A DNA stretch of 64,000 bases, from NCBI GenBank assembly GCA_051745285.1, contig JBNJDX010000004.1, forward strand, positions 1,651 through 65,650, read 5' to 3'. Positions 1 through 64,000 of this stretch are shown here, piece by piece. Numbering within the stretch: position 1 is the first letter of the stretch; every line of letters starts with the position of its first letter. The notes below the pieces were generated by a model. That model worked only from the letters and a program-made list of their open reading frames with translations. It made no database searches and was not told the origin of the DNA. The stretch comes from Spirochaetota bacterium (GTDB taxonomy: Bacteria; Spirochaetota; Spirochaetia; CAKZLE01). The position numbers and the translations under genes are program-made.

Positions 1-2
1 GG

Positions 3-521
3 ATAACAAAATCGCCTTCCAGGATGTCCGAGGATATAGGTATGTCCAATATGTCGATTGGCAGAGCTTTCAGTGAATTGGAACTTCATAATATTGCATC
101 CGTTAGAACAATTGGTAAAGAAAAAAAACTGGAGTATTATTCACACGGACAAAGCCTTTGGGAAAGCTCCCTTCCTCTTTTAAAATCTCCAGTTACTTCA
201 TCGGAAACTGTTGCATATCAGAACAATAACGATCTGATCATAGCAGGAGAATCAGCCCTCTCTCGCTATTCCATGATAAATGAACCAAGCATACCTACTT
301 TCGCCGTATTAAATAGAGCGAAGAATACTATGATTCAAACGAATGCGCTGGAAGAGTATTTTAATAAAGAGATGATCATTCAGAAATGGTCATATGATCC
401 CCGAATTTTATCTATGAACGGAATTGCCGATCCGCTTTCGGTCTATCTTGAATTTAAGAATTCTGATGATGAGCGAATTGAAGAAGCACTTGAAGATTTA
501 ATTAAGGATATACAATGGTAA
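3..521 (+). CDS. winged-HTH (MarR/AbiEi-like) putative antitoxin or regulator, 5'-truncated by the window edge
   Basis: Frame is open from position 3 (ITKSPSRMSEDIGMSNMSIGRAFSELE, HTH-like); C-terminal DPLSVYL...DERIEEAL; overlaps the start of the downstream nucleotidyltransferase. Confidence 0.55.
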   Translation: MTKSPSRMSEDIGMSNMSIGRAFSELELHNIASVRTIGKEKKLEYYSHGQSLWESSLPLLKSPVTSSETVAYQNNNDLIIAGESALSRYSMINEPSIPTFAVLNRAKNTMIQTNALEEYFNKEMIIQKWSYDPRILSMNGIADPLSVYLEFKNSDDERIEEALEDLIKDIQW

Positions 522-1276
522 AAGGAATTGATGTTTTTAGAGATCACTTCAAAGGGTTTGAAGACCGTTATGTACTCATAGGCGGTACCGCTTCAAGTAT
601 TGTGATGGAAGAAGCTGGTGCGGCTTTCAGGGCAACAAAGGATCTTGATATAGTCCTGTGTATTGAAACTCTCGATTTCGATTTCGTACAAAAATTCTGG
701 GAATTCGTTGAAAATGGTGAATACTCCAGCCGCCAGAAAAGCACAGGGAAAAAGCTTTTTTACCGATTCCATTCTCCTCAGAATAAGAGCTTTCCCTATA
801 TGCTTGAACTCTTTTCCAGGATTCCGGATTCTCTTGAAACTTCGGCAAAGAATTCACAACTTACACCGATTCCTGTTGAAGAAGATATTTCCAGTTTATC
901 GGCAATCCTTCTTGATTCAGCTTATTATCACCTTATTTATCAAAACATAAAGGTTATAGAGAATTTGCCTGTTATCGGTCCGGAGGTTCTTATACCTTTG
1001 AAAGCAAAGGCATGGCTTGATCTAATCGAAAGAAAAACATTAGGTAATACTATTGATTCCAAAGTTATCAGAAAGCACAGGAACGATGTTTTCAGACTAT
1101 TTCAACTTCTCCCTGAAAATCATTCAATAAGCTTTCCGAAGGAAATACAAGAAGACCTCAGACAATTCACCGATGGAATTGTTTCCGATACTGGAATAAA
1201 CCTGAAATCCCTTGGTATAAGAACACAATCCCTACACGGAGTTATTTCAAGGTTAAAAGAATTTTACAGAATTTGA
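515..1276 (+). CDS. AbiEii/DUF1814-like nucleotidyltransferase (putative type IV toxin)
   Basis: YVLIGGTA...RATKDLDIVL NTase motif, LKAKAW and KHRNDVF motifs; AT-rich sequence. Confidence 0.65.
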   Translation: MVKGIDVFRDHFKGFEDRYVLIGGTASSIVMEEAGAAFRATKDLDIVLCIETLDFDFVQKFWEFVENGEYSSRQKSTGKKLFYRFHSPQNKSFPYMLELFSRIPDSLETSAKNSQLTPIPVEEDISSLSAILLDSAYYHLIYQNIKVIENLPVIGPEVLIPLKAKAWLDLIERKTLGNTIDSKVIRKHRNDVFRLFQLLPENHSISFPKEIQEDLRQFTDGIVSDTGINLKSLGIRTQSLHGVISRLKEFYRI

Positions 1277-1342
1277 TTAACATGATCGTAACCGCACATT
1301 CAAGATACAAGAAAGAAGCTTTCCTTGATGCAATGCCCCAAG

Positions 1343-1564
1343 TCACTGCTCATCATCCTCGCTATTGATCAGAAATTCGGCAAAATCTTTGAGTGTTTCC
1401 GCCTTAAAGATCGACAAACCCTTTTTTTTATTCCCGAAGACAACCAGCGAATCTCCCGGTTTGATTCCAAAGTAATCCCTTGCTTCCTTTGGAATCACGA
1501 TCTGGCCGCGTTCGCCAACCTTCACGGTTCCGCAGACACATGTTCCATCATTGAGTTCCAGCAT
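1343..1564 (-). CDS. AbrB/MazE/SpoVT family DNA-binding protein
   Basis: VKVGERGQIVIPKEARDYFGIKPGDSL; GGAGG SD before ATG at 1564 (the ORF track start at 1768 is probably too long). Confidence 0.85.
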   Translation of the reverse strand: MLELNDGTCVCGTVKVGERGQIVIPKEARDYFGIKPGDSLVVFGNKKKGLSIFKAETLKDFAEFLINSEDDEQ

Positions 1565-1637
1565 ATTTCCTCCCGATAGGCAGCCCGGCTGCCGTAGTAC
1601 CCATACATATATGAATATACATACTATTCCAACCCTG

Positions 1638-1666
1638 ACAGTAGTGGTCAGCAGATGGATTGTCAA
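1638..1666 (-). promoter_or_regulatory. sigma70-type promoter of the AbrB-family gene
   Basis: Minus strand TTGACA-17 nt-TACTGT. Confidence 0.55.
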
Positions 1667-1803
1667 TAAAGCCCCCAGGAAACTGCCTTGAGGAAGACCA
1701 TGGGAAAGAGCCTGTTTTACCTTCAGACGTTTGCGGTTATGGATAAAATCATGTACGATGAGAGACATATCAGTATCGTGAGAGTGCTTAAGCGAGGGAA
1801 GTA

Positions 1804-2124
1804 ATGAAAGAGGTTATCGAATCTATCCTTCAGGCTGAAAAGCAGGCTGAACAGACTGTCAAAGAGGCAAAGCAAAAGGCCGCTGAAATTTCCAGGGCAA
1901 GCGACCGTGAAATTCAGCAGGAAAAAGAGCAGCTTAGACAAACTGTTCGTGACAGGATATCAGAAGAAGTTCAGAAAGCTCAAAAGCAGGCTGCCAATGA
2001 ACAGCTGTCCCCTCCTCCCTCAGACCATGCCGGGCTGCTGGAGGAGCTCGGCATAACCCAAGAGTACTACGATACTGTTGTGCAGCAAGTGGTGGATCTT
2101 CTGACCAAGCCTGACCTGCAGTAA
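1804..2124 (+). CDS. V/A-type ATPase peripheral stalk subunit G/H
   Basis: Charged coiled coil (MKEVIESILQAEKQAEQTVKEAKQKA); first gene of the ATPase operon. Confidence 0.7.
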   Translation: MKEVIESILQAEKQAEQTVKEAKQKAAEISRASDREIQQEKEQLRQTVRDRISEEVQKAQKQAANEQLSPPPSDHAGLLEELGITQEYYDTVVQQVVDLLTKPDLQ

Positions 2125-2141
2125 TCCCGGAGTGACGTATC

Positions 2142-3341
2142 ATGAACAGGTCGATAGACTATACCTATTTCAACGCCCGCCTGCACGGCATGATAAGCCG
2201 TCTGCTCACCGACAGACAAATTGAGGCCATGGACCGAGCGGCGACCATACCCGAGTTGCTCTACCTCCTGCGTGAAACCCCCTACGGGCATCTCGCGGAG
2301 GTGTATACGGAAACCGGGGATACCAATATGGTAGAGCTCGAATTAATCCTTCATCATCGCAGCATGTTTGCTAACGTAAGAAAACACAGTCCCGACAAAC
2401 TGCAGCCTGTTATCAGGGCCTTTGCCTTTGAAATAGACAGTAAACTTCTTCTTTCATCAATCCGGCTCTGGTTTGATCAGTGCATCCGGGGGCGCTCTAT
2501 CGGTGATTTTATCGGCTATATCCCGGAAGGAACAAGCTGGCAAGGGGTAACCCCCCAGCAGATAATCAACGCACAGGACCTATCAGAGCTGCTTGTACTC
2601 CTCGAGCGGGCAGCATTTGTCAGCAGCGACCGCAAAAACGAGCTCATTCCCCACTTGAAAGAGGAATTACAGGAGGTGCCTGAAAGCAAGCACCTCTATT
2701 ATGTTGAACTGGCTATCGACTCAGCCTATTACCTCCAGCTTCGAAAGGCAGAGAGACACCTGCCTAAAGAAGATCAAACCATACTCTCGGGTATGACGGA
2801 CAAACAGACTGACAATAAAAATGTCGGCAGGATGATTCGTCATCCTGAGCAAATCCATACGCTTCTCCAGGAGCAAAACAGCATGGGTATGATCGCAGAG
2901 CAGCTTGAACGAATCCTCATTCCCAAGGGGAAAAAGACCTCAATAGAGCAAGTTGCCCGGGCCCTGTCCAGCAGACAGCAAAGGCGCCCAGAGCGGGAAG
3001 AGGGCTCCAGACGCCGGGAACCGTCCTCCTCTGAAGCCCGTCGAGCCGTATTACAGTTACTCGTCGATATTGAGGCTCTCACGCAGCAGCAGGTACAACA
3101 AAGCGGGGAGGCAGCCGAAGCAAGCCGACAAAAAGCCACGCTCCGGGAACTGACAGCAATGGAGAGAAATCTAGCCGCTGAACAGGAAGAACAGGCAAGG
3201 AGGCTCATGCGGGCTGACCCCTTCACCATTGCCACCCTGATAGCCTTTCTCATCTTTAAGAAACGTGATATAGAGACAGTACGTTCGTTAATGCATGCCA
3301 CCTACTATGGATTGCAGCGCAAGGAGGTATACCAAGCATGA
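2142..3341 (+). CDS. ntpC: V/A-type ATPase subunit C (AC39)
   Basis: DYTYFNARLHGMISRLL N-terminus, DPFTIATLIAFL C-terminus; operon position. Confidence 0.85.
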   Translation: MNRSIDYTYFNARLHGMISRLLTDRQIEAMDRAATIPELLYLLRETPYGHLAEVYTETGDTNMVELELILHHRSMFANVRKHSPDKLQPVIRAFAFEIDSKLLLSSIRLWFDQCIRGRSIGDFIGYIPEGTSWQGVTPQQIINAQDLSELLVLLERAAFVSSDRKNELIPHLKEELQEVPESKHLYYVELAIDSAYYLQLRKAERHLPKEDQTILSGMTDKQTDNKNVGRMIRHPEQIHTLLQEQNSMGMIAEQLERILIPKGKKTSIEQVARALSSRQQRRPEREEGSRRREPSSSEARRAVLQLLVDIEALTQQQVQQSGEAAEASRQKATLRELTAMERNLAAEQEEQARRLMRADPFTIATLIAFLIFKKRDIETVRSLMHATYYGLQRKEVYQA

Positions 3342-5386
3342 TCTTTCCCCAGCGAATGCGAAGACTTAATGCCTTGGTGCTTCAGGAGGATGCTCCAGCC
3401 CTTACAAAAAAACTCCTCAACCTCGGCGTCATTGACTTTGTGGACATGCGTGAGCTCTCCGAGGATCTAACGAGCACCCTTGCCACCGAGAAGGATGAGG
3501 CATCAACTCAACGGCTGATTGAGACCCGCCAACGGATCGAAATGTTTCTTCGCACCGCTGATATCAACCTTCCCGATGAAGGCGATCTGGACGCAGAACA
3601 TGTAGAGCCGGTGGATCTTGATGCGATTGATGCACGGCTGGACAAGTTGGGGGCAGCTGTCCAGGCTGTCAGAGACGAACAGCAGTCTGTACAACAGGAA
3701 CTGCACCGCACAGCTGAACTTCAGGAGCAGATCCGTCTGTTTCCCGAAATCACTGAGATATCACCTTCCGGCTCATATGCTGCTATAAGGGCCGGCGTTG
3801 TGGGACGCTCCCGGCTCTCTTCGTTGAAGCAAGCGCTCTCGGGGCTCCCGGTGTATCTATACCCAGTTGATGAACAGGCCGAAGAAGTCCAGCTTCTGAT
3901 TATGTATATGCAGCGGGATGCCGATAAGGTTGGCTCGATTCTTGACCGGATGCAGTGGAAAACCATTGATATCCCGCAGGAGCTTCGCGGTAAGAAGTCG
4001 CAGTTACTCGAGGACTTTACGACCCGGATGTATGAGGCCAAACGTCGGCAGAAAGAACTGGCAGACAAGGCCCAGCAGCTTATCACTCAGCAGAAGGACG
4101 AACTGCTGACGACCTGGAAACATTTGATTATCAGTGAACGTATCCAGAGTATCCAGTCGCATTATGCTCATACAGCCCGGACAGTGCTGGTTACCGGCTG
4201 GATTCCGGCCCGCCGCGTGGAAGCTGTCGAGAAATGTCTCCGGGAGACCACCGATGGGCGCTCATATATCCAGTGGGCAACTCCTGAAGAGGATCGCACC
4301 ATCAAACCGGAGAGTGTGCCGGTGCAACTGACCCATTCAAAGCTGCTCTCTCCCTTCCAATGGCTTGTGGAAAATTATTCCCTGCCTCAGTACGGTACTA
4401 TCGATCCGACGCCGCTGGTTGCTGTCACCTATCTGATTATGTTCGGCCTCATGTTCGGGGATGCCGGGCACGGAGTGGTTCTCTCCCTCGTTGGTTTTCT
4501 GGTGCTGTTGTGGAGAAGAACATCCCGCTCTCAGCAGGAACTTGCGCATGACACCCCTGCCAAACTAGCGAGTCTCATTATCTGGTGCGGCGCTTCAGCT
4601 GTCGTCATGGGCGTGTTGTTCGGCTCCTATTTTGGTTATCAATGGTTCCCTCCCCTCTGGTTTGACTATCACTCAATCGTCTCAGGTCACGGGGGCGCCG
4701 GCGGGCCCTCCTATGCCAACAGTATCTACGATATCCTCGGAATAACAATTCGCTTCGGGGTTGCTGTTATTGCGCTGGGAATCATCCTCAACTGTGTCAA
4801 TCGAATCCGCTCCCGCCAGTGGATACATCTGTTTTTCGACACTGGCGGGTTGCTCGGCGGCTGGTTCTACGCCGGAGGCGTCTGGGCAGGTTTCTTTTTT
4901 GTTTCCAGCGGGTACGAACAACTCCCGCCTGGTTCTACCCTGTTTCCTGCTGTCGGTCTCCCGCTTCTCCTCTTTGCGTTGAAGGGCCCGGCCTCTTTTA
5001 TCGCTGCTAAACGTTCTGCTGAGCCAGGCAAACAACCAACAGTATCTCCCAGCGCGGTGGGTCACGCCCTGACCGACTGGATTGTTGAGCTGCTTGAACT
5101 GGTTACCGGCTATCTTTCAAACACCCTGTCGTTCATGCGAATAGCAGGCCTCGGTATAGCTCACGTGAGCCTGATGACAGCATTTTTTCAGATCGCCGAG
5201 ACTACCGGCTCGCAAGTGGGAGCCGTTGCTGTGATGATCCTTGGTAATGCGATAGTAATCGTACTAGAAGGTCTCTCGGCCGGTGTCCAGTCGCTGCGAT
5301 TGCATTACTATGAATTTTTCACAAAATACTTCTGCGGGTCGGGACGAGTATATCGCCCTGTGTCACTGCGCAGAGCTGAGGTATAA
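3338..5386 (+). CDS. ntpI: V/A-type ATPase subunit I (a)
   Basis: IDPTPLV..MFGLMFGDAGHG, SNTLSFMRIAGLGIAH (essential Arg), LRLHYYEFF. Confidence 0.95.
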   Translation: MIFPQRMRRLNALVLQEDAPALTKKLLNLGVIDFVDMRELSEDLTSTLATEKDEASTQRLIETRQRIEMFLRTADINLPDEGDLDAEHVEPVDLDAIDARLDKLGAAVQAVRDEQQSVQQELHRTAELQEQIRLFPEITEISPSGSYAAIRAGVVGRSRLSSLKQALSGLPVYLYPVDEQAEEVQLLIMYMQRDADKVGSILDRMQWKTIDIPQELRGKKSQLLEDFTTRMYEAKRRQKELADKAQQLITQQKDELLTTWKHLIISERIQSIQSHYAHTARTVLVTGWIPARRVEAVEKCLRETTDGRSYIQWATPEEDRTIKPESVPVQLTHSKLLSPFQWLVENYSLPQYGTIDPTPLVAVTYLIMFGLMFGDAGHGVVLSLVGFLVLLWRRTSRSQQELAHDTPAKLASLIIWCGASAVVMGVLFGSYFGYQWFPPLWFDYHSIVSGHGGAGGPSYANSIYDILGITIRFGVAVIALGIILNCVNRIRSRQWIHLFFDTGGLLGGWFYAGGVWAGFFFVSSGYEQLPPGSTLFPAVGLPLLLFALKGPASFIAAKRSAEPGKQPTVSPSAVGHALTDWIVELLELVTGYLSNTLSFMRIAGLGIAHVSLMTAFFQIAETTGSQVGAVAVMILGNAIVIVLEGLSAGVQSLRLHYYEFFTKYFCGSGRVYRPVSLRRAEV

Positions 5387-5424
5387 AGGCAACAGACAAT
5401 TTTGGTTTTGGAGGTATACAGACA

Positions 5425-5808
5425 ATGAACCAACAGCAGAAGGCGTTCAAACGCCGCACCAGCTACAGTTTTCTCATCATCGGCGTTCTCATGGCAGTGA
5501 TGAGTCTTTTTGTTACCCTGCCGGTCAATGCTCAGAGCCAGGAGGGCGAGGAAGTTGCTCCTGCAGCCTCCCAATTGACTGAGGAGGATGCGCAACGACA
5601 GAAGTGGGGCATGCTTGCCGCAGCCGCGGCTTTTGGCTTCGGGGCAATCGGAGCAGGAATGGCAATATCAAAAGTCGGCTCTGCAGCCATGGGGGCCATG
5701 AGCGAACGACCTGAGGTCGGTGGGCAGGCACTCATTTTTGTTGCCATGGCTGAAGGTATAGTCATATTCGGCTTCATCTCAGCCCTGATGATTTTGGGGA
5801 AGTTTTGA
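5425..5808 (+). CDS. ntpK: V/A-type ATPase proteolipid subunit K (c), single hairpin with N-terminal leader
   Basis: GFGAIGAGMAI..SERPE..FVAMAEGIVIFG with conserved Glu. Confidence 0.92.
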   Translation: MNQQQKAFKRRTSYSFLIIGVLMAVMSLFVTLPVNAQSQEGEEVAPAASQLTEEDAQRQKWGMLAAAAAFGFGAIGAGMAISKVGSAAMGAMSERPEVGGQALIFVAMAEGIVIFGFISALMILGKF

Positions 5809-6110
5809 GATACTACGTCATCGGCGATGAGGATACCGTTCTTGGTTTCGGAATGGTCGGGGTTAAAGGCCAGCGTGTTTCATCCCAGGATGAAGCGGCT
5901 GCTTCCTTCGATGAGGCCATTTCACAGCACGACATCGGGATCATCATCATTACAGAGCCGTGTGCCGATATGATCCGCGCACGGGTGAACAGATATCTAT
6001 TTGCTCATGAGTTCCCTCTCATCGTGGAAATTCCCGACCGTAACGGCCGCGATCCTGACAAGCCGGGACTTCGGGACATGGTAAACCAGGCTATCGGCAT
6101 ACATGTATAA
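5805..6110 (+). CDS. ntpF: V/A-type ATPase subunit F
   Basis: VIGDEDTVLGFGMVG, DIGIIIITE, PLIVEIP; TTG start overlapping the K stop. Confidence 0.92.
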   Translation: MRYYVIGDEDTVLGFGMVGVKGQRVSSQDEAAASFDEAISQHDIGIIIITEPCADMIRARVNRYLFAHEFPLIVEIPDRNGRDPDKPGLRDMVNQAIGIHV

Positions 6111-6798
6111 GGCAGAACGTATGAAAGAGCATGATAAACAGACAACAACCAGCGAACACGGCGATGGATCAGCTGTAGTTGAGGGCATACTCAACGAGGC
6201 CCGCTCAGAAGCCGAACGTCTCATTACTCAGGCCGAACAATCCGCCGCCCAGCGCAAAGCGGCCTTTACCAAGCAGAAACAGCGAGAGCTCGAAGAAGCT
6301 GAACGGGAGGCAAAAAAACGCGCAGAGGAGGTGCTCTCTGCTGCCCGTTCTCGAAGAGAGATTGAGTTACGACGCAGAAAGCTGCTTCTGCAGGAGCGTC
6401 TTTCAAACCAGATACTGCAGCAAGCCTCCCGTACCATTGAAAAGATGCTTGAGAGCAAGGAGTATCTGCAAGTCCTTCAGGATCTGCTTACTGAAGCTGC
6501 CATCGGAATCCGCACTGAAGAAGCTGAAGTCAATGCCTCGGCCCGGGAGCGAGAACTCATTACCCAATCGTTGCTTACCGACGTCCAGCGGCAAGTCGAG
6601 GACATTTCGGGAAGACATATTTCGCTGAAACAGAGTACAAACCAGCCGCTTTCAGCCCAGGGCGTGGTGCTTACCTCCCCTGACGGGAGTGTTGCCTTCA
6701 GTAATCAGATCCCGGACCGTATGCGTCGCTACCAGTCGGAAATCCGCCACCTGATCTATTCTCAGCTCTTCGATGAATCTAGGACGGAGGGGGCTTAA
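6103..6798 (+). CDS. ntpE: V/A-type ATPase subunit E
   Basis: Long coiled coil, then GVVLTSPDG.V..SN C-terminal domain; start could be 6121. Confidence 0.85.
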   Translation: MYKAERMKEHDKQTTTSEHGDGSAVVEGILNEARSEAERLITQAEQSAAQRKAAFTKQKQRELEEAEREAKKRAEEVLSAARSRREIELRRRKLLLQERLSNQILQQASRTIEKMLESKEYLQVLQDLLTEAAIGIRTEEAEVNASARERELITQSLLTDVQRQVEDISGRHISLKQSTNQPLSAQGVVLTSPDGSVAFSNQIPDRMRRYQSEIRHLIYSQLFDESRTEGA

Positions 6799-6801
6799 CA
6801 C

Positions 6802-8604
6802 ATGCAGGAACGACTAGTTGGACGGGTACTGCGAGTAAATGGACCGGTTATTGAAGCTGAAGGCATCACAGATGCGCAAATGATGGAACTCGTGCGAGTC
6901 TCTGAGTATCGTCTTATCGGGGAAGTAATCAAAATCGGCAGAGGAAGAGCGGTGATTCAAGTCTATGAGGATACCACCGGGGTAGCCCCAGGCGATGCCG
7001 TATACGGTTCAGGACTGCCGCTCTCGGTCGAACTGGGACCCGGGTTAATCGGAACGATATACGACGGAATTCAACGCCCCCTCGAACATATTGCCGAACT
7101 CTCCGGAAATCGGATTCAGCGAGGCATCAACGCTGCCCCCATCTCCCGGGAAAAACGCTGGGAATTTACACCCCACAAACAGGAGGGAGATACCGTTCAC
7201 CCCGGTGAAATCCTCGGTGTCGTGCAGGAAAGTGGAAGAATTGAGCACCGCATCCTTATTCCTCCACCGATGGAGGGCAATGCATGGCAAGAGGCCGTCA
7301 TTGAAAAGATAGTTCCGGCAGGCTCCTATACAGTTGAAGAGCAGATTGCCCTCCTCCTGCCACAAGACAGCGGCGCAGAAAAAGTCTCTGTGAGCATGCT
7401 GCAGCACTGGCCGATACGAACTCCCAGACCGGTAAGAAACCGGCTCAAACTTGATATTCCGCTCATCACCGGGCAGCGTGTGATCGACTCTCTCTTCCCG
7501 CTTGCCAAGGGCGGGGCCGTCTCCATACCCGGGGGGTTTGGAACAGGCAAGACCATGACCCAGCATGCTGTAGCTAAATGGTGCGATGCTGATATTATTG
7601 TCTATATCGGATGCGGAGAACGGGGCAATGAGATGACTGATGTACTTACCGAGTTCCCCAAACTTATCGACCCGAGGACAGGAACCAGTCTTATGGAGAG
7701 GACTATTCTCATTGCAAATACTTCGAACATGCCTGTATCAGCTAGAGAAGCGAGCATCTATACCGGGGCCTCTCTGGCAGAATACTATCGTGACCAGGGG
7801 TATCATGTGGCCATTATGGCCGACTCGACCTCCCGCTGGGCAGAAGCCCTTCGGGAACTCTCCGGCCGGATGGAAGAAATGCCGGCCGAAGAAGGTTTCC
7901 CTGCCTATCTGCCGACCCGGATCGCTGAATTCTATGAGCGAGCCGGTTATATGGAGACCCTCTCCGGGAGTGAAGGATCTCTCTCCATTATCGGAGCGGT
8001 CTCCCCTCCCGGCGGTGATTTTTCCGAACCGGTCACCCAGCACACCAAGCGGTTTGTCAGGTGCTTTTGGGGGCTGGACCGCCAATTAGCAAATGCACGC
8101 CACTATCCGGCAATCTCCTGGCTCGACAGCTACTCAGAGTATGTGGAAGATGTCCAGCCCTGGTGGGAACAGCACTCCGGTGAAAGCTGGACTGAAAACC
8201 GACGAGAAATCATGTCTTATCTCCAGCGGGAAGTGAAACTCCAGCAGGTAATAAAACTGGTAGGACCTGACGCCCTGCCCGACAGCCAGCGGTTTGTCAT
8301 AGAGGTCTGTACGCTGTTCAAGAACGCTTTTCTCCAGCAGAACGCTTTTGATACCGTGGATCAGTATTCAACGGTTGAAAAGCAGCTTCGTATGATGGAA
8401 ATCATTCTGCTCTACGCCCGCAGAGGTTCCGAGGCGATAAAACGCGGGGTTACGCTGCTGAACCTCCGGCGCATGAAGGTGCTGCAGGAAGTTTCGAAAA
8501 TGAAATTTACTATTGAAAATGAAGATCAGCGCTCCTTTGATAAGCTCGCGAGAAAACTCGAACGTTCAATTGACAAGCTGGAGGCCATTTATGTCGAATC
8601 TTAA
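6802..8604 (+). CDS. ntpA: V/A-type ATPase catalytic subunit A
   Basis: P-loop [29 protein letters not shown]; no intein. Confidence 0.98.
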
Positions 8605-10006
8605 TAAACTCCATGCGCAGCAGCGCTCTCTGCTGGCTGGCAGGGAGTACATCGGCATCGACAGCATCGACGGCCCAATCGTCATGATACGTAAAACACA
8701 CCCGGTGGGCTACCGGGATTTGGTTGAATGTGTCGACCCGTCAGGCCATGTGAGACTCGGTATAGTGCTGGAGACTTCAGCTGAGGCAGTTGCTGTACAG
8801 GTCTTCGAGGGTACAAGCGGGCTGACGCTGCCTGATACCCGTATTCGCTTCCGAGGAGAGCCGCTCACAGTAGAGGTCACCGAACGAATGCTCGGGCGAG
8901 TCTTTAACGGACTAGGCGCCCCCATTGATGGCGGACCAGTACCGGTGGGAGCTGAAGCTAAGGATGTAAATGGTCTGCCGATTAATCCAACCGAACGGGA
9001 ATACCCTCGGGACTTCATTCAGACCGGCATTTCGGCCATCGACGGGATCAATACCCTTATCAGAGGCCAGAAACTTCCGATATTCTCCGGAAACGGGCTC
9101 CCGCACAATCAACTGGCCGCCCAAATTGCCAGGCAGGCGAAGATTAAAGGGGGCAGCAGTGATTTTGCCGTAGTGTTTGCTGCCATGGGGGTCAAACACG
9201 ATGTTGCGCGGTTTTTTACCAGTTCTTTCGAACAAAGCGGAGTACTGGAGAATGTGGCCCTGTTTCTCTCTTTAGCAGACGACCCCTCGATAGAGCGCAC
9301 ACTCACCCCCCGAACAGCACTGACACTAGCTGAACATCTTGCCTACGACCTCGGTAAACACGTACTGTTTATCATGACTGATATGGCAAATTACTGCGAA
9401 TCTCTACGCGAGATATCAACGCTCAGGGGAGAAATCCCCTCCCGAAAAGGATATCCGGGATACTTGTACTCCGATCTGGCTGAACTCTACGAGCGCTCGG
9501 GAATGATCCGGGGCAATGCAGGGTCAATTACCCAGCTGCCCATTCTGACCATGCCTAATGACGATATATCACACCCGATTCCCGACTTGACAGGCTACAT
9601 CACCGAAGGCCAGATTGTGTTCGACAGGGAACTGCACAGCCGAGGAATCTATCCTCCGGTTGCAGGCCTACCCTCGCTTTCCCGACTTATGAAGGATGGA
9701 ATTGGGGAGGGCATGACGCGTTCTGACCACCCCCACCTGGCAAGCCAGCTGTTTGCCTCCTACAGTTATGTTCAGGATGTACGCAACCTGGCCTCGGTCA
9801 TCGGTGAAGAAGAGCTGACTTCCTTTGATAAACAATTTATGGAGTTCGGCAACGAGTTTGAGCAGAAGTTTGTCAACCAGAGAACTGACGAGGACCGCAG
9901 CATTGAGCAGACCCTGGAAATCGGCTGGAAGTGCCTGAGTATTCTACCTCCCGAAGAACTCACCAGGCTCACTGAAGAAGAGATTGACACCTATTACGGA
10001 CGGTAA
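8591..10006 (+). CDS. ntpB: V/A-type ATPase subunit B
   Basis: [38 protein letters not shown]; GGAGG SD supports ATG at 8591. Confidence 0.97.
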
Positions 10007-10017
10007 GGAACGAGTCT

Positions 10018-10680
10018 ATGGCCAGTAAGACGATGCCTGCACCCACGAAGACAAACCTCATGAACCTCAAAGACCAGCTGGCCTTTGCCCGCCAGGGCTA
10101 TGAACTGCTTGACCAGAAGCGAAATATCCTGGTACTGGAACTGCTGAAGCTGGTCGACCAGGCTGTTGATTTCCAGGAGCAGGCCGATGCTGCCCTGGCC
10201 GGAGCCTACGATTCACTTCAGCGGGCAGTACTGGAGATGGGAAAGCTGCAAACAGCAGGGATAGCCTCCTCAGTCTACATGGAAACGAACATAAACATCT
10301 CTGCCCGGCGGGTGATGGGGGTATCTCTACCGGTCGTTCACACTGAATATGCCGAGCATGGACCCTACTACAGCCCTGACGGGACCAGCCCCTGGGCGGA
10401 CCAGAGCCTTCAGGATTTCAGATCGGCTCTTGAATTGATGGGCCAGCTTGCTGAACTGAAAGTTTCCATCATCAGACTCTCCCAGGAAGTAAAGAAAACT
10501 ATTCGCAAAGTCAATGCTTTAGAAAAAATTGCCATCCCCGAACTCCAAGAGTCTGTTACCTATATCCGCAATCGGCTAGAAGAAGATGAACGGGATATGT
10601 ACGTTCTCATGAAGCGGGTTAAATCCAGAATTGAGAAAAAGAAAGCTGCCGAAGAGTCTGATCGTAGTCAAAAAAAGTAG
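10018..10680 (+). CDS. ntpD: V/A-type ATPase subunit D
   Basis: PTKTNL..GYELLDQKR, KKTIRKVNALEKIAIP. Confidence 0.95.
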   Translation: MASKTMPAPTKTNLMNLKDQLAFARQGYELLDQKRNILVLELLKLVDQAVDFQEQADAALAGAYDSLQRAVLEMGKLQTAGIASSVYMETNINISARRVMGVSLPVVHTEYAEHGPYYSPDGTSPWADQSLQDFRSALELMGQLAELKVSIIRLSQEVKKTIRKVNALEKIAIPELQESVTYIRNRLEEDERDMYVLMKRVKSRIEKKKAAEESDRSQKK

Positions 10681-10731
10681 AGTACACCACCTTCGAGACA
10701 TGGTATACTCACAAGCAATAAGGAGCAGGAG

Positions 10732-11223
10732 ATGAAAGGTCCGATTGAAAGAATTCTCGTCTATATTGATGGCACAGAGGAGTCTCTGACAGCATCCCAG
10801 TACGCCATACTGTTAAGTCGACGACTGGAGTGCAGCCTCTACGGTGCGTTTGTCATCAACACCCATGCTCTCAACGATCTGCTGAAAAGCCACATCTTTA
10901 TTGAATCTGAGCAGATGGAGTATCAGAGGGATCTTGAGGGGGATGCAGACAAGTACCTTCGCCACTTCGAGACGATAGCCCTTTCAAAAGGGGTGCATCC
11001 ACACGTGATAAAAAAAAGCGGGATTGTCAATGTCATACTCAAAGAGATTGTGAAGGCTCATGATATAGATCTGCTGGTTATCGGGGAACTCTCGAGAATC
11101 CGGAGCAGGCGGGATGAATTTCTCAATGAAACAGAACGTGCGATGCGCAGCGTCCCCTGCTCAGTACTCATGGTGAAGGATGAGGACAGAGTGTGGGATC
11201 TATTTGAAGAAGAAGATGTATAA
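10732..11223 (+). CDS. universal stress protein (Usp family)
   Basis: ILVYIDGTEES, DIDLLVIG, VPCSVLMVK. Confidence 0.85.
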   Translation: MKGPIERILVYIDGTEESLTASQYAILLSRRLECSLYGAFVINTHALNDLLKSHIFIESEQMEYQRDLEGDADKYLRHFETIALSKGVHPHVIKKSGIVNVILKEIVKAHDIDLLVIGELSRIRSRRDEFLNETERAMRSVPCSVLMVKDEDRVWDLFEEEDV

Positions 11224-11238
11224 AGGGAGGAACGTGTA

Positions 11239-11688
11239 ATGGCTCTCATAGATTTAATTAGCGAAGATGTAATCAAGGTACCACTGACCTCCTCGACCAA
11301 GGAAGGCATATTTGCTGAACTTATTGACCTGTTAAAGGCTGCCGGCAAGATCCAGGATCCACAGGCTACCTATCAGGCTGTAATTGAACGCGAAGATCTG
11401 ATGAGCACAGCATTGGAAGACGGGATTGCTGTTCCGCATGCAAAAACTAATGCTGTCGATCGCCTTACTATGGCTATTGGCATACTACCCCAGGGAGCTG
11501 ACTGCCAGTCTCTTGACGGTAAACCCTCATATGTCTTTTTTCTCATTCTCGCCCCGCCTGACCAGTCGGGACCGCACATCGAGGCCCTCAGCGAAATCGC
11601 AAGTGCGACCAAAAGCAGCGCTTTCAGGCGTCTGCTTATATCTGCAAACTCTCCCCATGAAGTCATGGAACTCTTCAGGGACGAGTAG
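11239..11688 (+). CDS. PTS EIIA component (Ntr/Fru family), stand-alone
   Basis: ERE..MSTALEDGIAVPHAK with the phospho-His; SLDGKP, HIEALSEI. Confidence 0.9.
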   Translation: MALIDLISEDVIKVPLTSSTKEGIFAELIDLLKAAGKIQDPQATYQAVIEREDLMSTALEDGIAVPHAKTNAVDRLTMAIGILPQGADCQSLDGKPSYVFFLILAPPDQSGPHIEALSEIASATKSSAFRRLLISANSPHEVMELFRDE

Positions 11689-11689
11689 C

Positions 11690-13090
11690 ATGAAACCATC
11701 TCGCGCCCTGTCAGTCTGGGCCTCTCTGGCGGTGGGACTGCTCCCTACGGCCGTGGTCCTATGGGTTCTCGGGGACAGCCGAAGTTTCCATCTGTTTAAG
11801 TGGAGCCCTCTCTACCGGTGGGTGTTTGTAGCGCTCACTGTACTGAGCCTGCTTATCGCTGCAGCCGTAGTCGTCACTACAGCTATCCAGCACCGGGAAC
11901 CGAAGCAGCAGAAGCTCTGTTTGGTTGGTAAGGCAATTGCCTTAATTCTGGCAGTAGCCATACCTGTCGGCTTCTATGTGTACCTAACCCCATACGCCGC
12001 CCCAGCGGATAAACAGCCGCTTCTCACTATTACTGACCAGACTGGAGACCAGGGTTTTCCTCTTCCGGCAGTGCTCTGGTTCACCGCAGAAGCTTCTACT
12101 GAAACAGTAGACTACGGTAGATCACCGGATAACCTGGTATACTCAGTCTCAGACTCGCAGCCTGTCCACTCCCATGTGTTCATGCTTGAAAAAGTTACCC
12201 CAGAGGACTCCTGGTACTGGCGTATCCGGGGAACAGATGAGGTGCATGCTTTTTCTTGGTCAGCCACTCCGGATCAGCTTCGTTTCGCTGTTTCCGGGGA
12301 CTCTCACGTGGGGGCCGGAACCAACAGCGAGCTAGCTCTTGAGCGGATTGTCGGGCATGTCAGCCGGGAGCCGGAAGACTACGATGTGCTCTTCCATCTT
12401 GGTGATGCTGTTGAAATGGGAAACAGCGACCAGGAGTACACCCGCTATCGGCAGCTTATCTATCCGGAATCGGGGAGCATCCCTATAGTCCATCTGATGG
12501 GAAACCACGACAGCTGGTTCGGAGGAGCACAGTATTGGAAACAGTTTTTTTCGCCTGACAGCCTACCGTCGACTAGCAGTCCCAGCCGGTTGTATCGACG
12601 ATATGATTTCGGTGACACGGTGCATGTGTTAGCCCTCAACCTTGAATGGGGTACCGAGAGCTACGGAGAAAAACAGCAGCAGTGGCTGGAGAGTCAGCTT
12701 GCAGCCATTGACCCTGATGATCTGATCATCATCATGAGTCATGCCTTCTATTTTGCCTCCAGCACTGAGTACGAGGGCGTGCCGTGGTATGACAATCAGG
12801 AGATGATCGACCAGTTTCATGAGCTCTACAACGAAAGCGGAGTCGATCTCGTCTTCAGCGGACATAACCATCAGATGGAACATATAATCGCCGACGACGT
12901 TGATTATATCATTATTGGAGCTATGGGAGGGAAGCCCGACAAAACTCCTACCTATATAACTTCAGGTTCCTCATTCTTAACGTATGACCACTTTGGGTTC
13001 GTCGACTTAGCAATTGACAGGCAGCAGTTTAGTTGTACATTCAGGAATGAGCAGGGAACTGCCCTTTACGAGTTCAAACGGCAGCTCTAA
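11690..13090 (+). CDS. membrane-anchored calcineurin-like metallophosphoesterase (purple acid phosphatase-like)
   Basis: Three N-terminal TM segments, then GDSH, LGD, GNHD, SH, SGHNH motifs; ATG at 11690 just after the EIIA stop. Confidence 0.85.
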   Translation: MKPSRALSVWASLAVGLLPTAVVLWVLGDSRSFHLFKWSPLYRWVFVALTVLSLLIAAAVVVTTAIQHREPKQQKLCLVGKAIALILAVAIPVGFYVYLTPYAAPADKQPLLTITDQTGDQGFPLPAVLWFTAEASTETVDYGRSPDNLVYSVSDSQPVHSHVFMLEKVTPEDSWYWRIRGTDEVHAFSWSATPDQLRFAVSGDSHVGAGTNSELALERIVGHVSREPEDYDVLFHLGDAVEMGNSDQEYTRYRQLIYPESGSIPIVHLMGNHDSWFGGAQYWKQFFSPDSLPSTSSPSRLYRRYDFGDTVHVLALNLEWGTESYGEKQQQWLESQLAAIDPDDLIIIMSHAFYFASSTEYEGVPWYDNQEMIDQFHELYNESGVDLVFSGHNHQMEHIIADDVDYIIIGAMGGKPDKTPTYITSGSSFLTYDHFGFVDLAIDRQQFSCTFRNEQGTALYEFKRQL

Positions 13091-13137
13091 GGCAAGGGCT
13101 CCGGTGACCCGTAGAGCAGCATAGGAAGCATATAGTC

Positions 13138-14532
13138 ATGAGTCACCCCAAAACTCAGCATAAGCCGGAAACCAGTTCACTCACCTCTGGCTCTGTTCCC
13201 CAACTTCTGCGTCGTATTGCAATTCCTGCAGCAGTGGGAACAATCTTCAACACGTTCTACAACCTCGTTGATACCTTCTGGGCAGGTCAATACAGCACCG
13301 AATCGCTAGCCGCACTCTCGTTAAACTTTCCTGTGTACCAGATAGCCCTTTCAGTGGGAATCGGGTTTACTACTGGGCTCGGGGCCCTTATCTCGAACAA
13401 CCTGGGAGCAAAAAACGAGGCTGAGGCGCAGATTATCTTGTTCCGCGGAATCTCGTTCGCTCTTCTGTTGCATGTTATCCTGGCGGGTATCCTCTTTGCA
13501 GGGCTTGAGCCGTTGTTTGCACTCTTCGAGGCCGAGGCAGACGTTATGCCGAGAGCCCTGGGGTATGGGCGGGTTATTGTGGGCGGCAGTGTGTTCATTA
13601 CCACCACTATGACGCTCAACGCCGCCCTGACAGCCCGGGGCAACACCAGGACATACCGGAATATACTGATTGCGGGGTTCTTTCTCAATCTCGCCCTTGA
13701 TCCGCTGCTGATGTTCGGGGTCTCTGTCGGCAGTGTTGTGCTCATCCCTGCGCTTGCAGAGACCGGCATAGCCCTGGCGACCATTGTCATCCAATTGCTA
13801 AGCACCCTTATCATCATCCGAAAAGAGTATAAGGATCACTTGTTCGCCGGCATACGGTGGCAGGACCTGCTTCCCGATCTGCCTAGATACCGGGAGATTG
13901 CCGGGCAGGTATTTCCCGCAATGTCCAACTTTCTCATTATGGCAACCGGTACGCTGGTGATCACCTTTTTTATTTCCCGCTATGGGACAGCGGTTGTGGC
14001 TGCCTACGGGTCAGCTGTCAGGATTGAGCAGATTGCACTGGTCCCCACTACCGGGCTGGCAACAGCACTTGCTGCACTTGTCGGCCAGAACAACGGCGCA
14101 GGACGCATAGACAGAGTATATGAAAGTTTCAAAACTGCGCTACGCTACGGGCTGTTTATTATGCTCTGTCTGCTTACTCCCGTCCTGGTATTTGGAAAAA
14201 GCATTCTTGAGCTGTTTACAACCAACTCAAACGTAGTTTCTATCGGGTATCAGTACCTTCTCATTCAGGGTATCACCTTTTACAGCTACATAATTCTGTT
14301 TCTTTCTAACTCTGTGCTTCAGGGGCTTAAACGCCCCATGATGGTTATGTGGATGGGGTTCTACCGCCAGCTCGCCGCCCCTGCGGTTGTTTTTTCACTC
14401 CTCTCATTCGCCCTTGATATGGAGGAGAAGGGCGTCTGGTGGGGGCTGGTGATTGTCAATTGGACAGCAGCACTGATCACCCTGATGTGGGCGAAAAAGA
14501 AACTTACCGAAAAAACACCCATTGGAGGATGA
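13138..14532 (+). CDS. MATE family efflux transporter
   Basis: NLVDTFWAG, NLALDPLLMFG, GQNNGAG; about 12 TM. Confidence 0.92.
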   Translation: MSHPKTQHKPETSSLTSGSVPQLLRRIAIPAAVGTIFNTFYNLVDTFWAGQYSTESLAALSLNFPVYQIALSVGIGFTTGLGALISNNLGAKNEAEAQIILFRGISFALLLHVILAGILFAGLEPLFALFEAEADVMPRALGYGRVIVGGSVFITTTMTLNAALTARGNTRTYRNILIAGFFLNLALDPLLMFGVSVGSVVLIPALAETGIALATIVIQLLSTLIIIRKEYKDHLFAGIRWQDLLPDLPRYREIAGQVFPAMSNFLIMATGTLVITFFISRYGTAVVAAYGSAVRIEQIALVPTTGLATALAALVGQNNGAGRIDRVYESFKTALRYGLFIMLCLLTPVLVFGKSILELFTTNSNVVSIGYQYLLIQGITFYSYIILFLSNSVLQGLKRPMMVMWMGFYRQLAAPAVVFSLLSFALDMEEKGVWWGLVIVNWTAALITLMWAKKKLTEKTPIGG

Positions 14533-14539
14533 AAACCGA

Positions 14540-14568
14540 TTGCAACCGGGCTGCCATCCGTCTATAAT
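14540..14568 (+). promoter_or_regulatory. sigma70 promoter immediately upstream of the start codon
   Basis: TTGCAA-17 nt-TATAAT, 8 nt before ATG 14577. Confidence 0.6.
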
Positions 14569-14576
14569 CACTCGGA

Positions 14577-15884
14577 ATGAATGAGTTGCACCACCGTATA
14601 ACACACAAACAGTTGTTTTTCCTCTGGTTCCCCCTGGCTGTCATGTGGATAGTCATGGCAGTAGAGCAGCCGCTGATAACCAGCGTGGTTGCCCGCTTGC
14701 AAAACCCTACCATTGAACTTGCCGCTTTTGGATACGCTTTTGCAATTGCCCTGCTCATCGAGGGACCGGTAGTGCAGATGCTCTCAGCCGGGACGGCTAT
14801 TTCCCATTCCTATACATCGTACCGCCGTATACTGGCTGTCATGCACAGTCTGGCAGTCATCTGCACAGGTGTCCATCTCCTGCTGGCAATTCCCGGAGTA
14901 TACCAATTTCTAGCCCTGCGTATTCTCGGTCTCCCCGAGCAGCTGGTAGAGCCCTCCTATCGCAGTTTTCTGGCGATGATTCCTTGGACAGCTGCCGTCG
15001 GCTACCGTCGTCTCTGGCAGGGGGTCATGATTCGATACGGAAAGGCCAAGCAGGTACCGATTGTCATGTACCTGAGGATTACGGCTGCCGTGATAGTACT
15101 CGGTATTGGGTTATGGCAGCGCACCATTCCGGGAGCAGTTCTGGGAGGCCTCACTCTGACTGTCGGCGTTTCCGTCGGCGCTGTGGCCGCCTGGGCTTTC
15201 ACCCGCCACATTGTAACATCGCAGATGCCTAAAGCTGACGAGAGCTCTGATGATCTTCCCCTCTCAGAGGTTATCCGTTTTTATATCCCACTGGGCCTGA
15301 CGTCATTGATCACACTCGGAATCCGACCCCTGCTAAACTATGGTATTTCCCGCGGTGCCTACCCGGTCGACTCTCTCGCTCTGTGGCCTGTTGTGCTTGC
15401 CTATACCTTTATCTATACCTCCATCTCCCAGTCTCTGCAGGAGATTATCATAGCCCAGTACAAGGAGCGCGGGGATCTGCAGTTCCTTCGTTCGTTTGTG
15501 CTAAAAGTAGTGGGGTCTCTGACGTTGTTCTACCTGGTAATCTACCTGACTCCCCTAAAAAATCTCTGGTTCATCACTATATCAGGTGTTCCCCGCCAGC
15601 TACTCTATCTGTTGCCGGTCACCTTGGGAGTACTGGTCATTCTCCCCGGAGCAGCTGCCATGGTGTCACTCTATCGAGGAATACTGGTATCAGAACGTCA
15701 GACCAAGGCAATTACCGCTGGTGTTTCGATCAATGCAGTCTCCCTGCTGTCTATGATTGTCATTGCCTCCGCTGTAACCGATATACCGGGTGTCTACATC
15801 GCAGCCGCGGCCTATAGCGCAGCCTTCGTGTTTGAAATTATCTACCTCATCTGGCGGACGGGACGACTCTTTGCAACTTCGTAA
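14577..15884 (+). CDS. ANKH-like / MOP-superfamily multi-pass membrane transporter
   Basis: PLAVMW...EQPLITSVVAR...ELAAFGYAFAIALLIEGP resembles the ANKH N-terminus; internal two-fold repeat (FYIPLGLTS...LNYGISR); about 12 TM. Confidence 0.65.
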   Translation: MNELHHRITHKQLFFLWFPLAVMWIVMAVEQPLITSVVARLQNPTIELAAFGYAFAIALLIEGPVVQMLSAGTAISHSYTSYRRILAVMHSLAVICTGVHLLLAIPGVYQFLALRILGLPEQLVEPSYRSFLAMIPWTAAVGYRRLWQGVMIRYGKAKQVPIVMYLRITAAVIVLGIGLWQRTIPGAVLGGLTLTVGVSVGAVAAWAFTRHIVTSQMPKADESSDDLPLSEVIRFYIPLGLTSLITLGIRPLLNYGISRGAYPVDSLALWPVVLAYTFIYTSISQSLQEIIIAQYKERGDLQFLRSFVLKVVGSLTLFYLVIYLTPLKNLWFITISGVPRQLLYLLPVTLGVLVILPGAAAMVSLYRGILVSERQTKAITAGVSINAVSLLSMIVIASAVTDIPGVYIAAAAYSAAFVFEIIYLIWRTGRLFATS

Positions 15885-15901
15885 CCGCTGTTAGAGTCTT
15901 C

Positions 15902-15943
15902 TTGACACCCTGGGATGACCGTGTAACTATTACCAGTGGTGAT
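15902..15943 (+). promoter_or_regulatory. promoter and probable TetR operator
   Basis: TTGACA at 15902, -10-like TAACTAT, then near-palindrome ATTACCA-G-TGGTGAT (15929-15943). Confidence 0.5.
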
Positions 15944-15977
15944 GTGTTCCATTCTATGACCAATGGGAGAGATAAAC

Positions 15978-16571
15978 ATGGCTGACACTGCCGATTCAGT
16001 GATGAGAGTGTCCTTCATTCGGGCTGTACTGGAGATGCTGCAGTCCGGGCACAGCCTTCGAGATTTAAACCTTCGGCAGGTAGCCAAACGGGTAGGATGT
16101 GCCCATACCAATGTCTATAACTATTTCTCTTCATATGAACAGTTGCTGTGGTATGCGCTTTGTGAGGCACTTCACCGTCTGATTGCTATGACTGGCGCGG
16201 TCTATCACGAACAGAGCAACAGCTACACTGTCAATCCGGAAAAAAACATTCTAGAGGTGTTTATCAAGTTTGCTTTTGCCCATCCGGCATGGTATCGTCT
16301 AATCTGGATGGAGCCGCTGGGAGGGACTCCCCCGCCTGAGGTGAAACAGCTGACCTATGTGCCTGCAGAGCTGCTTTTCCAGTGGCTTCGTACAGTTACT
16401 GACGAGCAGGTTACTGAGGAAGACCTCCGGTCTAACAGTTTCATACTAAACAGTTTTCTCCATGGAGAACTGGCCGTTATCACGGCGAAACGGGCAGAGG
16501 GAGAGCCTCGAGTACTGCTTGAGGAGCTTTTCAAACGGACCAACCGAGTTTTCTCGATCCTTTTTTCCTGA
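15978..16571 (+). CDS. TetR/AcrR family transcriptional regulator
   Basis: LNLRQVAKRVGCAHTNVYNYFSSYEQL HTH. Confidence 0.9.
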   Translation: MADTADSVMRVSFIRAVLEMLQSGHSLRDLNLRQVAKRVGCAHTNVYNYFSSYEQLLWYALCEALHRLIAMTGAVYHEQSNSYTVNPEKNILEVFIKFAFAHPAWYRLIWMEPLGGTPPPEVKQLTYVPAELLFQWLRTVTDEQVTEEDLRSNSFILNSFLHGELAVITAKRAEGEPRVLLEELFKRTNRVFSILFS

Positions 16572-16602
16572 CTTCGAAAGCAAAAGAGAAAGGTGAGTAT
16601 AC

Positions 16603-17481
16603 ATGAAACATGAAAGAACAATAACAGTACTTGCGATCCTGACTGCGGTTGCAGCACTGGTGGCCTCAATAACAGGCTTTACATCTTCCACCGGCGGGGA
16701 GAGCTTCATGCATGAATCCGTCCGGGGAGCAACCGTGGAGATCTTCGGGTCTGGCATCTACCGTCATATGAGCGCTGAGGTGGCTATCCAAGGCATTGCA
16801 CAAGACTACATCACTGCCTTTCTCGCAGTCCCGCTGCTTCTTGTGACCCTTCTCTGGAATCGTCGCGGATCGTTGCGCGCGCAGGTGGTACAGACAGGAG
16901 TTTTTGCCTATTTTTTTGTCACCTACATACTTTATCTGGCGATGGCGACATACAACAGCCTGTTTCTTGTCTATGTTGTCCTGCTTGGCCTTTCCTTCTT
17001 TGGGCTCTACCTTTCCTTGCAGCGTCTGTTTAGCGCCCGTTTGAGCAGTTTTTTTAAACCAACTGTTCCCAACCAGTTCGCCGGTACGTTTTTGATAATC
17101 AATGCCATGCTTATTGCGCTGTTGTGGCTCAGTGTCATTCTTCCTCCCCTGCTCGCAGGCCGGCTATACCCAGCCGAACTTGCTCACTACACCACAATGA
17201 TTGTCCAGGGCTTTGACCTCGGCCTGTTTCTCCCGATATCATTTGTCGTGGGGTCCCTGATGAAAAAGAGAACTGCTTCAGGTTTGATCTACGGCTCAGT
17301 CCATCTGGTATTCTTGAGCATCCTCATGACCGCTTTGAGTGCAAAAATCATCGCCATTGGACTAGCCGGAGGGGCGATTATGCCCGCTGTCATCGTAATT
17401 CCTGCAGTCCTTGTCGTGTCGCTCTATCTGGCAATTAAAACTCTGCTTGCCCTGCCTTCTCATCAGGAAGTCAGCACATAG
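16603..17481 (+). CDS. integral membrane protein of unknown function
   Basis: About 8 hydrophobic segments; downstream of the TetR gene. Confidence 0.75.
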   Translation: MKHERTITVLAILTAVAALVASITGFTSSTGGESFMHESVRGATVEIFGSGIYRHMSAEVAIQGIAQDYITAFLAVPLLLVTLLWNRRGSLRAQVVQTGVFAYFFVTYILYLAMATYNSLFLVYVVLLGLSFFGLYLSLQRLFSARLSSFFKPTVPNQFAGTFLIINAMLIALLWLSVILPPLLAGRLYPAELAHYTTMIVQGFDLGLFLPISFVVGSLMKKRTASGLIYGSVHLVFLSILMTALSAKIIAIGLAGGAIMPAVIVIPAVLVVSLYLAIKTLLALPSHQEVST

Positions 17482-17499
17482 CAGAACTGTTGGCACCTA

Positions 17500-18018
17500 T
17501 CACAGGCGATAGACAACATAGATATTTGCAACCATAATCCCAGAATTGTCGTACTGGTCCAGAGAGATACTGCTGAGAAACGGGATGAGCAAGCCCCCCT
17601 CCATGCCGATGCCCAACCTTCGATGTTTCCCAAGGTATAATTCGCCCCCTATACCTACATCGGCGGCCAGGGTCTTCTCGGCCGTATTTCTCAAGTCATT
17701 GTCCTCAGCAAAGTAAAGCCCTGTTAATCCAGCAAATGCATACACATCAGTCCGTTTGAAGCTCCTGATAGTCCTTCTCCCATCCACCCTGGCAACTGCC
17801 CAGAGGTAGAAGTAGTTTGCCTCAAACTGGAGCGCCCACTGGCCCCTGGCCAGAATAGCCTTTACAGCCACCGGAAGAGCTGGTGATATCGCCGAGACTC
17901 CTACCGACCACGATTTTTCCAATGGTTCTGAGTTAGGTTGCTGAGCAAACAAGGGTGTGGCAGCCGTAAGACATAGACAGACTGCCACGGCCGCTAGAAA
18001 TCTGCTTTTTCCTACCAT
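17500..18018 (-). CDS. exported protein, possible small outer-membrane beta-barrel
   Basis: Signal peptide, alternating beta-strand pattern, GGAGGGG SD. Confidence 0.6.
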   Translation of the reverse strand: MVGKSRFLAAVAVCLCLTAATPLFAQQPNSEPLEKSWSVGVSAISPALPVAVKAILARGQWALQFEANYFYLWAVARVDGRRTIRSFKRTDVYAFAGLTGLYFAEDNDLRNTAEKTLAADVGIGGELYLGKHRRLGIGMEGGLLIPFLSSISLDQYDNSGIMVANIYVVYRL

Positions 18019-18200
18019 ATTCCCCCCTCCTGCACCTCATGATTCAGACACCGGTTACACATTCCATCTATTGAAAGTGTATACCCTTCCCGACTGCTGC
18101 ACCAGCGCCAAAAGGGCGGAAGGTATCAACTTACCTCTGAGCAGAGGTTGGAAGCACCTCTCTGCCCGTGTTATACTGACCGCGTCAAGGAGGGACAGCC

Positions 18201-19145
18201 ATGAACAAACAGCGGATTATTTATGGAACGATGGGGTTGGGGGATCGTCAATCCCCGGCACAGTTGACCGGTGCCGAGATGGATTTGGGCAGAAAAGCCC
18301 TGGAGGCCGCACTTGCATCCGGTATAGACTTTTTTGATACCGCTGATATCTATCAAAACGGTAAATCGGAAGCTGTACTCGGGCAGTTTCTAAAAGAACA
18401 TCCCGGACTGCGAAAAGACCTCACCCTCCAATCAAAAGTTGGCATCCAGACAACCGGGACTGATTTCGGTGCCAGGTACAACTTCTCCTATGATCACATC
18501 ACCACCCAGATCAAAAAAATCCTGGAGCGACTTGGGACTGACTACCTTGATATTCTCCTGCTGCATCGTCCCGACCCTCTTCTCGAACGTGACGAGCTGT
18601 ACCGGGCTATCGATCAATTGTTCTCAGAACGGCTGATAAAAGCCCTTGGCGTATCAAATATGAACCGGGACCAGATAGAGTTGATCAGGCTGTATACCGG
18701 GCGCAGAGTGGTTGCAAATCAGCTGGAACTGAGTCTGCATAAACACCAGTTTGTCAGCAGCTTCGTAGGGTTTAATAACCCCGGCGGGGCTGGAACCGAT
18801 TTCCCCATTGGAACCCTGGAGTACTGCATGCTCAACGATATAACACTGCAAGCATGGAGTCCTCTGGCAAAAGGCCTCTACACTGGCAGACCCCTCACCG
18901 ACCCTGTTTCACCAGAAATTACTCACACCCAGGAAACGGTTGCCCGTATGGCCCGTGAGCTTCATGTAGCACCCGAGGCAGTGGTCCTGGCCTGGGTCAT
19001 GAGACATCCGGCCCGCATTGAACCGGTTATCGGCACAACAGACCCTCTGCGAATACGCAACTGTATGCAGGCACGTGAAGTGGAACTTAGCCGTGACCAA
19101 TGGTACGAGCTCCTTGTCAGTGCCCGTGGCGAGCGGATGCCGTAG
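18201..19145 (+). CDS. aldo/keto reductase (YdhF/YcsN-like)
   Basis: FFDTADIY, LLLHRPD, LGVSN, QAWSPLA, PVIGTT. Confidence 0.93.
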   Translation: MNKQRIIYGTMGLGDRQSPAQLTGAEMDLGRKALEAALASGIDFFDTADIYQNGKSEAVLGQFLKEHPGLRKDLTLQSKVGIQTTGTDFGARYNFSYDHITTQIKKILERLGTDYLDILLLHRPDPLLERDELYRAIDQLFSERLIKALGVSNMNRDQIELIRLYTGRRVVANQLELSLHKHQFVSSFVGFNNPGGAGTDFPIGTLEYCMLNDITLQAWSPLAKGLYTGRPLTDPVSPEITHTQETVARMARELHVAPEAVVLAWVMRHPARIEPVIGTTDPLRIRNCMQAREVELSRDQWYELLVSARGERMP

Positions 19146-19889
19146 CTAGAGGGAGTTAATCATCGCTCCCAGATATCCTGCACCAAATCCGTTATCGATG
19201 TTTACCACTGATATACCTGAGGAGCAGCTGTTGAGCATTGCCAAAAGAGCTGACAGTCCCTGATAGTTGGCCCCATAGCCCACGCTCGTGGGTACGGCTA
19301 TCACGGGGACGTCAACGAGACCGCCTACCACGCTTGCCAGAGCTCCCTCCATACCTGCCACAACAATCACAACTCGTGCACTGCGTATATCTTCAAGGCT
19401 TCGCAGGAGGCGGTGAATGCCTGCCACTCCCACATCTTGGAACTGCAAGACGGTATGTCCGTAGAACTTAGCCGTTTCAGCAGCTTCTTCAGCCACAAAC
19501 GCATCCGAAGTACCAGCGGAGACCACAGCTATGGTTCCCTTTCCTGCCGGTGGCTGCTCTCGCTGCTTTAGCATAAACAGACCAGAAGCCTCCCGGTATT
19601 CCCCCGAAGGGAACTTCGCTTCTATCTGTGTATACATCTCATGACTCATACGGGTCCCCAGAATGTTTTCTCCCTGCGGTATGAGAGCCTCAAAAATATC
19701 TAGTACCTGCTCGGTGCTCTTACCGGCACAGTAGACCACCTCACCCTGACCGGTTCTTCTGCGACGGTCGGCATCCAGCACGGAGTGACCAATATCGGTA
19801 AAAAACAGTCGCTCTATCTGTTTGGCAGCTTCAGTCTGCTCATATTCACCAGTACTTACCTTACGTAAAATCTCCTCAAGACGCTCCAT
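19146..19889 (-). CDS. larB: nickel pincer cofactor biosynthesis protein LarB
   Basis: AGTSD, DVGVAGIHRL, VAGMEGAL, PTSVGYG, NIDNGFGA. Confidence 0.95.
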   Translation of the reverse strand: MERLEEILRKVSTGEYEQTEAAKQIERLFFTDIGHSVLDADRRRRTGQGEVVYCAGKSTEQVLDIFEALIPQGENILGTRMSHEMYTQIEAKFPSGEYREASGLFMLKQREQPPAGKGTIAVVSAGTSDAFVAEEAAETAKFYGHTVLQFQDVGVAGIHRLLRSLEDIRSARVVIVVAGMEGALASVVGGLVDVPVIAVPTSVGYGANYQGLSALLAMLNSCSSGISVVNIDNGFGAGYLGAMINSL

Positions 19890-20697
19890 TTGACGTGTCC
19901 CCCTCATTCATACTGCCCTGCCGGTAGCCATCCAAATCCAAGGTAACTCGGGAAAATCCCAATTCCTTCAGTTTACCGGCAACCTCATCAGTTATATGTG
20001 ATCCCATAAACTGATCAATGTGCTCCTTCGGCAGTTCAATGCGCGCAATATTTTCGTACACTCGAACCCTGACAGCCGGAAAACCAAGTCTATGAAGAAC
20101 CAGTTCAGCAGCTTCAATCCTCCGAAGCAGACTGGCATCAAAGGTTCTGCCGTGCGGCAGACGCGTGAGAAGACAGGCATATGCTGGCTTATTTGCTGTG
20201 GTCTCCAGCCCCAGTTCACTGCATCCCTGTCTGATCAGGTTTTTAGTAAACCCACATGCCTTCAATGGACTTTTAACATCCAGTTCCCGCAGAGCCTGCA
20301 TCCCCGGCCGATAATCATGGGCATCATCTGAGTTTGTCCCGTCTGCAAGCAGATCAATGCCCTCTTGTGTGGCCCGCTCTGCCATCGCCGAAAAGAGTGA
20401 ATGCTTGCACAGGTAACACCGCCTTTCAGGGTTATTCTGTATTTCCTCAGGGACAGGTAAACTCATGATCAGATGCTCAACCCCTAAGAACGCAGTCATC
20501 TCTTTCGCCTCAGCTAGCTCCCACCGCGGAATATAATCAGTGAGCGCTGTGAGGGCGACTACCTCCGTGTCAGTATATTCTCTGATTGCCGCCAGGAGAA
20601 AGGTGCTGTCAACTCCCCCGGAGAAAGCCACCGCGCACCGCTTTACCGAGGCAAACCACTCTTTTAGCCGCCCTAGTGCCTCATCAAGCTCACTCAT
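19876..20697 (-). CDS. larE: ATP-dependent sulfur transferase LarE
   Basis: PP-loop AFSGGVDS, RCYLCK, DYRPG, ACLLTR, VRVR, TLDLDGYRQGSMN. Confidence 0.93.
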   Translation of the reverse strand: MSELDEALGRLKEWFASVKRCAVAFSGGVDSTFLLAAIREYTDTEVVALTALTDYIPRWELAEAKEMTAFLGVEHLIMSLPVPEEIQNNPERRCYLCKHSLFSAMAERATQEGIDLLADGTNSDDAHDYRPGMQALRELDVKSPLKACGFTKNLIRQGCSELGLETTANKPAYACLLTRLPHGRTFDASLLRRIEAAELVLHRLGFPAVRVRVYENIARIELPKEHIDQFMGSHITDEVAGKLKELGFSRVTLDLDGYRQGSMNEGDTSNGAS

Positions 20698-21935
20698 AGT
20701 TCCAGCTCCTCGTACATACGCCGCAGCGGGATGTGGTGTTTTTCTGCAAGGCGCCTTACATCCTCATACTCCGCTTTCCGGGTGACCATTTCTCCCTTCC
20801 AGTAGAATCGCTTAATCCTGACAGTGCCGTAGGCTGTCTCTTTCTCGATATAATCGCGCTCCAGGGCGCTTTGATCCACTACCCAACTGTGCACCCCAGC
20901 TGTAGTTGTCTCCCGAAAGAGGAGGTCCTGCAGTTCCTGCTCTTTGCTTCTGGAGGCCATCATGCTCAAAAGAGTTCCGGGTCTGCCTTTCTTCATGCTG
21001 ACTGCACTTGTCCAGACATCTTTTGCCCCGGCTGCCCGCAGTCTTTCACATACAGCCCCGAAGAGTTCGGGATTCATATCATCAATAACTGTCTCCATCC
21101 TGATTACCTCCTCGCCTGTGCTGCCTGTTCCCTCTTCGGCAAGACAGACACGAAGCACATTGGGAACCTCTGCATCCCGACTGCCGGCACCGTAGCCCAT
21201 GGTATGTATCACAACATCGGTTTGGGTCACAAACTCATCAACTACCGCAGCCAGTATGGCAGCTCCAGTGGGTGTCGTGGCTTCAAAGTCGACTGCCCCG
21301 GACCGCACCGGGATACCGCGAAGTATCTCTGCTGTTGCGGGAGCGGGGACCGGCATAGTTCCATGGGCGCAACGGACATACCCGCCGCCGAGCTGAGGTG
21401 GAAAAGAGATAATTTTCTCAGGCTTAAGGTAATCTATGGCAACTGCTGCCGCAACAATGTCTATAATGGAATCTATGGCACCAACCTCATGGAAATGGAC
21501 CTCATCGATCCGCCTGCCGTGCACTTTTGCCTCAGCCTCGGCAACTTTTGAAAACATGGCCTCAGCCAGGTGCTTAACCTGCTCTGAAAGCGAGCTGGCA
21601 TGTACAATTTCCAGTATATCAGTAAGAGTGCGGTGATGGTGGGATGCCTTGTGGTTTTTGTGATGCGTATGCTCACCATCGTCGCCATGGTGGTGATGTT
21701 CACCGTGGTGAGATTCAGTTTCATACCTGGCAGGCTCATCGTCAGTTTCCACATGCGCCCGCGTAGCAGTAATACCACTGCGCTGTTCCTGCGTAAAGGA
21801 GAGTCTCCATCCAGTAAGATTCAGTGTTTTCAGAGCATGTATCAGGTGCTCTGGGGGGACACCTGCATCGACCATTGCTCCGATGTGCATATCTCCACTT
21901 ATCCCAGCAAAAGGATCATATAGTAATATACTCAT
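20694..21935 (-). CDS. larC: nickel insertase LarC
   Basis: GISGDM, His-rich insert, VHFHEVGAIDSIIDI, PVPAPAT, TPTGAA, MKKGRPG, EYED. Confidence 0.96.
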   Translation of the reverse strand: MSILLYDPFAGISGDMHIGAMVDAGVPPEHLIHALKTLNLTGWRLSFTQEQRSGITATRAHVETDDEPARYETESHHGEHHHHGDDGEHTHHKNHKASHHHRTLTDILEIVHASSLSEQVKHLAEAMFSKVAEAEAKVHGRRIDEVHFHEVGAIDSIIDIVAAAVAIDYLKPEKIISFPPQLGGGYVRCAHGTMPVPAPATAEILRGIPVRSGAVDFEATTPTGAAILAAVVDEFVTQTDVVIHTMGYGAGSRDAEVPNVLRVCLAEEGTGSTGEEVIRMETVIDDMNPELFGAVCERLRAAGAKDVWTSAVSMKKGRPGTLLSMMASRSKEQELQDLLFRETTTAGVHSWVVDQSALERDYIEKETAYGTVRIKRFYWKGEMVTRKAEYEDVRRLAEKHHIPLRRMYEELEL

Positions 21936-21953
21936 GTTCTACTCCTCATGTCT

Positions 21954-23087
21954 TCATTTATCTCTAGTAGCCCTGATTCCGCTACCGTCTACCACATAGC
22001 TTCCAACCCCTGCACAGCTTCTGCATAAAAGCGGCTCTCTAGATGCTTCTTTACCCTCCATAAACGATTCACCGCACGTCGAGCAGACCAACGTCGCTCG
22101 CATGGGAGCATAATCAGGTAGTTCCATTTGAGAGTCCTGCATGGAAAACAGCTTGCCTGACGGTATATCCAGAAGCGAGAGACTCGCTTGTCGGGAAGCC
22201 TCTTTGAAGGCCTTCAGCTGTCCGGTATCCCGCAGCTGATTACAGATGACCGCATCGAATAGCCTCCTATACTCGGGATCAAAGTGTTCGAACAATGCAG
22301 GCCCGGTCAGCTGCTGCACAATACGTATCCCCTGACCTCCCCGCAAAGCAAATGTAACCGCCGTTTTCCCCGTATCCTTGTACAACAGCGAATTATTGCC
22401 GAATGTGCACCCGCTGACAAACTGAATACCGTCAGCAAAACAGCTGTTAATCTCGATGATGGCAACCAGCTCTTCCAATCCCTCGGATCCGAGTAGCTGT
22501 GCTACCGAGCAATCGACAAGCTTCGCCAGTGCGTGCAGGCCATCAACCGCGGCAACCACGCCGAGCGCGAGGCCCGGACAGAAATGACCGTGAAGCGTTG
22601 CAGCCTTCACTAACAGTTGCTTGTAGTGGCGTTGCCTGATGAGTCCGACAGCCTCCGCACGCGGATGCTGCAAGATAACCTGTGCTTCCAGTTCCTGTCG
22701 GTTGGGCATGTCAGTATTCACAGAAAAGGGCTTGATATCGAGCACGGGCGAGTGGTTCAGCGCATCCAGCCCGCGAACGGTCAGGACATTGCCTTCCCTC
22801 GAGAGCAGTTCCACTGTCGTAAGGCCGATTGCCCCAGGCCGATACGGGCTGCGGCAGGCAAACACACCCTTCTGATCGCCGTAGTACCACGGACCCTTAA
22901 GCCGGACAGACTCCGACTTGTGAAAGTGGAAGAGAACCTGCAGATAGGTGTTGGACTCGATGTCAAACAGTCCGTCAGTATAAGCCTCGAACACTTCAAT
23001 CGTACTTACATGGGTCTTCATTTCAAATGGATCAGCCGGTTCGTTGAAGCGACTGTGCACGATTCCTATCTCTTCAATATATGCCAT
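21954..23087 (-). CDS. TrmO/TsaA SAM-binding domain fused to FmdE domain and C-terminal Zn finger
   Basis: GVFACRSPYRP..IGLT..GLDALNHSPVLDIKP (TrmO); HGHFCPGLALG, CFADGIQ..SGCTFGN (FmdE); CSTCGE...CRSC. Confidence 0.85.
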   Translation of the reverse strand: MAYIEEIGIVHSRFNEPADPFEMKTHVSTIEVFEAYTDGLFDIESNTYLQVLFHFHKSESVRLKGPWYYGDQKGVFACRSPYRPGAIGLTTVELLSREGNVLTVRGLDALNHSPVLDIKPFSVNTDMPNRQELEAQVILQHPRAEAVGLIRQRHYKQLLVKAATLHGHFCPGLALGVVAAVDGLHALAKLVDCSVAQLLGSEGLEELVAIIEINSCFADGIQFVSGCTFGNNSLLYKDTGKTAVTFALRGGQGIRIVQQLTGPALFEHFDPEYRRLFDAVICNQLRDTGQLKAFKEASRQASLSLLDIPSGKLFSMQDSQMELPDYAPMRATLVCSTCGESFMEGKEASREPLLCRSCAGVGSYVVDGSGIRATRDK

Positions 23088-23102
23088 TGTATACTCCCTC
23101 TA

Positions 23103-23864
23103 TCACCGTAAGCGGTTTGGTATCACCATGGGACGATCCTGATGCCACTGCAGCTCCACAGGTACATCGTACACGGCCTCAATCAGCTCAGTGGTCAGCT
23201 CTTCCCCCACTGCCCTTGAGATCACCTCTCCCGAGCGTAAAAACACAAATTGATCCGCGTAGCGAAACGCTGTATTCAAATCGTGCATGGTAATGAGCAC
23301 CTGCAACTGCTCTGCAGCTGCTATATCCTGAAGCATATCCAGAATGTGTATCTGATTTCGTAAATCCAAAGCTGCAGTGGGCTCATCAAGCAGCAAGATA
23401 GGTGTGCGTTGCACGAGAGCCCGTGCGATTGATACCTTCTGCAGCTCACCCCCGCTAAGGGCACTGAGGGGACGCATCGCCAAACCTTTCAGTTGCAGTC
23501 TGCTTAGCACCGCCTCAACTGCCGCATAATCCCTACCCGAAGCAGTAAATCTCACATGCGGGATTCTGCCGAGCATTACCGCATCGAAGACCGTAATACT
23601 GCCGCTGCTGCAGCGCTGCGGCACATAAGCAATATACCGTGCAGTCTCCCGCGCATGATAGGTGTGTATCCTTCTCCCATTGAGGAGCACCTGACCGCTG
23701 TTCGGCTTGAGCATTCCTGTCAGGCACCTCAGCAAGGTTGTCTTGCCCGCTCCGTTTGGTCCGAGAACTGCCGTGATCCCGGGGGTATCCAGGCTGAGAC
23801 TTACCTGCTTGAGGATGGTATGGGCTGAGACCGCAACGGTGAGGTCTTCTGCATGCAAAGTCAA
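23103..23864 (-). CDS. FecE/BtuD-type ABC transporter ATP-binding protein
   Basis: GPNGAGKT, LSGGE, LLLDEPT; probable TTG start overlapping the permease TGA. Confidence 0.92.
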   Translation of the reverse strand: MTLHAEDLTVAVSAHTILKQVSLSLDTPGITAVLGPNGAGKTTLLRCLTGMLKPNSGQVLLNGRRIHTYHARETARYIAYVPQRCSSGSITVFDAVMLGRIPHVRFTASGRDYAAVEAVLSRLQLKGLAMRPLSALSGGELQKVSIARALVQRTPILLLDEPTAALDLRNQIHILDMLQDIAAAEQLQVLITMHDLNTAFRYADQFVFLRSGEVISRAVGEELTTELIEAVYDVPVELQWHQDRPMVIPNRLR

Positions 23865-24898
23865 CGTGTATACCCCCTGACCAATAAGTAGATAAACACT
23901 GGAGCCCCGAGGAAGGCCGTAACGATTGCTGCGGGCAGTACTCGCGGAGCGATAATTAAACGTGCTACCAGATCTGAGGCTGCCAGCAGTGTCGACCCCG
24001 TAACGATGGTGCCGACAAGAAACCACCGATTCCCATCCCCAAGCAGACGGCGGGTGATATGGGGGGCAGCCAGGCCGATAAAGCCGATTACACCGACAAA
24101 GGCGATGGTTACTGCAGTAACAAGCGAGGCGCAGGCCATACCGACAAGGCGAACCCGGGTCACCGGGACGCCAAGCCCCCGGGCTGTCTCATCCCCTAGA
24201 AGCATGGCGTGCAAGCTCCAGCGGTGGAACAGAAAATAGAACCCGACCAGTCCGAGAGCTGCCGCCATAATCCGCAGCTCTCCCCAGCCAGCCCGGGCAG
24301 TGTCACCGAAGGTCCAGAAGACCATGGCTGAAAGCTGTACGTCATCTGCAAAATATTGCAGGAGCATAGTACCGGCTTGAAACAACGATGAGAGGGCGAC
24401 CCCGGCAAGCACCATGACCTCCGGAGAAGATTTTTTTACATGGGAGATCAGCAAAATCACGGCTGCAGCTACCATTGAGGAAAGAAAGGCAGCTGCAGTA
24501 GTACCGTAGACTGCCCAGGAAGTGGCACTGAGACCAGCGTGATAAAACAGCACCCAAAAGGCCGCCCCAAAAGCGGCGGCATTGGAAATGCCCAACGTGA
24601 ACGGTGAACCCAACGGATTTTGCAGGATAATCTGCATGACCGCTCCGGCCAGAGCTAAAGCTCCCCCCGCTGTGATAGCTGTGAGCACCTGAGGAAGCCG
24701 AATACCCATTACCACTGCATGCTCTCTGGTGGTTCCTCCCGGCGAGAACAGGATCGAGAAGACCCTGGGGGTCGGAATTGAGATAGCCCCTACAGCCACA
24801 GAAATAACTGCAATGCTCGCCAGGAGCAGAAGGAGACCCGAGACCGTCAGGGTGGAGACTCTCATATACCGCCGGTAGTCAGATGGAATCTGATTCAA
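23861..24898 (-). CDS. FecCD/BtuC-type ABC transporter permease
   Basis: IRLPQ, LQNPLGSPFTLGIS, LGDETARGLG, GVIGFIGLAAPH. Confidence 0.95.
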   Translation of the reverse strand: MNQIPSDYRRYMRVSTLTVSGLLLLLASIAVISVAVGAISIPTPRVFSILFSPGGTTREHAVVMGIRLPQVLTAITAGGALALAGAVMQIILQNPLGSPFTLGISNAAAFGAAFWVLFYHAGLSATSWAVYGTTAAAFLSSMVAAAVILLISHVKKSSPEVMVLAGVALSSLFQAGTMLLQYFADDVQLSAMVFWTFGDTARAGWGELRIMAAALGLVGFYFLFHRWSLHAMLLGDETARGLGVPVTRVRLVGMACASLVTAVTIAFVGVIGFIGLAAPHITRRLLGDGNRWFLVGTIVTGSTLLAASDLVARLIIAPRVLPAAIVTAFLGAPVFIYLLVRGYTR

Positions 24899-26052
24899 GG
24901 CAACTCCTCCCTGTCGAGCAGGATGGTAGAAAATCCGAGCTGGTCCAATGAGCTGTTGAGGCGTTCAAATACGGCCTCACCTACCAAAAACGTATATAGT
25001 TCGTCAGCCCGTTTGACAGGATCAATATCGGAAAACTGTTTTGGATAGAGCACCTTTCCCACGTAGTAGGCATTAGCAAGAGCGGATCCATAGTTCAGGC
25101 TATACCAGTTGTAGGGGAGCAGACCATATACAGAGCCCCTTTGAACTGCTTGAAGATGGGTAAAAACCGGATCATGTGAGAGCTGATACAAGGCGCTTTC
25201 AGTTGTGCCAAGCTGCAGGGTAGCCGTATCGAGAAACAGGTAATCAGGGTCCCATGCAAGCAGTTGTTCTTTCGAAATCTGCGCATGCTGCTGCTCTCTC
25301 AGGGGAATCTGGGGGTCGAAAGGAGCATGCCTGACTCCCAGGAGCAAGAATGGGGGATAGGCAGGCTCTGTAGCGGTTATCCCCTGGGGTCCCTGATAGG
25401 CCACACCCCCGACATAGCATAGTGGGTTTGAATCAGCTTGTTCACTGCGGTGCGCGAGATCTTCAATAGTCTCTTCTATAAAATCAACGACTTCTTCTGA
25501 CCGCTCACTCCGCCCGATCACAGTTCCCATGCGACGCAAGCTCGCATACAAATCATCTCTACCGTAGGTTAGGTTCCCGTAGGAGAGTGCTACCACCGGT
25601 ATCCCGGTTTTCTTTTGCAGTTCATCCGGATCGTAACCGGCCTCCGGAAATGTCTTGAAAATCACCTGGGGTGCGGGGTCAAGGCCTAAGATCAGCTCGG
25701 GATTGTCGTTCCCCCGAAACTGTCCAAATACCGGCAGCCGGGAAAGTTCCGGGTGGGCAATGGCATATGGCCGCGCTTCGTATTCACTCGCTGAGCTCTC
25801 TATATCGTCAACGGCTACTGCCATCTCAGAGGCCTGGAGATAGACAAGCAGACGAAGAGCCCCGGCTCCCGAGCAGATCACCCGCTGGACATCCCGGGGG
25901 ACATCTACTACCCGCCCCAGGGAGTCGGTAATGGTTATCATCTGCTCGTTATCACCACCGGGAGCCTCGAAGTTTCCTTGTGCAATGGCTGCAGCTGTCA
26001 CCAGCAAGAGCAGCATGATCAATGCACCACGGGCATAGACACGTTGTTCCAT
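24895..26052 (-). CDS. TroA/BtuF-like metal-chelate ABC substrate-binding protein
   Basis: Signal peptide, ITDSLGRVVDVP, ISKEQLLAWDPD, AVQRGSVY. Confidence 0.9.
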   Translation of the reverse strand: MEQRVYARGALIMLLLLVTAAAIAQGNFEAPGGDNEQMITITDSLGRVVDVPRDVQRVICSGAGALRLLVYLQASEMAVAVDDIESSASEYEARPYAIAHPELSRLPVFGQFRGNDNPELILGLDPAPQVIFKTFPEAGYDPDELQKKTGIPVVALSYGNLTYGRDDLYASLRRMGTVIGRSERSEEVVDFIEETIEDLAHRSEQADSNPLCYVGGVAYQGPQGITATEPAYPPFLLLGVRHAPFDPQIPLREQQHAQISKEQLLAWDPDYLFLDTATLQLGTTESALYQLSHDPVFTHLQAVQRGSVYGLLPYNWYSLNYGSALANAYYVGKVLYPKQFSDIDPVKRADELYTFLVGEAVFERLNSSLDQLGFSTILLDREELP

Positions 26053-26194
26053 CGTTGTTTCTCGCCTTTTCGTGTTATTGTATCAAGGTTACCACCACGA
26101 AACTCACTTTACAACCATTTTACACCAAAATTTTACATGTTTCACCAACCTGTTGCAGCTTTTCAAATGCGTTATCGCCAGTTATACTGTTGGC

Positions 26195-26980
26195 ATGGAT
26201 ATGCAGGGAAAACTATTGCAGCCCGAACGCCTGGCAGAGATAACAAAACTTCTTGAAGAGCGTGGAACAGTGAAGGTGGGGGAGATCTCCACTCGCCTCC
26301 GAGTCTCCGAAAACACCGTCAGGAGAGACTTGATCGAACTGGAACGACAAGGGCTCTGCCAGCGAACCAAAGGGGGCGCGACAAAAACCGAGGACCGGCA
26401 GCGCGCAAACCCCTTCACGAGACGACACAACCAGTACCATGGTGACAAACACTCCATAGCCCTCCGGGCAGCTGAATTGGTTCACAGTGGATCAACAATT
26501 ATCATCGACTCGGGAACCACAGCTGCAGAACTAGCCCTCCAACTCACCGCCAAACGTCATATTACAGTGATTACACCATCACTTGCCGCGGCCAATGTAC
26601 TCGCGGACATCCCAGAGATTACCCTGATTCTTCCCGGAGGGGTTATGAATGCCTCCTCACGTTCTTTGACGGGGAGCCCGGCAGAGGATTTTTTCTCCTC
26701 TATTCACGCTGATATCCTGTTTCTGGCTGTGAAAGCAGTATCCGCCGAAGGGGGGCTTGCAGATCACAATATCGCTGAAACTGCCGTCAAGAGGAGCATG
26801 ATTTCCTGCTCTGATCGTGTAGTAGTGCTTGCGGATCATTCAAAGATTGGAAAGACAGCCCTCAGCAAAATTGCGGAAATCAAGCAGGCTGATACCATTA
26901 TCACTGATTCCCAGGCAAACCAACAAGAACTGGAAAAGATTACCCGCTTGGGATTAACGGTTCTGACTGCTGGTAGGTAA
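26195..26980 (+). CDS. DeoR/GlpR family transcriptional regulator
   Basis: VSENTVRRDLIELE HTH, IIDSGTT, ADHSKIG; start 26195 or 26201. Confidence 0.93.
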   Translation: MDMQGKLLQPERLAEITKLLEERGTVKVGEISTRLRVSENTVRRDLIELERQGLCQRTKGGATKTEDRQRANPFTRRHNQYHGDKHSIALRAAELVHSGSTIIIDSGTTAAELALQLTAKRHITVITPSLAAANVLADIPEITLILPGGVMNASSRSLTGSPAEDFFSSIHADILFLAVKAVSAEGGLADHNIAETAVKRSMISCSDRVVVLADHSKIGKTALSKIAEIKQADTIITDSQANQQELEKITRLGLTVLTAGR

Positions 26981-26982
26981 TT

Positions 26983-27906
26983 CTAACCCCGGTGCTTCAC
27001 GAAGGTGTCATCATCTAGTTCCTGCACTGCTGTGCGTATCTCGTCACGGGTGTTCATAACGATCGGGCCGTGCCAGGCCACCGGCTCACCTATTGGTTTG
27101 CCAGCTATCAGCAGCACCTGCAGCGGTTTCTCACCGCTGGAAAACAGAACTTGTTCCCCGTCGTCTGAAAAGAGTACTACACTTTTTGCCTCCACGGGCA
27201 CTCGCTCTCCCTCCGGTTCGGCTACATACACACGCTGTATTTTATCTGCCTCTCCCTGAGGAAGGAGTTCACGGTCCAACCACGCACGGCCATTGATTAT
27301 GTAGGCAAAAACAGTATACCCGGAAGGAACCGAATGAGTGTATTCTGTAAGCGGCGGCAGCAGTATGTCGAAATATTCAGGCTGGATAACCACGTCAGAA
27401 ACAGGGCCTTGAGTGCCTTCCAATTGCCCGGCAATCACCCGTACCGTGGCACCGGAATTCAGTTTGACCTCAGGAATCTGCTCACTGGTCACATCACGAT
27501 AGCGGGGCTGCATCATCTTTTGATCAGCCGGCAGGTTTGCCCAAAGCTGGAATCCATGCATCCTCCCGAATTCATCACCCCTTGGCATTTCCTGATGGAT
27601 AATACCGCTCCCGGCGGTCATCCACTGGACATCACCGCTTTGTATCGTTCCCTGATTTTGCAGGCTGTCTCCGTGGTCGACCTCACCGGCTAGCACATAG
27701 GTAATTGTCTCAATACCGCGATGAGGATGCCAAGGGAACCCCTTCAAGTAATCATCGGGGGTATTAGAGCTGAAATCATCAAAGAGTAAGAATGGGTCAA
27801 ACAGGGGAACTTCATGATAGCCGAAGAGCCGGTGAAGATGCACACCAGCTCCCTCTCGTGTCGGGTTCCCCGCCAGTATTCGTGCAATAGAGCGAGAGTG
27901 ATTCAT
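26983..27906 (-). CDS. pirin family cupin protein
   Basis: DPFLLFD, GFPWHPHRGIETITY, WMTAGSGIIHQE, GPIVMN. Confidence 0.95.
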   Translation of the reverse strand: MNHSRSIARILAGNPTREGAGVHLHRLFGYHEVPLFDPFLLFDDFSSNTPDDYLKGFPWHPHRGIETITYVLAGEVDHGDSLQNQGTIQSGDVQWMTAGSGIIHQEMPRGDEFGRMHGFQLWANLPADQKMMQPRYRDVTSEQIPEVKLNSGATVRVIAGQLEGTQGPVSDVVIQPEYFDILLPPLTEYTHSVPSGYTVFAYIINGRAWLDRELLPQGEADKIQRVYVAEPEGERVPVEAKSVVLFSDDGEQVLFSSGEKPLQVLLIAGKPIGEPVAWHGPIVMNTRDEIRTAVQELDDDTFVKHRG

Positions 27907-28019
27907 GGCCTACCTCCCTGGATCCTGAAGATATCCTAAAAGCCATTACACACGCGGTGTTTCTCCATTCGCCTGCACAACATCCCGTGTCTATGTCTTT
28001 TTTTATAGTTCCAGGCAAC

Positions 28020-28058
28020 AAGACTGGGAAGGTCGTACTAGGTGACCTCTCTAGTCTT
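28020..28058 (-). terminator. putative intrinsic terminator
   Basis: Imperfect hairpin AAGACTGGGAAGGTC...GACCTCTCTAGTCTT just after the 28070 stop. Confidence 0.45.
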
Positions 28059-28069
28059 CTTTTCGGCGC

Positions 28070-28429
28070 CTACTCGCGCCCTTCCCCGGAATCGGTCTGC
28101 TTTGAGGAACCGCCTTGCGACTTGCGCTGAGCCTTTTCCTGTGCTGCCTTCACCTTCTCGGCTGAGGCTGTGGCTTTCCGTTCCCTCTTTACATCTCTGA
28201 CTGCTCTACGAAGCGGAAGCCACCAGACAAACCCGAAAACCAGGCACATAAGAAAATTCCCCCAGGGGTTTGTTCCCGTTTTTTTACCGACCCATAGACC
28301 GACAAACAGGTATTCAAGCACATTCACAGCCAATAGCAGTACCAACAGGTACCACCAAGACCAGCTAATCTGCACAATGATAGCAACCGCCCACAGCAAA
28401 ATCATGATAACGTAGGCATACCATTTCAT
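28070..28429 (-). CDS. small membrane protein of unknown function
   Basis: Three TM segments plus a charged tail; AGGAG SD. Confidence 0.65.
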   Translation of the reverse strand: MKWYAYVIMILLWAVAIIVQISWSWWYLLVLLLAVNVLEYLFVGLWVGKKTGTNPWGNFLMCLVFGFVWWLPLRRAVRDVKRERKATASAEKVKAAQEKAQRKSQGGSSKQTDSGEGRE

Positions 28430-28507
28430 AACATCATCTCCTAAACTCTACACTTCCTAGTGTGAGTATAAAACAGATATCAGCCTGACACAACACATAG
28501 CCGCGTC

Positions 28508-29251
28508 TCAGCAGCGATGGTAGACTTTCCGCGAATACCGGTGAATTACCGGAGTACCCTTCCCGTTGCGTACAGCCCTGAGGACCCCTTCAACGTCCAC
28601 TGGAACAGTCCCGGCTAACACCTTTACCGGAAAATCACTATAGATCTCCGGTATCATAATTGTTGAAGGCCCCATCACGACAGCAGGAAGTGCCCTTCCC
28701 TTCAGCTGCTCAAATACATCCTCCATACTGTTATTGATCAGGCTGGTTGCAGTTACGATCATTGCATCTGCATCCTGTCTCACCCATTGATAGAATTCGT
28801 CTTTACTGCCTACTCCCTTTCCAATGTCGTAGGCATGGACCGTTATGCCGGCACTCTCAAGCTGTTTGACAACCGGTCCGAAATAACCGACCATCGCACA
28901 GCTGCTGCCGGAAATAAGGCCAAGATCGTCAAACAGTGTTCCGGGGTCATCTTCGCAGGCCTCAGCATACCGATAGTTGAGCGCATTTATCAGGGCAATG
29001 ACTGCTGTCCTAGTGATCGTGTTCTGGGACGAGAGCTTCTCGAGAAGCACATCTGCACGGCTTCCCTCAACTTCAAAGGACTCCTTGAACAGCGTACAAC
29101 TCGCCTTTCCGTCAATCCATGTACTGCACAGACCACACCGGCCGTCCTCAAGTGTCAGCGCTGAGTACCCCAGTCCCAGATGGAGCTGAGAAATTACCGC
29201 ATGGGAAGCCTCAGACTGCATATGCTTGTAGAGTTTTGTATTCAAGTCCAT
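28508..29251 (-). CDS. DUF364 / DUF4213 Rossmann-like putative heavy-metal chelation protein
   Basis: ALINAL, MVGYFGP, ADAMIVTATSLINNS, MGPST; AGGAGG SD. Confidence 0.8.
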   Translation of the reverse strand: MDLNTKLYKHMQSEASHAVISQLHLGLGYSALTLEDGRCGLCSTWIDGKASCTLFKESFEVEGSRADVLLEKLSSQNTITRTAVIALINALNYRYAEACEDDPGTLFDDLGLISGSSCAMVGYFGPVVKQLESAGITVHAYDIGKGVGSKDEFYQWVRQDADAMIVTATSLINNSMEDVFEQLKGRALPAVVMGPSTIMIPEIYSDFPVKVLAGTVPVDVEGVLRAVRNGKGTPVIHRYSRKVYHRC

Positions 29252-29343
29252 CACAGGTTCCTCCTTCTGGTAACCCAATTCCCGGGTTGCAAAACATAAC
29301 TGTGTTCAAGTATGCCATTGCACCCCCACGAAAACAATGGTCT

Positions 29344-30516
29344 CTACCCCAGTGTAACACAGGAACGCAGATTGTGATGCAGCAGCATGTTCAGCTCGTC
29401 TGCGGCTCCAGGAGGCGTTTGCACAAAGGCAAATCCGAACACTCCATGCCGGGCTACATCGACCGGCCTGAACTCCAACAGGGTGCTTTGCCCCCTGAAT
29501 AACGCCCCGGGGGCAAACTCGGCAATATCCTCAGCTGCATATCCGGTAGTGTTGTCAAGAACGATTACACTGAAATGGTCATCCTCAGCACCTGGCGGTC
29601 CTTGGAGAATATCCGGCTTTTGTTGACTCATGAACGCTTCATACTGCTGAATTCCAGTTGCAAACGCGTTAATATCCGCAGTTGTACACCAACCTCCAAA
29701 ACGCAGCGGGTTAATCTCTATCGGTATCATTCCGTGCTCCTGAGAGTCTCGCAGCTCAGCATGAAACGGGAAGAGCCTCTGGCTGTGCTCGCTATTGAGA
29801 GCTTTAAGCGTCGATAAGCACCTCTCGTGCATCTGCCGACGCAGAGTCCGGGAGGTCACATACACCCTGTCGCTGACATCGCTGGCAGAAGAAAAAAGAT
29901 GCTTGAATATACCGAGAATAACCGGTTCTCCGGCCTCATCGTAATATGCATCTACAGCATATTCTTCCCCGTCAATAGCCTGTTCAATAATAAACTCTGC
30001 CGAACTGACCACTGAGGACGGATAAGAGTGTTCAATCAGTTTCTGTTCGCCCCTGATTTGGCCGCACACCTCCGGCCACATATCCCGGTGCTCCACCACG
30101 TGTACACCCAGACTGAAAAAGCCGACTGACGGTTTGATGACACAGGGATAGGGAAGATCGAGATGTTCGGCCTCCTCCAGCTGAGACAGAGGTATTCGGG
30201 TAAAGAAAAAATGGGGGTAGATATGGCTGGTATGCTCACGATAGGCAGCTTTATCTTTGCCGAAGATCGCTGAAGCGGCGCCCGGAAGCCAAGATTCCCA
30301 ACCGCTTAGATGTGACAGGGCATTCTCAGCGTTAGAGTATATCGGCTGCAGAGGGTTATCTCTCAGACGCTGTTCAGCCTCACCCCGGGAGAGAAACCAC
30401 ACACAGCGACCTGCTAATAACTCTTCAGCCTCGGGGGTTCGAAGCACTGGATACTGATTCCGCTCAAGAGTCCGGATCAGGTATTCAGATACATAGGGAT
30501 AGTCAATCAAAAACAT
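29344..30516 (-). CDS. ATP-grasp domain protein
   Basis: PCVIKP..GFFS.GV, FIIEQAIDGEEYAVD, FHAELR, IEINPLRFGG. Confidence 0.85.
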   Translation of the reverse strand: MFLIDYPYVSEYLIRTLERNQYPVLRTPEAEELLAGRCVWFLSRGEAEQRLRDNPLQPIYSNAENALSHLSGWESWLPGAASAIFGKDKAAYREHTSHIYPHFFFTRIPLSQLEEAEHLDLPYPCVIKPSVGFFSLGVHVVEHRDMWPEVCGQIRGEQKLIEHSYPSSVVSSAEFIIEQAIDGEEYAVDAYYDEAGEPVILGIFKHLFSSASDVSDRVYVTSRTLRRQMHERCLSTLKALNSEHSQRLFPFHAELRDSQEHGMIPIEINPLRFGGWCTTADINAFATGIQQYEAFMSQQKPDILQGPPGAEDDHFSVIVLDNTTGYAAEDIAEFAPGALFRGQSTLLEFRPVDVARHGVFGFAFVQTPPGAADELNMLLHHNLRSCVTLG

Positions 30517-30601
30517 AGCATATGCTCCTAATACCATAGCAGCATATCCAATCAGGATAAAAAAGGAAAGTATTAGAAGTGAGAAACTGTCAGACCGCCT
30601 G

Positions 30602-30644
30602 AGAGAAGCAGCCTAGCCCGAGTGCCAGGATAGGCTGTTTCTCT
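30602..30644 (-). terminator. putative intrinsic terminator
   Basis: Hairpin AGAGAAGCAGCCTA...TAGGCTGTTTCTCT downstream of the 30681 stop. Confidence 0.5.
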
Positions 30645-30680
30645 AAGGAACGTTCAGCTCACAAAAGCAGTCTGTTCATG

Positions 30681-31859
30681 CTACCATATGCGGTATCTAC
30701 CGCCTGCATAAAGATACATATCTGTAAAATTCTGAACAACAGATACTCCACCATAGACAGTAAAATTCGGTTCTAACAGGTAGTACCCCTCTGAGAGAAT
30801 ATCCAGACGTATTAAGGGTGTTCTGCCAGTTGATAATCCAAGGTCAGCCTCTCCTGCAACCCACCAGCGCGGATTCTCGGGAAGATAGGCAGTCCTCCCC
30901 CTAAGAGTCACATCAAAAGATGTTCCGCCTGTTCCAACACCGAGGGTCATACTTCCATCGCCGCGGTAGTAGAGCTGATCATCCATCGTAAAATCCGCAT
31001 ATGCACCGTCAATGATCGTATCTAGACGAAACGAGGAGGTAGAATTTGAGTACACATTGAGTCTCGGTTGCAACAGGGCCCTCGCCTGCCAGCCGTAGGA
31101 AAAGTTACGAAAACGAGCCACTTCAAAGGCGTACTCCTGGGAGTAATTGAGGTGAATCACATCCACTATCCGGTCAGAAACACCAAGGGCCTCGGCCAGT
31201 TCAGTATAATAGGCCACGTAGTTTTCTTGTGTGTTATCAGTATATTTATTCTTCCGTGAAAAACTCGTGTACATGACCTCTGCAGCAGCCCGTATGCGCT
31301 CCTCAGTCGGCTCTACGCCCAGATGCCCCAGCATCAGCTCAATTGCCCGCACAATTTCAATGGAATAGATCCTTCCAATTCCAACACCGCCATAGGGCGC
31401 AAGCCGAAATACCGGTGAAAACCATCCGCTCGGTATTGAGGGCCTAAATGCTACCTCTCCACCTGCGGTATAAAAACCGTCCATACCGCTGAACTCGAGC
31501 GTGTGACTTTCATAGTCTGCATCGCCATCCAAAGAAAGAAAAGATGTTGAGGCAAGCCGAAGTTGTGCTTCAGCCTCTATATCCAGCAGCTCCGTCAGAG
31601 TTTGATGCACATAATTATATTCAGCGTCTCCCCGAGCAGCAAAAACTATCGAGCCTGGCGGAGTAAAATTAAGATGCAGCTCTGCAAGGTTATCACCCTG
31701 ACTGCTCAGTGGGACTGATCCGAGACCGCCATACACCTCCAAACTTGAATATTCGTGTGGAACCACAAGATCATACACATTCTCCACGCCCTCTGCATAC
31801 AACAAAGCCCCTCCTGAAAGCAGTACGACTACCAACATCACACCAAGTCGCCTCATCAT
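30681..31859 (-). CDS. exported protein, probable outer-membrane beta-barrel
   Basis: Signal peptide, beta-strand pattern around a helical insert, C-terminal YRIW. Confidence 0.6.
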   Translation of the reverse strand: MMRRLGVMLVVVLLSGGALLYAEGVENVYDLVVPHEYSSLEVYGGLGSVPLSSQGDNLAELHLNFTPPGSIVFAARGDAEYNYVHQTLTELLDIEAEAQLRLASTSFLSLDGDADYESHTLEFSGMDGFYTAGGEVAFRPSIPSGWFSPVFRLAPYGGVGIGRIYSIEIVRAIELMLGHLGVEPTEERIRAAAEVMYTSFSRKNKYTDNTQENYVAYYTELAEALGVSDRIVDVIHLNYSQEYAFEVARFRNFSYGWQARALLQPRLNVYSNSTSSFRLDTIIDGAYADFTMDDQLYYRGDGSMTLGVGTGGTSFDVTLRGRTAYLPENPRWWVAGEADLGLSTGRTPLIRLDILSEGYYLLEPNFTVYGGVSVVQNFTDMYLYAGGRYRIW

Positions 31860-32081
31860 CTTCTTTCCTCCTCATATAGCTTGTGAAGCCAGTCACAAGC
31901 CCCAAGTTAGAAGTATTATCCGCTGAAAAGGGGGATTTGGCAAATTAATTTCTGACGTTAAACACTCTATATTTGTGCGTTCCTACCTGCCCTTTTCCAC
32001 TGGTCAGCAAAGTGTTGATGCTTGACTCTTGGTGGAATCAGCATAATTATGTAGGTATAACACTGAAGGAGGAGATAGCAA

Positions 32082-32447
32082 ATGCCTGATTTTGGACAAC
32101 CGTTTAACGTGAAAAATAGTGACAGAAAACTTACCCACGAGGAACTAGTGAGGGCCATCCGATTCATGGTTTCCGCTGAGTACGAGGCAATTCAGCTCTA
32201 CCAGCAGCTAGCAGAATCAATCGACAACAAACTGGCCCAGGATGTACTTATTGACATCGCAGATGAAGAGAAAGTGCATGCAGGAGAATTTTTGCGTCTA
32301 CTGAAAGAACTGGAGCCTGAAGAGTACAACTTCTACGACGAAGGGGCTAAGGAAGTAGAAGAGGAGTTCCTCGGTGCTGGAGGGGACTCAGAATCAGCAG
32401 AAGGATCCCAAGACCTTGGTATCGGGAGCCTGAAGGAGAATGACTAG
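32082..32447 (+). CDS. ferritin-like encapsulin cargo protein (Flp)
   Basis: EYEAIQLY and DEEKVH ferroxidase-type motifs; acidic linker and C-terminal cargo-loading peptide DLGIGSLK. Confidence 0.9.
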   Translation: MPDFGQPFNVKNSDRKLTHEELVRAIRFMVSAEYEAIQLYQQLAESIDNKLAQDVLIDIADEEKVHAGEFLRLLKELEPEEYNFYDEGAKEVEEEFLGAGGDSESAEGSQDLGIGSLKEND

Positions 32448-32448
32448 T

Positions 32449-33246
32449 ATGGACCTATTAAAACGAACACTTGCACCGATAAGCACAGAAGGCTGGGAAG
32501 AGATTGACTCAACGGCAAAAGAAACCCTTGAGACCAACCTCTCTGCACGAAAGAGTGTTGATGTAACCGGACCACTGGGTCTGGACTACACCAGTGTAAA
32601 TCTTGGACGTTTAAAACTGGGAAAAAGCGACGGAGTGAAGGATGTGCAGTACGGCACGTATCAGCTCCAGCCACTTACAGAGACGCGTATTAGCTTCAAG
32701 GTGAAGACCTGGGAGCTTGACAACCTTGCCCGTGGTGCTAAAGACATAGAGCTTGAGGAAGTAGTAGAGGCCGCCCGCAAGATGGCGCAGTTCGAGGAAC
32801 AGGCTGTCTACTCAGGATTCAAGGACGGGAGTATTACCGGACTACAGGGGGCAGCAGCCTTCTCCGCTCCGAAGCTTAAGCAAGACGCTGAGGGCATCAT
32901 TAACGCAGTCGCCGATGGGCAGATGCAGATGCAAAAGGCTGGAGTTAACGGGGGAGCGGATCTGATCGTAGAGCCCGAACTCTGGAAATTCCTTAACCGG
33001 CCGACACAGGGCGGTACGTTGAAATCAATTGTCGAACAGCAGCTTGGGGGAAATGTCATTTTATCTGAAGCTGTTTCCGGCGCAGTACTGCTGGCAAACA
33101 GGGGTGGCGATACAGAACTTATTTTAGGTCAGGACTTTTCCATAGGCTACCATCACCACACATCTGAGGACATATTCCTCTTTCTCACCGAGTCGTTCAC
33201 CTTTAGGGTCATCACCCCTGAAGCTATTGTTGCTTTCACTGCATAG
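32449..33246 (+). CDS. family 1 encapsulin shell protein (linocin M18 family)
   Basis: MDLLKRTLAPISTEGWEEID, ARKSVDVTGPLG, RGGDTELILGQDFSIGY, ESFTFRVITPEA. Confidence 0.96.
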   Translation: MDLLKRTLAPISTEGWEEIDSTAKETLETNLSARKSVDVTGPLGLDYTSVNLGRLKLGKSDGVKDVQYGTYQLQPLTETRISFKVKTWELDNLARGAKDIELEEVVEAARKMAQFEEQAVYSGFKDGSITGLQGAAAFSAPKLKQDAEGIINAVADGQMQMQKAGVNGGADLIVEPELWKFLNRPTQGGTLKSIVEQQLGGNVILSEAVSGAVLLANRGGDTELILGQDFSIGYHHHTSEDIFLFLTESFTFRVITPEAIVAFTA

Positions 33247-33254
33247 TTTTCTGC

Positions 33255-33293
33255 AGGGCTGCTGTCGCACTTCTTGGGACGGCAGCCCTTTTT
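33255..33293 (+). terminator. intrinsic terminator after the encapsulin gene
   Basis: AGGGCTGCTGTC...GACGGCAGCCCT followed by TTTT. Confidence 0.7.
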
Positions 33294-34125
33294 AGGTGAG
33301 AAATTCCCGGCCTTCAGGAGTTGATGAACCACTGCAGATAATCCTGGCATCGCTCCATCCGGGAAACCCGGGATGGTGCCGAAACAGTGAGGCCAGCGGC
33401 GAGTATGCGCGGATGATACCCCAAAAGCCCGCTAACGGACGCCGGGAGGGCCTGGCTCGGTCTTCTTCCGGTTCAACGGGCACCATTCCCACCCGAGGGG
33501 TGTTGAGAAGAATTTCCACTGACAGCTGTTCTCTCGGCAACCGTCGGGAAAAAATGCGCTGGGCGAGCTCTCGCTCCAATAATCGGAAACTGCTGATAGG
33601 GACCCTTCCCGGCGGGAGTTTGGTTATCCGGGCAATGAGCGTTCTTTTTAACGCAAGAGCACCTTTATTTCGCTTTTCAGAGGGAACCCCATACACACAC
33701 TCATTTCGGGAATCAATCAGCTCGCGTGCCAATAAGTCGATATCCTCAGGCCGAAAATAAAGATCATCATCAATTGTTGCTATATAATCCAGACGGCAGC
33801 AAGCTATTCCGCAGAAAGCAGCCTTGTGCAGCCCGACATTGGTTGGCAGTAATATGGCGCTGACGTGGCGGTCACTATGAGCGAGCTGCTCAAGCAATTC
33901 CACAGATTCATCCACGCTCCCATCATCAACATACACAATCTCCCAGGATTGACACACTCTTTCCAGTACAGCTACCAATCTGTCATGCAATTGATACAGG
34001 GTGTTCTGGGCATTATGAACGGGGACCACCACAGAAATTGAACTCATGAACTTATCGTGTGAGGGTGCAGACGAGCCGGCCTCGGTCGTTTGTCGTTTAT
34101 CGCTGTATTCCAAAGCAGTCTCCAT
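33292..34125 (-). CDS. glycosyltransferase family 2 (ArnC/DPM-like, short)
   Basis: ISVVVPVHN, VDDGSVD, TIDDDL; start uncertain (34125 or 34047). Confidence 0.8.
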   Translation of the reverse strand: METALEYSDKRQTTEAGSSAPSHDKFMSSISVVVPVHNAQNTLYQLHDRLVAVLERVCQSWEIVYVDDGSVDESVELLEQLAHSDRHVSAILLPTNVGLHKAAFCGIACCRLDYIATIDDDLYFRPEDIDLLARELIDSRNECVYGVPSEKRNKGALALKRTLIARITKLPPGRVPISSFRLLERELAQRIFSRRLPREQLSVEILLNTPRVGMVPVEPEEDRARPSRRPLAGFWGIIRAYSPLASLFRHHPGFPGWSDARIICSGSSTPEGREFLT

Positions 34126-34286
34126 CATCTCCCAAGAAGCAGGCAAACTCACCCGCTTCTTGGTAAATATCCAGTGTAACGTAATTTCTGCTACTGCGCA
34201 AACAGCGCAGCAAGTAACCAGGCCCAGTATTGTCAATAGACGATTTTTTTGTATGATGGTATACCAAACAATCAGGGGGAGTAGGT

Positions 34287-35324
34287 ATGAGTACCATCGG
34301 AAGCGGCAACAGATTCAAAGAATATATCATACGAGTGTTAAACGGAATGGCTCAGGGGCTGTTTGCCTCCCTTATTATCGGACTAATTCTCAAACAGATC
34401 GGCATTTACGCACACATTGAGCTTCTCGCCAATTTCGGGCAGGCTGCCCAGTACATGATGGGACCTGCAATCGGTGCCGGGGTGGCCTTCGCCGTCCATT
34501 CCTCCCCGCTGGCGATATTTGCTTCCATCATCACCGGCGCGGTGGGAGCCGGAACGATCGTAACCCAGGCAGGTGCTGCAGCAACGCTCGCCATTGGTGA
34601 GCCGGTAGGAGCCCTTGCTGCCGCTTTGGCGGGTGCAGAGTTTTCCAAGCTTATTGCCGGGAGAACCAAGGTTGATATCATTCTCGTTCCTGCACTGACA
34701 ATAGCAGTCGGATCTGCAGTCGGTGTCTTTATCGGACCTGCGGTGGCTGCCATGATGGCGGCAATCGGGTCTTTTATTAACTATCTGACAACCCTTTACC
34801 CGCTCCCGATGGGCATACTGATCGCTGTAACCATGGGAATGATGCTCACCCTCCCCATCAGCAGCGCTGCTATCGCTATTTCACTGGGACTCAGCGGGTT
34901 GGCTGCCGGAGCGGCCACGGTGGGATGCGCCTGCCAGATGATCGGCTTTGCCACTTCGAGCTACCGTGAAAACCGTATTGGGGGCCTTATCAGTCAGGGA
35001 CTGGGCACCTCGATGCTCCAGATCCCGAATATTGTGCGAAACTGGAAAATCTGGATACCTCCCACAATCGCATCAGCGGTTCTGGGCCCTGTCTCTACCA
35101 TGGTGTTCAAGTTGGAAAACAACAAAGTGGGTGCCGGAATGGGCACAAGTGGTCTTGTGGGACAGTTTGCCACGTTGGAGGTGATGGGGCCCTCTGCGTT
35201 ACTGCCGATGGTATTGCTCCATTTTCTGTTGCCGGCAGTGATCACCCTTATTATCAGTGAATATATGCGCAAGAAGGGTTGGATTAGATTCGGAGACATG
35301 GCCCTGCACACCGCCGAACGCTAG
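34287..35324 (+). CDS. PTS EIIC-like membrane protein (PTS_EIIC_2 / PfoR-type)
   Basis: VLNGMAQGLFASLIIG, LTLPISSAAI, GTSMLQIPNI, GMGTSGLVG. Confidence 0.85.
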   Translation: MSTIGSGNRFKEYIIRVLNGMAQGLFASLIIGLILKQIGIYAHIELLANFGQAAQYMMGPAIGAGVAFAVHSSPLAIFASIITGAVGAGTIVTQAGAAATLAIGEPVGALAAALAGAEFSKLIAGRTKVDIILVPALTIAVGSAVGVFIGPAVAAMMAAIGSFINYLTTLYPLPMGILIAVTMGMMLTLPISSAAIAISLGLSGLAAGAATVGCACQMIGFATSSYRENRIGGLISQGLGTSMLQIPNIVRNWKIWIPPTIASAVLGPVSTMVFKLENNKVGAGMGTSGLVGQFATLEVMGPSALLPMVLLHFLLPAVITLIISEYMRKKGWIRFGDMALHTAER

Positions 35325-35332
35325 AGTGCATA

Positions 35333-35371
35333 CACAGCAGGCCCGGAAGTCAGTCTCCCGGGCCTGCTGTG
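35333..35371. terminator. hairpin between convergent genes
   Basis: Perfect 14-bp stem CACAGCAGGCCCGG/CCGGGCCTGCTGTG. Confidence 0.7.
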
Positions 35372-35403
35372 GTATCTTTTCTATGCAACCATTAAGTTGT
35401 CTA

Positions 35404-37398
35404 TTAGTTTATTGAACGTGCTGCCTCACAAACCGCATCGGCTGTAATGCCGAAGTGTTCGTACAGCTGACCGCCAGGAGCAGAGGCTCCAAAACTGCGC
35501 ATGCCGACAACTTTTCCATTCAAACCGACATACTTGTACCAGTAGTCTACCATACCAGCCTCAACGGCTACTCGTTTGAGCACCGTACTTGGCAGAACTG
35601 TCTCTCGATAGGATTCCGGCTGGCGTTCAAATACTTCCGGTGACGGCATGGAGACAACGCGAACAGCCTTTCCCTCTTCTGCTAACGTTTTCGCAGCTTC
35701 AACGGCCAGCTCAAGCTCAGAACCTGTTCCGATAATAATCAACTCAGGCTTTTTGCCGCTTTCCCACACTACGTAGGCTCCCTTCTCAATTTCGGAAATC
35801 TGCTTGTCAGTCCGTTCCTGGGGAGCAATCCCCTGCCTGCTGAGGATAAGGGCACTGGGTCCGTCAGTACGCTTGAGTGCGCCTTTCCAGGCAACCGCTG
35901 TCTCAACAACATCTGCTGGTCTCCACGTGTCAAGATTCGGTGTCAGCCGCAACATAGCAGCCTGCTCCACCGGCTGGTGAGTAGGTCCGTCCTCCCCGAC
36001 CCCGATTGAGTCGTGCGTATAGACAAACACCTCATGCAGCCCCATAAGGGAAGCCATCCGTACGGCGTTACGGGCATACTCCATAAAGATCAAAAAGGTT
36101 CCACTATATGGCAGGACGCCGCCGTGCAGTGTAATACCATTCATGATGGCAGACATACCGAACTCACGAACACCGTAGTGAACATAATTGCCGCTGAAAT
36201 CAGTTGCAGATATCGGCTTTGCCCCGTCCCATTTTGTCAAGTTGGAAGGCGCCAGGTCAGCCGATCCGCCAAGCAGTTCAGGGATCATTGGGCCAAGCTG
36301 GTCGAGCACCATTTTTGAGGCCTTCCTGGAGGCAACCTTAGTTTGTTCCTGTTGTTGAGCAGCTATGAAACTGTCAAACTGCTTCTCCCAACCAGCCGGC
36401 AAGTTGCCTGCAAGCCGCCGCTTGAGTTCTTTGGCATCTTCAGGATACGCCTTTTCATACTTGCTGAATAAGTCATTCCAGGCCTCTTCCTGGGAAGCCC
36501 CCGACTCCTTGCAGTTCCAAGCATCATATATGTCCTCCGGAACATAGAAACGTTCCTCATATGACCAGCCGAGTTGTTTGCGCACCTGTGAGATTTCATC
36601 ATCACCCAGAGGAGCACCGTGCGCGGAGGCGTTTCCACCTTTGTTCGGTGAACCGAAACCAATGGTAGTCTTGCAACAGATCAGCGTCGGCTTATCACTC
36701 TCCTTCTGAGCCTCTTTGATTGCTTTTTCAACAGCTGCATCATTGTGTCCGTCTACATCGCGGATAACATGCCATCCGTAGGCTTCAAAACGTGAAGGAG
36801 TGTCGTCTGTAAACCAGTCTTTCACCTCACCGTCGATTGAAATACCGTTGTCATCATAGAACACGGTAAGTTTGCCAAGCTTCCAGTGTCCTGCAAGGGA
36901 AGCAACTTCATGGGAGAGCCCCTCCATCAGACACCCGTCACCTACAAAAGCGTATGTACGGTGATCTACGATCGGATAGCCCTTTTTGTTAAACTGGGCA
37001 GCCAAGTTCTTTTCGGCAACTGCCATTCCCACCGCGTTAGCGAGCCCCTGGGCGAGAGGACCGGTTGTGGTCTCGACTCCTGATGTCAGTCCATACTCAG
37101 GATGCCCGGGCGTCTTTGAATCAAGCTGACGGAACTGTTTGAGTTCTTCCAGCGGTAGATCATATCCAGTCAGATGCAGCAGAGAATAGATCAACATGGA
37201 ACCATGTCCGTTCGAGAGCACAAACCGGTCTCTGTTAAACCAGTCGGGATTTGCCGGGTTGTGGCGCAAGGTCCGTCTCCACAGCACTTCAGCAATATCG
37301 GCCATTCCCATGGGGGCTCCAGGATGTCCGGAGTTGGCTTTTTGAACCCCATCCATACTCAGTACTCTCAATGCATTCGCTAATGTTCTGTTATCCAT
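35404..37398 (-). CDS. tkt: transketolase
   Basis: [50 protein letters not shown]. Confidence 0.98.
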
Positions 37399-37483
37399 TA
37401 AAAAACTCCTTGTTTTTCTTCAACAATCTGAGAGAAATTATAACGATTTTTTTGGTACTTGCCTACCAATGCACAAATTGAGT

Positions 37484-40129
37484 TCAGCAAGTCAGACACT
37501 CTTTGACAGTTTCTAGCAATTCATCTCTGTTAAAGGGCTTCTCAATGAAGGCAACCAGGCCAGCCTCCTTCAATTCCTTCACCTGCGCCATGTCGGAGTA
37601 CCCTGAGATCATCATAATCGCCATCTCGGGGCGGATATGACGTATGGCCTGAAACGTACTGTGTCCGTTCATGCCCGGCATAATCATATCCAGAACAATG
37701 AGATCAAACCAATGGTCTTCTTGGGAAACTGTCTGAACAGCCTCAAACCCATTCTTTACGGCCACAACATCATAGCCAGCATCCCTGAGAGTTTTAGTTA
37801 TCACAAAACGGACTAGTCTCTCATCATCCACAACCAGAATACGTCCCTGCGTTTTCTCAATCTGTGAAGCTTCTCTGGAGTCGGTACCCGATGGATTCTT
37901 TTGTTCTTGTGTGTTCGTAATTTTCTCCTGCTTGAGCAGAGGAAAACAGAGTACGATTTCACTTCCGTGTCCTTCAGAAGAGTTTACCAGGACAGCCCCC
38001 TGGTGATGTTTTACCGTCCGGAACACGGCGGCCAATCCCATGCCTGTCCCATGTCCCTCCTTTTTTGTTGTATAAAAGGGAGAAAACATCTGTCTCTGGA
38101 CCTCTTCAGACATGCCTGAACCAGTGTCCTGTATGGTAATCTGCGCATATGGTCCCTGTATGTTATCCAAAAAGGAATGAGTGACCGGAAATGAGGGCAG
38201 CGTGTCCACCACAGACAGTACAAAAGAGATCGTACCACTGGTTTTCACCGCATCCGCTGCATTCAACCCCAGATTCAGCAGGGCATTATCAATAGCTGTT
38301 GCCTCTCCGTGAATCCATATATTTCCCCCAACCGGGTTCACGCGAACACTTACGGCCCTGTCAACTGAGCGTTTGAGCAGCCCGACAACATTCTGAAGTC
38401 TCTCATTCAGGCAAACGGGTTGCTTCTCAACCTGCTCTTTCCGCGTGAAAGAAAGCAACTTTCCGGTAAGGGCTTCCGAGTTCTCAGCGGCCATCATGAT
38501 ATACTCAACATAGTTTTTCAGGCGGCTATCAGTCAGTTCGCGTTTCAGTATTTCGGCATATCCGAGTATGGCCATAAGCTGATTGTTAAAATCATGAGCT
38601 ATTCCGCCGGTAAGCTGTCCAACTACCTGCATTTTTTCTGTTTGCCGAAGCTGTTCCTGAGCTTCTGTCTGCTCAGTTACATCAAGCAAAGTGGTTAAAA
38701 GGGCCTGCCGTTCCTTCCACAGAAAGGGTGTTTTCTGGATGAGATAATAGTGCCTGCTGCCTGAATGCCAGGCTGCTACGTGCAGCTGGGCTAACTCCTG
38801 CCTCTGTATCGCTTGGTCGTCCACATCTTCTGGTAGCAGCAACCCCAGCTTTTCGACTAGCAGGGCATTTAAATCAATTCTATCCATTTCGATGAGGGTC
38901 TGCTCTGAAATCCCTACTAGCTCCACCATCGCACGATTGGCAAAGATCGGAGAGTTGTCATCGTAATAAAGAGCGGCAACCGGCTGGTGGAACAAGTCAA
39001 ACACTCGCTGCAGCATCCGGGACTGCTGCCTAAGCTGCCGCCGAGAATGTATGAGCAGCCCCAGGACAACCAGTAAAACTGCAGACAGTACAGCCAGCGC
39101 AAACAGCCCAAACAACATCTGTCGGTCTATGCGTTCGGGTTGATTGACCAGCCTGCTGTCCGGTGGTAGCGCTTTGACCGGTATTTGATGCTGCTCAAGG
39201 GCCTCATAATTAAATATATACTCTTTATCGCTGTTGTTAAGCACTGTGTCAGCTGTTCCTCTGACAGCAGAAAGGGCTAACTCAGCTGCCAGTTTTCCCT
39301 CCTCCACGCTGCTGCGAATATAACCACCGACTGCTGGAGAACTGCCAAGCCCCAGATCGTTCACGATATAAATCGGTGCTCCAGCTGAGTCAAGCAAGGA
39401 GATGTACTCATCAGGATCCACATACGCACCCTCCTGATCGATCACAAAATGCAGGGCGAGGATGATTGACTCCGAGGGCAAAGCACGAGCTCTGCTGGCA
39501 AGTTCATTCTTTGTTACATCAGTTATGTAGTGAATCTGATAGTCAGCAAACTGCTTCGTCCGGTCAAAGTACTGCTCGATACGTTCTCGATCAGCAAGTC
39601 CGGTGACTGTCTGATCATGTGCAATGACTAGAGTTTTGTAGCCGGGATGCAGCCTGGCTGCTAGTTCGAGCGTTCGGGCATGATCAGGTGAATCGGCTAC
39701 CCCGTAGATCGCTTCTTCTTGCTCTATTTCTGACATCTCAAACTGGTTAAGCCCGAGGAATATGAGAGGGATATCTCCAAAAAGTTCACCACGATATTGC
39801 AGGGCGAAGTTGAAGGCCGGATCATCAGAGACGATCACCGCCGACAGATGAGCCTCTCGGTACTTTTCCTCCAGCAGAGAATAAAAACGTTGTCTCACTT
39901 GGGGTGAATCATTTCGCTTTGCATCAAGATGCTCAATTGCTAGAGAGATGTTCTCCTCAGTCAGTACGCTCATCAACCCTTCAGTTATTCCGTCAGACCA
40001 GGGATATCCCTGATGATAGGAGTCGATGTAGAGGGCCTGTACATCCTCATGAGCAGCGACAACCCCGGCGGCTGCGATGGTGAGAAACGACAGTGTGAGC
40101 AGCACCCATCTCTTGTTCATGGGAATCAT
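37484..40129 (-). CDS. hybrid sensor histidine kinase/response regulator with SBP-like periplasmic sensor and PAS-like domain
   Basis: SYHQGYPWS sensor, GGIAHDFNN H-box, DTGSGM, GTGMGL, REC domain with DMIMPGMNG. Confidence 0.93.
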   Translation of the reverse strand: MIPMNKRWVLLTLSFLTIAAAGVVAAHEDVQALYIDSYHQGYPWSDGITEGLMSVLTEENISLAIEHLDAKRNDSPQVRQRFYSLLEEKYREAHLSAVIVSDDPAFNFALQYRGELFGDIPLIFLGLNQFEMSEIEQEEAIYGVADSPDHARTLELAARLHPGYKTLVIAHDQTVTGLADRERIEQYFDRTKQFADYQIHYITDVTKNELASRARALPSESIILALHFVIDQEGAYVDPDEYISLLDSAGAPIYIVNDLGLGSSPAVGGYIRSSVEEGKLAAELALSAVRGTADTVLNNSDKEYIFNYEALEQHQIPVKALPPDSRLVNQPERIDRQMLFGLFALAVLSAVLLVVLGLLIHSRRQLRQQSRMLQRVFDLFHQPVAALYYDDNSPIFANRAMVELVGISEQTLIEMDRIDLNALLVEKLGLLLPEDVDDQAIQRQELAQLHVAAWHSGSRHYYLIQKTPFLWKERQALLTTLLDVTEQTEAQEQLRQTEKMQVVGQLTGGIAHDFNNQLMAILGYAEILKRELTDSRLKNYVEYIMMAAENSEALTGKLLSFTRKEQVEKQPVCLNERLQNVVGLLKRSVDRAVSVRVNPVGGNIWIHGEATAIDNALLNLGLNAADAVKTSGTISFVLSVVDTLPSFPVTHSFLDNIQGPYAQITIQDTGSGMSEEVQRQMFSPFYTTKKEGHGTGMGLAAVFRTVKHHQGAVLVNSSEGHGSEIVLCFPLLKQEKITNTQEQKNPSGTDSREASQIEKTQGRILVVDDERLVRFVITKTLRDAGYDVVAVKNGFEAVQTVSQEDHWFDLIVLDMIMPGMNGHSTFQAIRHIRPEMAIMMISGYSDMAQVKELKEAGLVAFIEKPFNRDELLETVKECLTC

Positions 40130-40289
40130 AGTAACTCAGCTTTCTAGTCGTAACAAGAGAACGCCCCCCGTTGTAGTGTACCATTATTACAGGTAACCCC
40201 GTCTTTGGAAAAGAAATATGAGAAATGTGTAAACAAACGGCAATAAATCTGTTATCGTGTATATGAGATGAGTTTTGGAGTAACACTAT

Positions 40290-41711
40290 ATGAACGTAAA
40301 GAGAGCCCTGATTAGAGCTGGCCTGGCCATTGGTCTGCTTGTGTTTATAGCCCCGTCACTTGTTGGGAACGATGTCCGCTTCAAGTCGATGGGAGGAGCC
40401 TTCACGGCGGTTGCTGACGATGCCTCTGCTATTCGTATGAATCCAGCTGGACTTGCCCACATAACCGAAGAGAAGCTGCTGTTTTTTACCGGTCTATATG
40501 CTCACCCCGCCTTTTCCATAGCCGGAGCCGAGCCCCCTGTGCTTGCCGAACTCGGCGGGGTCTCTCCCTACGAGCTTTATTATGAGAACAATGCTATCTA
40601 CTATGATGGATCACCAACAGTTCCTGCTGGTGATAATAAGGATAAAACGTTTAATTCAGTCTTGGACAGTATCGGATTCGATGTTGATGACCCCCTCGTA
40701 ATCGATGAGGTCCGCTCCTGGTACGATGCGGTTGCCTTCTTCAATCTTCTGCATGACGAAGTCAACTACTTGCAGTTTGTCCCCTCCTTCTCCTATGTCA
40801 CTCCGGGTTTCGGCCTCCACTATGAAAAAAACGTCACAGTAGAGGGCAATCCGCAAGAAGGAGAAACAGAGGACGAAAGACTGCTTCGGTTTACCCGAGA
40901 GGAGCTCCTAGCCGCCGGCACCGGATGGTCATATGCCGAGGGTTTATTCTCACTCGGGGTCAGCGGCAGTTATGAGCGCACTGCCAGAAGAACTCTAGCA
41001 GTTCCTGAGTTTGGAGCGTATGACGAGTACTGCGATGAGCTGATGGAAACCTACGAGACCGATGATCCCGACAAGCTGGGACAGCATCTTACCACCGGGG
41101 AATTTTTTCGAGGGGTACCGAAAAAGCATGCCCTTTCGATCTCTTCTGGGGCATTGCTCTCCCTTGGTGGCCTCTCCTTAGGGTCTTCTTTCAACCTTCC
41201 AATAACCCGAGAGGCGTTTTCAGCCCTCTCTACAGTCGGAAGAAGTTTCTCGTATGCCAAAGAACGTATAAACATCGGTGCTGCGCTGACCACCGGCAGC
41301 CGGGAGGAACGTGAGATTCTGGAATTCATTCTAGCAGCTGATCTCCATCGACTAGGCGATGAACAGCTGAGAACTTTTCATGCTGGTGCTGAACTTGCGC
41401 TGAACATCACAAAACATGCGCAGGCTACCCTCAGAGGCGGTTACGAGCAGCCGGTACCGGGAGAGCTTTCGCAGTATTTTGAGAGAAATATGTACGGGTG
41501 GTTTGACCCAGATTCCGGCAGGGCATCCATTGGAGCAGGGTTACGCCTGTTTACTGCACAGCTTGATGCTGCCGTGACAATGCCGGCAGTATTAGCACAT
41601 CGTATACTTCACTCGTGGGTTGGCGGTTCTTCTCTACAATCGGAAGATGTTCAGGGTCTCAGCCCCGAGGAGGGGCCGAGGGTGATCATCAGCGGTAGCA
41701 TGGTCTTCTAG
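40290..41711 (+). CDS. FadL/TraF/PorV-like outer-membrane protein
   Basis: SMGGAFTAVADDASAIRMNPAGL hatch motif; C-terminal Phe. Confidence 0.65.
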   Translation: MNVKRALIRAGLAIGLLVFIAPSLVGNDVRFKSMGGAFTAVADDASAIRMNPAGLAHITEEKLLFFTGLYAHPAFSIAGAEPPVLAELGGVSPYELYYENNAIYYDGSPTVPAGDNKDKTFNSVLDSIGFDVDDPLVIDEVRSWYDAVAFFNLLHDEVNYLQFVPSFSYVTPGFGLHYEKNVTVEGNPQEGETEDERLLRFTREELLAAGTGWSYAEGLFSLGVSGSYERTARRTLAVPEFGAYDEYCDELMETYETDDPDKLGQHLTTGEFFRGVPKKHALSISSGALLSLGGLSLGSSFNLPITREAFSALSTVGRSFSYAKERINIGAALTTGSREEREILEFILAADLHRLGDEQLRTFHAGAELALNITKHAQATLRGGYEQPVPGELSQYFERNMYGWFDPDSGRASIGAGLRLFTAQLDAAVTMPAVLAHRILHSWVGGSSLQSEDVQGLSPEEGPRVIISGSMVF

Positions 41712-42163
41712 GAACTTTTGCGCTGATCTTCCGCCTGGAACGCATCGCTTTCCTGCTGTTTTTGGCAACTGCTGCAGTACCCAGTGCAGTACACATGCTC
41801 CTCTTTCACACTGAATCCCGAAGGCAGACCAAAGCTCATTTCCTCTTTTCTGACCGGGAAGTCAAAAACGCTGCCGCAGGAGAGACATTTAAAATGACCA
41901 TGAATGGTCGTGTCAGCATCAAAGCGAACTTCGTTCTCCTCAATTGTCACTTTCTGAACTACATCTACGCTGTAAAACAGCTTAAGCGTGTTGTAGACAG
42001 TCGTCTTTGAAAGCGTCGGTATCTGGGGAGCCAGCTCACGGTATATCATCTCTACTGTGGGATGGTTCTTCTTTGATATGAGATATTCATATATTTTTAT
42101 TCTCTGATAAGAGGGCTTAATTCCATGATTTTCGAGTACATATACTGCTTCTTTCCTTGACAT
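41708..42163 (-). CDS. perR: Fur family regulator, PerR-like
   Basis: HPT, SKTTVYNTL, RFD...HGHFKCLSCG.VFD, CSSC (PerR-type H/D ligands and two CxxC). Confidence 0.75.
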   Translation of the reverse strand: MSRKEAVYVLENHGIKPSYQRIKIYEYLISKKNHPTVEMIYRELAPQIPTLSKTTVYNTLKLFYSVDVVQKVTIEENEVRFDADTTIHGHFKCLSCGSVFDFPVRKEEMSFGLPSGFSVKEEHVYCTGYCSSCQKQQESDAFQAEDQRKSS

Positions 42164-42202
42164 AATCAGTACCTCCTGTCATCGGTGCATGGTAACGCAA
42201 AT

Positions 42203-42217
42203 TTGAAACTATTACAA
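42203..42217. promoter_or_regulatory. Per/Fur-box-like 7-1-7 inverted repeat
   Basis: TTGAAAC-T-ATTACAA upstream of the perR-like gene. Confidence 0.45.
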
Positions 42218-42312
42218 TCAAAATAAGTGATTAAAACTGAGAAAACACGGTTTCCTACAATGTTTTGTACAGGTGTATAAAAGTTTTTAGTGATAGGTTA
42301 GAATTACTAATC

Positions 42313-42741
42313 ATGAGAAATCTTACTCTCCTTGCAGCTTTAACAGCAATATTCCTGGTAATGTTGAGTGCCTGCGCTACAACATCCGGGTCCTCCTCCG
42401 ATAATCGGGGAAACTATCTACCCATAACTGGATCTATAGAGCTGAGCCAGTCGCTACTACTGAAAAGTGAGATCTCGGTTGAACTGGAACTTCTTGAACT
42501 CTCTCGAGAGAAAGACGATCATGAGCTCATTGCAAAACAAATAATAAAAAACCCAAAACGATTTCCCATTCAGTTTTCCCTGCGATATGACAGTGACGAT
42601 ATCAGAACGTTTAACACCTATGTTGTGCGCATGAAAACCTTCGAAGGAGACCGTCTCATCTACGAAAGCCCCGAAGATCAACCGGTGCTCACTCAAGGAA
42701 ATCCTGATACCATTACCATCGAATCAGTACCGGTTAATTAA
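42313..42741 (+). CDS. YbaY family lipoprotein
   Basis: Lipobox LSAC, ITGSI, FPIQFSLRYD, PVLTQG. Confidence 0.75.
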   Translation: MRNLTLLAALTAIFLVMLSACATTSGSSSDNRGNYLPITGSIELSQSLLLKSEISVELELLELSREKDDHELIAKQIIKNPKRFPIQFSLRYDSDDIRTFNTYVVRMKTFEGDRLIYESPEDQPVLTQGNPDTITIESVPVN

Positions 42742-42811
42742 CCTCCTTATCTGCCTCAATTCAAGATGTCTCTCATGTTACCCCTTGGGCACGAGAGAAT
42801 TTGGAATTTTT

Positions 42812-42899
42812 TCTGTATAAATATAGGAAAAACATTGACATTATTTCATATTTTGCATATTTATACAGTAAATACTACAAATGAATGTGATTTATACAG
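42812..42899 (+). promoter_or_regulatory. ArgR (ARG) boxes overlapping the argG promoter
   Basis: TTGCATATTTATACAG at 42853-42868, its inverted partner CTGTATAAATAT at 42813, a third ATTTATACAG at 42890; TTGACA at 42835. Confidence 0.6.
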
Positions 42900-42932
42900 T
42901 TCGTAACTATACACGAAGGGGCAAGAGTAGAA

Positions 42933-44195
42933 ATGAAAAAAGAAAAGATTGTATTGGCTTACAGCGGAGGCCTTGATACTTCCGTTATTTTAAAGTGGCT
43001 GGATAACAAAGGGTTCGACGTTATCGCCTATGTTGCCGATGTCGGGCAGCAGGAAGATTTTAAAGCTATCGAGGAAAAAGCTTACGCAACCGGTGCATCC
43101 AAAGTGTATGTCGAAGACCTGAAAAAAGAACTGGTAACCGACTACGTGTTTCCCGCAATGCAGGGTAATGCTGTATATGAAGGCAGATACCTGCTAGGAA
43201 CATCCATTGCCAGACCGTTGATTGCAAAACGTCACATTGACATTGCAAAGGCCGAGGGCACAAAATACGTCTCACACGGAGCCACCGGCAAGGGCAACGA
43301 CCAGGTTCGTTTCGAATTCGGCTTTTATGCGCTCATGCCGGATGTGAAAATTGTCGCTCCGTGGAAAGATCCTGAATTTTTAAACCAGTTCAAGGGACGT
43401 TCAGATCTCATCGCATATGCTGATGCCTATGATATCCCGATCAAAGCCTCCAAAGCAAAACCCTACAGTGAGGATGAGAATCTCCTGCATATCAGTCATG
43501 AAGCAGGGATTCTCGAAGATCCGGCTGTTCGATGTCCTGAAGAGGTTTTCTCTCACACAGTCTCCCCTCAACAAGCTCCTGATACGGAGACTGTCATCAC
43601 CATTACATTTGATGACGGTGTCCCTGTGAAAGTCGAAAACAGGGAGGCAGGCATCTCTCTCACTGACCCGCTTGAACTCTTTCTCTATCTAAACAAAGTT
43701 GGCGGCGAGAATGCAATCGGCCGGCTGGATATGGTTGAAAACCGGTACATCGGCGTGAAATCTCGTGGAGTTTACGAAACCCCGGGCGGAACCATTCTCT
43801 GGAAAGCACATCGTGACCTTGAGGGGATAGCGATGGACAAAGAGGTCATGCACCTGCGGGACATGTTCATTCCAAAGTTTGCCGAACTCATCTATAACGG
43901 TCTGTGGTTTTCGCCTGAGATGGATTTTATTCTCAGTGCCATCTATAAAAGCCAGGAAGACATCTCGGGAGAGGTAACGATCGCTCTGTACAAGGGAAAT
44001 GTGATGACTATTGGCAGGACCTCCCCCACTTCACTCTATAACCAGGATCTCTCAAGCATGGAGGTAGAAGGTGGTTACAATCCGGTAGACTGCCAGGGTT
44101 TTATCAACATCAACGGTATTCGGCTGAAAGCCCATAATGTGGTCTTACGAAAAACCGGTCCGTACAACTGGCGTAAGGAAATCCACAAAGAGTAG
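42933..44195 (+). CDS. argG: argininosuccinate synthase
   Basis: [43 protein letters not shown]. Confidence 0.98.
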
Positions 44196-44311
44196 CAACG
44201 GGCAACTGCCAGATGCTCTCCTCCTGCCATAGGCAGGCTCCCTTTTTGCACTCTTTTCATAGCCATATCAAAGGGATATCATGGAGGAAGATCATTTAGT
44301 TGGAGGAGAAC

Positions 44312-45220
44312 ATGAAGCAGATTACCCCTCAAAAGACAGTTATTGGATGGATTGGGACGGGAGTTATGGGACGCTGGATGTGCCAGCATCTTATTGATAA
44401 CGGGTACACGGCTGTTGTACATAATCGCACGGCCTCCAAAGCCAAACCGCTGCTTGATTCCGGCGCTCAATGGGCAGATACCCCGGGAGAAGTTGCACGC
44501 CGGGCTGAGGTGATCTTCACCATTATCGGCTATCCAGAGGATGTTGAGCGCGTCTACTTTGGAGATAACGGGGTTATCTCTGCTGTGCAAGAGAACTCAA
44601 TAGTTGTTGATATGACAACAACCAAACCTTCTTTGGCAGAGAACATTGCTCAGGCATGCCAGAATAAAGGTGTAGAGGCTATCGATGCACCGGTTTCCGG
44701 CGGGGATGTCGGGGCTAGAGAGGCACGCCTGTCGATCATGGCAGGGGGAACGAAGGAGGCCTTCGATATGGTACAGCCCCTGTTTGAACTGATGGGGACC
44801 AACATTGTCTACGAAGGCAGTGCCGGGAAAGGCCAGCACACGAAAATGAGTAACCAGATTACTATTGCCGGTACGATGATAGGCATGTGTGAGGCCCTTT
44901 TGTACAGCTACAAGGCAAATCTTGATATGGAAACCATGCTGAGCACTATCAGCAAGGGGGCTGCCGGTTGCTGGAGCCTGGACAATCTTGCTCCCCGCAT
45001 TATACAGGGGAACTTTGATCCTGGCTTCCAGATTGACCACTTTGTTAAAGACATGGGTATTGCCCTTGAGGAGGCTCAGAATCTTGACATCGCCCTTCCC
45101 GGACTGGCCCTGGTACATCAATTCTATCTTGCCCTCCAGGCATCAGGTCATGGGACAAACGGGACCCAGGCTTTAATTCTTGCTCTTGACAGACTCTCTA
45201 AAGCTGAAGTCTTTTCTTAA
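44312..45220 (+). CDS. beta-hydroxyacid (3-hydroxyisobutyrate/GarR-like) dehydrogenase family
   Basis: IGWIGTGVMG, DAPVSGGD.GA, GQHTKMSNQ, FVKDM. Confidence 0.9.
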   Translation: MKQITPQKTVIGWIGTGVMGRWMCQHLIDNGYTAVVHNRTASKAKPLLDSGAQWADTPGEVARRAEVIFTIIGYPEDVERVYFGDNGVISAVQENSIVVDMTTTKPSLAENIAQACQNKGVEAIDAPVSGGDVGAREARLSIMAGGTKEAFDMVQPLFELMGTNIVYEGSAGKGQHTKMSNQITIAGTMIGMCEALLYSYKANLDMETMLSTISKGAAGCWSLDNLAPRIIQGNFDPGFQIDHFVKDMGIALEEAQNLDIALPGLALVHQFYLALQASGHGTNGTQALILALDRLSKAEVFS

Positions 45221-46034
45221 TACCTAATCGGCGTCGGGAAGACCGGACAGTCCGGTCAAGAAACAAACGGACAACAGCCGGGAAAAGACGGGATATGGTA
45301 CATACTAGTTTGGCTTCAGTTCCCGGTATCACCATGAATGTTCTCCGCCTTGCCCCACAGAGCATCTGGGCAGCAACTTTCTCAGGCCGCATCGGCTTAA
45401 TCGAACCGCTGATTGCCTCTGTCTCAGGCGGTTTTGTCTCTGCCTCCTGCGCAAGCTGGGGTGTTTGGGTATCCGGCGGACAGACAACCGATACACTAAG
45501 GCCTTCAGCGGACAGCTCATTGCGCAAAGACTGGGCGAAACCAATAACGCCAAATTTGGAAGCACTATAGGCTGTGTATCCGTACATCCCCAGACAACCG
45601 GCAACTGAGGAGACCAGTATGACATTACCGGGCATCCTCATGACTGGAAGCAGTGAATGCACAAAAAGCATGGTTCCAGTCAGATTAATTGCTATGGACT
45701 CTGTTATCTTCTCCTTGGGCATGTGGAAGAAATGATCGGGATAGGCCATTCCGGCACAGCTGACAAGCAGATCGGGCCGTCCATACTGCTTAACTGCTTT
45801 ATGCGATATGTCTTCAACTGCCTCAGGATCACTAACATCTACCTGAAAAAATCCAATCGTCCTTGACTCCGCAGCAGTTAAAGCCAGTTCTGCAGCTGCT
45901 TTCTCCAGTCTATCCCGGCTGCGAGCCAGCAGCACCACATCAGTTCCCTGCTCCAGCAGCTGCCTGGCGGTGGCTAACCCGATGCCGCTCGACCCCCCAG
46001 TGATAAAAGCCAATTTCCATGCAGCCGAACCCAT
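45198..46034 (-). CDS. SDR oxidoreductase, 3-ketodihydrosphingosine reductase (KDSR)-like
   Basis: TGGSSGIG, YSASK, PPDTQTP...TKPPET.AIS; SD supports ATG 46034. Confidence 0.8.
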   Translation of the reverse strand: MGSAAWKLAFITGGSSGIGLATARQLLEQGTDVVLLARSRDRLEKAAAELALTAAESRTIGFFQVDVSDPEAVEDISHKAVKQYGRPDLLVSCAGMAYPDHFFHMPKEKITESIAINLTGTMLFVHSLLPVMRMPGNVILVSSVAGCLGMYGYTAYSASKFGVIGFAQSLRNELSAEGLSVSVVCPPDTQTPQLAQEAETKPPETEAISGSIKPMRPEKVAAQMLCGARRRTFMVIPGTEAKLVCTISRLFPAVVRLFLDRTVRSSRRRLGIKKRLQL

Positions 46035-46352
46035 TGTCACCCCCTCTAACAGCTTTCTTTGCAGGGTATGGCCCTTGCAAAATCTCTGCAACTCCTGTAC
46101 ATTAGATGAATCGCAGTGAAGAAGCTGCCACTGATTATACACATAAAGCGAGCTCAGTTACAAACTGAAATTTGACAAACCGTTGAAACATCCTTCCGTC
46201 TACGATAAGCAAGGGGAGTAATCACTCCGGAAGGATACCACATACTAGACGACAGTTCCGACAACGAACGGACAAACACAGCTTACACTGATTAACCTGA
46301 CTGGGGTAGTGGACTCTTTTCCCTGCAGGGTCTGAAGGAGGAATATCTGTAT

Positions 46353-47642
46353 ATGAAAAAAGCTTCAATGATAATTGATGAGAAGAAAATCTGTGAGGTC
46401 CCTGTGCTCGAAGATACAATGAAGGGGCTCTCACTGGATATCAGGAACCTGAGAAAGGAGACCGGCTTTATTACCTACGATCCCGGTTTTGGGAATACCG
46501 GCTCCTGCCAGAGCTCAATAACCTATCTTGACGGGGAAAAGGGCATTCTGCGCTATCGAGGCTACCCGATTGAGGAACTGGTGGAAAAATGTGATTTTGT
46601 GGAAGTCGCCTATCTTCTGGTGCATGGTGTGCTTCCCAATGTCAAGGAACGCCATAAATATCAGGAGTTGCTCAATCAGCACTCGATGCTGCACGTGGAT
46701 ATGGTCGAGTTTTTTCGCAAGTATCCCGACAATGCTCATCCCATGTCGATACTGGCGGCCATGGTAGCATCTTTGTCGGCCTTCTATTCAGAGATAGATC
46801 TGGAAGAAGATCCCGAAACACAAATGGACCTCACTGTGACCCGCCTGCTTTCAAAGCTGCGGACGATTGCAGCCTTTACCTATCGCAAGATGCTGGGAGC
46901 TGATTTTGTCAATCCCAGCTACAAATACTCCTACTGCGCGAACTTTCTCAATATGATGTTTAACTCGCCGGTGCGCGAATACACTCCCAATCCGCTGCAT
47001 GTGAAGGCAATTAATAAATTGCTTATTCTGCACGCCGACCACGAGCAGAACTGCTCAACTACAGCTGTCCGGTTGATTGGAAGCTCAGAGGCAAACCTCT
47101 ACGCAGCTGTCACAGCCGGTATCTGCGCACTCTGGGGACCACGTCACGGCGGGGCTAACCAGGCAGTTATCGAGATGCTGGAAAAAATTTCCGACGAGGG
47201 AATCACTCCCGAACAGGCAATCGAAAAAGCCAAAGATAAAAATGATCCGTTCAGACTGATGGGCTTTGGCCATCGAGTCTACAAAACCTATGATCCGCGA
47301 GCCCGTATTGCCCGTAACCTATGTCGCGAGGTTCTCGATGATATGGGAGCGTCTGACAAGTTGCTTGATATTGCTACAGACCTTGAACAGCGGGCTCTCA
47401 ACGATGATTACTTTGTCGAGAGGAACCTCTATCCGAATGTGGATTTCTACACTGGGATGATCTTTAGAGCTATGAATATTCCGACAAACATGTTTACTGT
47501 GATGTTTGCCCTCGGACGCCTGCCGGGTTGGATTGCACACTACCTGGAATGGAACCATGATCCGTATGAGAAGATCGGACGCCCTCGACAGCTGTACACC
47601 GGCCCGGATGTTCGAAGCGTCACTCCCATCGAGGAACGTTGA
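46353..47642 (+). CDS. gltA: citrate synthase (type II-like)
   Basis: YDPGF.NT, LHADHEQNCST, GPRHGGAN, LMGFGHRVYK, YPNVDFY. Confidence 0.97.
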   Translation: MKKASMIIDEKKICEVPVLEDTMKGLSLDIRNLRKETGFITYDPGFGNTGSCQSSITYLDGEKGILRYRGYPIEELVEKCDFVEVAYLLVHGVLPNVKERHKYQELLNQHSMLHVDMVEFFRKYPDNAHPMSILAAMVASLSAFYSEIDLEEDPETQMDLTVTRLLSKLRTIAAFTYRKMLGADFVNPSYKYSYCANFLNMMFNSPVREYTPNPLHVKAINKLLILHADHEQNCSTTAVRLIGSSEANLYAAVTAGICALWGPRHGGANQAVIEMLEKISDEGITPEQAIEKAKDKNDPFRLMGFGHRVYKTYDPRARIARNLCREVLDDMGASDKLLDIATDLEQRALNDDYFVERNLYPNVDFYTGMIFRAMNIPTNMFTVMFALGRLPGWIAHYLEWNHDPYEKIGRPRQLYTGPDVRSVTPIEER

Positions 47643-47670
47643 AGATCATACTAGTATTTCCTGACGATTA

Positions 47671-47701
47671 AACAAGGGGCTGCCGAGGGCAGCCCCTTGT
47701 T
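47671..47701. terminator. bidirectional terminator between gltA and icd
   Basis: AACAAGGGGCTGCC-GAG-GGCAGCCCCTTGTT perfect hairpin. Confidence 0.8.
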
Positions 47702-47723
47702 ATTGGTGAAGAATTTCCAACCT

Positions 47724-48965
47724 CTATGTATGTTCAATCAGTGAGACAATATGGTCAGCAAAGGCACTGCAGGAGAGCTGATTGGCACCCTCCATCTGGG
47801 CGGCAAAGTCCCCGGTAACCTGTTTACTGGCTATGGCAGCTTCAATACCCGTTATCAACGCGTCGGCGGCCTCTATCCAGCCGATGTGACGGAGCATCAT
47901 CTCACAGGAGAGCACGAGAGAGAGAGGATTAGCCAGATCCTTCCCGGCGATATCAGGGGCAGTACCGTGAGTGGCCTCAAACAGTGCTGTCTGAGTCTCA
48001 TAGTTGATGTTCGCGCCAGGTGCAATCCCGATACCTCCCACCTCAGCGGCCAGAGCATCGGAGATGTAATCACCATTGAGATTGAGTGTAGCCACTACAT
48101 CGTAATCTTCCGGATGAAGCAGGATGTTCTGAAGGAACGCATCCGCAATGCAATCATTTACAGTGATCTGTTTACCAGTCTGCGGATTGGTAAAGACCAT
48201 GGAAGCACCCGAGCCTTCTTTACGTGCCCCGAATTCGCGTTCGGCCACCTCATAGCCCCAGGCTCGAAAACCTCCTTCGGTGAATTTCATGATATTCGCC
48301 TTATGGACCAGGGTCACTGAGGATCGGTCTTCATCGATAGCATACTGGATGGCTGCCCGCACGAGGCGTTCAGATCCCTCCCGAGAAACCGGTTTAATAC
48401 CGATACTCGAACTCTCGGGGAAGCGGATTGAATGCACGCCCATCTCATCCTGCAGAAAAGCTAATACTTTTCTGACCTCCGGAGTCTGAGCATCCCACTC
48501 AATTCCTGCATAAATGTCCTCGGTATTCTCCCGGAAGACCACTATATCGACACGCTCAGGATGCTTCAGCGGGGACGGAGTCCCTGAAAACCAACGAACC
48601 GGCCGAAGACAGACAAAGAGATCAAGCCTCTGACGCATTGTCACATTCAAGCTGCGCATCCCCTTGCCGACAGGCGTCATCAGTGGCCCTTTCACCGCCA
48701 GGGTATACTCCTCGATTGCCTCAAGGGTCTCTTCGGGAAGCCAGACCCCTTCGCCGAAAGTCTCAACAGACTTTCCGCCTGCATATATCTCTTTCCAGAC
48801 GAGGGCCCGATCACTTCCGTACGCCCGCCTCACGGCTGCATTGACAATGCTCTGAGCAGCCGGAGTGATGTCTTGTCCAATCCCGTCCCCTTCAATGAAC
48901 GGGATAATCGGATAATCAGGGACTGCCAGTGCTCCTTTTTTTCGTTCTATGGTACTTCCTTTCAT
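47724..48965 (-). CDS. icd: homodimeric isocitrate dehydrogenase, probably NAD+-preferring
   Basis: [38 protein letters not shown]. Confidence 0.95.
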
Positions 48966-50929
48966 GTGGTTTGTTCCTCCTGTTGCTGTTTTGTAAGATT
49001 TAATAGTCCACCTGCACGCAGCAAGGCAAGCTGCCTTGGGGAGAATTCTGCAACCAGAGGTATATCCCGCTTCCGGGTGATATTTTCCATGGTAACTGGC
49101 TGTCCGCTGTGTTGGGCCTGCTCTAACTGGGAGTGCAGATTTGGAATTCTCAACTCGTCATCCTGTTCAATTCTGCCATAATCAGCCGGATCGGCAAAGA
49201 TGAAGGGAATAATCCCGAAGTTAAACAGATTTGCCATGTGAATACGCTCAATCGAGAGAGCTACTACCGCTTTCACACCAAGATACATGGGGCATAAAGC
49301 TGCATGCTCTCTACTTGAGCCCTGCCCATAGGACTCTCCGGCAACGATGATATTATGCAGGCCCCGATCCCGGTTTGCAGCTGCGCGCTGGGGAAAATCC
49401 GGATCAACCTGTTCAAACACAAAAGCCGAGTAAGCCGGTACATTTGAGCGGTACTTGAGCCTGGCCCCTGCCGGCATAATATGGTCGGTGGTGATCTTAT
49501 CTCCAACCTTAATAGAAGCTTTGGCGTGTATCTCACCCGGAAGCGGTATGTTGACAGGGGGGTCCCCGATATTCGGCCCGCGCACGACTTCAACATAGTC
49601 TCCCTCCTGCGGAGGAAACACAAACATGGAGTCGTCGATGTAGAACGATGTGGGCATTTCCACTTCAGGGTAGGCAATATCCTGCTCCTCAAGCGGATCC
49701 ACAAAGGTTCCCCGTATTGCAGCCAGAGCTGCCGCTTCAGGACTCACCAGGTATACCTGGGCTGACTTTGTCCCCGAACGGCCTTCAAAATTCCGGTTAG
49801 AGGTCCGAAGGGAGACTGCGTCAGTTCCCGGGGACATATGGTTACCGATGCAGAAGCCGCAGGCACTCTCGAGTATACGTGCGCCGGCAGCAATAAGCTT
49901 TGCCAGATGCCCTTCCTGGGCGATCATGTTCAATACTTCCCGGGAACCGGGAGCAATCCCCAGACTGACGTGGGGAGCAACATGCTGTCCGTCGAGAATT
50001 TCAGCAACGGTACGTAGATCCTGATACGATGAATTGGTACATGAGCCAATGAGCACCTGATCAACCCTTCGGCCTGCCAGCTGTGCAATAGGGGCGATAT
50101 TCCCCGGTGAATGGGGCTGGGCAGTCAGGGGCTTCACCTCTGAGAGATTCAGTTCTAGGCTCTGATCGTATTCGGCATCCAAATCGGCTTTGAGCTCTCT
50201 CCAGTCCTCCCCTCTGCCCTGAGCTTCCATAAACACGCGCGTAGCCTCATCACTGGGGAAAATAGAGGTTGTCACCCCGCATTCAGCTCCCATATTGGTA
50301 ATAGTAGCACGCTCTGGCACGCTCAGCTGCTCTACGCCAGGACCCGTGTACTCAAATACTGTCCCGACGTTGCCCTTCGTCCCGAAGGTGCTCAGCACGT
50401 TCAAAATGACATCTTTGGCCGTCACCCATGGCCGCAGTTTTCCGGTGAGATGGATATTCACCACCTTCGGTGCGGTCATATAGAAAGGACCTCCACCCAT
50501 AGCTACCGCTACATCAATCCCTCCGGCTCCCATGGCAATCATCCCGATACCACCTCCTGTGGGAGTATGAGAGTCAGATCCAAGCAATGTTTTTCCCGGT
50601 ATTCCGAAACGTTCGAGGTGAACCTGATGGCAGATGCCGTTGCCGGGTCTGGAGAATATAATTCCGTATTTTTGCGCCACGGACTGCAAGTAGGCGTGAT
50701 CATCAGCATTCTCAAATCCGACTTGAATGGTATTGTGGTCTACGTAACTGACAGCAAGTTCGTTTTTTGCCCGGTCAAGTCCCATCGCCTCAAACTGCAG
50801 ATAGGCCATGGTCCCGGTTGCATCCTGAGTCAGCGTCTGATCAATGCGCAGGGCAATCTGTTTGCCGGCTTTCAGCTCACCCTCTACCACATGTTCCGAT
50901 AATATCTTATATGTCAGTGTTTTTCCCAT
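48962..50929 (-). CDS. acn: aconitate hydratase (short Aquifex/archaeal-like type)
   Basis: [44 protein letters not shown]. Confidence 0.93.
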
Positions 50930-51005
50930 CTATAGCTCTCCTTCATTACACTTATCGTGCGCACTAGCGTGAATGCTGCATAGTACCGTATATAAGTCCC
51001 CTGTT

Positions 51006-52184
51006 TCAAGTTGAGTAATGTTGCCTCCCCAGACGGATCACAATCAGTTGCAACACCAAAACCAGCAGGGCGGCTGCAGCGGCGCTCAACATCAGCGTGG
51101 CAAAAGATGTGTGGTCATACATGACACCGCCTAAAGACGCCCCGACGATAACTCCGGCGGTCAGCATGGCCTCATGGGTGGCCATGCGGGACTCTCTATC
51201 GAGGCTACCAGCTGCGCCGTGAAATATACTGTTAGTATAGATTCCGGCGAACAGCATGCCAAAAAGAATGAAAAAGACGAGCAGAGTTCCGATAGAAGCT
51301 GCATACGCACCTAACAGACACACTCCGGCCAGGGCTATTTGCTGCACCACTATCTGCCAGGAACGAAAGTGCCACCAGGCACCTTTGCCCAGCAGGACGA
51401 ACACAACGGTCGTTAAAAGCCCCCGCACGAGAAGAATACCGCCAATAAAACTCTCGCTGTAGCCCAACATGTCCCTGGCGTAAAGGGGGAATATATTGAC
51501 AGTTATACCGAAGACAACATAGCAGGAAAACAGCCCTGCCCAGCAGGCAAAGCGCAAGGGGGTGCTGCGGTCAACTGCAGTTGAGCTTTCACGGATAGTT
51601 TTGCTTGACTGGGCAGCTTTTATCTCGGGAACCAGCCAGGTAGCAACTACAACTCCAATCCCCAGGACCGCAAACAGCAAGCTGGCAGCAAAAGCTGGAT
51701 ATCGGATATGCTCCTCGGTGAGCAGTCCTGCCATATAGGGAGCAAGGATAATTCCAGAACTCCAGGCGAGGTTGAACTTCGAAATCGTTTTAGAGAGCTC
51801 TCTCCCTTCAAGTCCGCGGGTGAGCCATCCCATCAGTGGCGGCCAGAAAAAAGCAGTGGACAGCCCATAGAGCAAGTAACAGACGAAGGCTAACCATACC
51901 TGAGAAACCGAAACCACAAGGAGTCCAAAGCTCATCATTCCGAAGGCAGCGATTACTACAGCTTGCCGCGGTTTGAGTAAAGAAATGAGTCCTTTCCCGA
52001 ACGTGCACCCTAAAAAATAGGAGAGCGTATGCACTGAAGCAAACAACCCGATGATCTGTGGGCGCAGCCCAAACCGGTCGCGCATATAGAAGATCAGTCC
52101 CAAAGTTATTATACCGATCGACATCTGTCCGAGAAACGAGACTCCGAATAGCACCCGGGAGCGAAAATTGCGTACACGTTGCAT
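51006..52184 (-). CDS. MFS transporter
   Basis: 12 TM with a central loop. Confidence 0.85.
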   Translation of the reverse strand: MQRVRNFRSRVLFGVSFLGQMSIGIITLGLIFYMRDRFGLRPQIIGLFASVHTLSYFLGCTFGKGLISLLKPRQAVVIAAFGMMSFGLLVVSVSQVWLAFVCYLLYGLSTAFFWPPLMGWLTRGLEGRELSKTISKFNLAWSSGIILAPYMAGLLTEEHIRYPAFAASLLFAVLGIGVVVATWLVPEIKAAQSSKTIRESSTAVDRSTPLRFACWAGLFSCYVVFGITVNIFPLYARDMLGYSESFIGGILLVRGLLTTVVFVLLGKGAWWHFRSWQIVVQQIALAGVCLLGAYAASIGTLLVFFILFGMLFAGIYTNSIFHGAAGSLDRESRMATHEAMLTAGVIVGASLGGVMYDHTSFATLMLSAAAAALLVLVLQLIVIRLGRQHYST

Positions 52185-52190
52185 ATGTGA

Positions 52191-52230
52191 GTTATACTCA
52201 TTTACACTCTTTAACGCAATCGTATATAAT
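52191..52230. promoter_or_regulatory. overlapping divergent sigma70 promoters
   Basis: Plus: TTTACA-18-TATAAT-7-ATG(52238); minus: TTGCGT-17-TATAAC-6-ATG(52184). Confidence 0.55.
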
Positions 52231-52237
52231 CAGAGCA

Positions 52238-52687
52238 ATGGAAGCTTTACTGGCAAACAAACAACTTGTTGCTGCGTTTATTGCAGTTATTATAGCTCAG
52301 CTGCTCAAAATCCTCTTCAATCTGCTTCTCGAAGGTAGATTTGCCATTGAACAGGCTCTGAGTACCGGAGGAATGCCCTCCTCTCACTCGGCAACCGTAA
52401 CAGCCTTAACGACTAGCATCGGCCTGGATTACGGTGTATCCCACACCTATTTTGCCCTGTCTCTGGTCTTCGCAATCGTGGTCATTCACGATGCTGTTGG
52501 TATCAGACGAGCTGCAGGCAGGCACGCTGAATTACTGAACGAATGGAGCCAACTGCTATCTGAAATCTATGAAAAGGGCTTCCAGGTAGAAAACCTCAAA
52601 ACCCTCCTCGGACACACCTACCCCCAGGTTATGGCAGGAATCGGACTCGGCATGATCGTCGGTTACGTTGTCACTGTAGTCATCTAA
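52238..52687 (+). CDS. divergent PAP2 family protein (DUF212)
   Basis: STGGMPSSHSA, DAVGIRRAAG, LLGHT. Confidence 0.92.
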   Translation: MEALLANKQLVAAFIAVIIAQLLKILFNLLLEGRFAIEQALSTGGMPSSHSATVTALTTSIGLDYGVSHTYFALSLVFAIVVIHDAVGIRRAAGRHAELLNEWSQLLSEIYEKGFQVENLKTLLGHTYPQVMAGIGLGMIVGYVVTVVI

Positions 52688-52796
52688 CCACCTCCTCTCG
52701 TTGCACAGTTTCTCCATAAATACCCAGATAATAAGTCTCTATCACATGGTATTATATTCTTAATGTGTTTATTTATATCTTATTTTTCACATTATT

Positions 52797-52814
52797 TTGT
52801 TGATATATTAAATA
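52797..52814. promoter_or_regulatory. possible Rex-like operator in the AT-rich hyd promoter region
   Basis: TTGTTGA-TATA-TTAAATA resembles TTGT(G/T)AA-N4-TT(C/A)ACAA; the AT-rich context lowers significance. Confidence 0.3.
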
Positions 52815-52912
52815 TATATGTTATCATTTCTCATAAAGTACCTGAATGATCTATATAATAGGCTATAATCCTAGTATATAATCCTTCGGGAAGTTAAAGC
52901 ATGCATGAAACA

Positions 52913-52987
52913 ATATCTGCTTCTATACAGCAGTAGTAGTACAGCATCTGAGCCTTTCACCAACCTCCTCTGAATAGAAGCAGATAT
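52913..52987. repeat. 18-bp inverted repeat (17/18) in the hyd leader
   Basis: ATATCTGCTTCTATACAG (52913-52930) and CTGAATAGAAGCAGATAT (52970-52987). Confidence 0.8.
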
Positions 52988-53016
52988 CTGTTATCAGCTA
53001 CTTGGAGGGGTTACCA

Positions 53017-53577
53017 ATGGCAGAAATTCTTGAACTCAAAAACAAAGAACCAGCACTCGACGCGGACAATGAGTTTGACTCAAAACAGATCATCCCAGTA
53101 ATCGATGATATCATCAAGCAATATGAGGGAAAGCGAGGAGCTCTTATACCGGTCCTGCAATCAGTTCAGAACTTCCTCGGGTATCTGCCTCAGGATATCC
53201 TCATTCATATCAGCGAGAAGATGCGCATTCCCTACAGTGAAATCACCGGTGTAGTCACGTTTTACTCCTTCTTCTCGACGGTTCCCAAAGGCCTGTATAT
53301 GGTTCGCGTGTGCCTGGGGACAGCCTGCTACGTTCGAGGTGGCAAAGAAGTTCTTGAGGCCATCTCCCGTGAACTCAATATTAAGGTGGGAGAGACCACT
53401 GAGGACAGAGTATTCTCTCTGGAAATCGGACGCTGTTTTGGCGCCTGTGGTCTCGCTCCGGTTGTCATGATCAATGACGACGTCCACCAGCGGGTCAAAC
53501 CCAATAAGATTCATGAACTGCTAGAGCCGTATCGTACGGAAGCTGAACGCAAGGAGGGAGGTCCAGATGAGAACTAG
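53017..53577 (+). CDS. hydC: [FeFe]-hydrogenase subunit HydC (NuoE-like, 2Fe-2S)
   Basis: GVVTFYSFF, CLGTACYVRG, CFGACGLAPV. Confidence 0.92.
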   Translation: MAEILELKNKEPALDADNEFDSKQIIPVIDDIIKQYEGKRGALIPVLQSVQNFLGYLPQDILIHISEKMRIPYSEITGVVTFYSFFSTVPKGLYMVRVCLGTACYVRGGKEVLEAISRELNIKVGETTEDRVFSLEIGRCFGACGLAPVVMINDDVHQRVKPNKIHELLEPYRTEAERKEGGPDEN

Positions 53578-56500
53578 GGACGTTATTCATACTTTTAACA
53601 AACAAGCCGACCAAATCACTGCAGACAAAGAGCGCCACCAAAAGCAGCACCAGGTACTTGTATGTACCGGAGGTGGATGCATTGCCTCCGGTTCCCTTGA
53701 AATCGAGAAGGCTTTTAAATCCGCAATTGAACATTACCATCTTGATATACCCGTCATTGGGACTGGATGTATGGGCCCCTGTTCGAAGGGACCCGTTGTA
53801 AAGATCATGCCCGAAAAAATTGTGTACCAACATGTCACGGTTAATCAGGTAGAAAAGATAACCACAGAACATCTCAAAGGCGGAACACCGGTCGAAGAGC
53901 TGCTCATGACAGACGACCATCCGGTTAAAATCCTTCATAATGAAACTGAAGCTGCATTTCTCTCCCCGCAGCAAAAAATAGTGCTCCGAAACTGCGGTGT
54001 TGTTGATCCGCTTGACATTACCGACTACATCGGTCGTCGCGGTTACCGGGGTCTAGCAAAAGTGCTCTCCGAGGACAGCAGTGATGCTGTCATTGATCAA
54101 CTGAAGACAGCCGGTCTGAAAGGCCGCGGCGGAGCGGGTTTTCCCACATGGCTGAAGTGGAAATTTGCCAGCGAGTCAGCCGGTAAGGAAAAATTTGTGT
54201 TATGTAACGCTGATGAGGGTGACCCGGGCGCGTTTATGGATCGCAGTGTACTTGAAGGAGATCCCCACAGTGTTATCGAGGGAATGGCAATCGCCGCCCT
54301 GACAATTGGAGCACAGCAGGGATATGTCTATGTCCGTGCCGAGTATCCTCTAGCGGTTGCCAGACTGCAGCGGGCAATCGAAGATGCCCGGTCATACGGT
54401 TTGCTAGGAGAGAATATCCTGGGATCAGGGTTCTCTTTCGATCTGGAAATACGGATGGGTTCCGGGGCGTTTGTCTGCGGAGAAGAGACTGCTCTGATCA
54501 ACTCCATTGAAGGGAAACGGGGAGAGCCGAGACCCCGGCCGCCGTTCCCTGCACAACAGGGGTTGTGGGGAAGCCCTACTCTGCTGAACAATGTTGAAAC
54601 GTATGCCAATATTCCTCCCATTATTGATCAGGGAGCACAGTGGTACAGCGGATTTGGTTCAGAGCACAGTAAGGGAACAAAAGTATTTGCCCTTGCCGGT
54701 GCAGTGAGAACAACGGGGCTTGTGGAAATTCCAATTGGCACTCCTTTAGGAGATCTGATCTTTACTGTCGGAGGGGGCATAAAACTCGGAAGACCCTTTA
54801 AGGCCGCCCAGATCGGAGGGCCCTCAGGCGGTTGTATTCCCAAGCAGCATCTGGGTGTACCACTTGATTATGAGAGTCTGAAGGAACTTGGAGCTATTAT
54901 TGGTTCAGGCGGTTTGATTGTACTGGATGACACCTCCTGCATGGTAGATGTTGCCCGCTATTTTCTTGAATTCATTCAGGAGGAATCCTGTGGTAAATGT
55001 GTACCCTGCCGAGTGGGAACAAAACGAATGCTTGAGATACTCACCCGCATCTGTAATGGTGAGGGCGTTCAAGGAGATATTGAAAAACTCGAAGAACTAG
55101 GTAGCCAGATAAGGCAGACTGCTCTATGCGGCTTGGGACAGACCGCTCCGAATCCTGTTTTGTCCACAATTCGCCATTTCAGAGATGAGTATGAAGCCCA
55201 CATCAGGGATAAACACTGTGAAGCCGGAGTTTGCCCCGGACTTGTCAGAGCTCCCTGCCAGAGCGCATGTCCTGCACGCGTCGATGTGCCGGGGTTTGTC
55301 GCCCTGAGTGCTGAAGGACGATATGCGGAGGCGCTTAAACTTCACCGCGAACGCAATCCTCTCGCCTCTATCTGCGCCAGAGTGTGCTTTCATACATGCG
55401 AGGATAAATGCCGAAGGACCAGTATCGACCAGCCGGTAGCAATCCGGAATATCAAGCGTTTTATGGTGGATCAGGAAGTCACCTTCCAGGTACCCGAAGT
55501 GCGAGAAAGCGAGGTCAATGCAAGACGCAATATTACCATAGTCGGAGCTGGGCCTGCAGGTCTGTCCTGTGCCTATTTTCTTGCTCGACTGGGTTACCGA
55601 CCAACCATTTTGGAAGCTTCAGTTCGTCCGGGTGGAATGCTGATACAAACAATTCCTGCCTACAGACTGCCACGTGAAACGGTTGCCCAAGAAATCCGCA
55701 TGATCGAACGAATGGGCGTAGACATAATCACAGAACAACGAATGGGCAGAGATTATACCCTTGAAAGCCTTCTTAATGATGCCCACACCGATGCAGTGTT
55801 CCTCGGGCTGGGAGCACCGGATTCCCTTTCCATGGGGCTTCCCGGGGAAGATGCCGAGGGTGTCATTCAGTCCGTCCCCTTCTTGCAGCGCTACAACGTA
55901 CGTGGCTCGGCAGAGGTCGGAAAACGCGTCATCGTCATTGGAGGCGGAAATGCGGCCATCGACGCAGCCCGCACTGCGCTGAGACTGGGAGCTGAAGCGG
56001 TAGAAATAGTTTATCGGCGAAGCCAGGAGGAGATGCCGGCCTATGCCGAGGAAGTAGCAGAAGCTCTCCAGGAGGGAGTTACAATTTCATCCCTCACTCA
56101 GCCGGTTGAGATCAAGAAGGACTCCTCCGGACATGTGAACGGACTGAAATGTCTGCGAATGAGTTTGGGAGAATTCGATGCCTCAGGACGGCGCAGACCG
56201 AAGGCCCTCAGTGATGAGCCGATCACTCTGAAAGCCGATCAGGTTATCATGGCTATCGGGCAGCGGCTAGACCTCCGTGAACTGCTCGGTGAGACTGACA
56301 TACAGCTTAACAGTAAGGGTTTTATTGCCAGTAGTCCTGTGGACGGGGCAACTTCTATACGCTCTGTATTTGCCGGAGGAGACTGCAGTGATGGACCAGC
56401 CTCGGTAGTTGAAGCAATTGCAGCGGGAGAACGGGCAGCTGTCGGTATAGACCAGATGCTCACCGGTGAAAACCACGCTTTCTGGCGGTATGAGAAGATA

Positions 56501-56710
56501 ATTGAGACTGCTTTTGATCCTGATGCCGAACCAAGTAATGAGCCTCGAGCAGAAATCAACCAGGTGCCCATTGAACGGCGGAGGGCCAACTTTGAAGAAG
56601 TTGAAAGGCCCTGGTGTGAGTCAGTAACCAAAGCTCAGGCAATACGATGTCTCCGGTGTGATTATGGAAAGCACATTCGGGAAGAAGACAAGGAGGAAAC
56701 TCATGCATAA
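53567..56710 (+). CDS. hydB: [FeFe]-hydrogenase flavin subunit HydB (NuoF-like) fused to a GltD/NfnL-like FAD-NAD(P)H module
   Basis: Trx-like CTGGGC..CMGPC; GRGGAGFPT; NADEGDPGAFMDRS; ESCGKCVPC; then APCQSACP, CARVC..TCEDKC, GAGPAG, GGGNAAID, YRRS, CLRC. Confidence 0.88.
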   Translation: MRTRDVIHTFNKQADQITADKERHQKQHQVLVCTGGGCIASGSLEIEKAFKSAIEHYHLDIPVIGTGCMGPCSKGPVVKIMPEKIVYQHVTVNQVEKITTEHLKGGTPVEELLMTDDHPVKILHNETEAAFLSPQQKIVLRNCGVVDPLDITDYIGRRGYRGLAKVLSEDSSDAVIDQLKTAGLKGRGGAGFPTWLKWKFASESAGKEKFVLCNADEGDPGAFMDRSVLEGDPHSVIEGMAIAALTIGAQQGYVYVRAEYPLAVARLQRAIEDARSYGLLGENILGSGFSFDLEIRMGSGAFVCGEETALINSIEGKRGEPRPRPPFPAQQGLWGSPTLLNNVETYANIPPIIDQGAQWYSGFGSEHSKGTKVFALAGAVRTTGLVEIPIGTPLGDLIFTVGGGIKLGRPFKAAQIGGPSGGCIPKQHLGVPLDYESLKELGAIIGSGGLIVLDDTSCMVDVARYFLEFIQEESCGKCVPCRVGTKRMLEILTRICNGEGVQGDIEKLEELGSQIRQTALCGLGQTAPNPVLSTIRHFRDEYEAHIRDKHCEAGVCPGLVRAPCQSACPARVDVPGFVALSAEGRYAEALKLHRERNPLASICARVCFHTCEDKCRRTSIDQPVAIRNIKRFMVDQEVTFQVPEVRESEVNARRNITIVGAGPAGLSCAYFLARLGYRPTILEASVRPGGMLIQTIPAYRLPRETVAQEIRMIERMGVDIITEQRMGRDYTLESLLNDAHTDAVFLGLGAPDSLSMGLPGEDAEGVIQSVPFLQRYNVRGSAEVGKRVIVIGGGNAAIDAARTALRLGAEAVEIVYRRSQEEMPAYAEEVAEALQEGVTISSLTQPVEIKKDSSGHVNGLKCLRMSLGEFDASGRRRPKALSDEPITLKADQVIMAIGQRLDLRELLGETDIQLNSKGFIASSPVDGATSIRSVFAGGDCSDGPASVVEAIAAGERAAVGIDQMLTGENHAFWRYEKIIETAFDPDAEPSNEPRAEINQVPIERRRANFEEVERPWCESVTKAQAIRCLRCDYGKHIREEDKEETHA

Positions 56711-58484
56711 AATAACAATTAACGGAAAGACAGCCGAGGCTCCTCTGAGCTCTACTATCCTTGAGGCCGCGAACAGATTGGGAATACACATACCGACTCT
56801 CTGCTACCTTGAAGGACTTTCCCCGGCAGCTTCTTGTCGCGTATGCGTTGTTGAAGTGGAAGGTGCTGCCAACTTGATGGCAGCCTGCTCAACACCAATC
56901 CGTGACAACATGGTTATACATACGAACTCCAAGCGAGTCAGAGAAGCCCGCAAGACCGTGGTGGAATTGCTGCTCAGCGAACACGTGGGGGACTGCCAAA
57001 CCTGCATCCGCAGTAATGACTGTGAACTGAAAGAACTAGCCCGAGAGCTAGGTATCCGGGAAAACCGCTACGAGGGGGAAGAAACCGATGACTTCCTGGA
57101 TGAATCAACCCCGGCTATTTTTCGTGATGCAGGTAAATGCATTAAGTGCCGCCGATGCGTCCAGGTATGTAACGATATCCAACAGGTAGGCGTCATATTC
57201 CCGCAGTACAGAGGGTTCCAGACAACAATCAGCCCTGCTTTCTCTTCCCCTCTCGACTCTGTGGCGTGTGTACAGTGCGGTCAATGCTCGGCAGTCTGTC
57301 CTGTTGGTGCCATTCTTGAGACTAGTCATATTGAGCAGGTTCTTAACGCGCTCGACGATCCGAAAAAACATGTGGTCGTGCAGACAGCACCGGCCATCCG
57401 TGCAGCACTGGGTGAGTGTTTCGGGTATCCGGTAGGCACCCTTGTTACCGGAAAAATGGTCTCCTCCCTCAGGGAGCTGGGATTTGACGCAGTATTCGAC
57501 ACCGACTTCACCGCAGATCTGACTATTGTCGAGGAGGGAACAGAACTGCTTTCACGGCTTAAGGATAAGTTCTTCCTGAAAAAGAAACATGTTCCGCTGC
57601 CCCAGTTCACCAGTTGTTCACCTGGTTGGATTCAGTACGCTGAGTATTTCTTCCCCGACATGCTGGAGAATATATCCTCATGCAAGTCTCCCCAGCAGAT
57701 GTTCGGGGCGCTTGCAAAGACCTACTACGCGCAAAAAGCTGATGTAGATCCAGAAAATATGGTGGTCGTCTCTGTTATGCCCTGCACAGCCAAAAAATTT
57801 GAAGCTGCCAGACCGGAAATGAATGCAAGCGGATTCCAGGATGTGGATTATGTTTTGACTACCCGTGAGCTTGGGGATTTGATTACGCTTTCAGGCATCG
57901 ATTTTGACAGGCTGCCTGAAGGAACTATGGACGACCCGCTGGGTATATCGACCGGCGCAGCAGATATTTTTGCCAACACCGGCGGCGTTATGGAGGCAGC
58001 TCTCAGGACGGTACATGCCCTGACGACTGGGAAGAGCCTGCCGTCAAAGGATCTTCACATCAAACCGCTTGCTGGACTGGAAGGGATAAAGACAGCATCG
58101 GTTGTCTTGAAAAATACTGTTGAACAGTGGTCCTTCCTCGAGGGAGTAGAAGTAAAGGTTGCAGTAGCTCATGGACTCGGGAATGCAGCAAAGCTCACCG
58201 AACGCATCCGAGAGAATCCTGATGAATTTCATTTTGTCGAGATTATGACCTGCCCTGGCGGATGCATCGGAGGCGGCGGACAACCGCGTTTCACTACAAA
58301 CGAAGTGCGTGAAGCGAGAATTGCCGCTATTTATCAAGAGGACGAAGGGAAGGAGATACGGGAATCACATGAAAATCCTGCCGTCCAAGCCCTGTATAAG
58401 GAGTATCTCAAAAAACCGCTTGGAAAGCGTTCTCACAAACTCCTTCACACCCATTATGAGGTACGTGAGAAAGTACGAACCTAG
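56703..58484 (+). CDS. hydA: [FeFe]-hydrogenase catalytic subunit (group A, M3-like)
   Basis: H-cluster motifs FTSCSPGW, MPCTAKKFE, EIMTCPGGCIGGGGQP; N-terminal 2Fe-2S, His-ligated 4Fe-4S and 2x4Fe-4S; C-terminal LLHTHY. Confidence 0.96.
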   Translation: MHKITINGKTAEAPLSSTILEAANRLGIHIPTLCYLEGLSPAASCRVCVVEVEGAANLMAACSTPIRDNMVIHTNSKRVREARKTVVELLLSEHVGDCQTCIRSNDCELKELARELGIRENRYEGEETDDFLDESTPAIFRDAGKCIKCRRCVQVCNDIQQVGVIFPQYRGFQTTISPAFSSPLDSVACVQCGQCSAVCPVGAILETSHIEQVLNALDDPKKHVVVQTAPAIRAALGECFGYPVGTLVTGKMVSSLRELGFDAVFDTDFTADLTIVEEGTELLSRLKDKFFLKKKHVPLPQFTSCSPGWIQYAEYFFPDMLENISSCKSPQQMFGALAKTYYAQKADVDPENMVVVSVMPCTAKKFEAARPEMNASGFQDVDYVLTTRELGDLITLSGIDFDRLPEGTMDDPLGISTGAADIFANTGGVMEAALRTVHALTTGKSLPSKDLHIKPLAGLEGIKTASVVLKNTVEQWSFLEGVEVKVAVAHGLGNAAKLTERIRENPDEFHFVEIMTCPGGCIGGGGQPRFTTNEVREARIAAIYQEDEGKEIRESHENPAVQALYKEYLKKPLGKRSHKLLHTHYEVREKVRT

Positions 58485-58490
58485 CACTAT

Positions 58491-58520
58491 CACGGCCCCG
58501 TCGCTACAGTCGGGGTCGTG
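58491..58520 (+). terminator. hairpin after hydA
   Basis: CACGGCCCCG...CGGGGTCGTG. Confidence 0.5.
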
Positions 58521-58528
58521 GACTTTAG

Positions 58529-58557
58529 TTGACACTTTCATGCGGGTGTGATAATTT
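58529..58557 (+). promoter_or_regulatory. tRNA promoter
   Basis: TTGACA at 58529 and TGTGATAAT extended -10-like. Confidence 0.45.
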
Positions 58558-58582
58558 TTCCTTCGTTGCATAGCAACAATTT

Positions 58583-58656
58583 CGGGCTGTAGCGCAGTGG
58601 TTTAGCGTACGTGTCTGGGGGACACGGGGTCGGCGGTTCAAATCCGCCCAGCCCGA
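58583..58656 (+). tRNA. tRNA-Pro(GGG), CCA not encoded
   Basis: Acceptor CGGGCTG/CAGCCCG, D-arm TAGCGCAGTGG, anticodon stem CGTGT/ACACG with loop CTGGGGG, T-loop GGTTCAAATCC. Confidence 0.95.
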
Positions 58657-58803
58657 ATCTATTCATCTGTTTTGCCGTTAGTAATTGCTTTCCTTTAACA
58701 GGAAAATTGATATCAATAAAATGGGCACGTGGCACAGATTGTAGTATTTCTTCTTAACTTCCTGATATATTCCAAATCGTTACCTATACCTATAATGTGA
58801 AAA

Positions 58804-58831
58804 CGGGTTGCAGAATTCTTGCTGCAACCCG
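58804..58831. terminator. hairpin between the tRNA and the CBS gene
   Basis: CGGGTTGCAG...CTGCAACCCG. Confidence 0.65.
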
Positions 58832-58882
58832 CTTATTCTAACTTATACCAGAGAAATATGCTTGATGTGAAACATGTTTGTC

Positions 58883-59320
58883 CTAGTAAGTGTTGGAGAT
58901 GAAATACTCCAGCTCACCAATTTTCAGTTCCTTGTCTGTCATGACAGCCTTGACAATATCACCGATAGAAACAAGACCTACAAGTTCTTCGTTATCGACA
59001 ACGGGAAGGTGACGGAACCTGCCGGAGGTCATCAGCTGCATGCATGCATCCGGGCTCTGGTCCGGCTTCACGCAGGTAACCTCTTTGGTCATTACCTTCG
59101 TCACATCAATGGTCATATCGATGTTGGTCCTGCCGGCAAAATGCCTGATTATATCACGCTCAGATAGGATTCCCTTGATCTTCTTAGTATCATCAAGGAC
59201 CAGGACAGCCCCTATCTTGTGCTGAGTCAATTTGAGGACCGCCTTAGCCACCGCGTCCTCAACTCCCACACTGATGATCTCACTGCCTTTCTTCTCAAGA
59301 ATTTCTTTTACTGTCTTCAT
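58883..59320 (-). CDS. CBS-pair domain protein
   Basis: KIGAVLV, GILSERD, RFRHLPVV, GLVSIGDIVK. Confidence 0.92.
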   Translation of the reverse strand: MKTVKEILEKKGSEIISVGVEDAVAKAVLKLTQHKIGAVLVLDDTKKIKGILSERDIIRHFAGRTNIDMTIDVTKVMTKEVTCVKPDQSPDACMQLMTSGRFRHLPVVDNEELVGLVSIGDIVKAVMTDKELKIGELEYFISNTY

Positions 59321-59497
59321 ATCGTATATCTCCATTAATAATTCTATATGTAAATATAATGCAGCTTCTACCGATAGACAACGGATAAATTTATATTGTT
59401 TTTAAACTTATTTGCTATGTTATGGTTCCAATATTGTGACCGGTAGTTTAGTTGTGCTATTATAGAGACGATGCATTGCGTCAGAGAAGGGGGACCC

Positions 59498-59989
59498 ATG
59501 AAAAAAGTGACAGTAGTTGCTGTGTTGTCATTAGCGGCTCTCGTTGGACTCATTTCATGTGCTACTGGTGTGACAACTGAAGAGTTCCAGGCCTATCAGG
59601 CCGAACAGGAGCGTGAAATCGCCCGTATAGATGGTGAAATCTCTGAGATTCAGACACACGAAAAGATCATAAATCAACTTTCACAGGAGATCGAGACCTT
59701 AAAAGGGAGTTTTGATTCTATCATAGCAAGTGTAGAGGAGCTGGAGACCGATACTACGATTGATAAGGGGAAGTTTAACGAGCTGAAACAACACGTAGAG
59801 AACCTGTCAAAAGAGTTCTCTAAGCTGCACGAAGCCCTGGCCGAACTTGTGCGTTATGCCGGGTATGACTCCGCCGACCAGTTTCTGGAGGTTGCTCAAG
59901 ATATCGTAGATGTCAACAAGAACATTGATCGACTCAACGAGCGGTTTGAACTACTCCGAAGAGCCATGGCCATCTTTGTCGAGGAGTAA
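59498..59989 (+). CDS. coiled-coil lipoprotein of unknown function
   Basis: MKK signal, lipobox LISC, long heptad repeat. Confidence 0.7.
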   Translation: MKKVTVVAVLSLAALVGLISCATGVTTEEFQAYQAEQEREIARIDGEISEIQTHEKIINQLSQEIETLKGSFDSIIASVEELETDTTIDKGKFNELKQHVENLSKEFSKLHEALAELVRYAGYDSADQFLEVAQDIVDVNKNIDRLNERFELLRRAMAIFVEE

Positions 59990-60524
59990 TTGAACGCACA
60001 CCCACCAGTCGTCTCATCCCAAATGTCTGGGCATCAGCGAGCTGCTACTTATCGGAGTTGTCCTGGAGGCGGCGCTATCATCGTCAATCAAGCCGGGACG
60101 CGGAGTATGTTCATACCGATCGTCGGTGTTCAGATCTTTCACACCAGGCTGCACACTTCTCTACAATCTGCGTCGGATTATCACACCAGATGATACTGTG
60201 GCTCGGAGTGATGCCATCAATCGCAAGATTCTGGGAGTTGGTCTCATCGACTTTCCTTTTACGGAGAGTGCAAAATGGGGTGAGGATGCTATCTCCAGTC
60301 ATCTAGAGGAGGCCTTACTGTCTGGCCAATGAAGCATCTTCGACTCCACAAAGGCCAGCTGTTTACCCTCTTACCCCCATGAAAGTTCCAGCTCTGGTAA
60401 TATTGTCCCTTCAATGAAATGACCGCGTTGGCAGTGAAGCAGATGGGGGAACTCGGTGATACTCTTCATCCGCTTCTGAAGTATGTCGCTGTGGGCATCC
60501 TCTCCATGGTTTGCTCTGTTTACC

Positions 60525-62261
60525 CTACAACAGTGTTTTCACTTTGATTTCAAATAGTTTGTCATCATCCCACAACTCGCAGGTCTTTTGGAGAGTCCAT
60601 AAACGAGCAGTATCACCTTCTTCGCCATTAGAGGTGATTGCCCAGGCATCATAGGCAACTGGGTATATACTACCGACCAGATTCGCTTGATCGTCTTCGA
60701 TCTTAAATTTACCCAATCCGTACCCGGATGCAGTGCTCCATAGAGCTCCATCATGCCAAGCAATATCGTTACCCACGGTATGGGAAAGTCTGATTTCTTT
60801 ATCAATGGCAACAACCGGTTTATCTGGATCAATATTCTTTAGATCTATCACATATAGCTTATCCTGCATTCGACTGGGCAGCAACAAGAGGGTCTCGTCA
60901 AAGAATGTTAACCCCATCGTACCGCCCTCAGATTGGTCGGGAATATCGTAGGACCAACCTTTTACATCAGTGACGGCTTCACCTTCGGCTATATCCACTG
61001 GAGGTTTAAAACGATACAGTTTCTTTTCACTGAAATCATTTACATAGAAATATTCACCATCATGCGTCAGGCCCCGAGGGTTGACGGCAAAATCCGTAGC
61101 CATCTTTATATACGCATCAGTTTCTGGATCTGTCTCCGGATCGAAATCCGGATCAAGGTCTGGATTTATGCGGATAAAATCCAATCCATTACCGTGTTCT
61201 CCATCACCTATACTGAAGCGCCATAAGAAACCATCATAGTAATGAAGCGCCCAACCGAAAGACAGCGCTAAGCCCTCTCCCAGTGTTTTTGTGACTTCTC
61301 TAGTCGCATCTTCCTCATCATAAACATAAAGATACTCATCTGAATCCGTAGCCGGTCGATATCCCAAGGTATAGCCAGTGGGAACAGAATAGCCAAATAC
61401 AGGGCGATTTGAATCATCGGTCTCATCACTGTTATTGGATGTATTGCCCGTGGAATCTTCCGGAATCATGATTTTATCGTAATCAGGCGACATACCATAG
61501 AACTTATTTCTCTCAATATTCAGCGTAGAGGACATACCTGCTGTTATGGCATGACTAGTATATGTATCAAAATAATTATTACTAATCGTGCACTCGGTAT
61601 TCTCTGCGTGTACACCTACAAACCCATTCTGAAATAGATTATCATGTATCTCTACGCCTACGTTGAATTGTTCAAGAGCAATCTCGTGATAAGCATTTTG
61701 ATATAGCGTATTATACGCAAAGGTCGGTGAAGACTGTTCAGCATAGAGTCCTTCAGTATTATTCCAGCGAATGACCGAATAGGAGACAGGAACCGATGAA
61801 TCAAATTGCTCCACACCGATTTCGGCAAATTCCACAACGGTGTATCGTAGCTCGGAGTTATCAGTATCGAGCAAAGAAATCCCAAACCAATCGCCATTGA
61901 TTGCGTAGTCAAAACCAGCAGCCTCATAATCAGAGGTGAAAAAAATTTGTTCTTCTGCTGTACCGATGGCTCTCAGAGTTCCTCCCTCTACTCCTAAACC
62001 GCCTTTATTTACATCAACATATCCGCGATCTGCTCTGAACTTCACAACTGTGCCGGGCTCGATAGTGAGAGTAACACCCTCTGGAACAATAACATATCCA
62101 GCTTCGACAACTCCTGACCATGTTGTATCTCTCTGCAAAACACCTTCTGTGGAATTGAATTCCGCTATCGGAGCTATCGGACAGGCAGTCAGTGCTAACG
62201 CCAAGCTAACCATGAACAAACCTGATACGGACACTGCTGAAAATGGCTTCATTCTCTTCAT
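60525..62261 (-). CDS. lipoprotein with right-handed beta-helix and C-terminal beta-propeller-like domain
   Basis: Lipobox LTAC; VPEGVTLTIEPGTVVKF..GTAEEQIFFTS..GDWFGI; Asn ladders; NPRGLTHDGEYFYV and DIAWHDGALW repeats. Confidence 0.75.
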   Translation of the reverse strand: MKRMKPFSAVSVSGLFMVSLALALTACPIAPIAEFNSTEGVLQRDTTWSGVVEAGYVIVPEGVTLTIEPGTVVKFRADRGYVDVNKGGLGVEGGTLRAIGTAEEQIFFTSDYEAAGFDYAINGDWFGISLLDTDNSELRYTVVEFAEIGVEQFDSSVPVSYSVIRWNNTEGLYAEQSSPTFAYNTLYQNAYHEIALEQFNVGVEIHDNLFQNGFVGVHAENTECTISNNYFDTYTSHAITAGMSSTLNIERNKFYGMSPDYDKIMIPEDSTGNTSNNSDETDDSNRPVFGYSVPTGYTLGYRPATDSDEYLYVYDEEDATREVTKTLGEGLALSFGWALHYYDGFLWRFSIGDGEHGNGLDFIRINPDLDPDFDPETDPETDAYIKMATDFAVNPRGLTHDGEYFYVNDFSEKKLYRFKPPVDIAEGEAVTDVKGWSYDIPDQSEGGTMGLTFFDETLLLLPSRMQDKLYVIDLKNIDPDKPVVAIDKEIRLSHTVGNDIAWHDGALWSTASGYGLGKFKIEDDQANLVGSIYPVAYDAWAITSNGEEGDTARLWTLQKTCELWDDDKLFEIKVKTLL

Positions 62262-62553
62262 AACGTCCCCCAGAATAGAAATGGTAGTTACGAGAGTGTT
62301 GTGCAATAAAGATAGAAGTTTTTCAGCAGTGGGTACACCTCAGACTCAGTAAAAGGCGGTAACATCTCCCGTGTTAGTAGCTTTAATTCTGTACACCTAT
62401 ATTCTCAGTCTTACATAGGTTTTAGACCAAGTCAATTGAAAATCATACTTATTAATTGACTAATTTGTTTCATATTTTGCAGTTAAAAACTCGTCTGGAC
62501 AGCATCAGGATATATTAAGGAAGAAATTACAGAATATTCTAGAGGTAGGAAAA

Positions 62554-62600
62554 ACATGTCTTGAGGTATGCGGTCATCGGTTCAAATCCACCCAGCCCGA
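62554..62600 (+). repeat. degenerate copy of the tRNA-Pro 3' half (att-like direct repeat)
   Basis: GGTCATCGGTTCAAATCCACCCAGCCCGA (62572-62600) matches 58628-58656 at 26/29; weaker similarity extends into the anticodon arm. Confidence 0.85.
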
Positions 62601-63020
62601 TACCTTGTGAAAAGACATTCCCTACAGGTTCTTCATAACTACATGCCCACCATAAGAACATAGAAAGATTGGAATGTGTGCTTCCCCCCCATAGAGGCGA
62701 TGCATACCGGTAGTATTCTCTGAAAGAACAAATGAGAGCAAAGAAAAATTGGAGGGTAAAAAGAACTGTCGATTGTAGCTACTGCCTCTTCAACTAACCC
62801 TCTGAAGATCCATAATAGTCGTATCAGAACGGAGAATGAAGCTGAAACCTGAATAGCTCTTATGGTCCGCTTTTTTGTCAGGTGTTACGAACCACACGTT
62901 GAGTAATCGATAATTTCTTACATTTGGAAGTGAAAATCCGGCGAGCAAACTTACCGTCAGCAACACTGTTCGAAAGTTCGTGTTACTGCGATCACATACA
63001 GTGCTGGCATGAAACCAAAC

Positions 63021-63062
63021 AGGGACTGCTGCTAAAGCCTTACGACTTTTGCAACAGCCCCT
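63021..63062 (-). terminator. intrinsic terminator of the ice-binding protein gene
   Basis: Minus strand AGGGGCTGTTGCAAAAG...CTTTAGCAGCAGTCCCT followed by a T-rich run. Confidence 0.55.
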
Positions 63063-63078
63063 TACACTAATTACGATT

Positions 63079-63999
63079 CTATGGTCCGGTTATAGCATTA
63101 GCATCCAGGGTGACGGCCGTCTGGGACAGCAGTCTTCCGTTTACTGACGCTCCATTAAGGACCGGGATGTTCGTTTTGGTCAGCAGCGTTCCCGCAAACT
63201 GAGACGTTGTGCCCAAAGATGCTTGTGAACCGACCTGCCAAACGATATTCTCTGCACGTGCTCCACCGGCGAGTGAAACTTTGACTCCATTAGCCACTAC
63301 GAGATCCTCGGCGATCTGGAACACCCACGTTGCCGTATCGGATCCCCAGATTACTACATCGGTGGTAATTGAGACTCCGGTACCCCATTTGTATAAACCG
63401 GGTTCCAAGGTCTTTCCGCCAATCTCTCCAGCTCCCAAGTCGGTGTAATCCGGACTCGAGAGTCCTGCAGCAGTAGTATACGCATTTTCCATGTCGCTGA
63501 CGGCTGTCGTCAGGATCGAGGGCGTAGGAGCTGTGTAATCTGCAGCATATAACTTCCCGGTCACGTAGGATGACGTCGAATACTCTCCACTTGAGTCCAT
63601 TGTCACGGAAAATCCGGTTAAGGACGTCGAACCTTCCGGGCTTAGCCCGATATCTCCGATAACGCTGGTGGTACCAGTGGTACTAACCCCCGATTTTGCA
63701 AGAATCGCGTAGTTTGCGGCGGTGCCCAGATCCACTGAGCCAGGTCCTCCATCGGGACCACTCCCAAGATTCTTTGACGTGGCCGTCGTAAACGTCCAGA
63801 TTTTTTTCTCCTCCATTGCGTTACCGGCGGTATCCGTCACTGCGGTAGTGATCGTCGCGGTATAAGTGGTTCCAGTTGCAAGATTGGCCCCAGGAGTGAA
63901 GCTAGCTGTCAAATCATCTGTGTTGTAGGTAACCGTACCCGATATCTGTGAGGTTCCAGCGTATAGTGTGAAACTGTCAGTATCGATTGTCGTATTATC
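63079..63999 (-). CDS. DUF3494 ice-binding family protein with a preceding Ig-like (Big_5) domain; 5' end outside the window
   Basis: VDLGTAANYAILAKSGVS, AVSDMENAY, LEPGLYKW, WVFQI, AENIVWQV, NGRLLSQTAVTLDAN; upstream FTPGANL..GTTYTATITT..D.AGN...WTFTT. Confidence 0.92.
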   Translation of the reverse strand, partial: DNTTIDTDSFTLYAGTSQISGTVTYNTDDLTASFTPGANLATGTTYTATITTAVTDTAGNAMEEKKIWTFTTATSKNLGSGPDGGPGSVDLGTAANYAILAKSGVSTTGTTSVIGDIGLSPEGSTSLTGFSVTMDSSGEYSTSSYVTGKLYAADYTAPTPSILTTAVSDMENAYTTAAGLSSPDYTDLGAGEIGGKTLEPGLYKWGTGVSITTDVVIWGSDTATWVFQIAEDLVVANGVKVSLAGGARAENIVWQVGSQASLGTTSQFAGTLLTKTNIPVLNGASVNGRLLSQTAVTLDANAITGP

Positions 64000-64000
64000 C

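Follow-up and report, generated by a model that had tools for sequence, protein, structure and literature searches.

The window analysed here, a 64,000-nucleotide stretch of a Spirochaetota genome, encodes a three-gene [FeFe]-hydrogenase operon in which HydB is a 1047-residue fusion of a core resembling the bifurcating HydABC enzymes with a GltD-type NADPH/FAD cassette. On the strength of its sequence, we tentatively propose, at a little under an even chance, that the product is an enzyme of the HydABC family (Bfu-type) coupling H2 to both NAD(H) and NADP(H), with NADP(H) in the place of ferredoxin.

Operon structure and integrity of the fusion

The three genes lie on the plus strand at the positions given by an earlier, sequence-only reading of this DNA and form a tightly coupled operon (53017-58484). 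The first, hydC (53017..53577, +), encodes a NuoE/HoxE-like subunit with the [2Fe-2S] 'C1' cluster (PF01257, 5e-50); it starts at ATG 53017, preceded by the ribosome-binding site GGAGGGG, and the four Cys ligands are present in its translation (CLGTAC ... CFGAC). The fused hydB (53567..56710, +) has AAGGAGGG ahead of its start at 53567, which overlaps the hydC stop. The gene for the [FeFe]-hydrogenase catalytic subunit, hydA (56703..58484, +), assigned by Pfam, the NCBIfam model NF040763, alignment and ribosome-binding site, most likely begins at ATG 56703, with AAGGAGG ahead, so that its first 8 nt are also the last of hydB. The Pfam and NCBIfam E-values and scores for all three proteins are far beyond chance. 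Downstream of hydA there is a terminator-like hairpin (58804..58831, +; a 10-bp stem with 7 GC pairs, then a T-rich tail), and upstream of hydC a sigma-70-like match (52800..52827, +; TTGATA-16-TATCAT, 10/12 matches with TG) that is weak evidence for a promoter; across the region 8 such sites were found against a shuffled mean of 8.8, that is, no excess.

Could the fusion be an assembly artefact, as the sequence-only reading allowed? Independent RNA-library contigs dispose of this possibility: X1 record 3 (53521-55551) and X2 record 12 (55146-56000) both span the point, near nt 55232, where the NuoF and GltD parts meet, and further contigs bridge both gene boundaries of the operon. Moreover, similar fusions are abundant, as had been surmised: the same domain set recurs, at 63-82% identity, in another 119 protein clusters (966-1070 aa). 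X1 contigs cover the operon in all 30 bins, a point in favour of the proposed enzyme.

The HydB core

By its sequence, the core of HydB is of the bifurcating type. It comprises an N-terminal thioredoxin-like [2Fe-2S] domain, B5 (residues 24-99; 53636..53863, +; 2Fe-2S_thioredx, PF01257, 2e-6), a region with the FMN/NAD(H) site, SLBB and the [4Fe-4S] cluster B1 (residues 180-545; 54104..55201, +; Complex1_51K, PF01512, 180-350, 9e-46; NADH_4Fe-4S, PF10589, 461-545, 3e-36), and the His/Cys 'B2' site formed by H545, C551 and C556 (55199..55234, +), which adjoins the junction, together with C458 (nt 54938-54940). The motifs on which the sequence-only reading relied are all in place, namely EGDPGAFMD (217-225), KVF (372-374), GGPSGG (417-422) and the metal-site motif EAHI (543-546) followed by C551 and C556. 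The full set of ligands of B5, B1 and the HydC cluster C1 is present; in 40/40 close relatives of the fused HydB, the B5 ligands C33, C38, C68 and C72, the glycine-rich loop G186-G191, C475, C478, C481 and C521, and the B2 residues are invariant, and among 18 divergent fused representatives, which reach down to about 31% core identity, C458, H545 and C551 are found in all and C556 in 17.

Among solved structures, the core best matches A. woodii HydB (731 bits to 7q4v_B, through the His/Cys site), NiFe-HydB, StnB and NfnB, and in Foldseek comparison with the HydABC enzymes (A. woodii 7q4v, T. kivui 8a6t, T. maritima 7p5h; HydDB group A3; Bfu family) it yields TM scores of 0.74-0.83, normalised to target. 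The window system shares with these enzymes the three subunits, the same HydC, and a HydA with the same Fe-S domains and H-domain. The counterpart of the B2 site in 7q4v_B is EYEAHIRDKKCPAGVC; in the FeFe enzymes this site is occupied by Zn, judging by residue roles in the solved homologues, and its His is conserved in BfuB proteins and absent from non-bifurcating homologues (Schut 2022); this His and its Cys partners are present and invariant in the fused HydB.

These features bear on the simpler reading of an uncoupled NAD(P)H-dependent hydrogenase, in which either nucleotide would feed the H-cluster by ordinary electron transfer, with neither bifurcation nor confurcation, and H2 could form only while its pressure stays very low. 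HydAB(C) enzymes that depend on NADH and do not bifurcate are reported from S. wolfei and S. aciditrophicus, and the window HydA falls in the same NCBIfam 'NADH-dependent, group A6' model as theirs; furthermore, the FAD of a StnC/NfnA-type module is a plain electron-transfer flavin, and the TSCSP motif is common to the window HydA and the HydA encoded next to a short HydB of the non-bifurcating type in the same genome. However, the conserved His, the N-terminal [2Fe-2S] domain and the full HydC, which are reported missing from the non-bifurcating homologues, are kept and invariant in the clade, and the fused HydB has in addition gained the cassette, so that we consider the uncoupled reading rather unlikely.

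A GltD-type cassette in place of B3/B4

The cassette, 475 residues long (558-1032; 55238..56662, +), starts directly past the last Cys of the B2 site and sits exactly where solved HydB homologues have B3/B4, as the sequence-only reading maintained; the alignment with 7q4v_B ends after EYEAHIRDKxCxAGVC. In published HydABC-type structures, ferredoxin reduction takes place at B3/B4, and the 2x[4Fe-4S] ferredoxin-like domain (IPR017896) is part of the definition of BfuB (Schut 2022). In the window HydB, unlike HydABC, this domain is missing: a Pfam search detected no ferredoxin-type Fer4 dicluster family at E <= 0.01, the C-terminal matches being Fer4_20 (549-638, 2e-19) and Pyr_redox_2 (655-954, 2e-31).

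All the cassette motifs named in the sequence-only reading are present: the FAD-binding GAGPAG (G660-G665; 55544..55561, +), the NADP(H)-type dinucleotide motif GGGNAA (792-797) ... YRRS (816-819) (G792-R818; 55940..56020, +), and the terminal CLRC (C1028-C1031; 56648..56659, +), which lies 16 residues short of the C-terminus and aligns with RCLEC, the start of the following Fe-S motif in StnC/NfnA. The FAD and NADP-type motifs, R1027 through C1031, and the cluster residues C564, C568, C607, C611, C615 and K630 are invariant in the close relatives (40/40 for the two nucleotide motifs); among the divergent representatives, the cluster residues are likewise invariant, GxGxxG, GxGxxA, R818 and both terminal Cys are each found in 18/18, and R817 in 15/18. 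This conservation of the nucleotide motifs argues for selection on nucleotide binding, and is hard to explain if the cassette were an electron-transfer or docking domain only, serving ferredoxin or another low-potential acceptor and turning over no NADP(H). Greening et al. (2024) proposed such a role from structural modelling of archaeal hybrids, in which the equivalent HydB domain was modelled as a low-potential acceptor site, 'likely ferredoxin'; for the present enzyme it seems quite improbable.

What kind of cassette is this? The sequence comparison points to the StnC/NfnA kind rather than the bifurcating NfnL kind. The bit scores are 366 for 9bov_A and 332 for 8oh5_C (StnC/NfnA) against 309 for T. 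maritima NfnB (4ylf) and 247 for P. furiosus NfnL (5jca), and the boundaries correspond to StnC 98-566 and C. saccharolyticus (Csac) NfnA 98-567; Foldseek superimposes the cassette on StnC/NfnA over 482 columns with rmsd 3.8-3.9, and on NfnSL/NfnAB, with which it shares the large-subunit fold and cofactor motifs, with rmsd 2.6-2.8. K630 occupies the position of StnC K170 at the FAD-proximal cluster, where bifurcating NfnL has a Glu ligand, and R700 corresponds to StnC R239. The lack of an NfnS partner domain, the Lys for Glu and the C-terminal extension 971-1032, which NfnL/NfnB do not have, make it unlikely that the cassette FAD bifurcates, and the 'double bifurcation' entertained in the sequence-only reading is accordingly unsupported. 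The StnC C100 counterpart is V560, not a Cys; C603, C551/C556 and C1028/C1031 are our guesses for candidate ligands of the distal cluster. The AlphaFold2 model of the fused HydB (pTM 0.50, with residues 554-563 at pLDDT < 50) gives an inter-half geometry that is unusable.

The similarity to the GltD family might suggest a hydrogenase linked to glutamate synthase, the concept on which HydDB group A2 is based, with the cassette as a GltD small subunit passing electrons to GltB, and a glutamate link was indeed speculated upon in the Vallitalea guaymasensis paper. Yet true GltD chains score 172 bits against 366 for StnC/NfnA, the host genome has its own gltB-gltD pair elsewhere, and no gltB was found near the operon in the window; we regard this reading as extremely improbable.

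The architecture has not gone as unnoticed as the sequence-only reading implied. An enlarged HydB was remarked upon in the genome annotation of the Firmicute Vallitalea guaymasensis L81 (peg.3894-3896; Schouw et al., 2018), which we liken to the window HydB by description. Also by description (Greening et al., 2024), the archaeal group F hybrid [FeFe]/[NiFe] hydrogenases carry a HydB-type diaphorase with a glutamate-synthase-type (GltA) domain, placed where the low-potential branch leaves a HydABC-like core, but are five-gene complexes with ferredoxin proposed as the acceptor. Our literature searches for a measured function of an enzyme with this type of fusion found no biochemical study, in line with the sequence-only reading.

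Proposed electron flow

In the usual HydABC, the low-potential branch runs from the HydC [2Fe-2S] cluster through HydB B3/B4 to ferredoxin. In the proposed coupled enzyme, this branch would instead end in the StnC/NfnA-type cassette, with two Fe-S clusters, FAD and an NADP(H) site, so that H2, via the HydA branch, would be coupled to NAD(H) at FMN and to NADP(H) at FAD, independently of ferredoxin, with the putative stoichiometry 2 H2 + NAD+ + NADP+ <-> NADH + NADPH + 2 H+. The closest precedents for the parts are StnABC/NfnABC (Nfn-Bfu; S. ovata 8oh5, C. saccharolyticus 9bov, T. sibiricus 9n5u), which have the same BfuBC-type core and share with the window HydB the GltD cassette, including its exact boundaries, the FAD-proximal Lys, the R239 equivalent and a linker ending in RCLxC. 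In these enzymes, however, it is the A subunit that carries the cassette, as an insertion on the mid-potential input branch; B3/B4 are retained in the B subunit, and the H-cluster is missing. In the window, by contrast, the B subunit has the cassette instead of B3/B4, and its partner A subunit is a hydrogenase with all its parts. A Nernst estimate with published physiological potentials (NAD about -280 mV, NADP about -380 mV) places the equilibrium near 1e-3 bar H2 (~150 Pa), which would fit an enzyme working in both directions, as a valve that connects H2 with the NAD and the NADP pool when H2 levels are similar to those in sediments.

Alternatively, the cassette might add NADP(H) to an enzyme that still uses ferredoxin, docked near the distal cluster or the HydC C-terminal domain, such that four substrates would take part in HydABC-like plus Nfn-like reactions. 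In NfnSL, electrons pass to ferredoxin through the homologous clusters of NfnL. [quoted passage not shown] Nevertheless, it does not have the ferredoxin-like fold that provides the docking surface in published structures, and HydABC and NfnAB-like proteins are encoded separately in the same organism, so this alternative appears unlikely.

HydA and the maturases

HydA (Fe_hyd_lg_C, 6e-93; NF040763, 863 bits against a cut-off of 765) consists of an N-terminal [2Fe-2S] domain, a His-ligated [4Fe-4S] domain, a 2x[4Fe-4S] domain and the H-cluster domain. Its L1 motif, FTSCSPGW (57606..57629, +), aligned to FTSCCPAW/FTSCCPGW of 7qv7_D, 8a6t_A and 8ryh_A, has Ser for the second Cys of the TSCCP found in HydABC, a position at which, in CpI and DdH, a Cys ligates the [4Fe-4S] moiety of the H-cluster. 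Among 70 related loci, 66 have SCSP and 4 SCCP. The L2 (MPCTAKKFE) and L3 (EIMTCPGGCIGGGG) motifs are intact and conserved.

None of HydE, HydF and HydG was found in the host genome, which is 89% complete; among nine relatives with the fusion junction, HydG was not found in six, of which some are 97-100% complete, and in most hydrogenase-bearing relatives of the host none of the three was seen. Where HydG does score above the cut-off, which is the case in six relatives, HydE and HydF do so as well, and in no others. Together with the TSCSP motif, these gaps could indicate that the host has no working hydrogenase here, HydA being an Fe-S conduit or holding some other cluster in a complex that acts as an NADH/NADPH transhydrogenase or the like. 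We find this very improbable, considering the intact L2 and L3 motifs and the presence of HydG in three carriers (G002, G004, G005) and in 4/5 carriers of other lineages. Furthermore, canonical TSCCP HydA genes occur in the same maturase-less genomes, which means that the maturase gap is not specific to the enzyme with the fused HydB, and active [FeFe] hydrogenases are reported from organisms that have no maturases. The undetected maturases and the L1 Ser, along with the ferredoxin model of Greening et al. (2024), are counted against the proposed coupling of H2 to both nucleotides.

Distribution and genomic context

Elsewhere in the host genome there are genes for a canonical HydABC of the ferredoxin type and for an NfnAB-like pair, which leave no obvious metabolic gap for the enzyme with the fused HydB alone to fill, a point against the proposal. 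Contig C25 of the host carries a paralogous cluster with the short, 417-aa HydB and the TSCSP HydA mentioned above. In a quick tree, the clade of the window HydB is nested among ferredoxin-type HydB sequences, a pattern consistent with domain replacement.

The fusion design is common in uncultured anaerobes: the same operon is present in at least 80 species genomes from more than ten phyla, with HydA and HydC of the carrier loci 55-76% and 48-78% identical, respectively, to the window proteins. Gene order is stable, hydC lying upstream of the fused hydB in 66/68 related loci with room and hydA downstream in 66/66, and the complete order hydC-hydB-hydA is seen in 59 of the 60 testable loci, across many phyla.

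Architecture of the fused hydrogenase

The operon lies on the forward strand and comprises hydC (ATG 53017 to 53577), the fused hydB (53567-56710), which encodes a protein of 1047 aa, and hydA, which most likely starts at ATG 56703, in agreement with the point where the alignments of most homologues begin, and ends at 58484. In the ORF listing and its translation, each gene overlaps the next one and each start is preceded by a Shine-Dalgarno-like sequence, and there is no NfnS-like gene within the operon. A promoter-like site (52800-52827) and a strong terminator-like hairpin (58804-58831) are consensus matches only. HydC is a complete NuoE/HoxE-like [2Fe-2S] protein (PF01257, 5e-50), like the BfuC/HydC subunits that carry the C1 cluster. 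HydA combines an N-terminal [2Fe-2S] domain, a His-ligated [4Fe-4S] site, two ferredoxin-type clusters, and the H-domain with the small-subunit tail.

The fused HydB consists, in this order, of a thioredoxin-like [2Fe-2S] domain (residues 24-99), an FMN/NAD(H) domain (180-350), an SLBB domain, the NuoF [4Fe-4S] domain (461-545), Fer4_20 (549-638) and Pyr_redox_2 (655-954). The core of BfuB/HydB, namely the FMN/NAD(H) and SLBB domains and the B1 site, is present (PF01512, PF10531, PF10589) with invariant ligands, and all the HydB motifs quoted in the sequence-only reading are found in the translated protein. Among solved structures, residues 26-560 best match the A. woodii HydB (7q4v_B, 731 bits), followed by NiFe-HydB, StnB, NfnB and the HydB proteins of T. 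kivui and T. maritima. The alignment with 7q4v_B is near-identical up to EYEAHIRDKxCxAGVC and ends there; no ferredoxin-type dicluster (Fer4-type) family was found in the fused HydB at E <= 0.01, and Fer4_20 and Pyr_redox_2 were found instead. By correspondence with solved homologues, H545, C551 and C556, together with C458, make up the B2 site, which is described as a Zn site in the FeFe enzymes and in Nfn-Bfu and, in the NiFe enzyme, as the seat of a [2Fe-2S] cluster. All four residues are kept in 40/40 close homologues, as are the ligands of B5 (C33, C38, C68 and C72) and of B1 (C475, C478, C481 and C521).

The GltD-type cassette

Residues 558-1032 are closest to C. saccharolyticus NfnA (9bov_A 98-567, 366 bits) and S. 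ovata StnC (8oh5_C 98-566, 332 bits), with lower scores for T. maritima NfnB (309), P. furiosus NfnL (247) and true GltD (172 bits). The StnC/NfnA match extends over a linker of ~60 residues beyond the flavoprotein fold, up to RCLRC, and the NfnB/NfnL matches stop near residue 970. In the alignment, this terminal RCLRC falls on the RCLEC at the start of the following Fe-S motif in StnC/NfnA. Its CxxC, C1028-C1031 (window 56648-56659), corresponds to the first two cysteines of that motif and is found in 18/18 full-length fused representatives; among the 40 close homologues, the entire R-C1028-L-R-C1031 is invariant.

Counted along the printed alignment with StnC, K630 of the fused HydB corresponds to K170, R700 to R239, V574 to C114 and V560 to C100. 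In StnC, K170 is reported to be a strictly conserved Lys ligand of the FAD-proximal cluster, in the place of which NfnL has Glu, and C114 is given as Val or Ile in some homologues (Stn paper). A bifurcating FAD of the NfnL type was considered for the cassette and rated low, position 630 being Lys and not Glu; in Stn/NfnABC, a cassette of this type is described as a plain NADPH port.

In the 40 close homologues, C564, C568, C607, C611, C615, K630 and R700 are invariant, along with the nucleotide-binding motifs GxGxxG (660-665) and the NADP-type GGGN.A.D..R and YRR (792-818); conservation of these motifs makes it unlikely that the cassette is a docking domain only. An AlphaFold2 model of the fused HydB (40 homologues) has a mean pLDDT of 74 and a pTM of 0.50, with pLDDT <50 at the junction and in residues 370-454, so that the inter-domain geometry is unreliable. 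Foldseek with this model retrieved the same two sets of neighbours as the sequence comparison.

Reality and spread of the fusion

The fusion, which the sequence-only reading had allowed could be an assembly artefact, turned out to be genuine: contigs assembled from the RNA libraries of one study (coded runs) cover the operon, and single ones bridge the NuoF/GltD junction (run X1, record 3, 53521-55551; run X2, record 12, 55146-56000) and also the hydC/hydB and hydB/hydA boundaries. Given that RNA libraries may hold DNA and may share a campaign with the genome, these contigs amount to an independent assembly and to presence in RNA libraries, short of proof of a single transcript. Some operon bins are without contigs in runs X2-X4, and neither such holes nor differences in depth carry any weight.

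At least 119 other protein clusters listed in the protein collection contain both halves (63-82% identity, 966-1070 aa). A query of 291 residues over the junction has at least 586 relatives among at least 598 pattern matches in GTDB species genomes, and 80 loci were kept among the matches listed, at 69-81% identity over at least residues 2-285 of the query. Among these listed matches, the closest come from Spirochaetaceae MAGs, and the record titles include Kiritimatiellia, Planctomycetota, Omnitrophota, Verrucomicrobiota, Lentisphaerae, Bacteroidota, Ignavibacteria/Kapaibacteria, Acidobacteria, Hydrogenedentota, Sumerlaeota and others. Cultured species also appear in these titles, namely Paludibacter jiangxiensis, Victivallis vadensis, and relatives of Marispirochaeta and Sediminispirochaeta. 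Within the 80 loci kept, HydC is found upstream in 66 of the 68 loci with room for it and HydA downstream in 66/66; the three genes are contiguous in 59/60, the sole exception being a Hydrogenedens locus with HydC ~2 kb further upstream. The full junction is present at >=67% identity in 10 of 21 genomes (20 relatives and the window's own genome).

Representatives at 50% identity add more fused forms of full length, the most divergent with 31% identity in the core. All 18 full-length fused sequences keep C458, H545, C551, the five cassette cysteines, GxGxxG, GxGxxA, R818 and both terminal cysteines, and 17 keep C556. Position 630 varies (Lys 12, Glu 4, His 1, Gly 1), so some lineages of these divergent NuoF-GltD fusions carry the NfnL-like Glu. 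In a quick FastTree analysis of 119 NuoF-type cores, the clade of the window's protein sits among ferredoxin-type HydB sequences, and 11 other fused forms make up a separate deep clade. The fused forms are scattered over this tree, with 7 label changes, at least 4 of which are forced by well-supported branches. This scatter may be partly an artefact; the junction residues, like the terminal CxxC, are alike in all 18 full-length fused representatives, so that the fusion may have arisen once or several times.

Relationship to known systems

The fused enzyme resembles the HydABC/Bfu hydrogenases minus one published family-defining feature, the ferredoxin-type 2x[4Fe-4S] domain (B3/B4) at the C-terminus of HydB, which the HydB paralogue on another contig (C50) of this genome does carry. 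The definition of Bfu in Schut 2022 includes this domain (IPR017896) and would exclude the fused HydB, in which no ferredoxin-type Fe-S domain was found. The rule for group A2 (glutamate synthase-linked) in HydDB, as described, calls for a protein directly downstream of HydA with a GltD/GltA domain and without NuoF, whereas the GltD-bearing HydB here also has NuoF and is encoded upstream of HydA; because the rule reads the protein downstream of HydA, it would miss the fused HydB. A linkage of the enzyme to glutamate synthase through GltB is rated low; this genome has a gltBD pair of its own elsewhere. The fused form is not singled out by the current classification schemes.

The GltD-type cassette for NADPH and FAD, in which Lys ligates the proximal cluster (K630 = K170), is common to StnABC/NfnABC and the fused HydB; in those complexes, however, the cassette resides in a NuoG-like A subunit that is devoid of an H-cluster, whereas here it is part of HydB, and HydA has the full H-domain. 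NfnSL (NfnAB) differs by its Glu-ligated proximal cluster and by the NfnS partner, which provides a second path from FAD; the fused HydB has Lys630, and its operon has no such partner.

An uncoupled NAD(P)H hydrogenase is an alternative that we consider less likely; in its favour, HydA scores 863 bits against a cut-off of 765 for NCBIfam NF040763, 'NADH-dependent [FeFe] hydrogenase, group A6'. The non-bifurcating NADH-dependent HydAB(C) enzymes are reported to have a short HydB that lacks the conserved His and the domains at both termini, including the [2Fe-2S] domain at the N-terminus, whereas the fused HydB has both the N-terminal domain and the His. The His of the B2 site is reported to be conserved in BfuB and missing from non-bifurcating homologues (Schut 2022).

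The architecture as such has already been remarked upon for Vallitalea guaymasensis, archaeal hybrid hydrogenases have been depicted with a HydB of a similar kind (Greening 2024), and an NfnL-like domain is noted in 'FeFe hydrogenase group A' (Xiao 2025, where Fig. S8 is said to show it). The literature searched yielded no enzymology or biochemistry of the HydB-GltD fusion, and the supplements of Schut 2022 and Xiao 2025 may already list the form. We rate the fused enzyme as a biochemically uncharacterised variant within the main-text literature searched.

NADP(H) as a possible low-potential partner

In the solved Bfu/HydABC structures, as described, the bifurcation site is the FMN with B1 and the mobile C1 cluster of HydC, and the low-potential route runs from C1 through B3/B4 to ferredoxin. 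In the fused HydB, the position of the B3/B4 domain is occupied by two Fe-S sites, from which electrons would pass to FAD and an NADP(H) pocket. The simplest reading of this architecture, which we infer from domain content and analogy and to which we give somewhat less than even chances, is that NADP(H) would take the place of ferredoxin. The alternative that ferredoxin is still used has to be assessed against the loss of the Fer4-type dicluster from HydB, and, at the same time, against the ferredoxin-linked systems that this genome also encodes.

Returning to NADP(H) as the partner, the energetics can be considered using the physiological potentials of Schut 2022 (NAD -280, NADP -380, H2 -414 and Fd -500 mV), from which we obtained our own Nernst estimates of the equilibrium pressures of H2. 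NADH and NADPH, at an average of -330 mV, would be in balance with H2 at ~1.4e-3 bar, and the canonical pair of NADH and ferredoxin at ~0.15 bar. At H2 levels as low as those in anoxic sediments, the mid-potential role would fall to H2, with NAD on the high-potential side and NADP on the low-potential side, an assignment that agrees with the inferred topology of the complex. Tentatively, and with the balance of probability leaning against it, we propose that the enzyme could be a ferredoxin-independent, two-flavin member of Bfu in which NADP(H), reached via a non-bifurcating FAD, would be the low-potential partner of the FMN/[4Fe-4S]/[2Fe-2S] bifurcation site, such that H2 would be poised against the NADH and NADPH pools. 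If true, this would be the first Bfu-type enzyme with a low-potential branch that ends in a pyridine nucleotide.

How a single FMN with its neighbouring clusters bifurcates electrons is described as still debated, and in the enzymes of solved structure, as described, the low-potential arm ends at ferredoxin. A widespread natural variant with an arm ending in FAD/NADP(H) would offer a clean test case for electron gating, and raises the question of whether gating in the core persists with a 'low-potential' acceptor that is only ~100 mV more negative than NAD. Should the coupling prove real, many anaerobes known without cultivation among the Spirochaetota, Planctomycetota, Verrucomicrobiota, Omnitrophota, Bacteroidota, Ignavibacteriota and other groups could exchange H2 directly with NADPH, and models of H2 thresholds and redox balance in the carriers would change.

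The H-cluster and its maturation

A further alternative, which we consider unlikely, is that the complex is not a hydrogenase; it draws in part on the H-cluster motifs of HydA. L2 and L3 are intact, and L1 reads TSCSP instead of TSCCP: in FTSCSPGW (window 57606-57629), Ser is aligned with the position that the second Cys of the TSCCP motif takes in the HDCR HydA2, T. kivui HydA1 and D. desulfuricans HydAB. This Cys ligates the [4Fe-4S] part of the H-cluster, and judging from the alignment, the fused enzyme may have an H-cluster with Ser replacing this ligand. The TSCSP form is shared by 66 of 70 related loci, is accompanied by a CPGGC variant of L3, and recurs, as an FTSCSPGW-type L1, in the HydA encoded beside a short HydB on contig C25 of this genome. 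The definitions of L1, L2 and L3 used here are the common ones and are supported by the wording in Di Rienzi 2013, which also mentions the TSCSP substitution for Melainabacteria. In two Planctomycetota/Thermoguttaceae loci (L059 and L064, ~2857-2947), the HydA of the operon is preceded, at a distance of ~6 kb, by another HydA-like gene with FTSCSPGW.

Maturation bears on the same possibility. A family search and tblastn with a relative's proteins found no HydE, HydF or HydG in this genome, the assembly of which (2.12 Mb, 106 contigs) is 89% complete. Across the 21 genomes, HydA is present in 18, and all three maturases are over the cut-off in the same 6; the 12 HydA-bearing genomes with none of the three, some of them rated 96-100% complete, carry both TSCSP and TSCCP HydA. 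HydG is present in 4 of 5 fusion carriers from other lineages, and the same puzzle of HydA without maturases is described in archaea (Greening 2024). On account of the missing maturases, we are only slightly less confident that maturation of the enzyme takes place in this organism.

Other redox genes and the neighbourhood of the operon

This genome contains two further hydrogenase clusters. The one on C50 (8254-13325) is canonical: besides HydC, it comprises a HATPase_c protein and an ORF of 133 aa, as well as a ferredoxin-type HydB (595 aa) and a HydA with TSCCPAW; the one on C25 (4623-8212) encodes a 417-aa HydB without both terminal domains and a TSCSPGW HydA. There are, in addition, a YgfK-like gene, a pyruvate:ferredoxin oxidoreductase and, on contig C14, a separate NfnAB-like pair. 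Since ferredoxin-linked systems are also encoded, the fused enzyme adds to them and does not substitute for them. On contig C9 (4873-7841), a Complex1_49kDa ([NiFe] group-4-like) gene immediately precedes one for a protein of 637 aa that combines a Fer4 dicluster with Fer4_20 and Pyr_redox_2; going by domain content, this pair may be another GltD-linked hydrogenase-like module. On contig C2 (3904-9704), the YgfK-like 1060-aa GltD-family protein adjoins an amidohydrolase and an M20 peptidase, a cluster that looks like purine or selenium-linked catabolism.

The genes flanking the operon do not look like members of the unit. Upstream, an MFS transporter, aconitase and isocitrate dehydrogenase are encoded on the opposite strand and a DUF212 gene on the forward strand; downstream of hydA, a CBS-domain gene on the opposite strand is found along with small ORFs without a family match. 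The isocitrate dehydrogenase and aconitase genes (window 47724-50929, minus strand) lie ~2 kb upstream of the operon, and this isocitrate dehydrogenase family is often NADP-linked. Further downstream, the minus strand (window 60525-63912) encodes a 593-aa beta-helix protein and an ice-binding-like protein with a Big_5 domain (PF11999, 2e-71).
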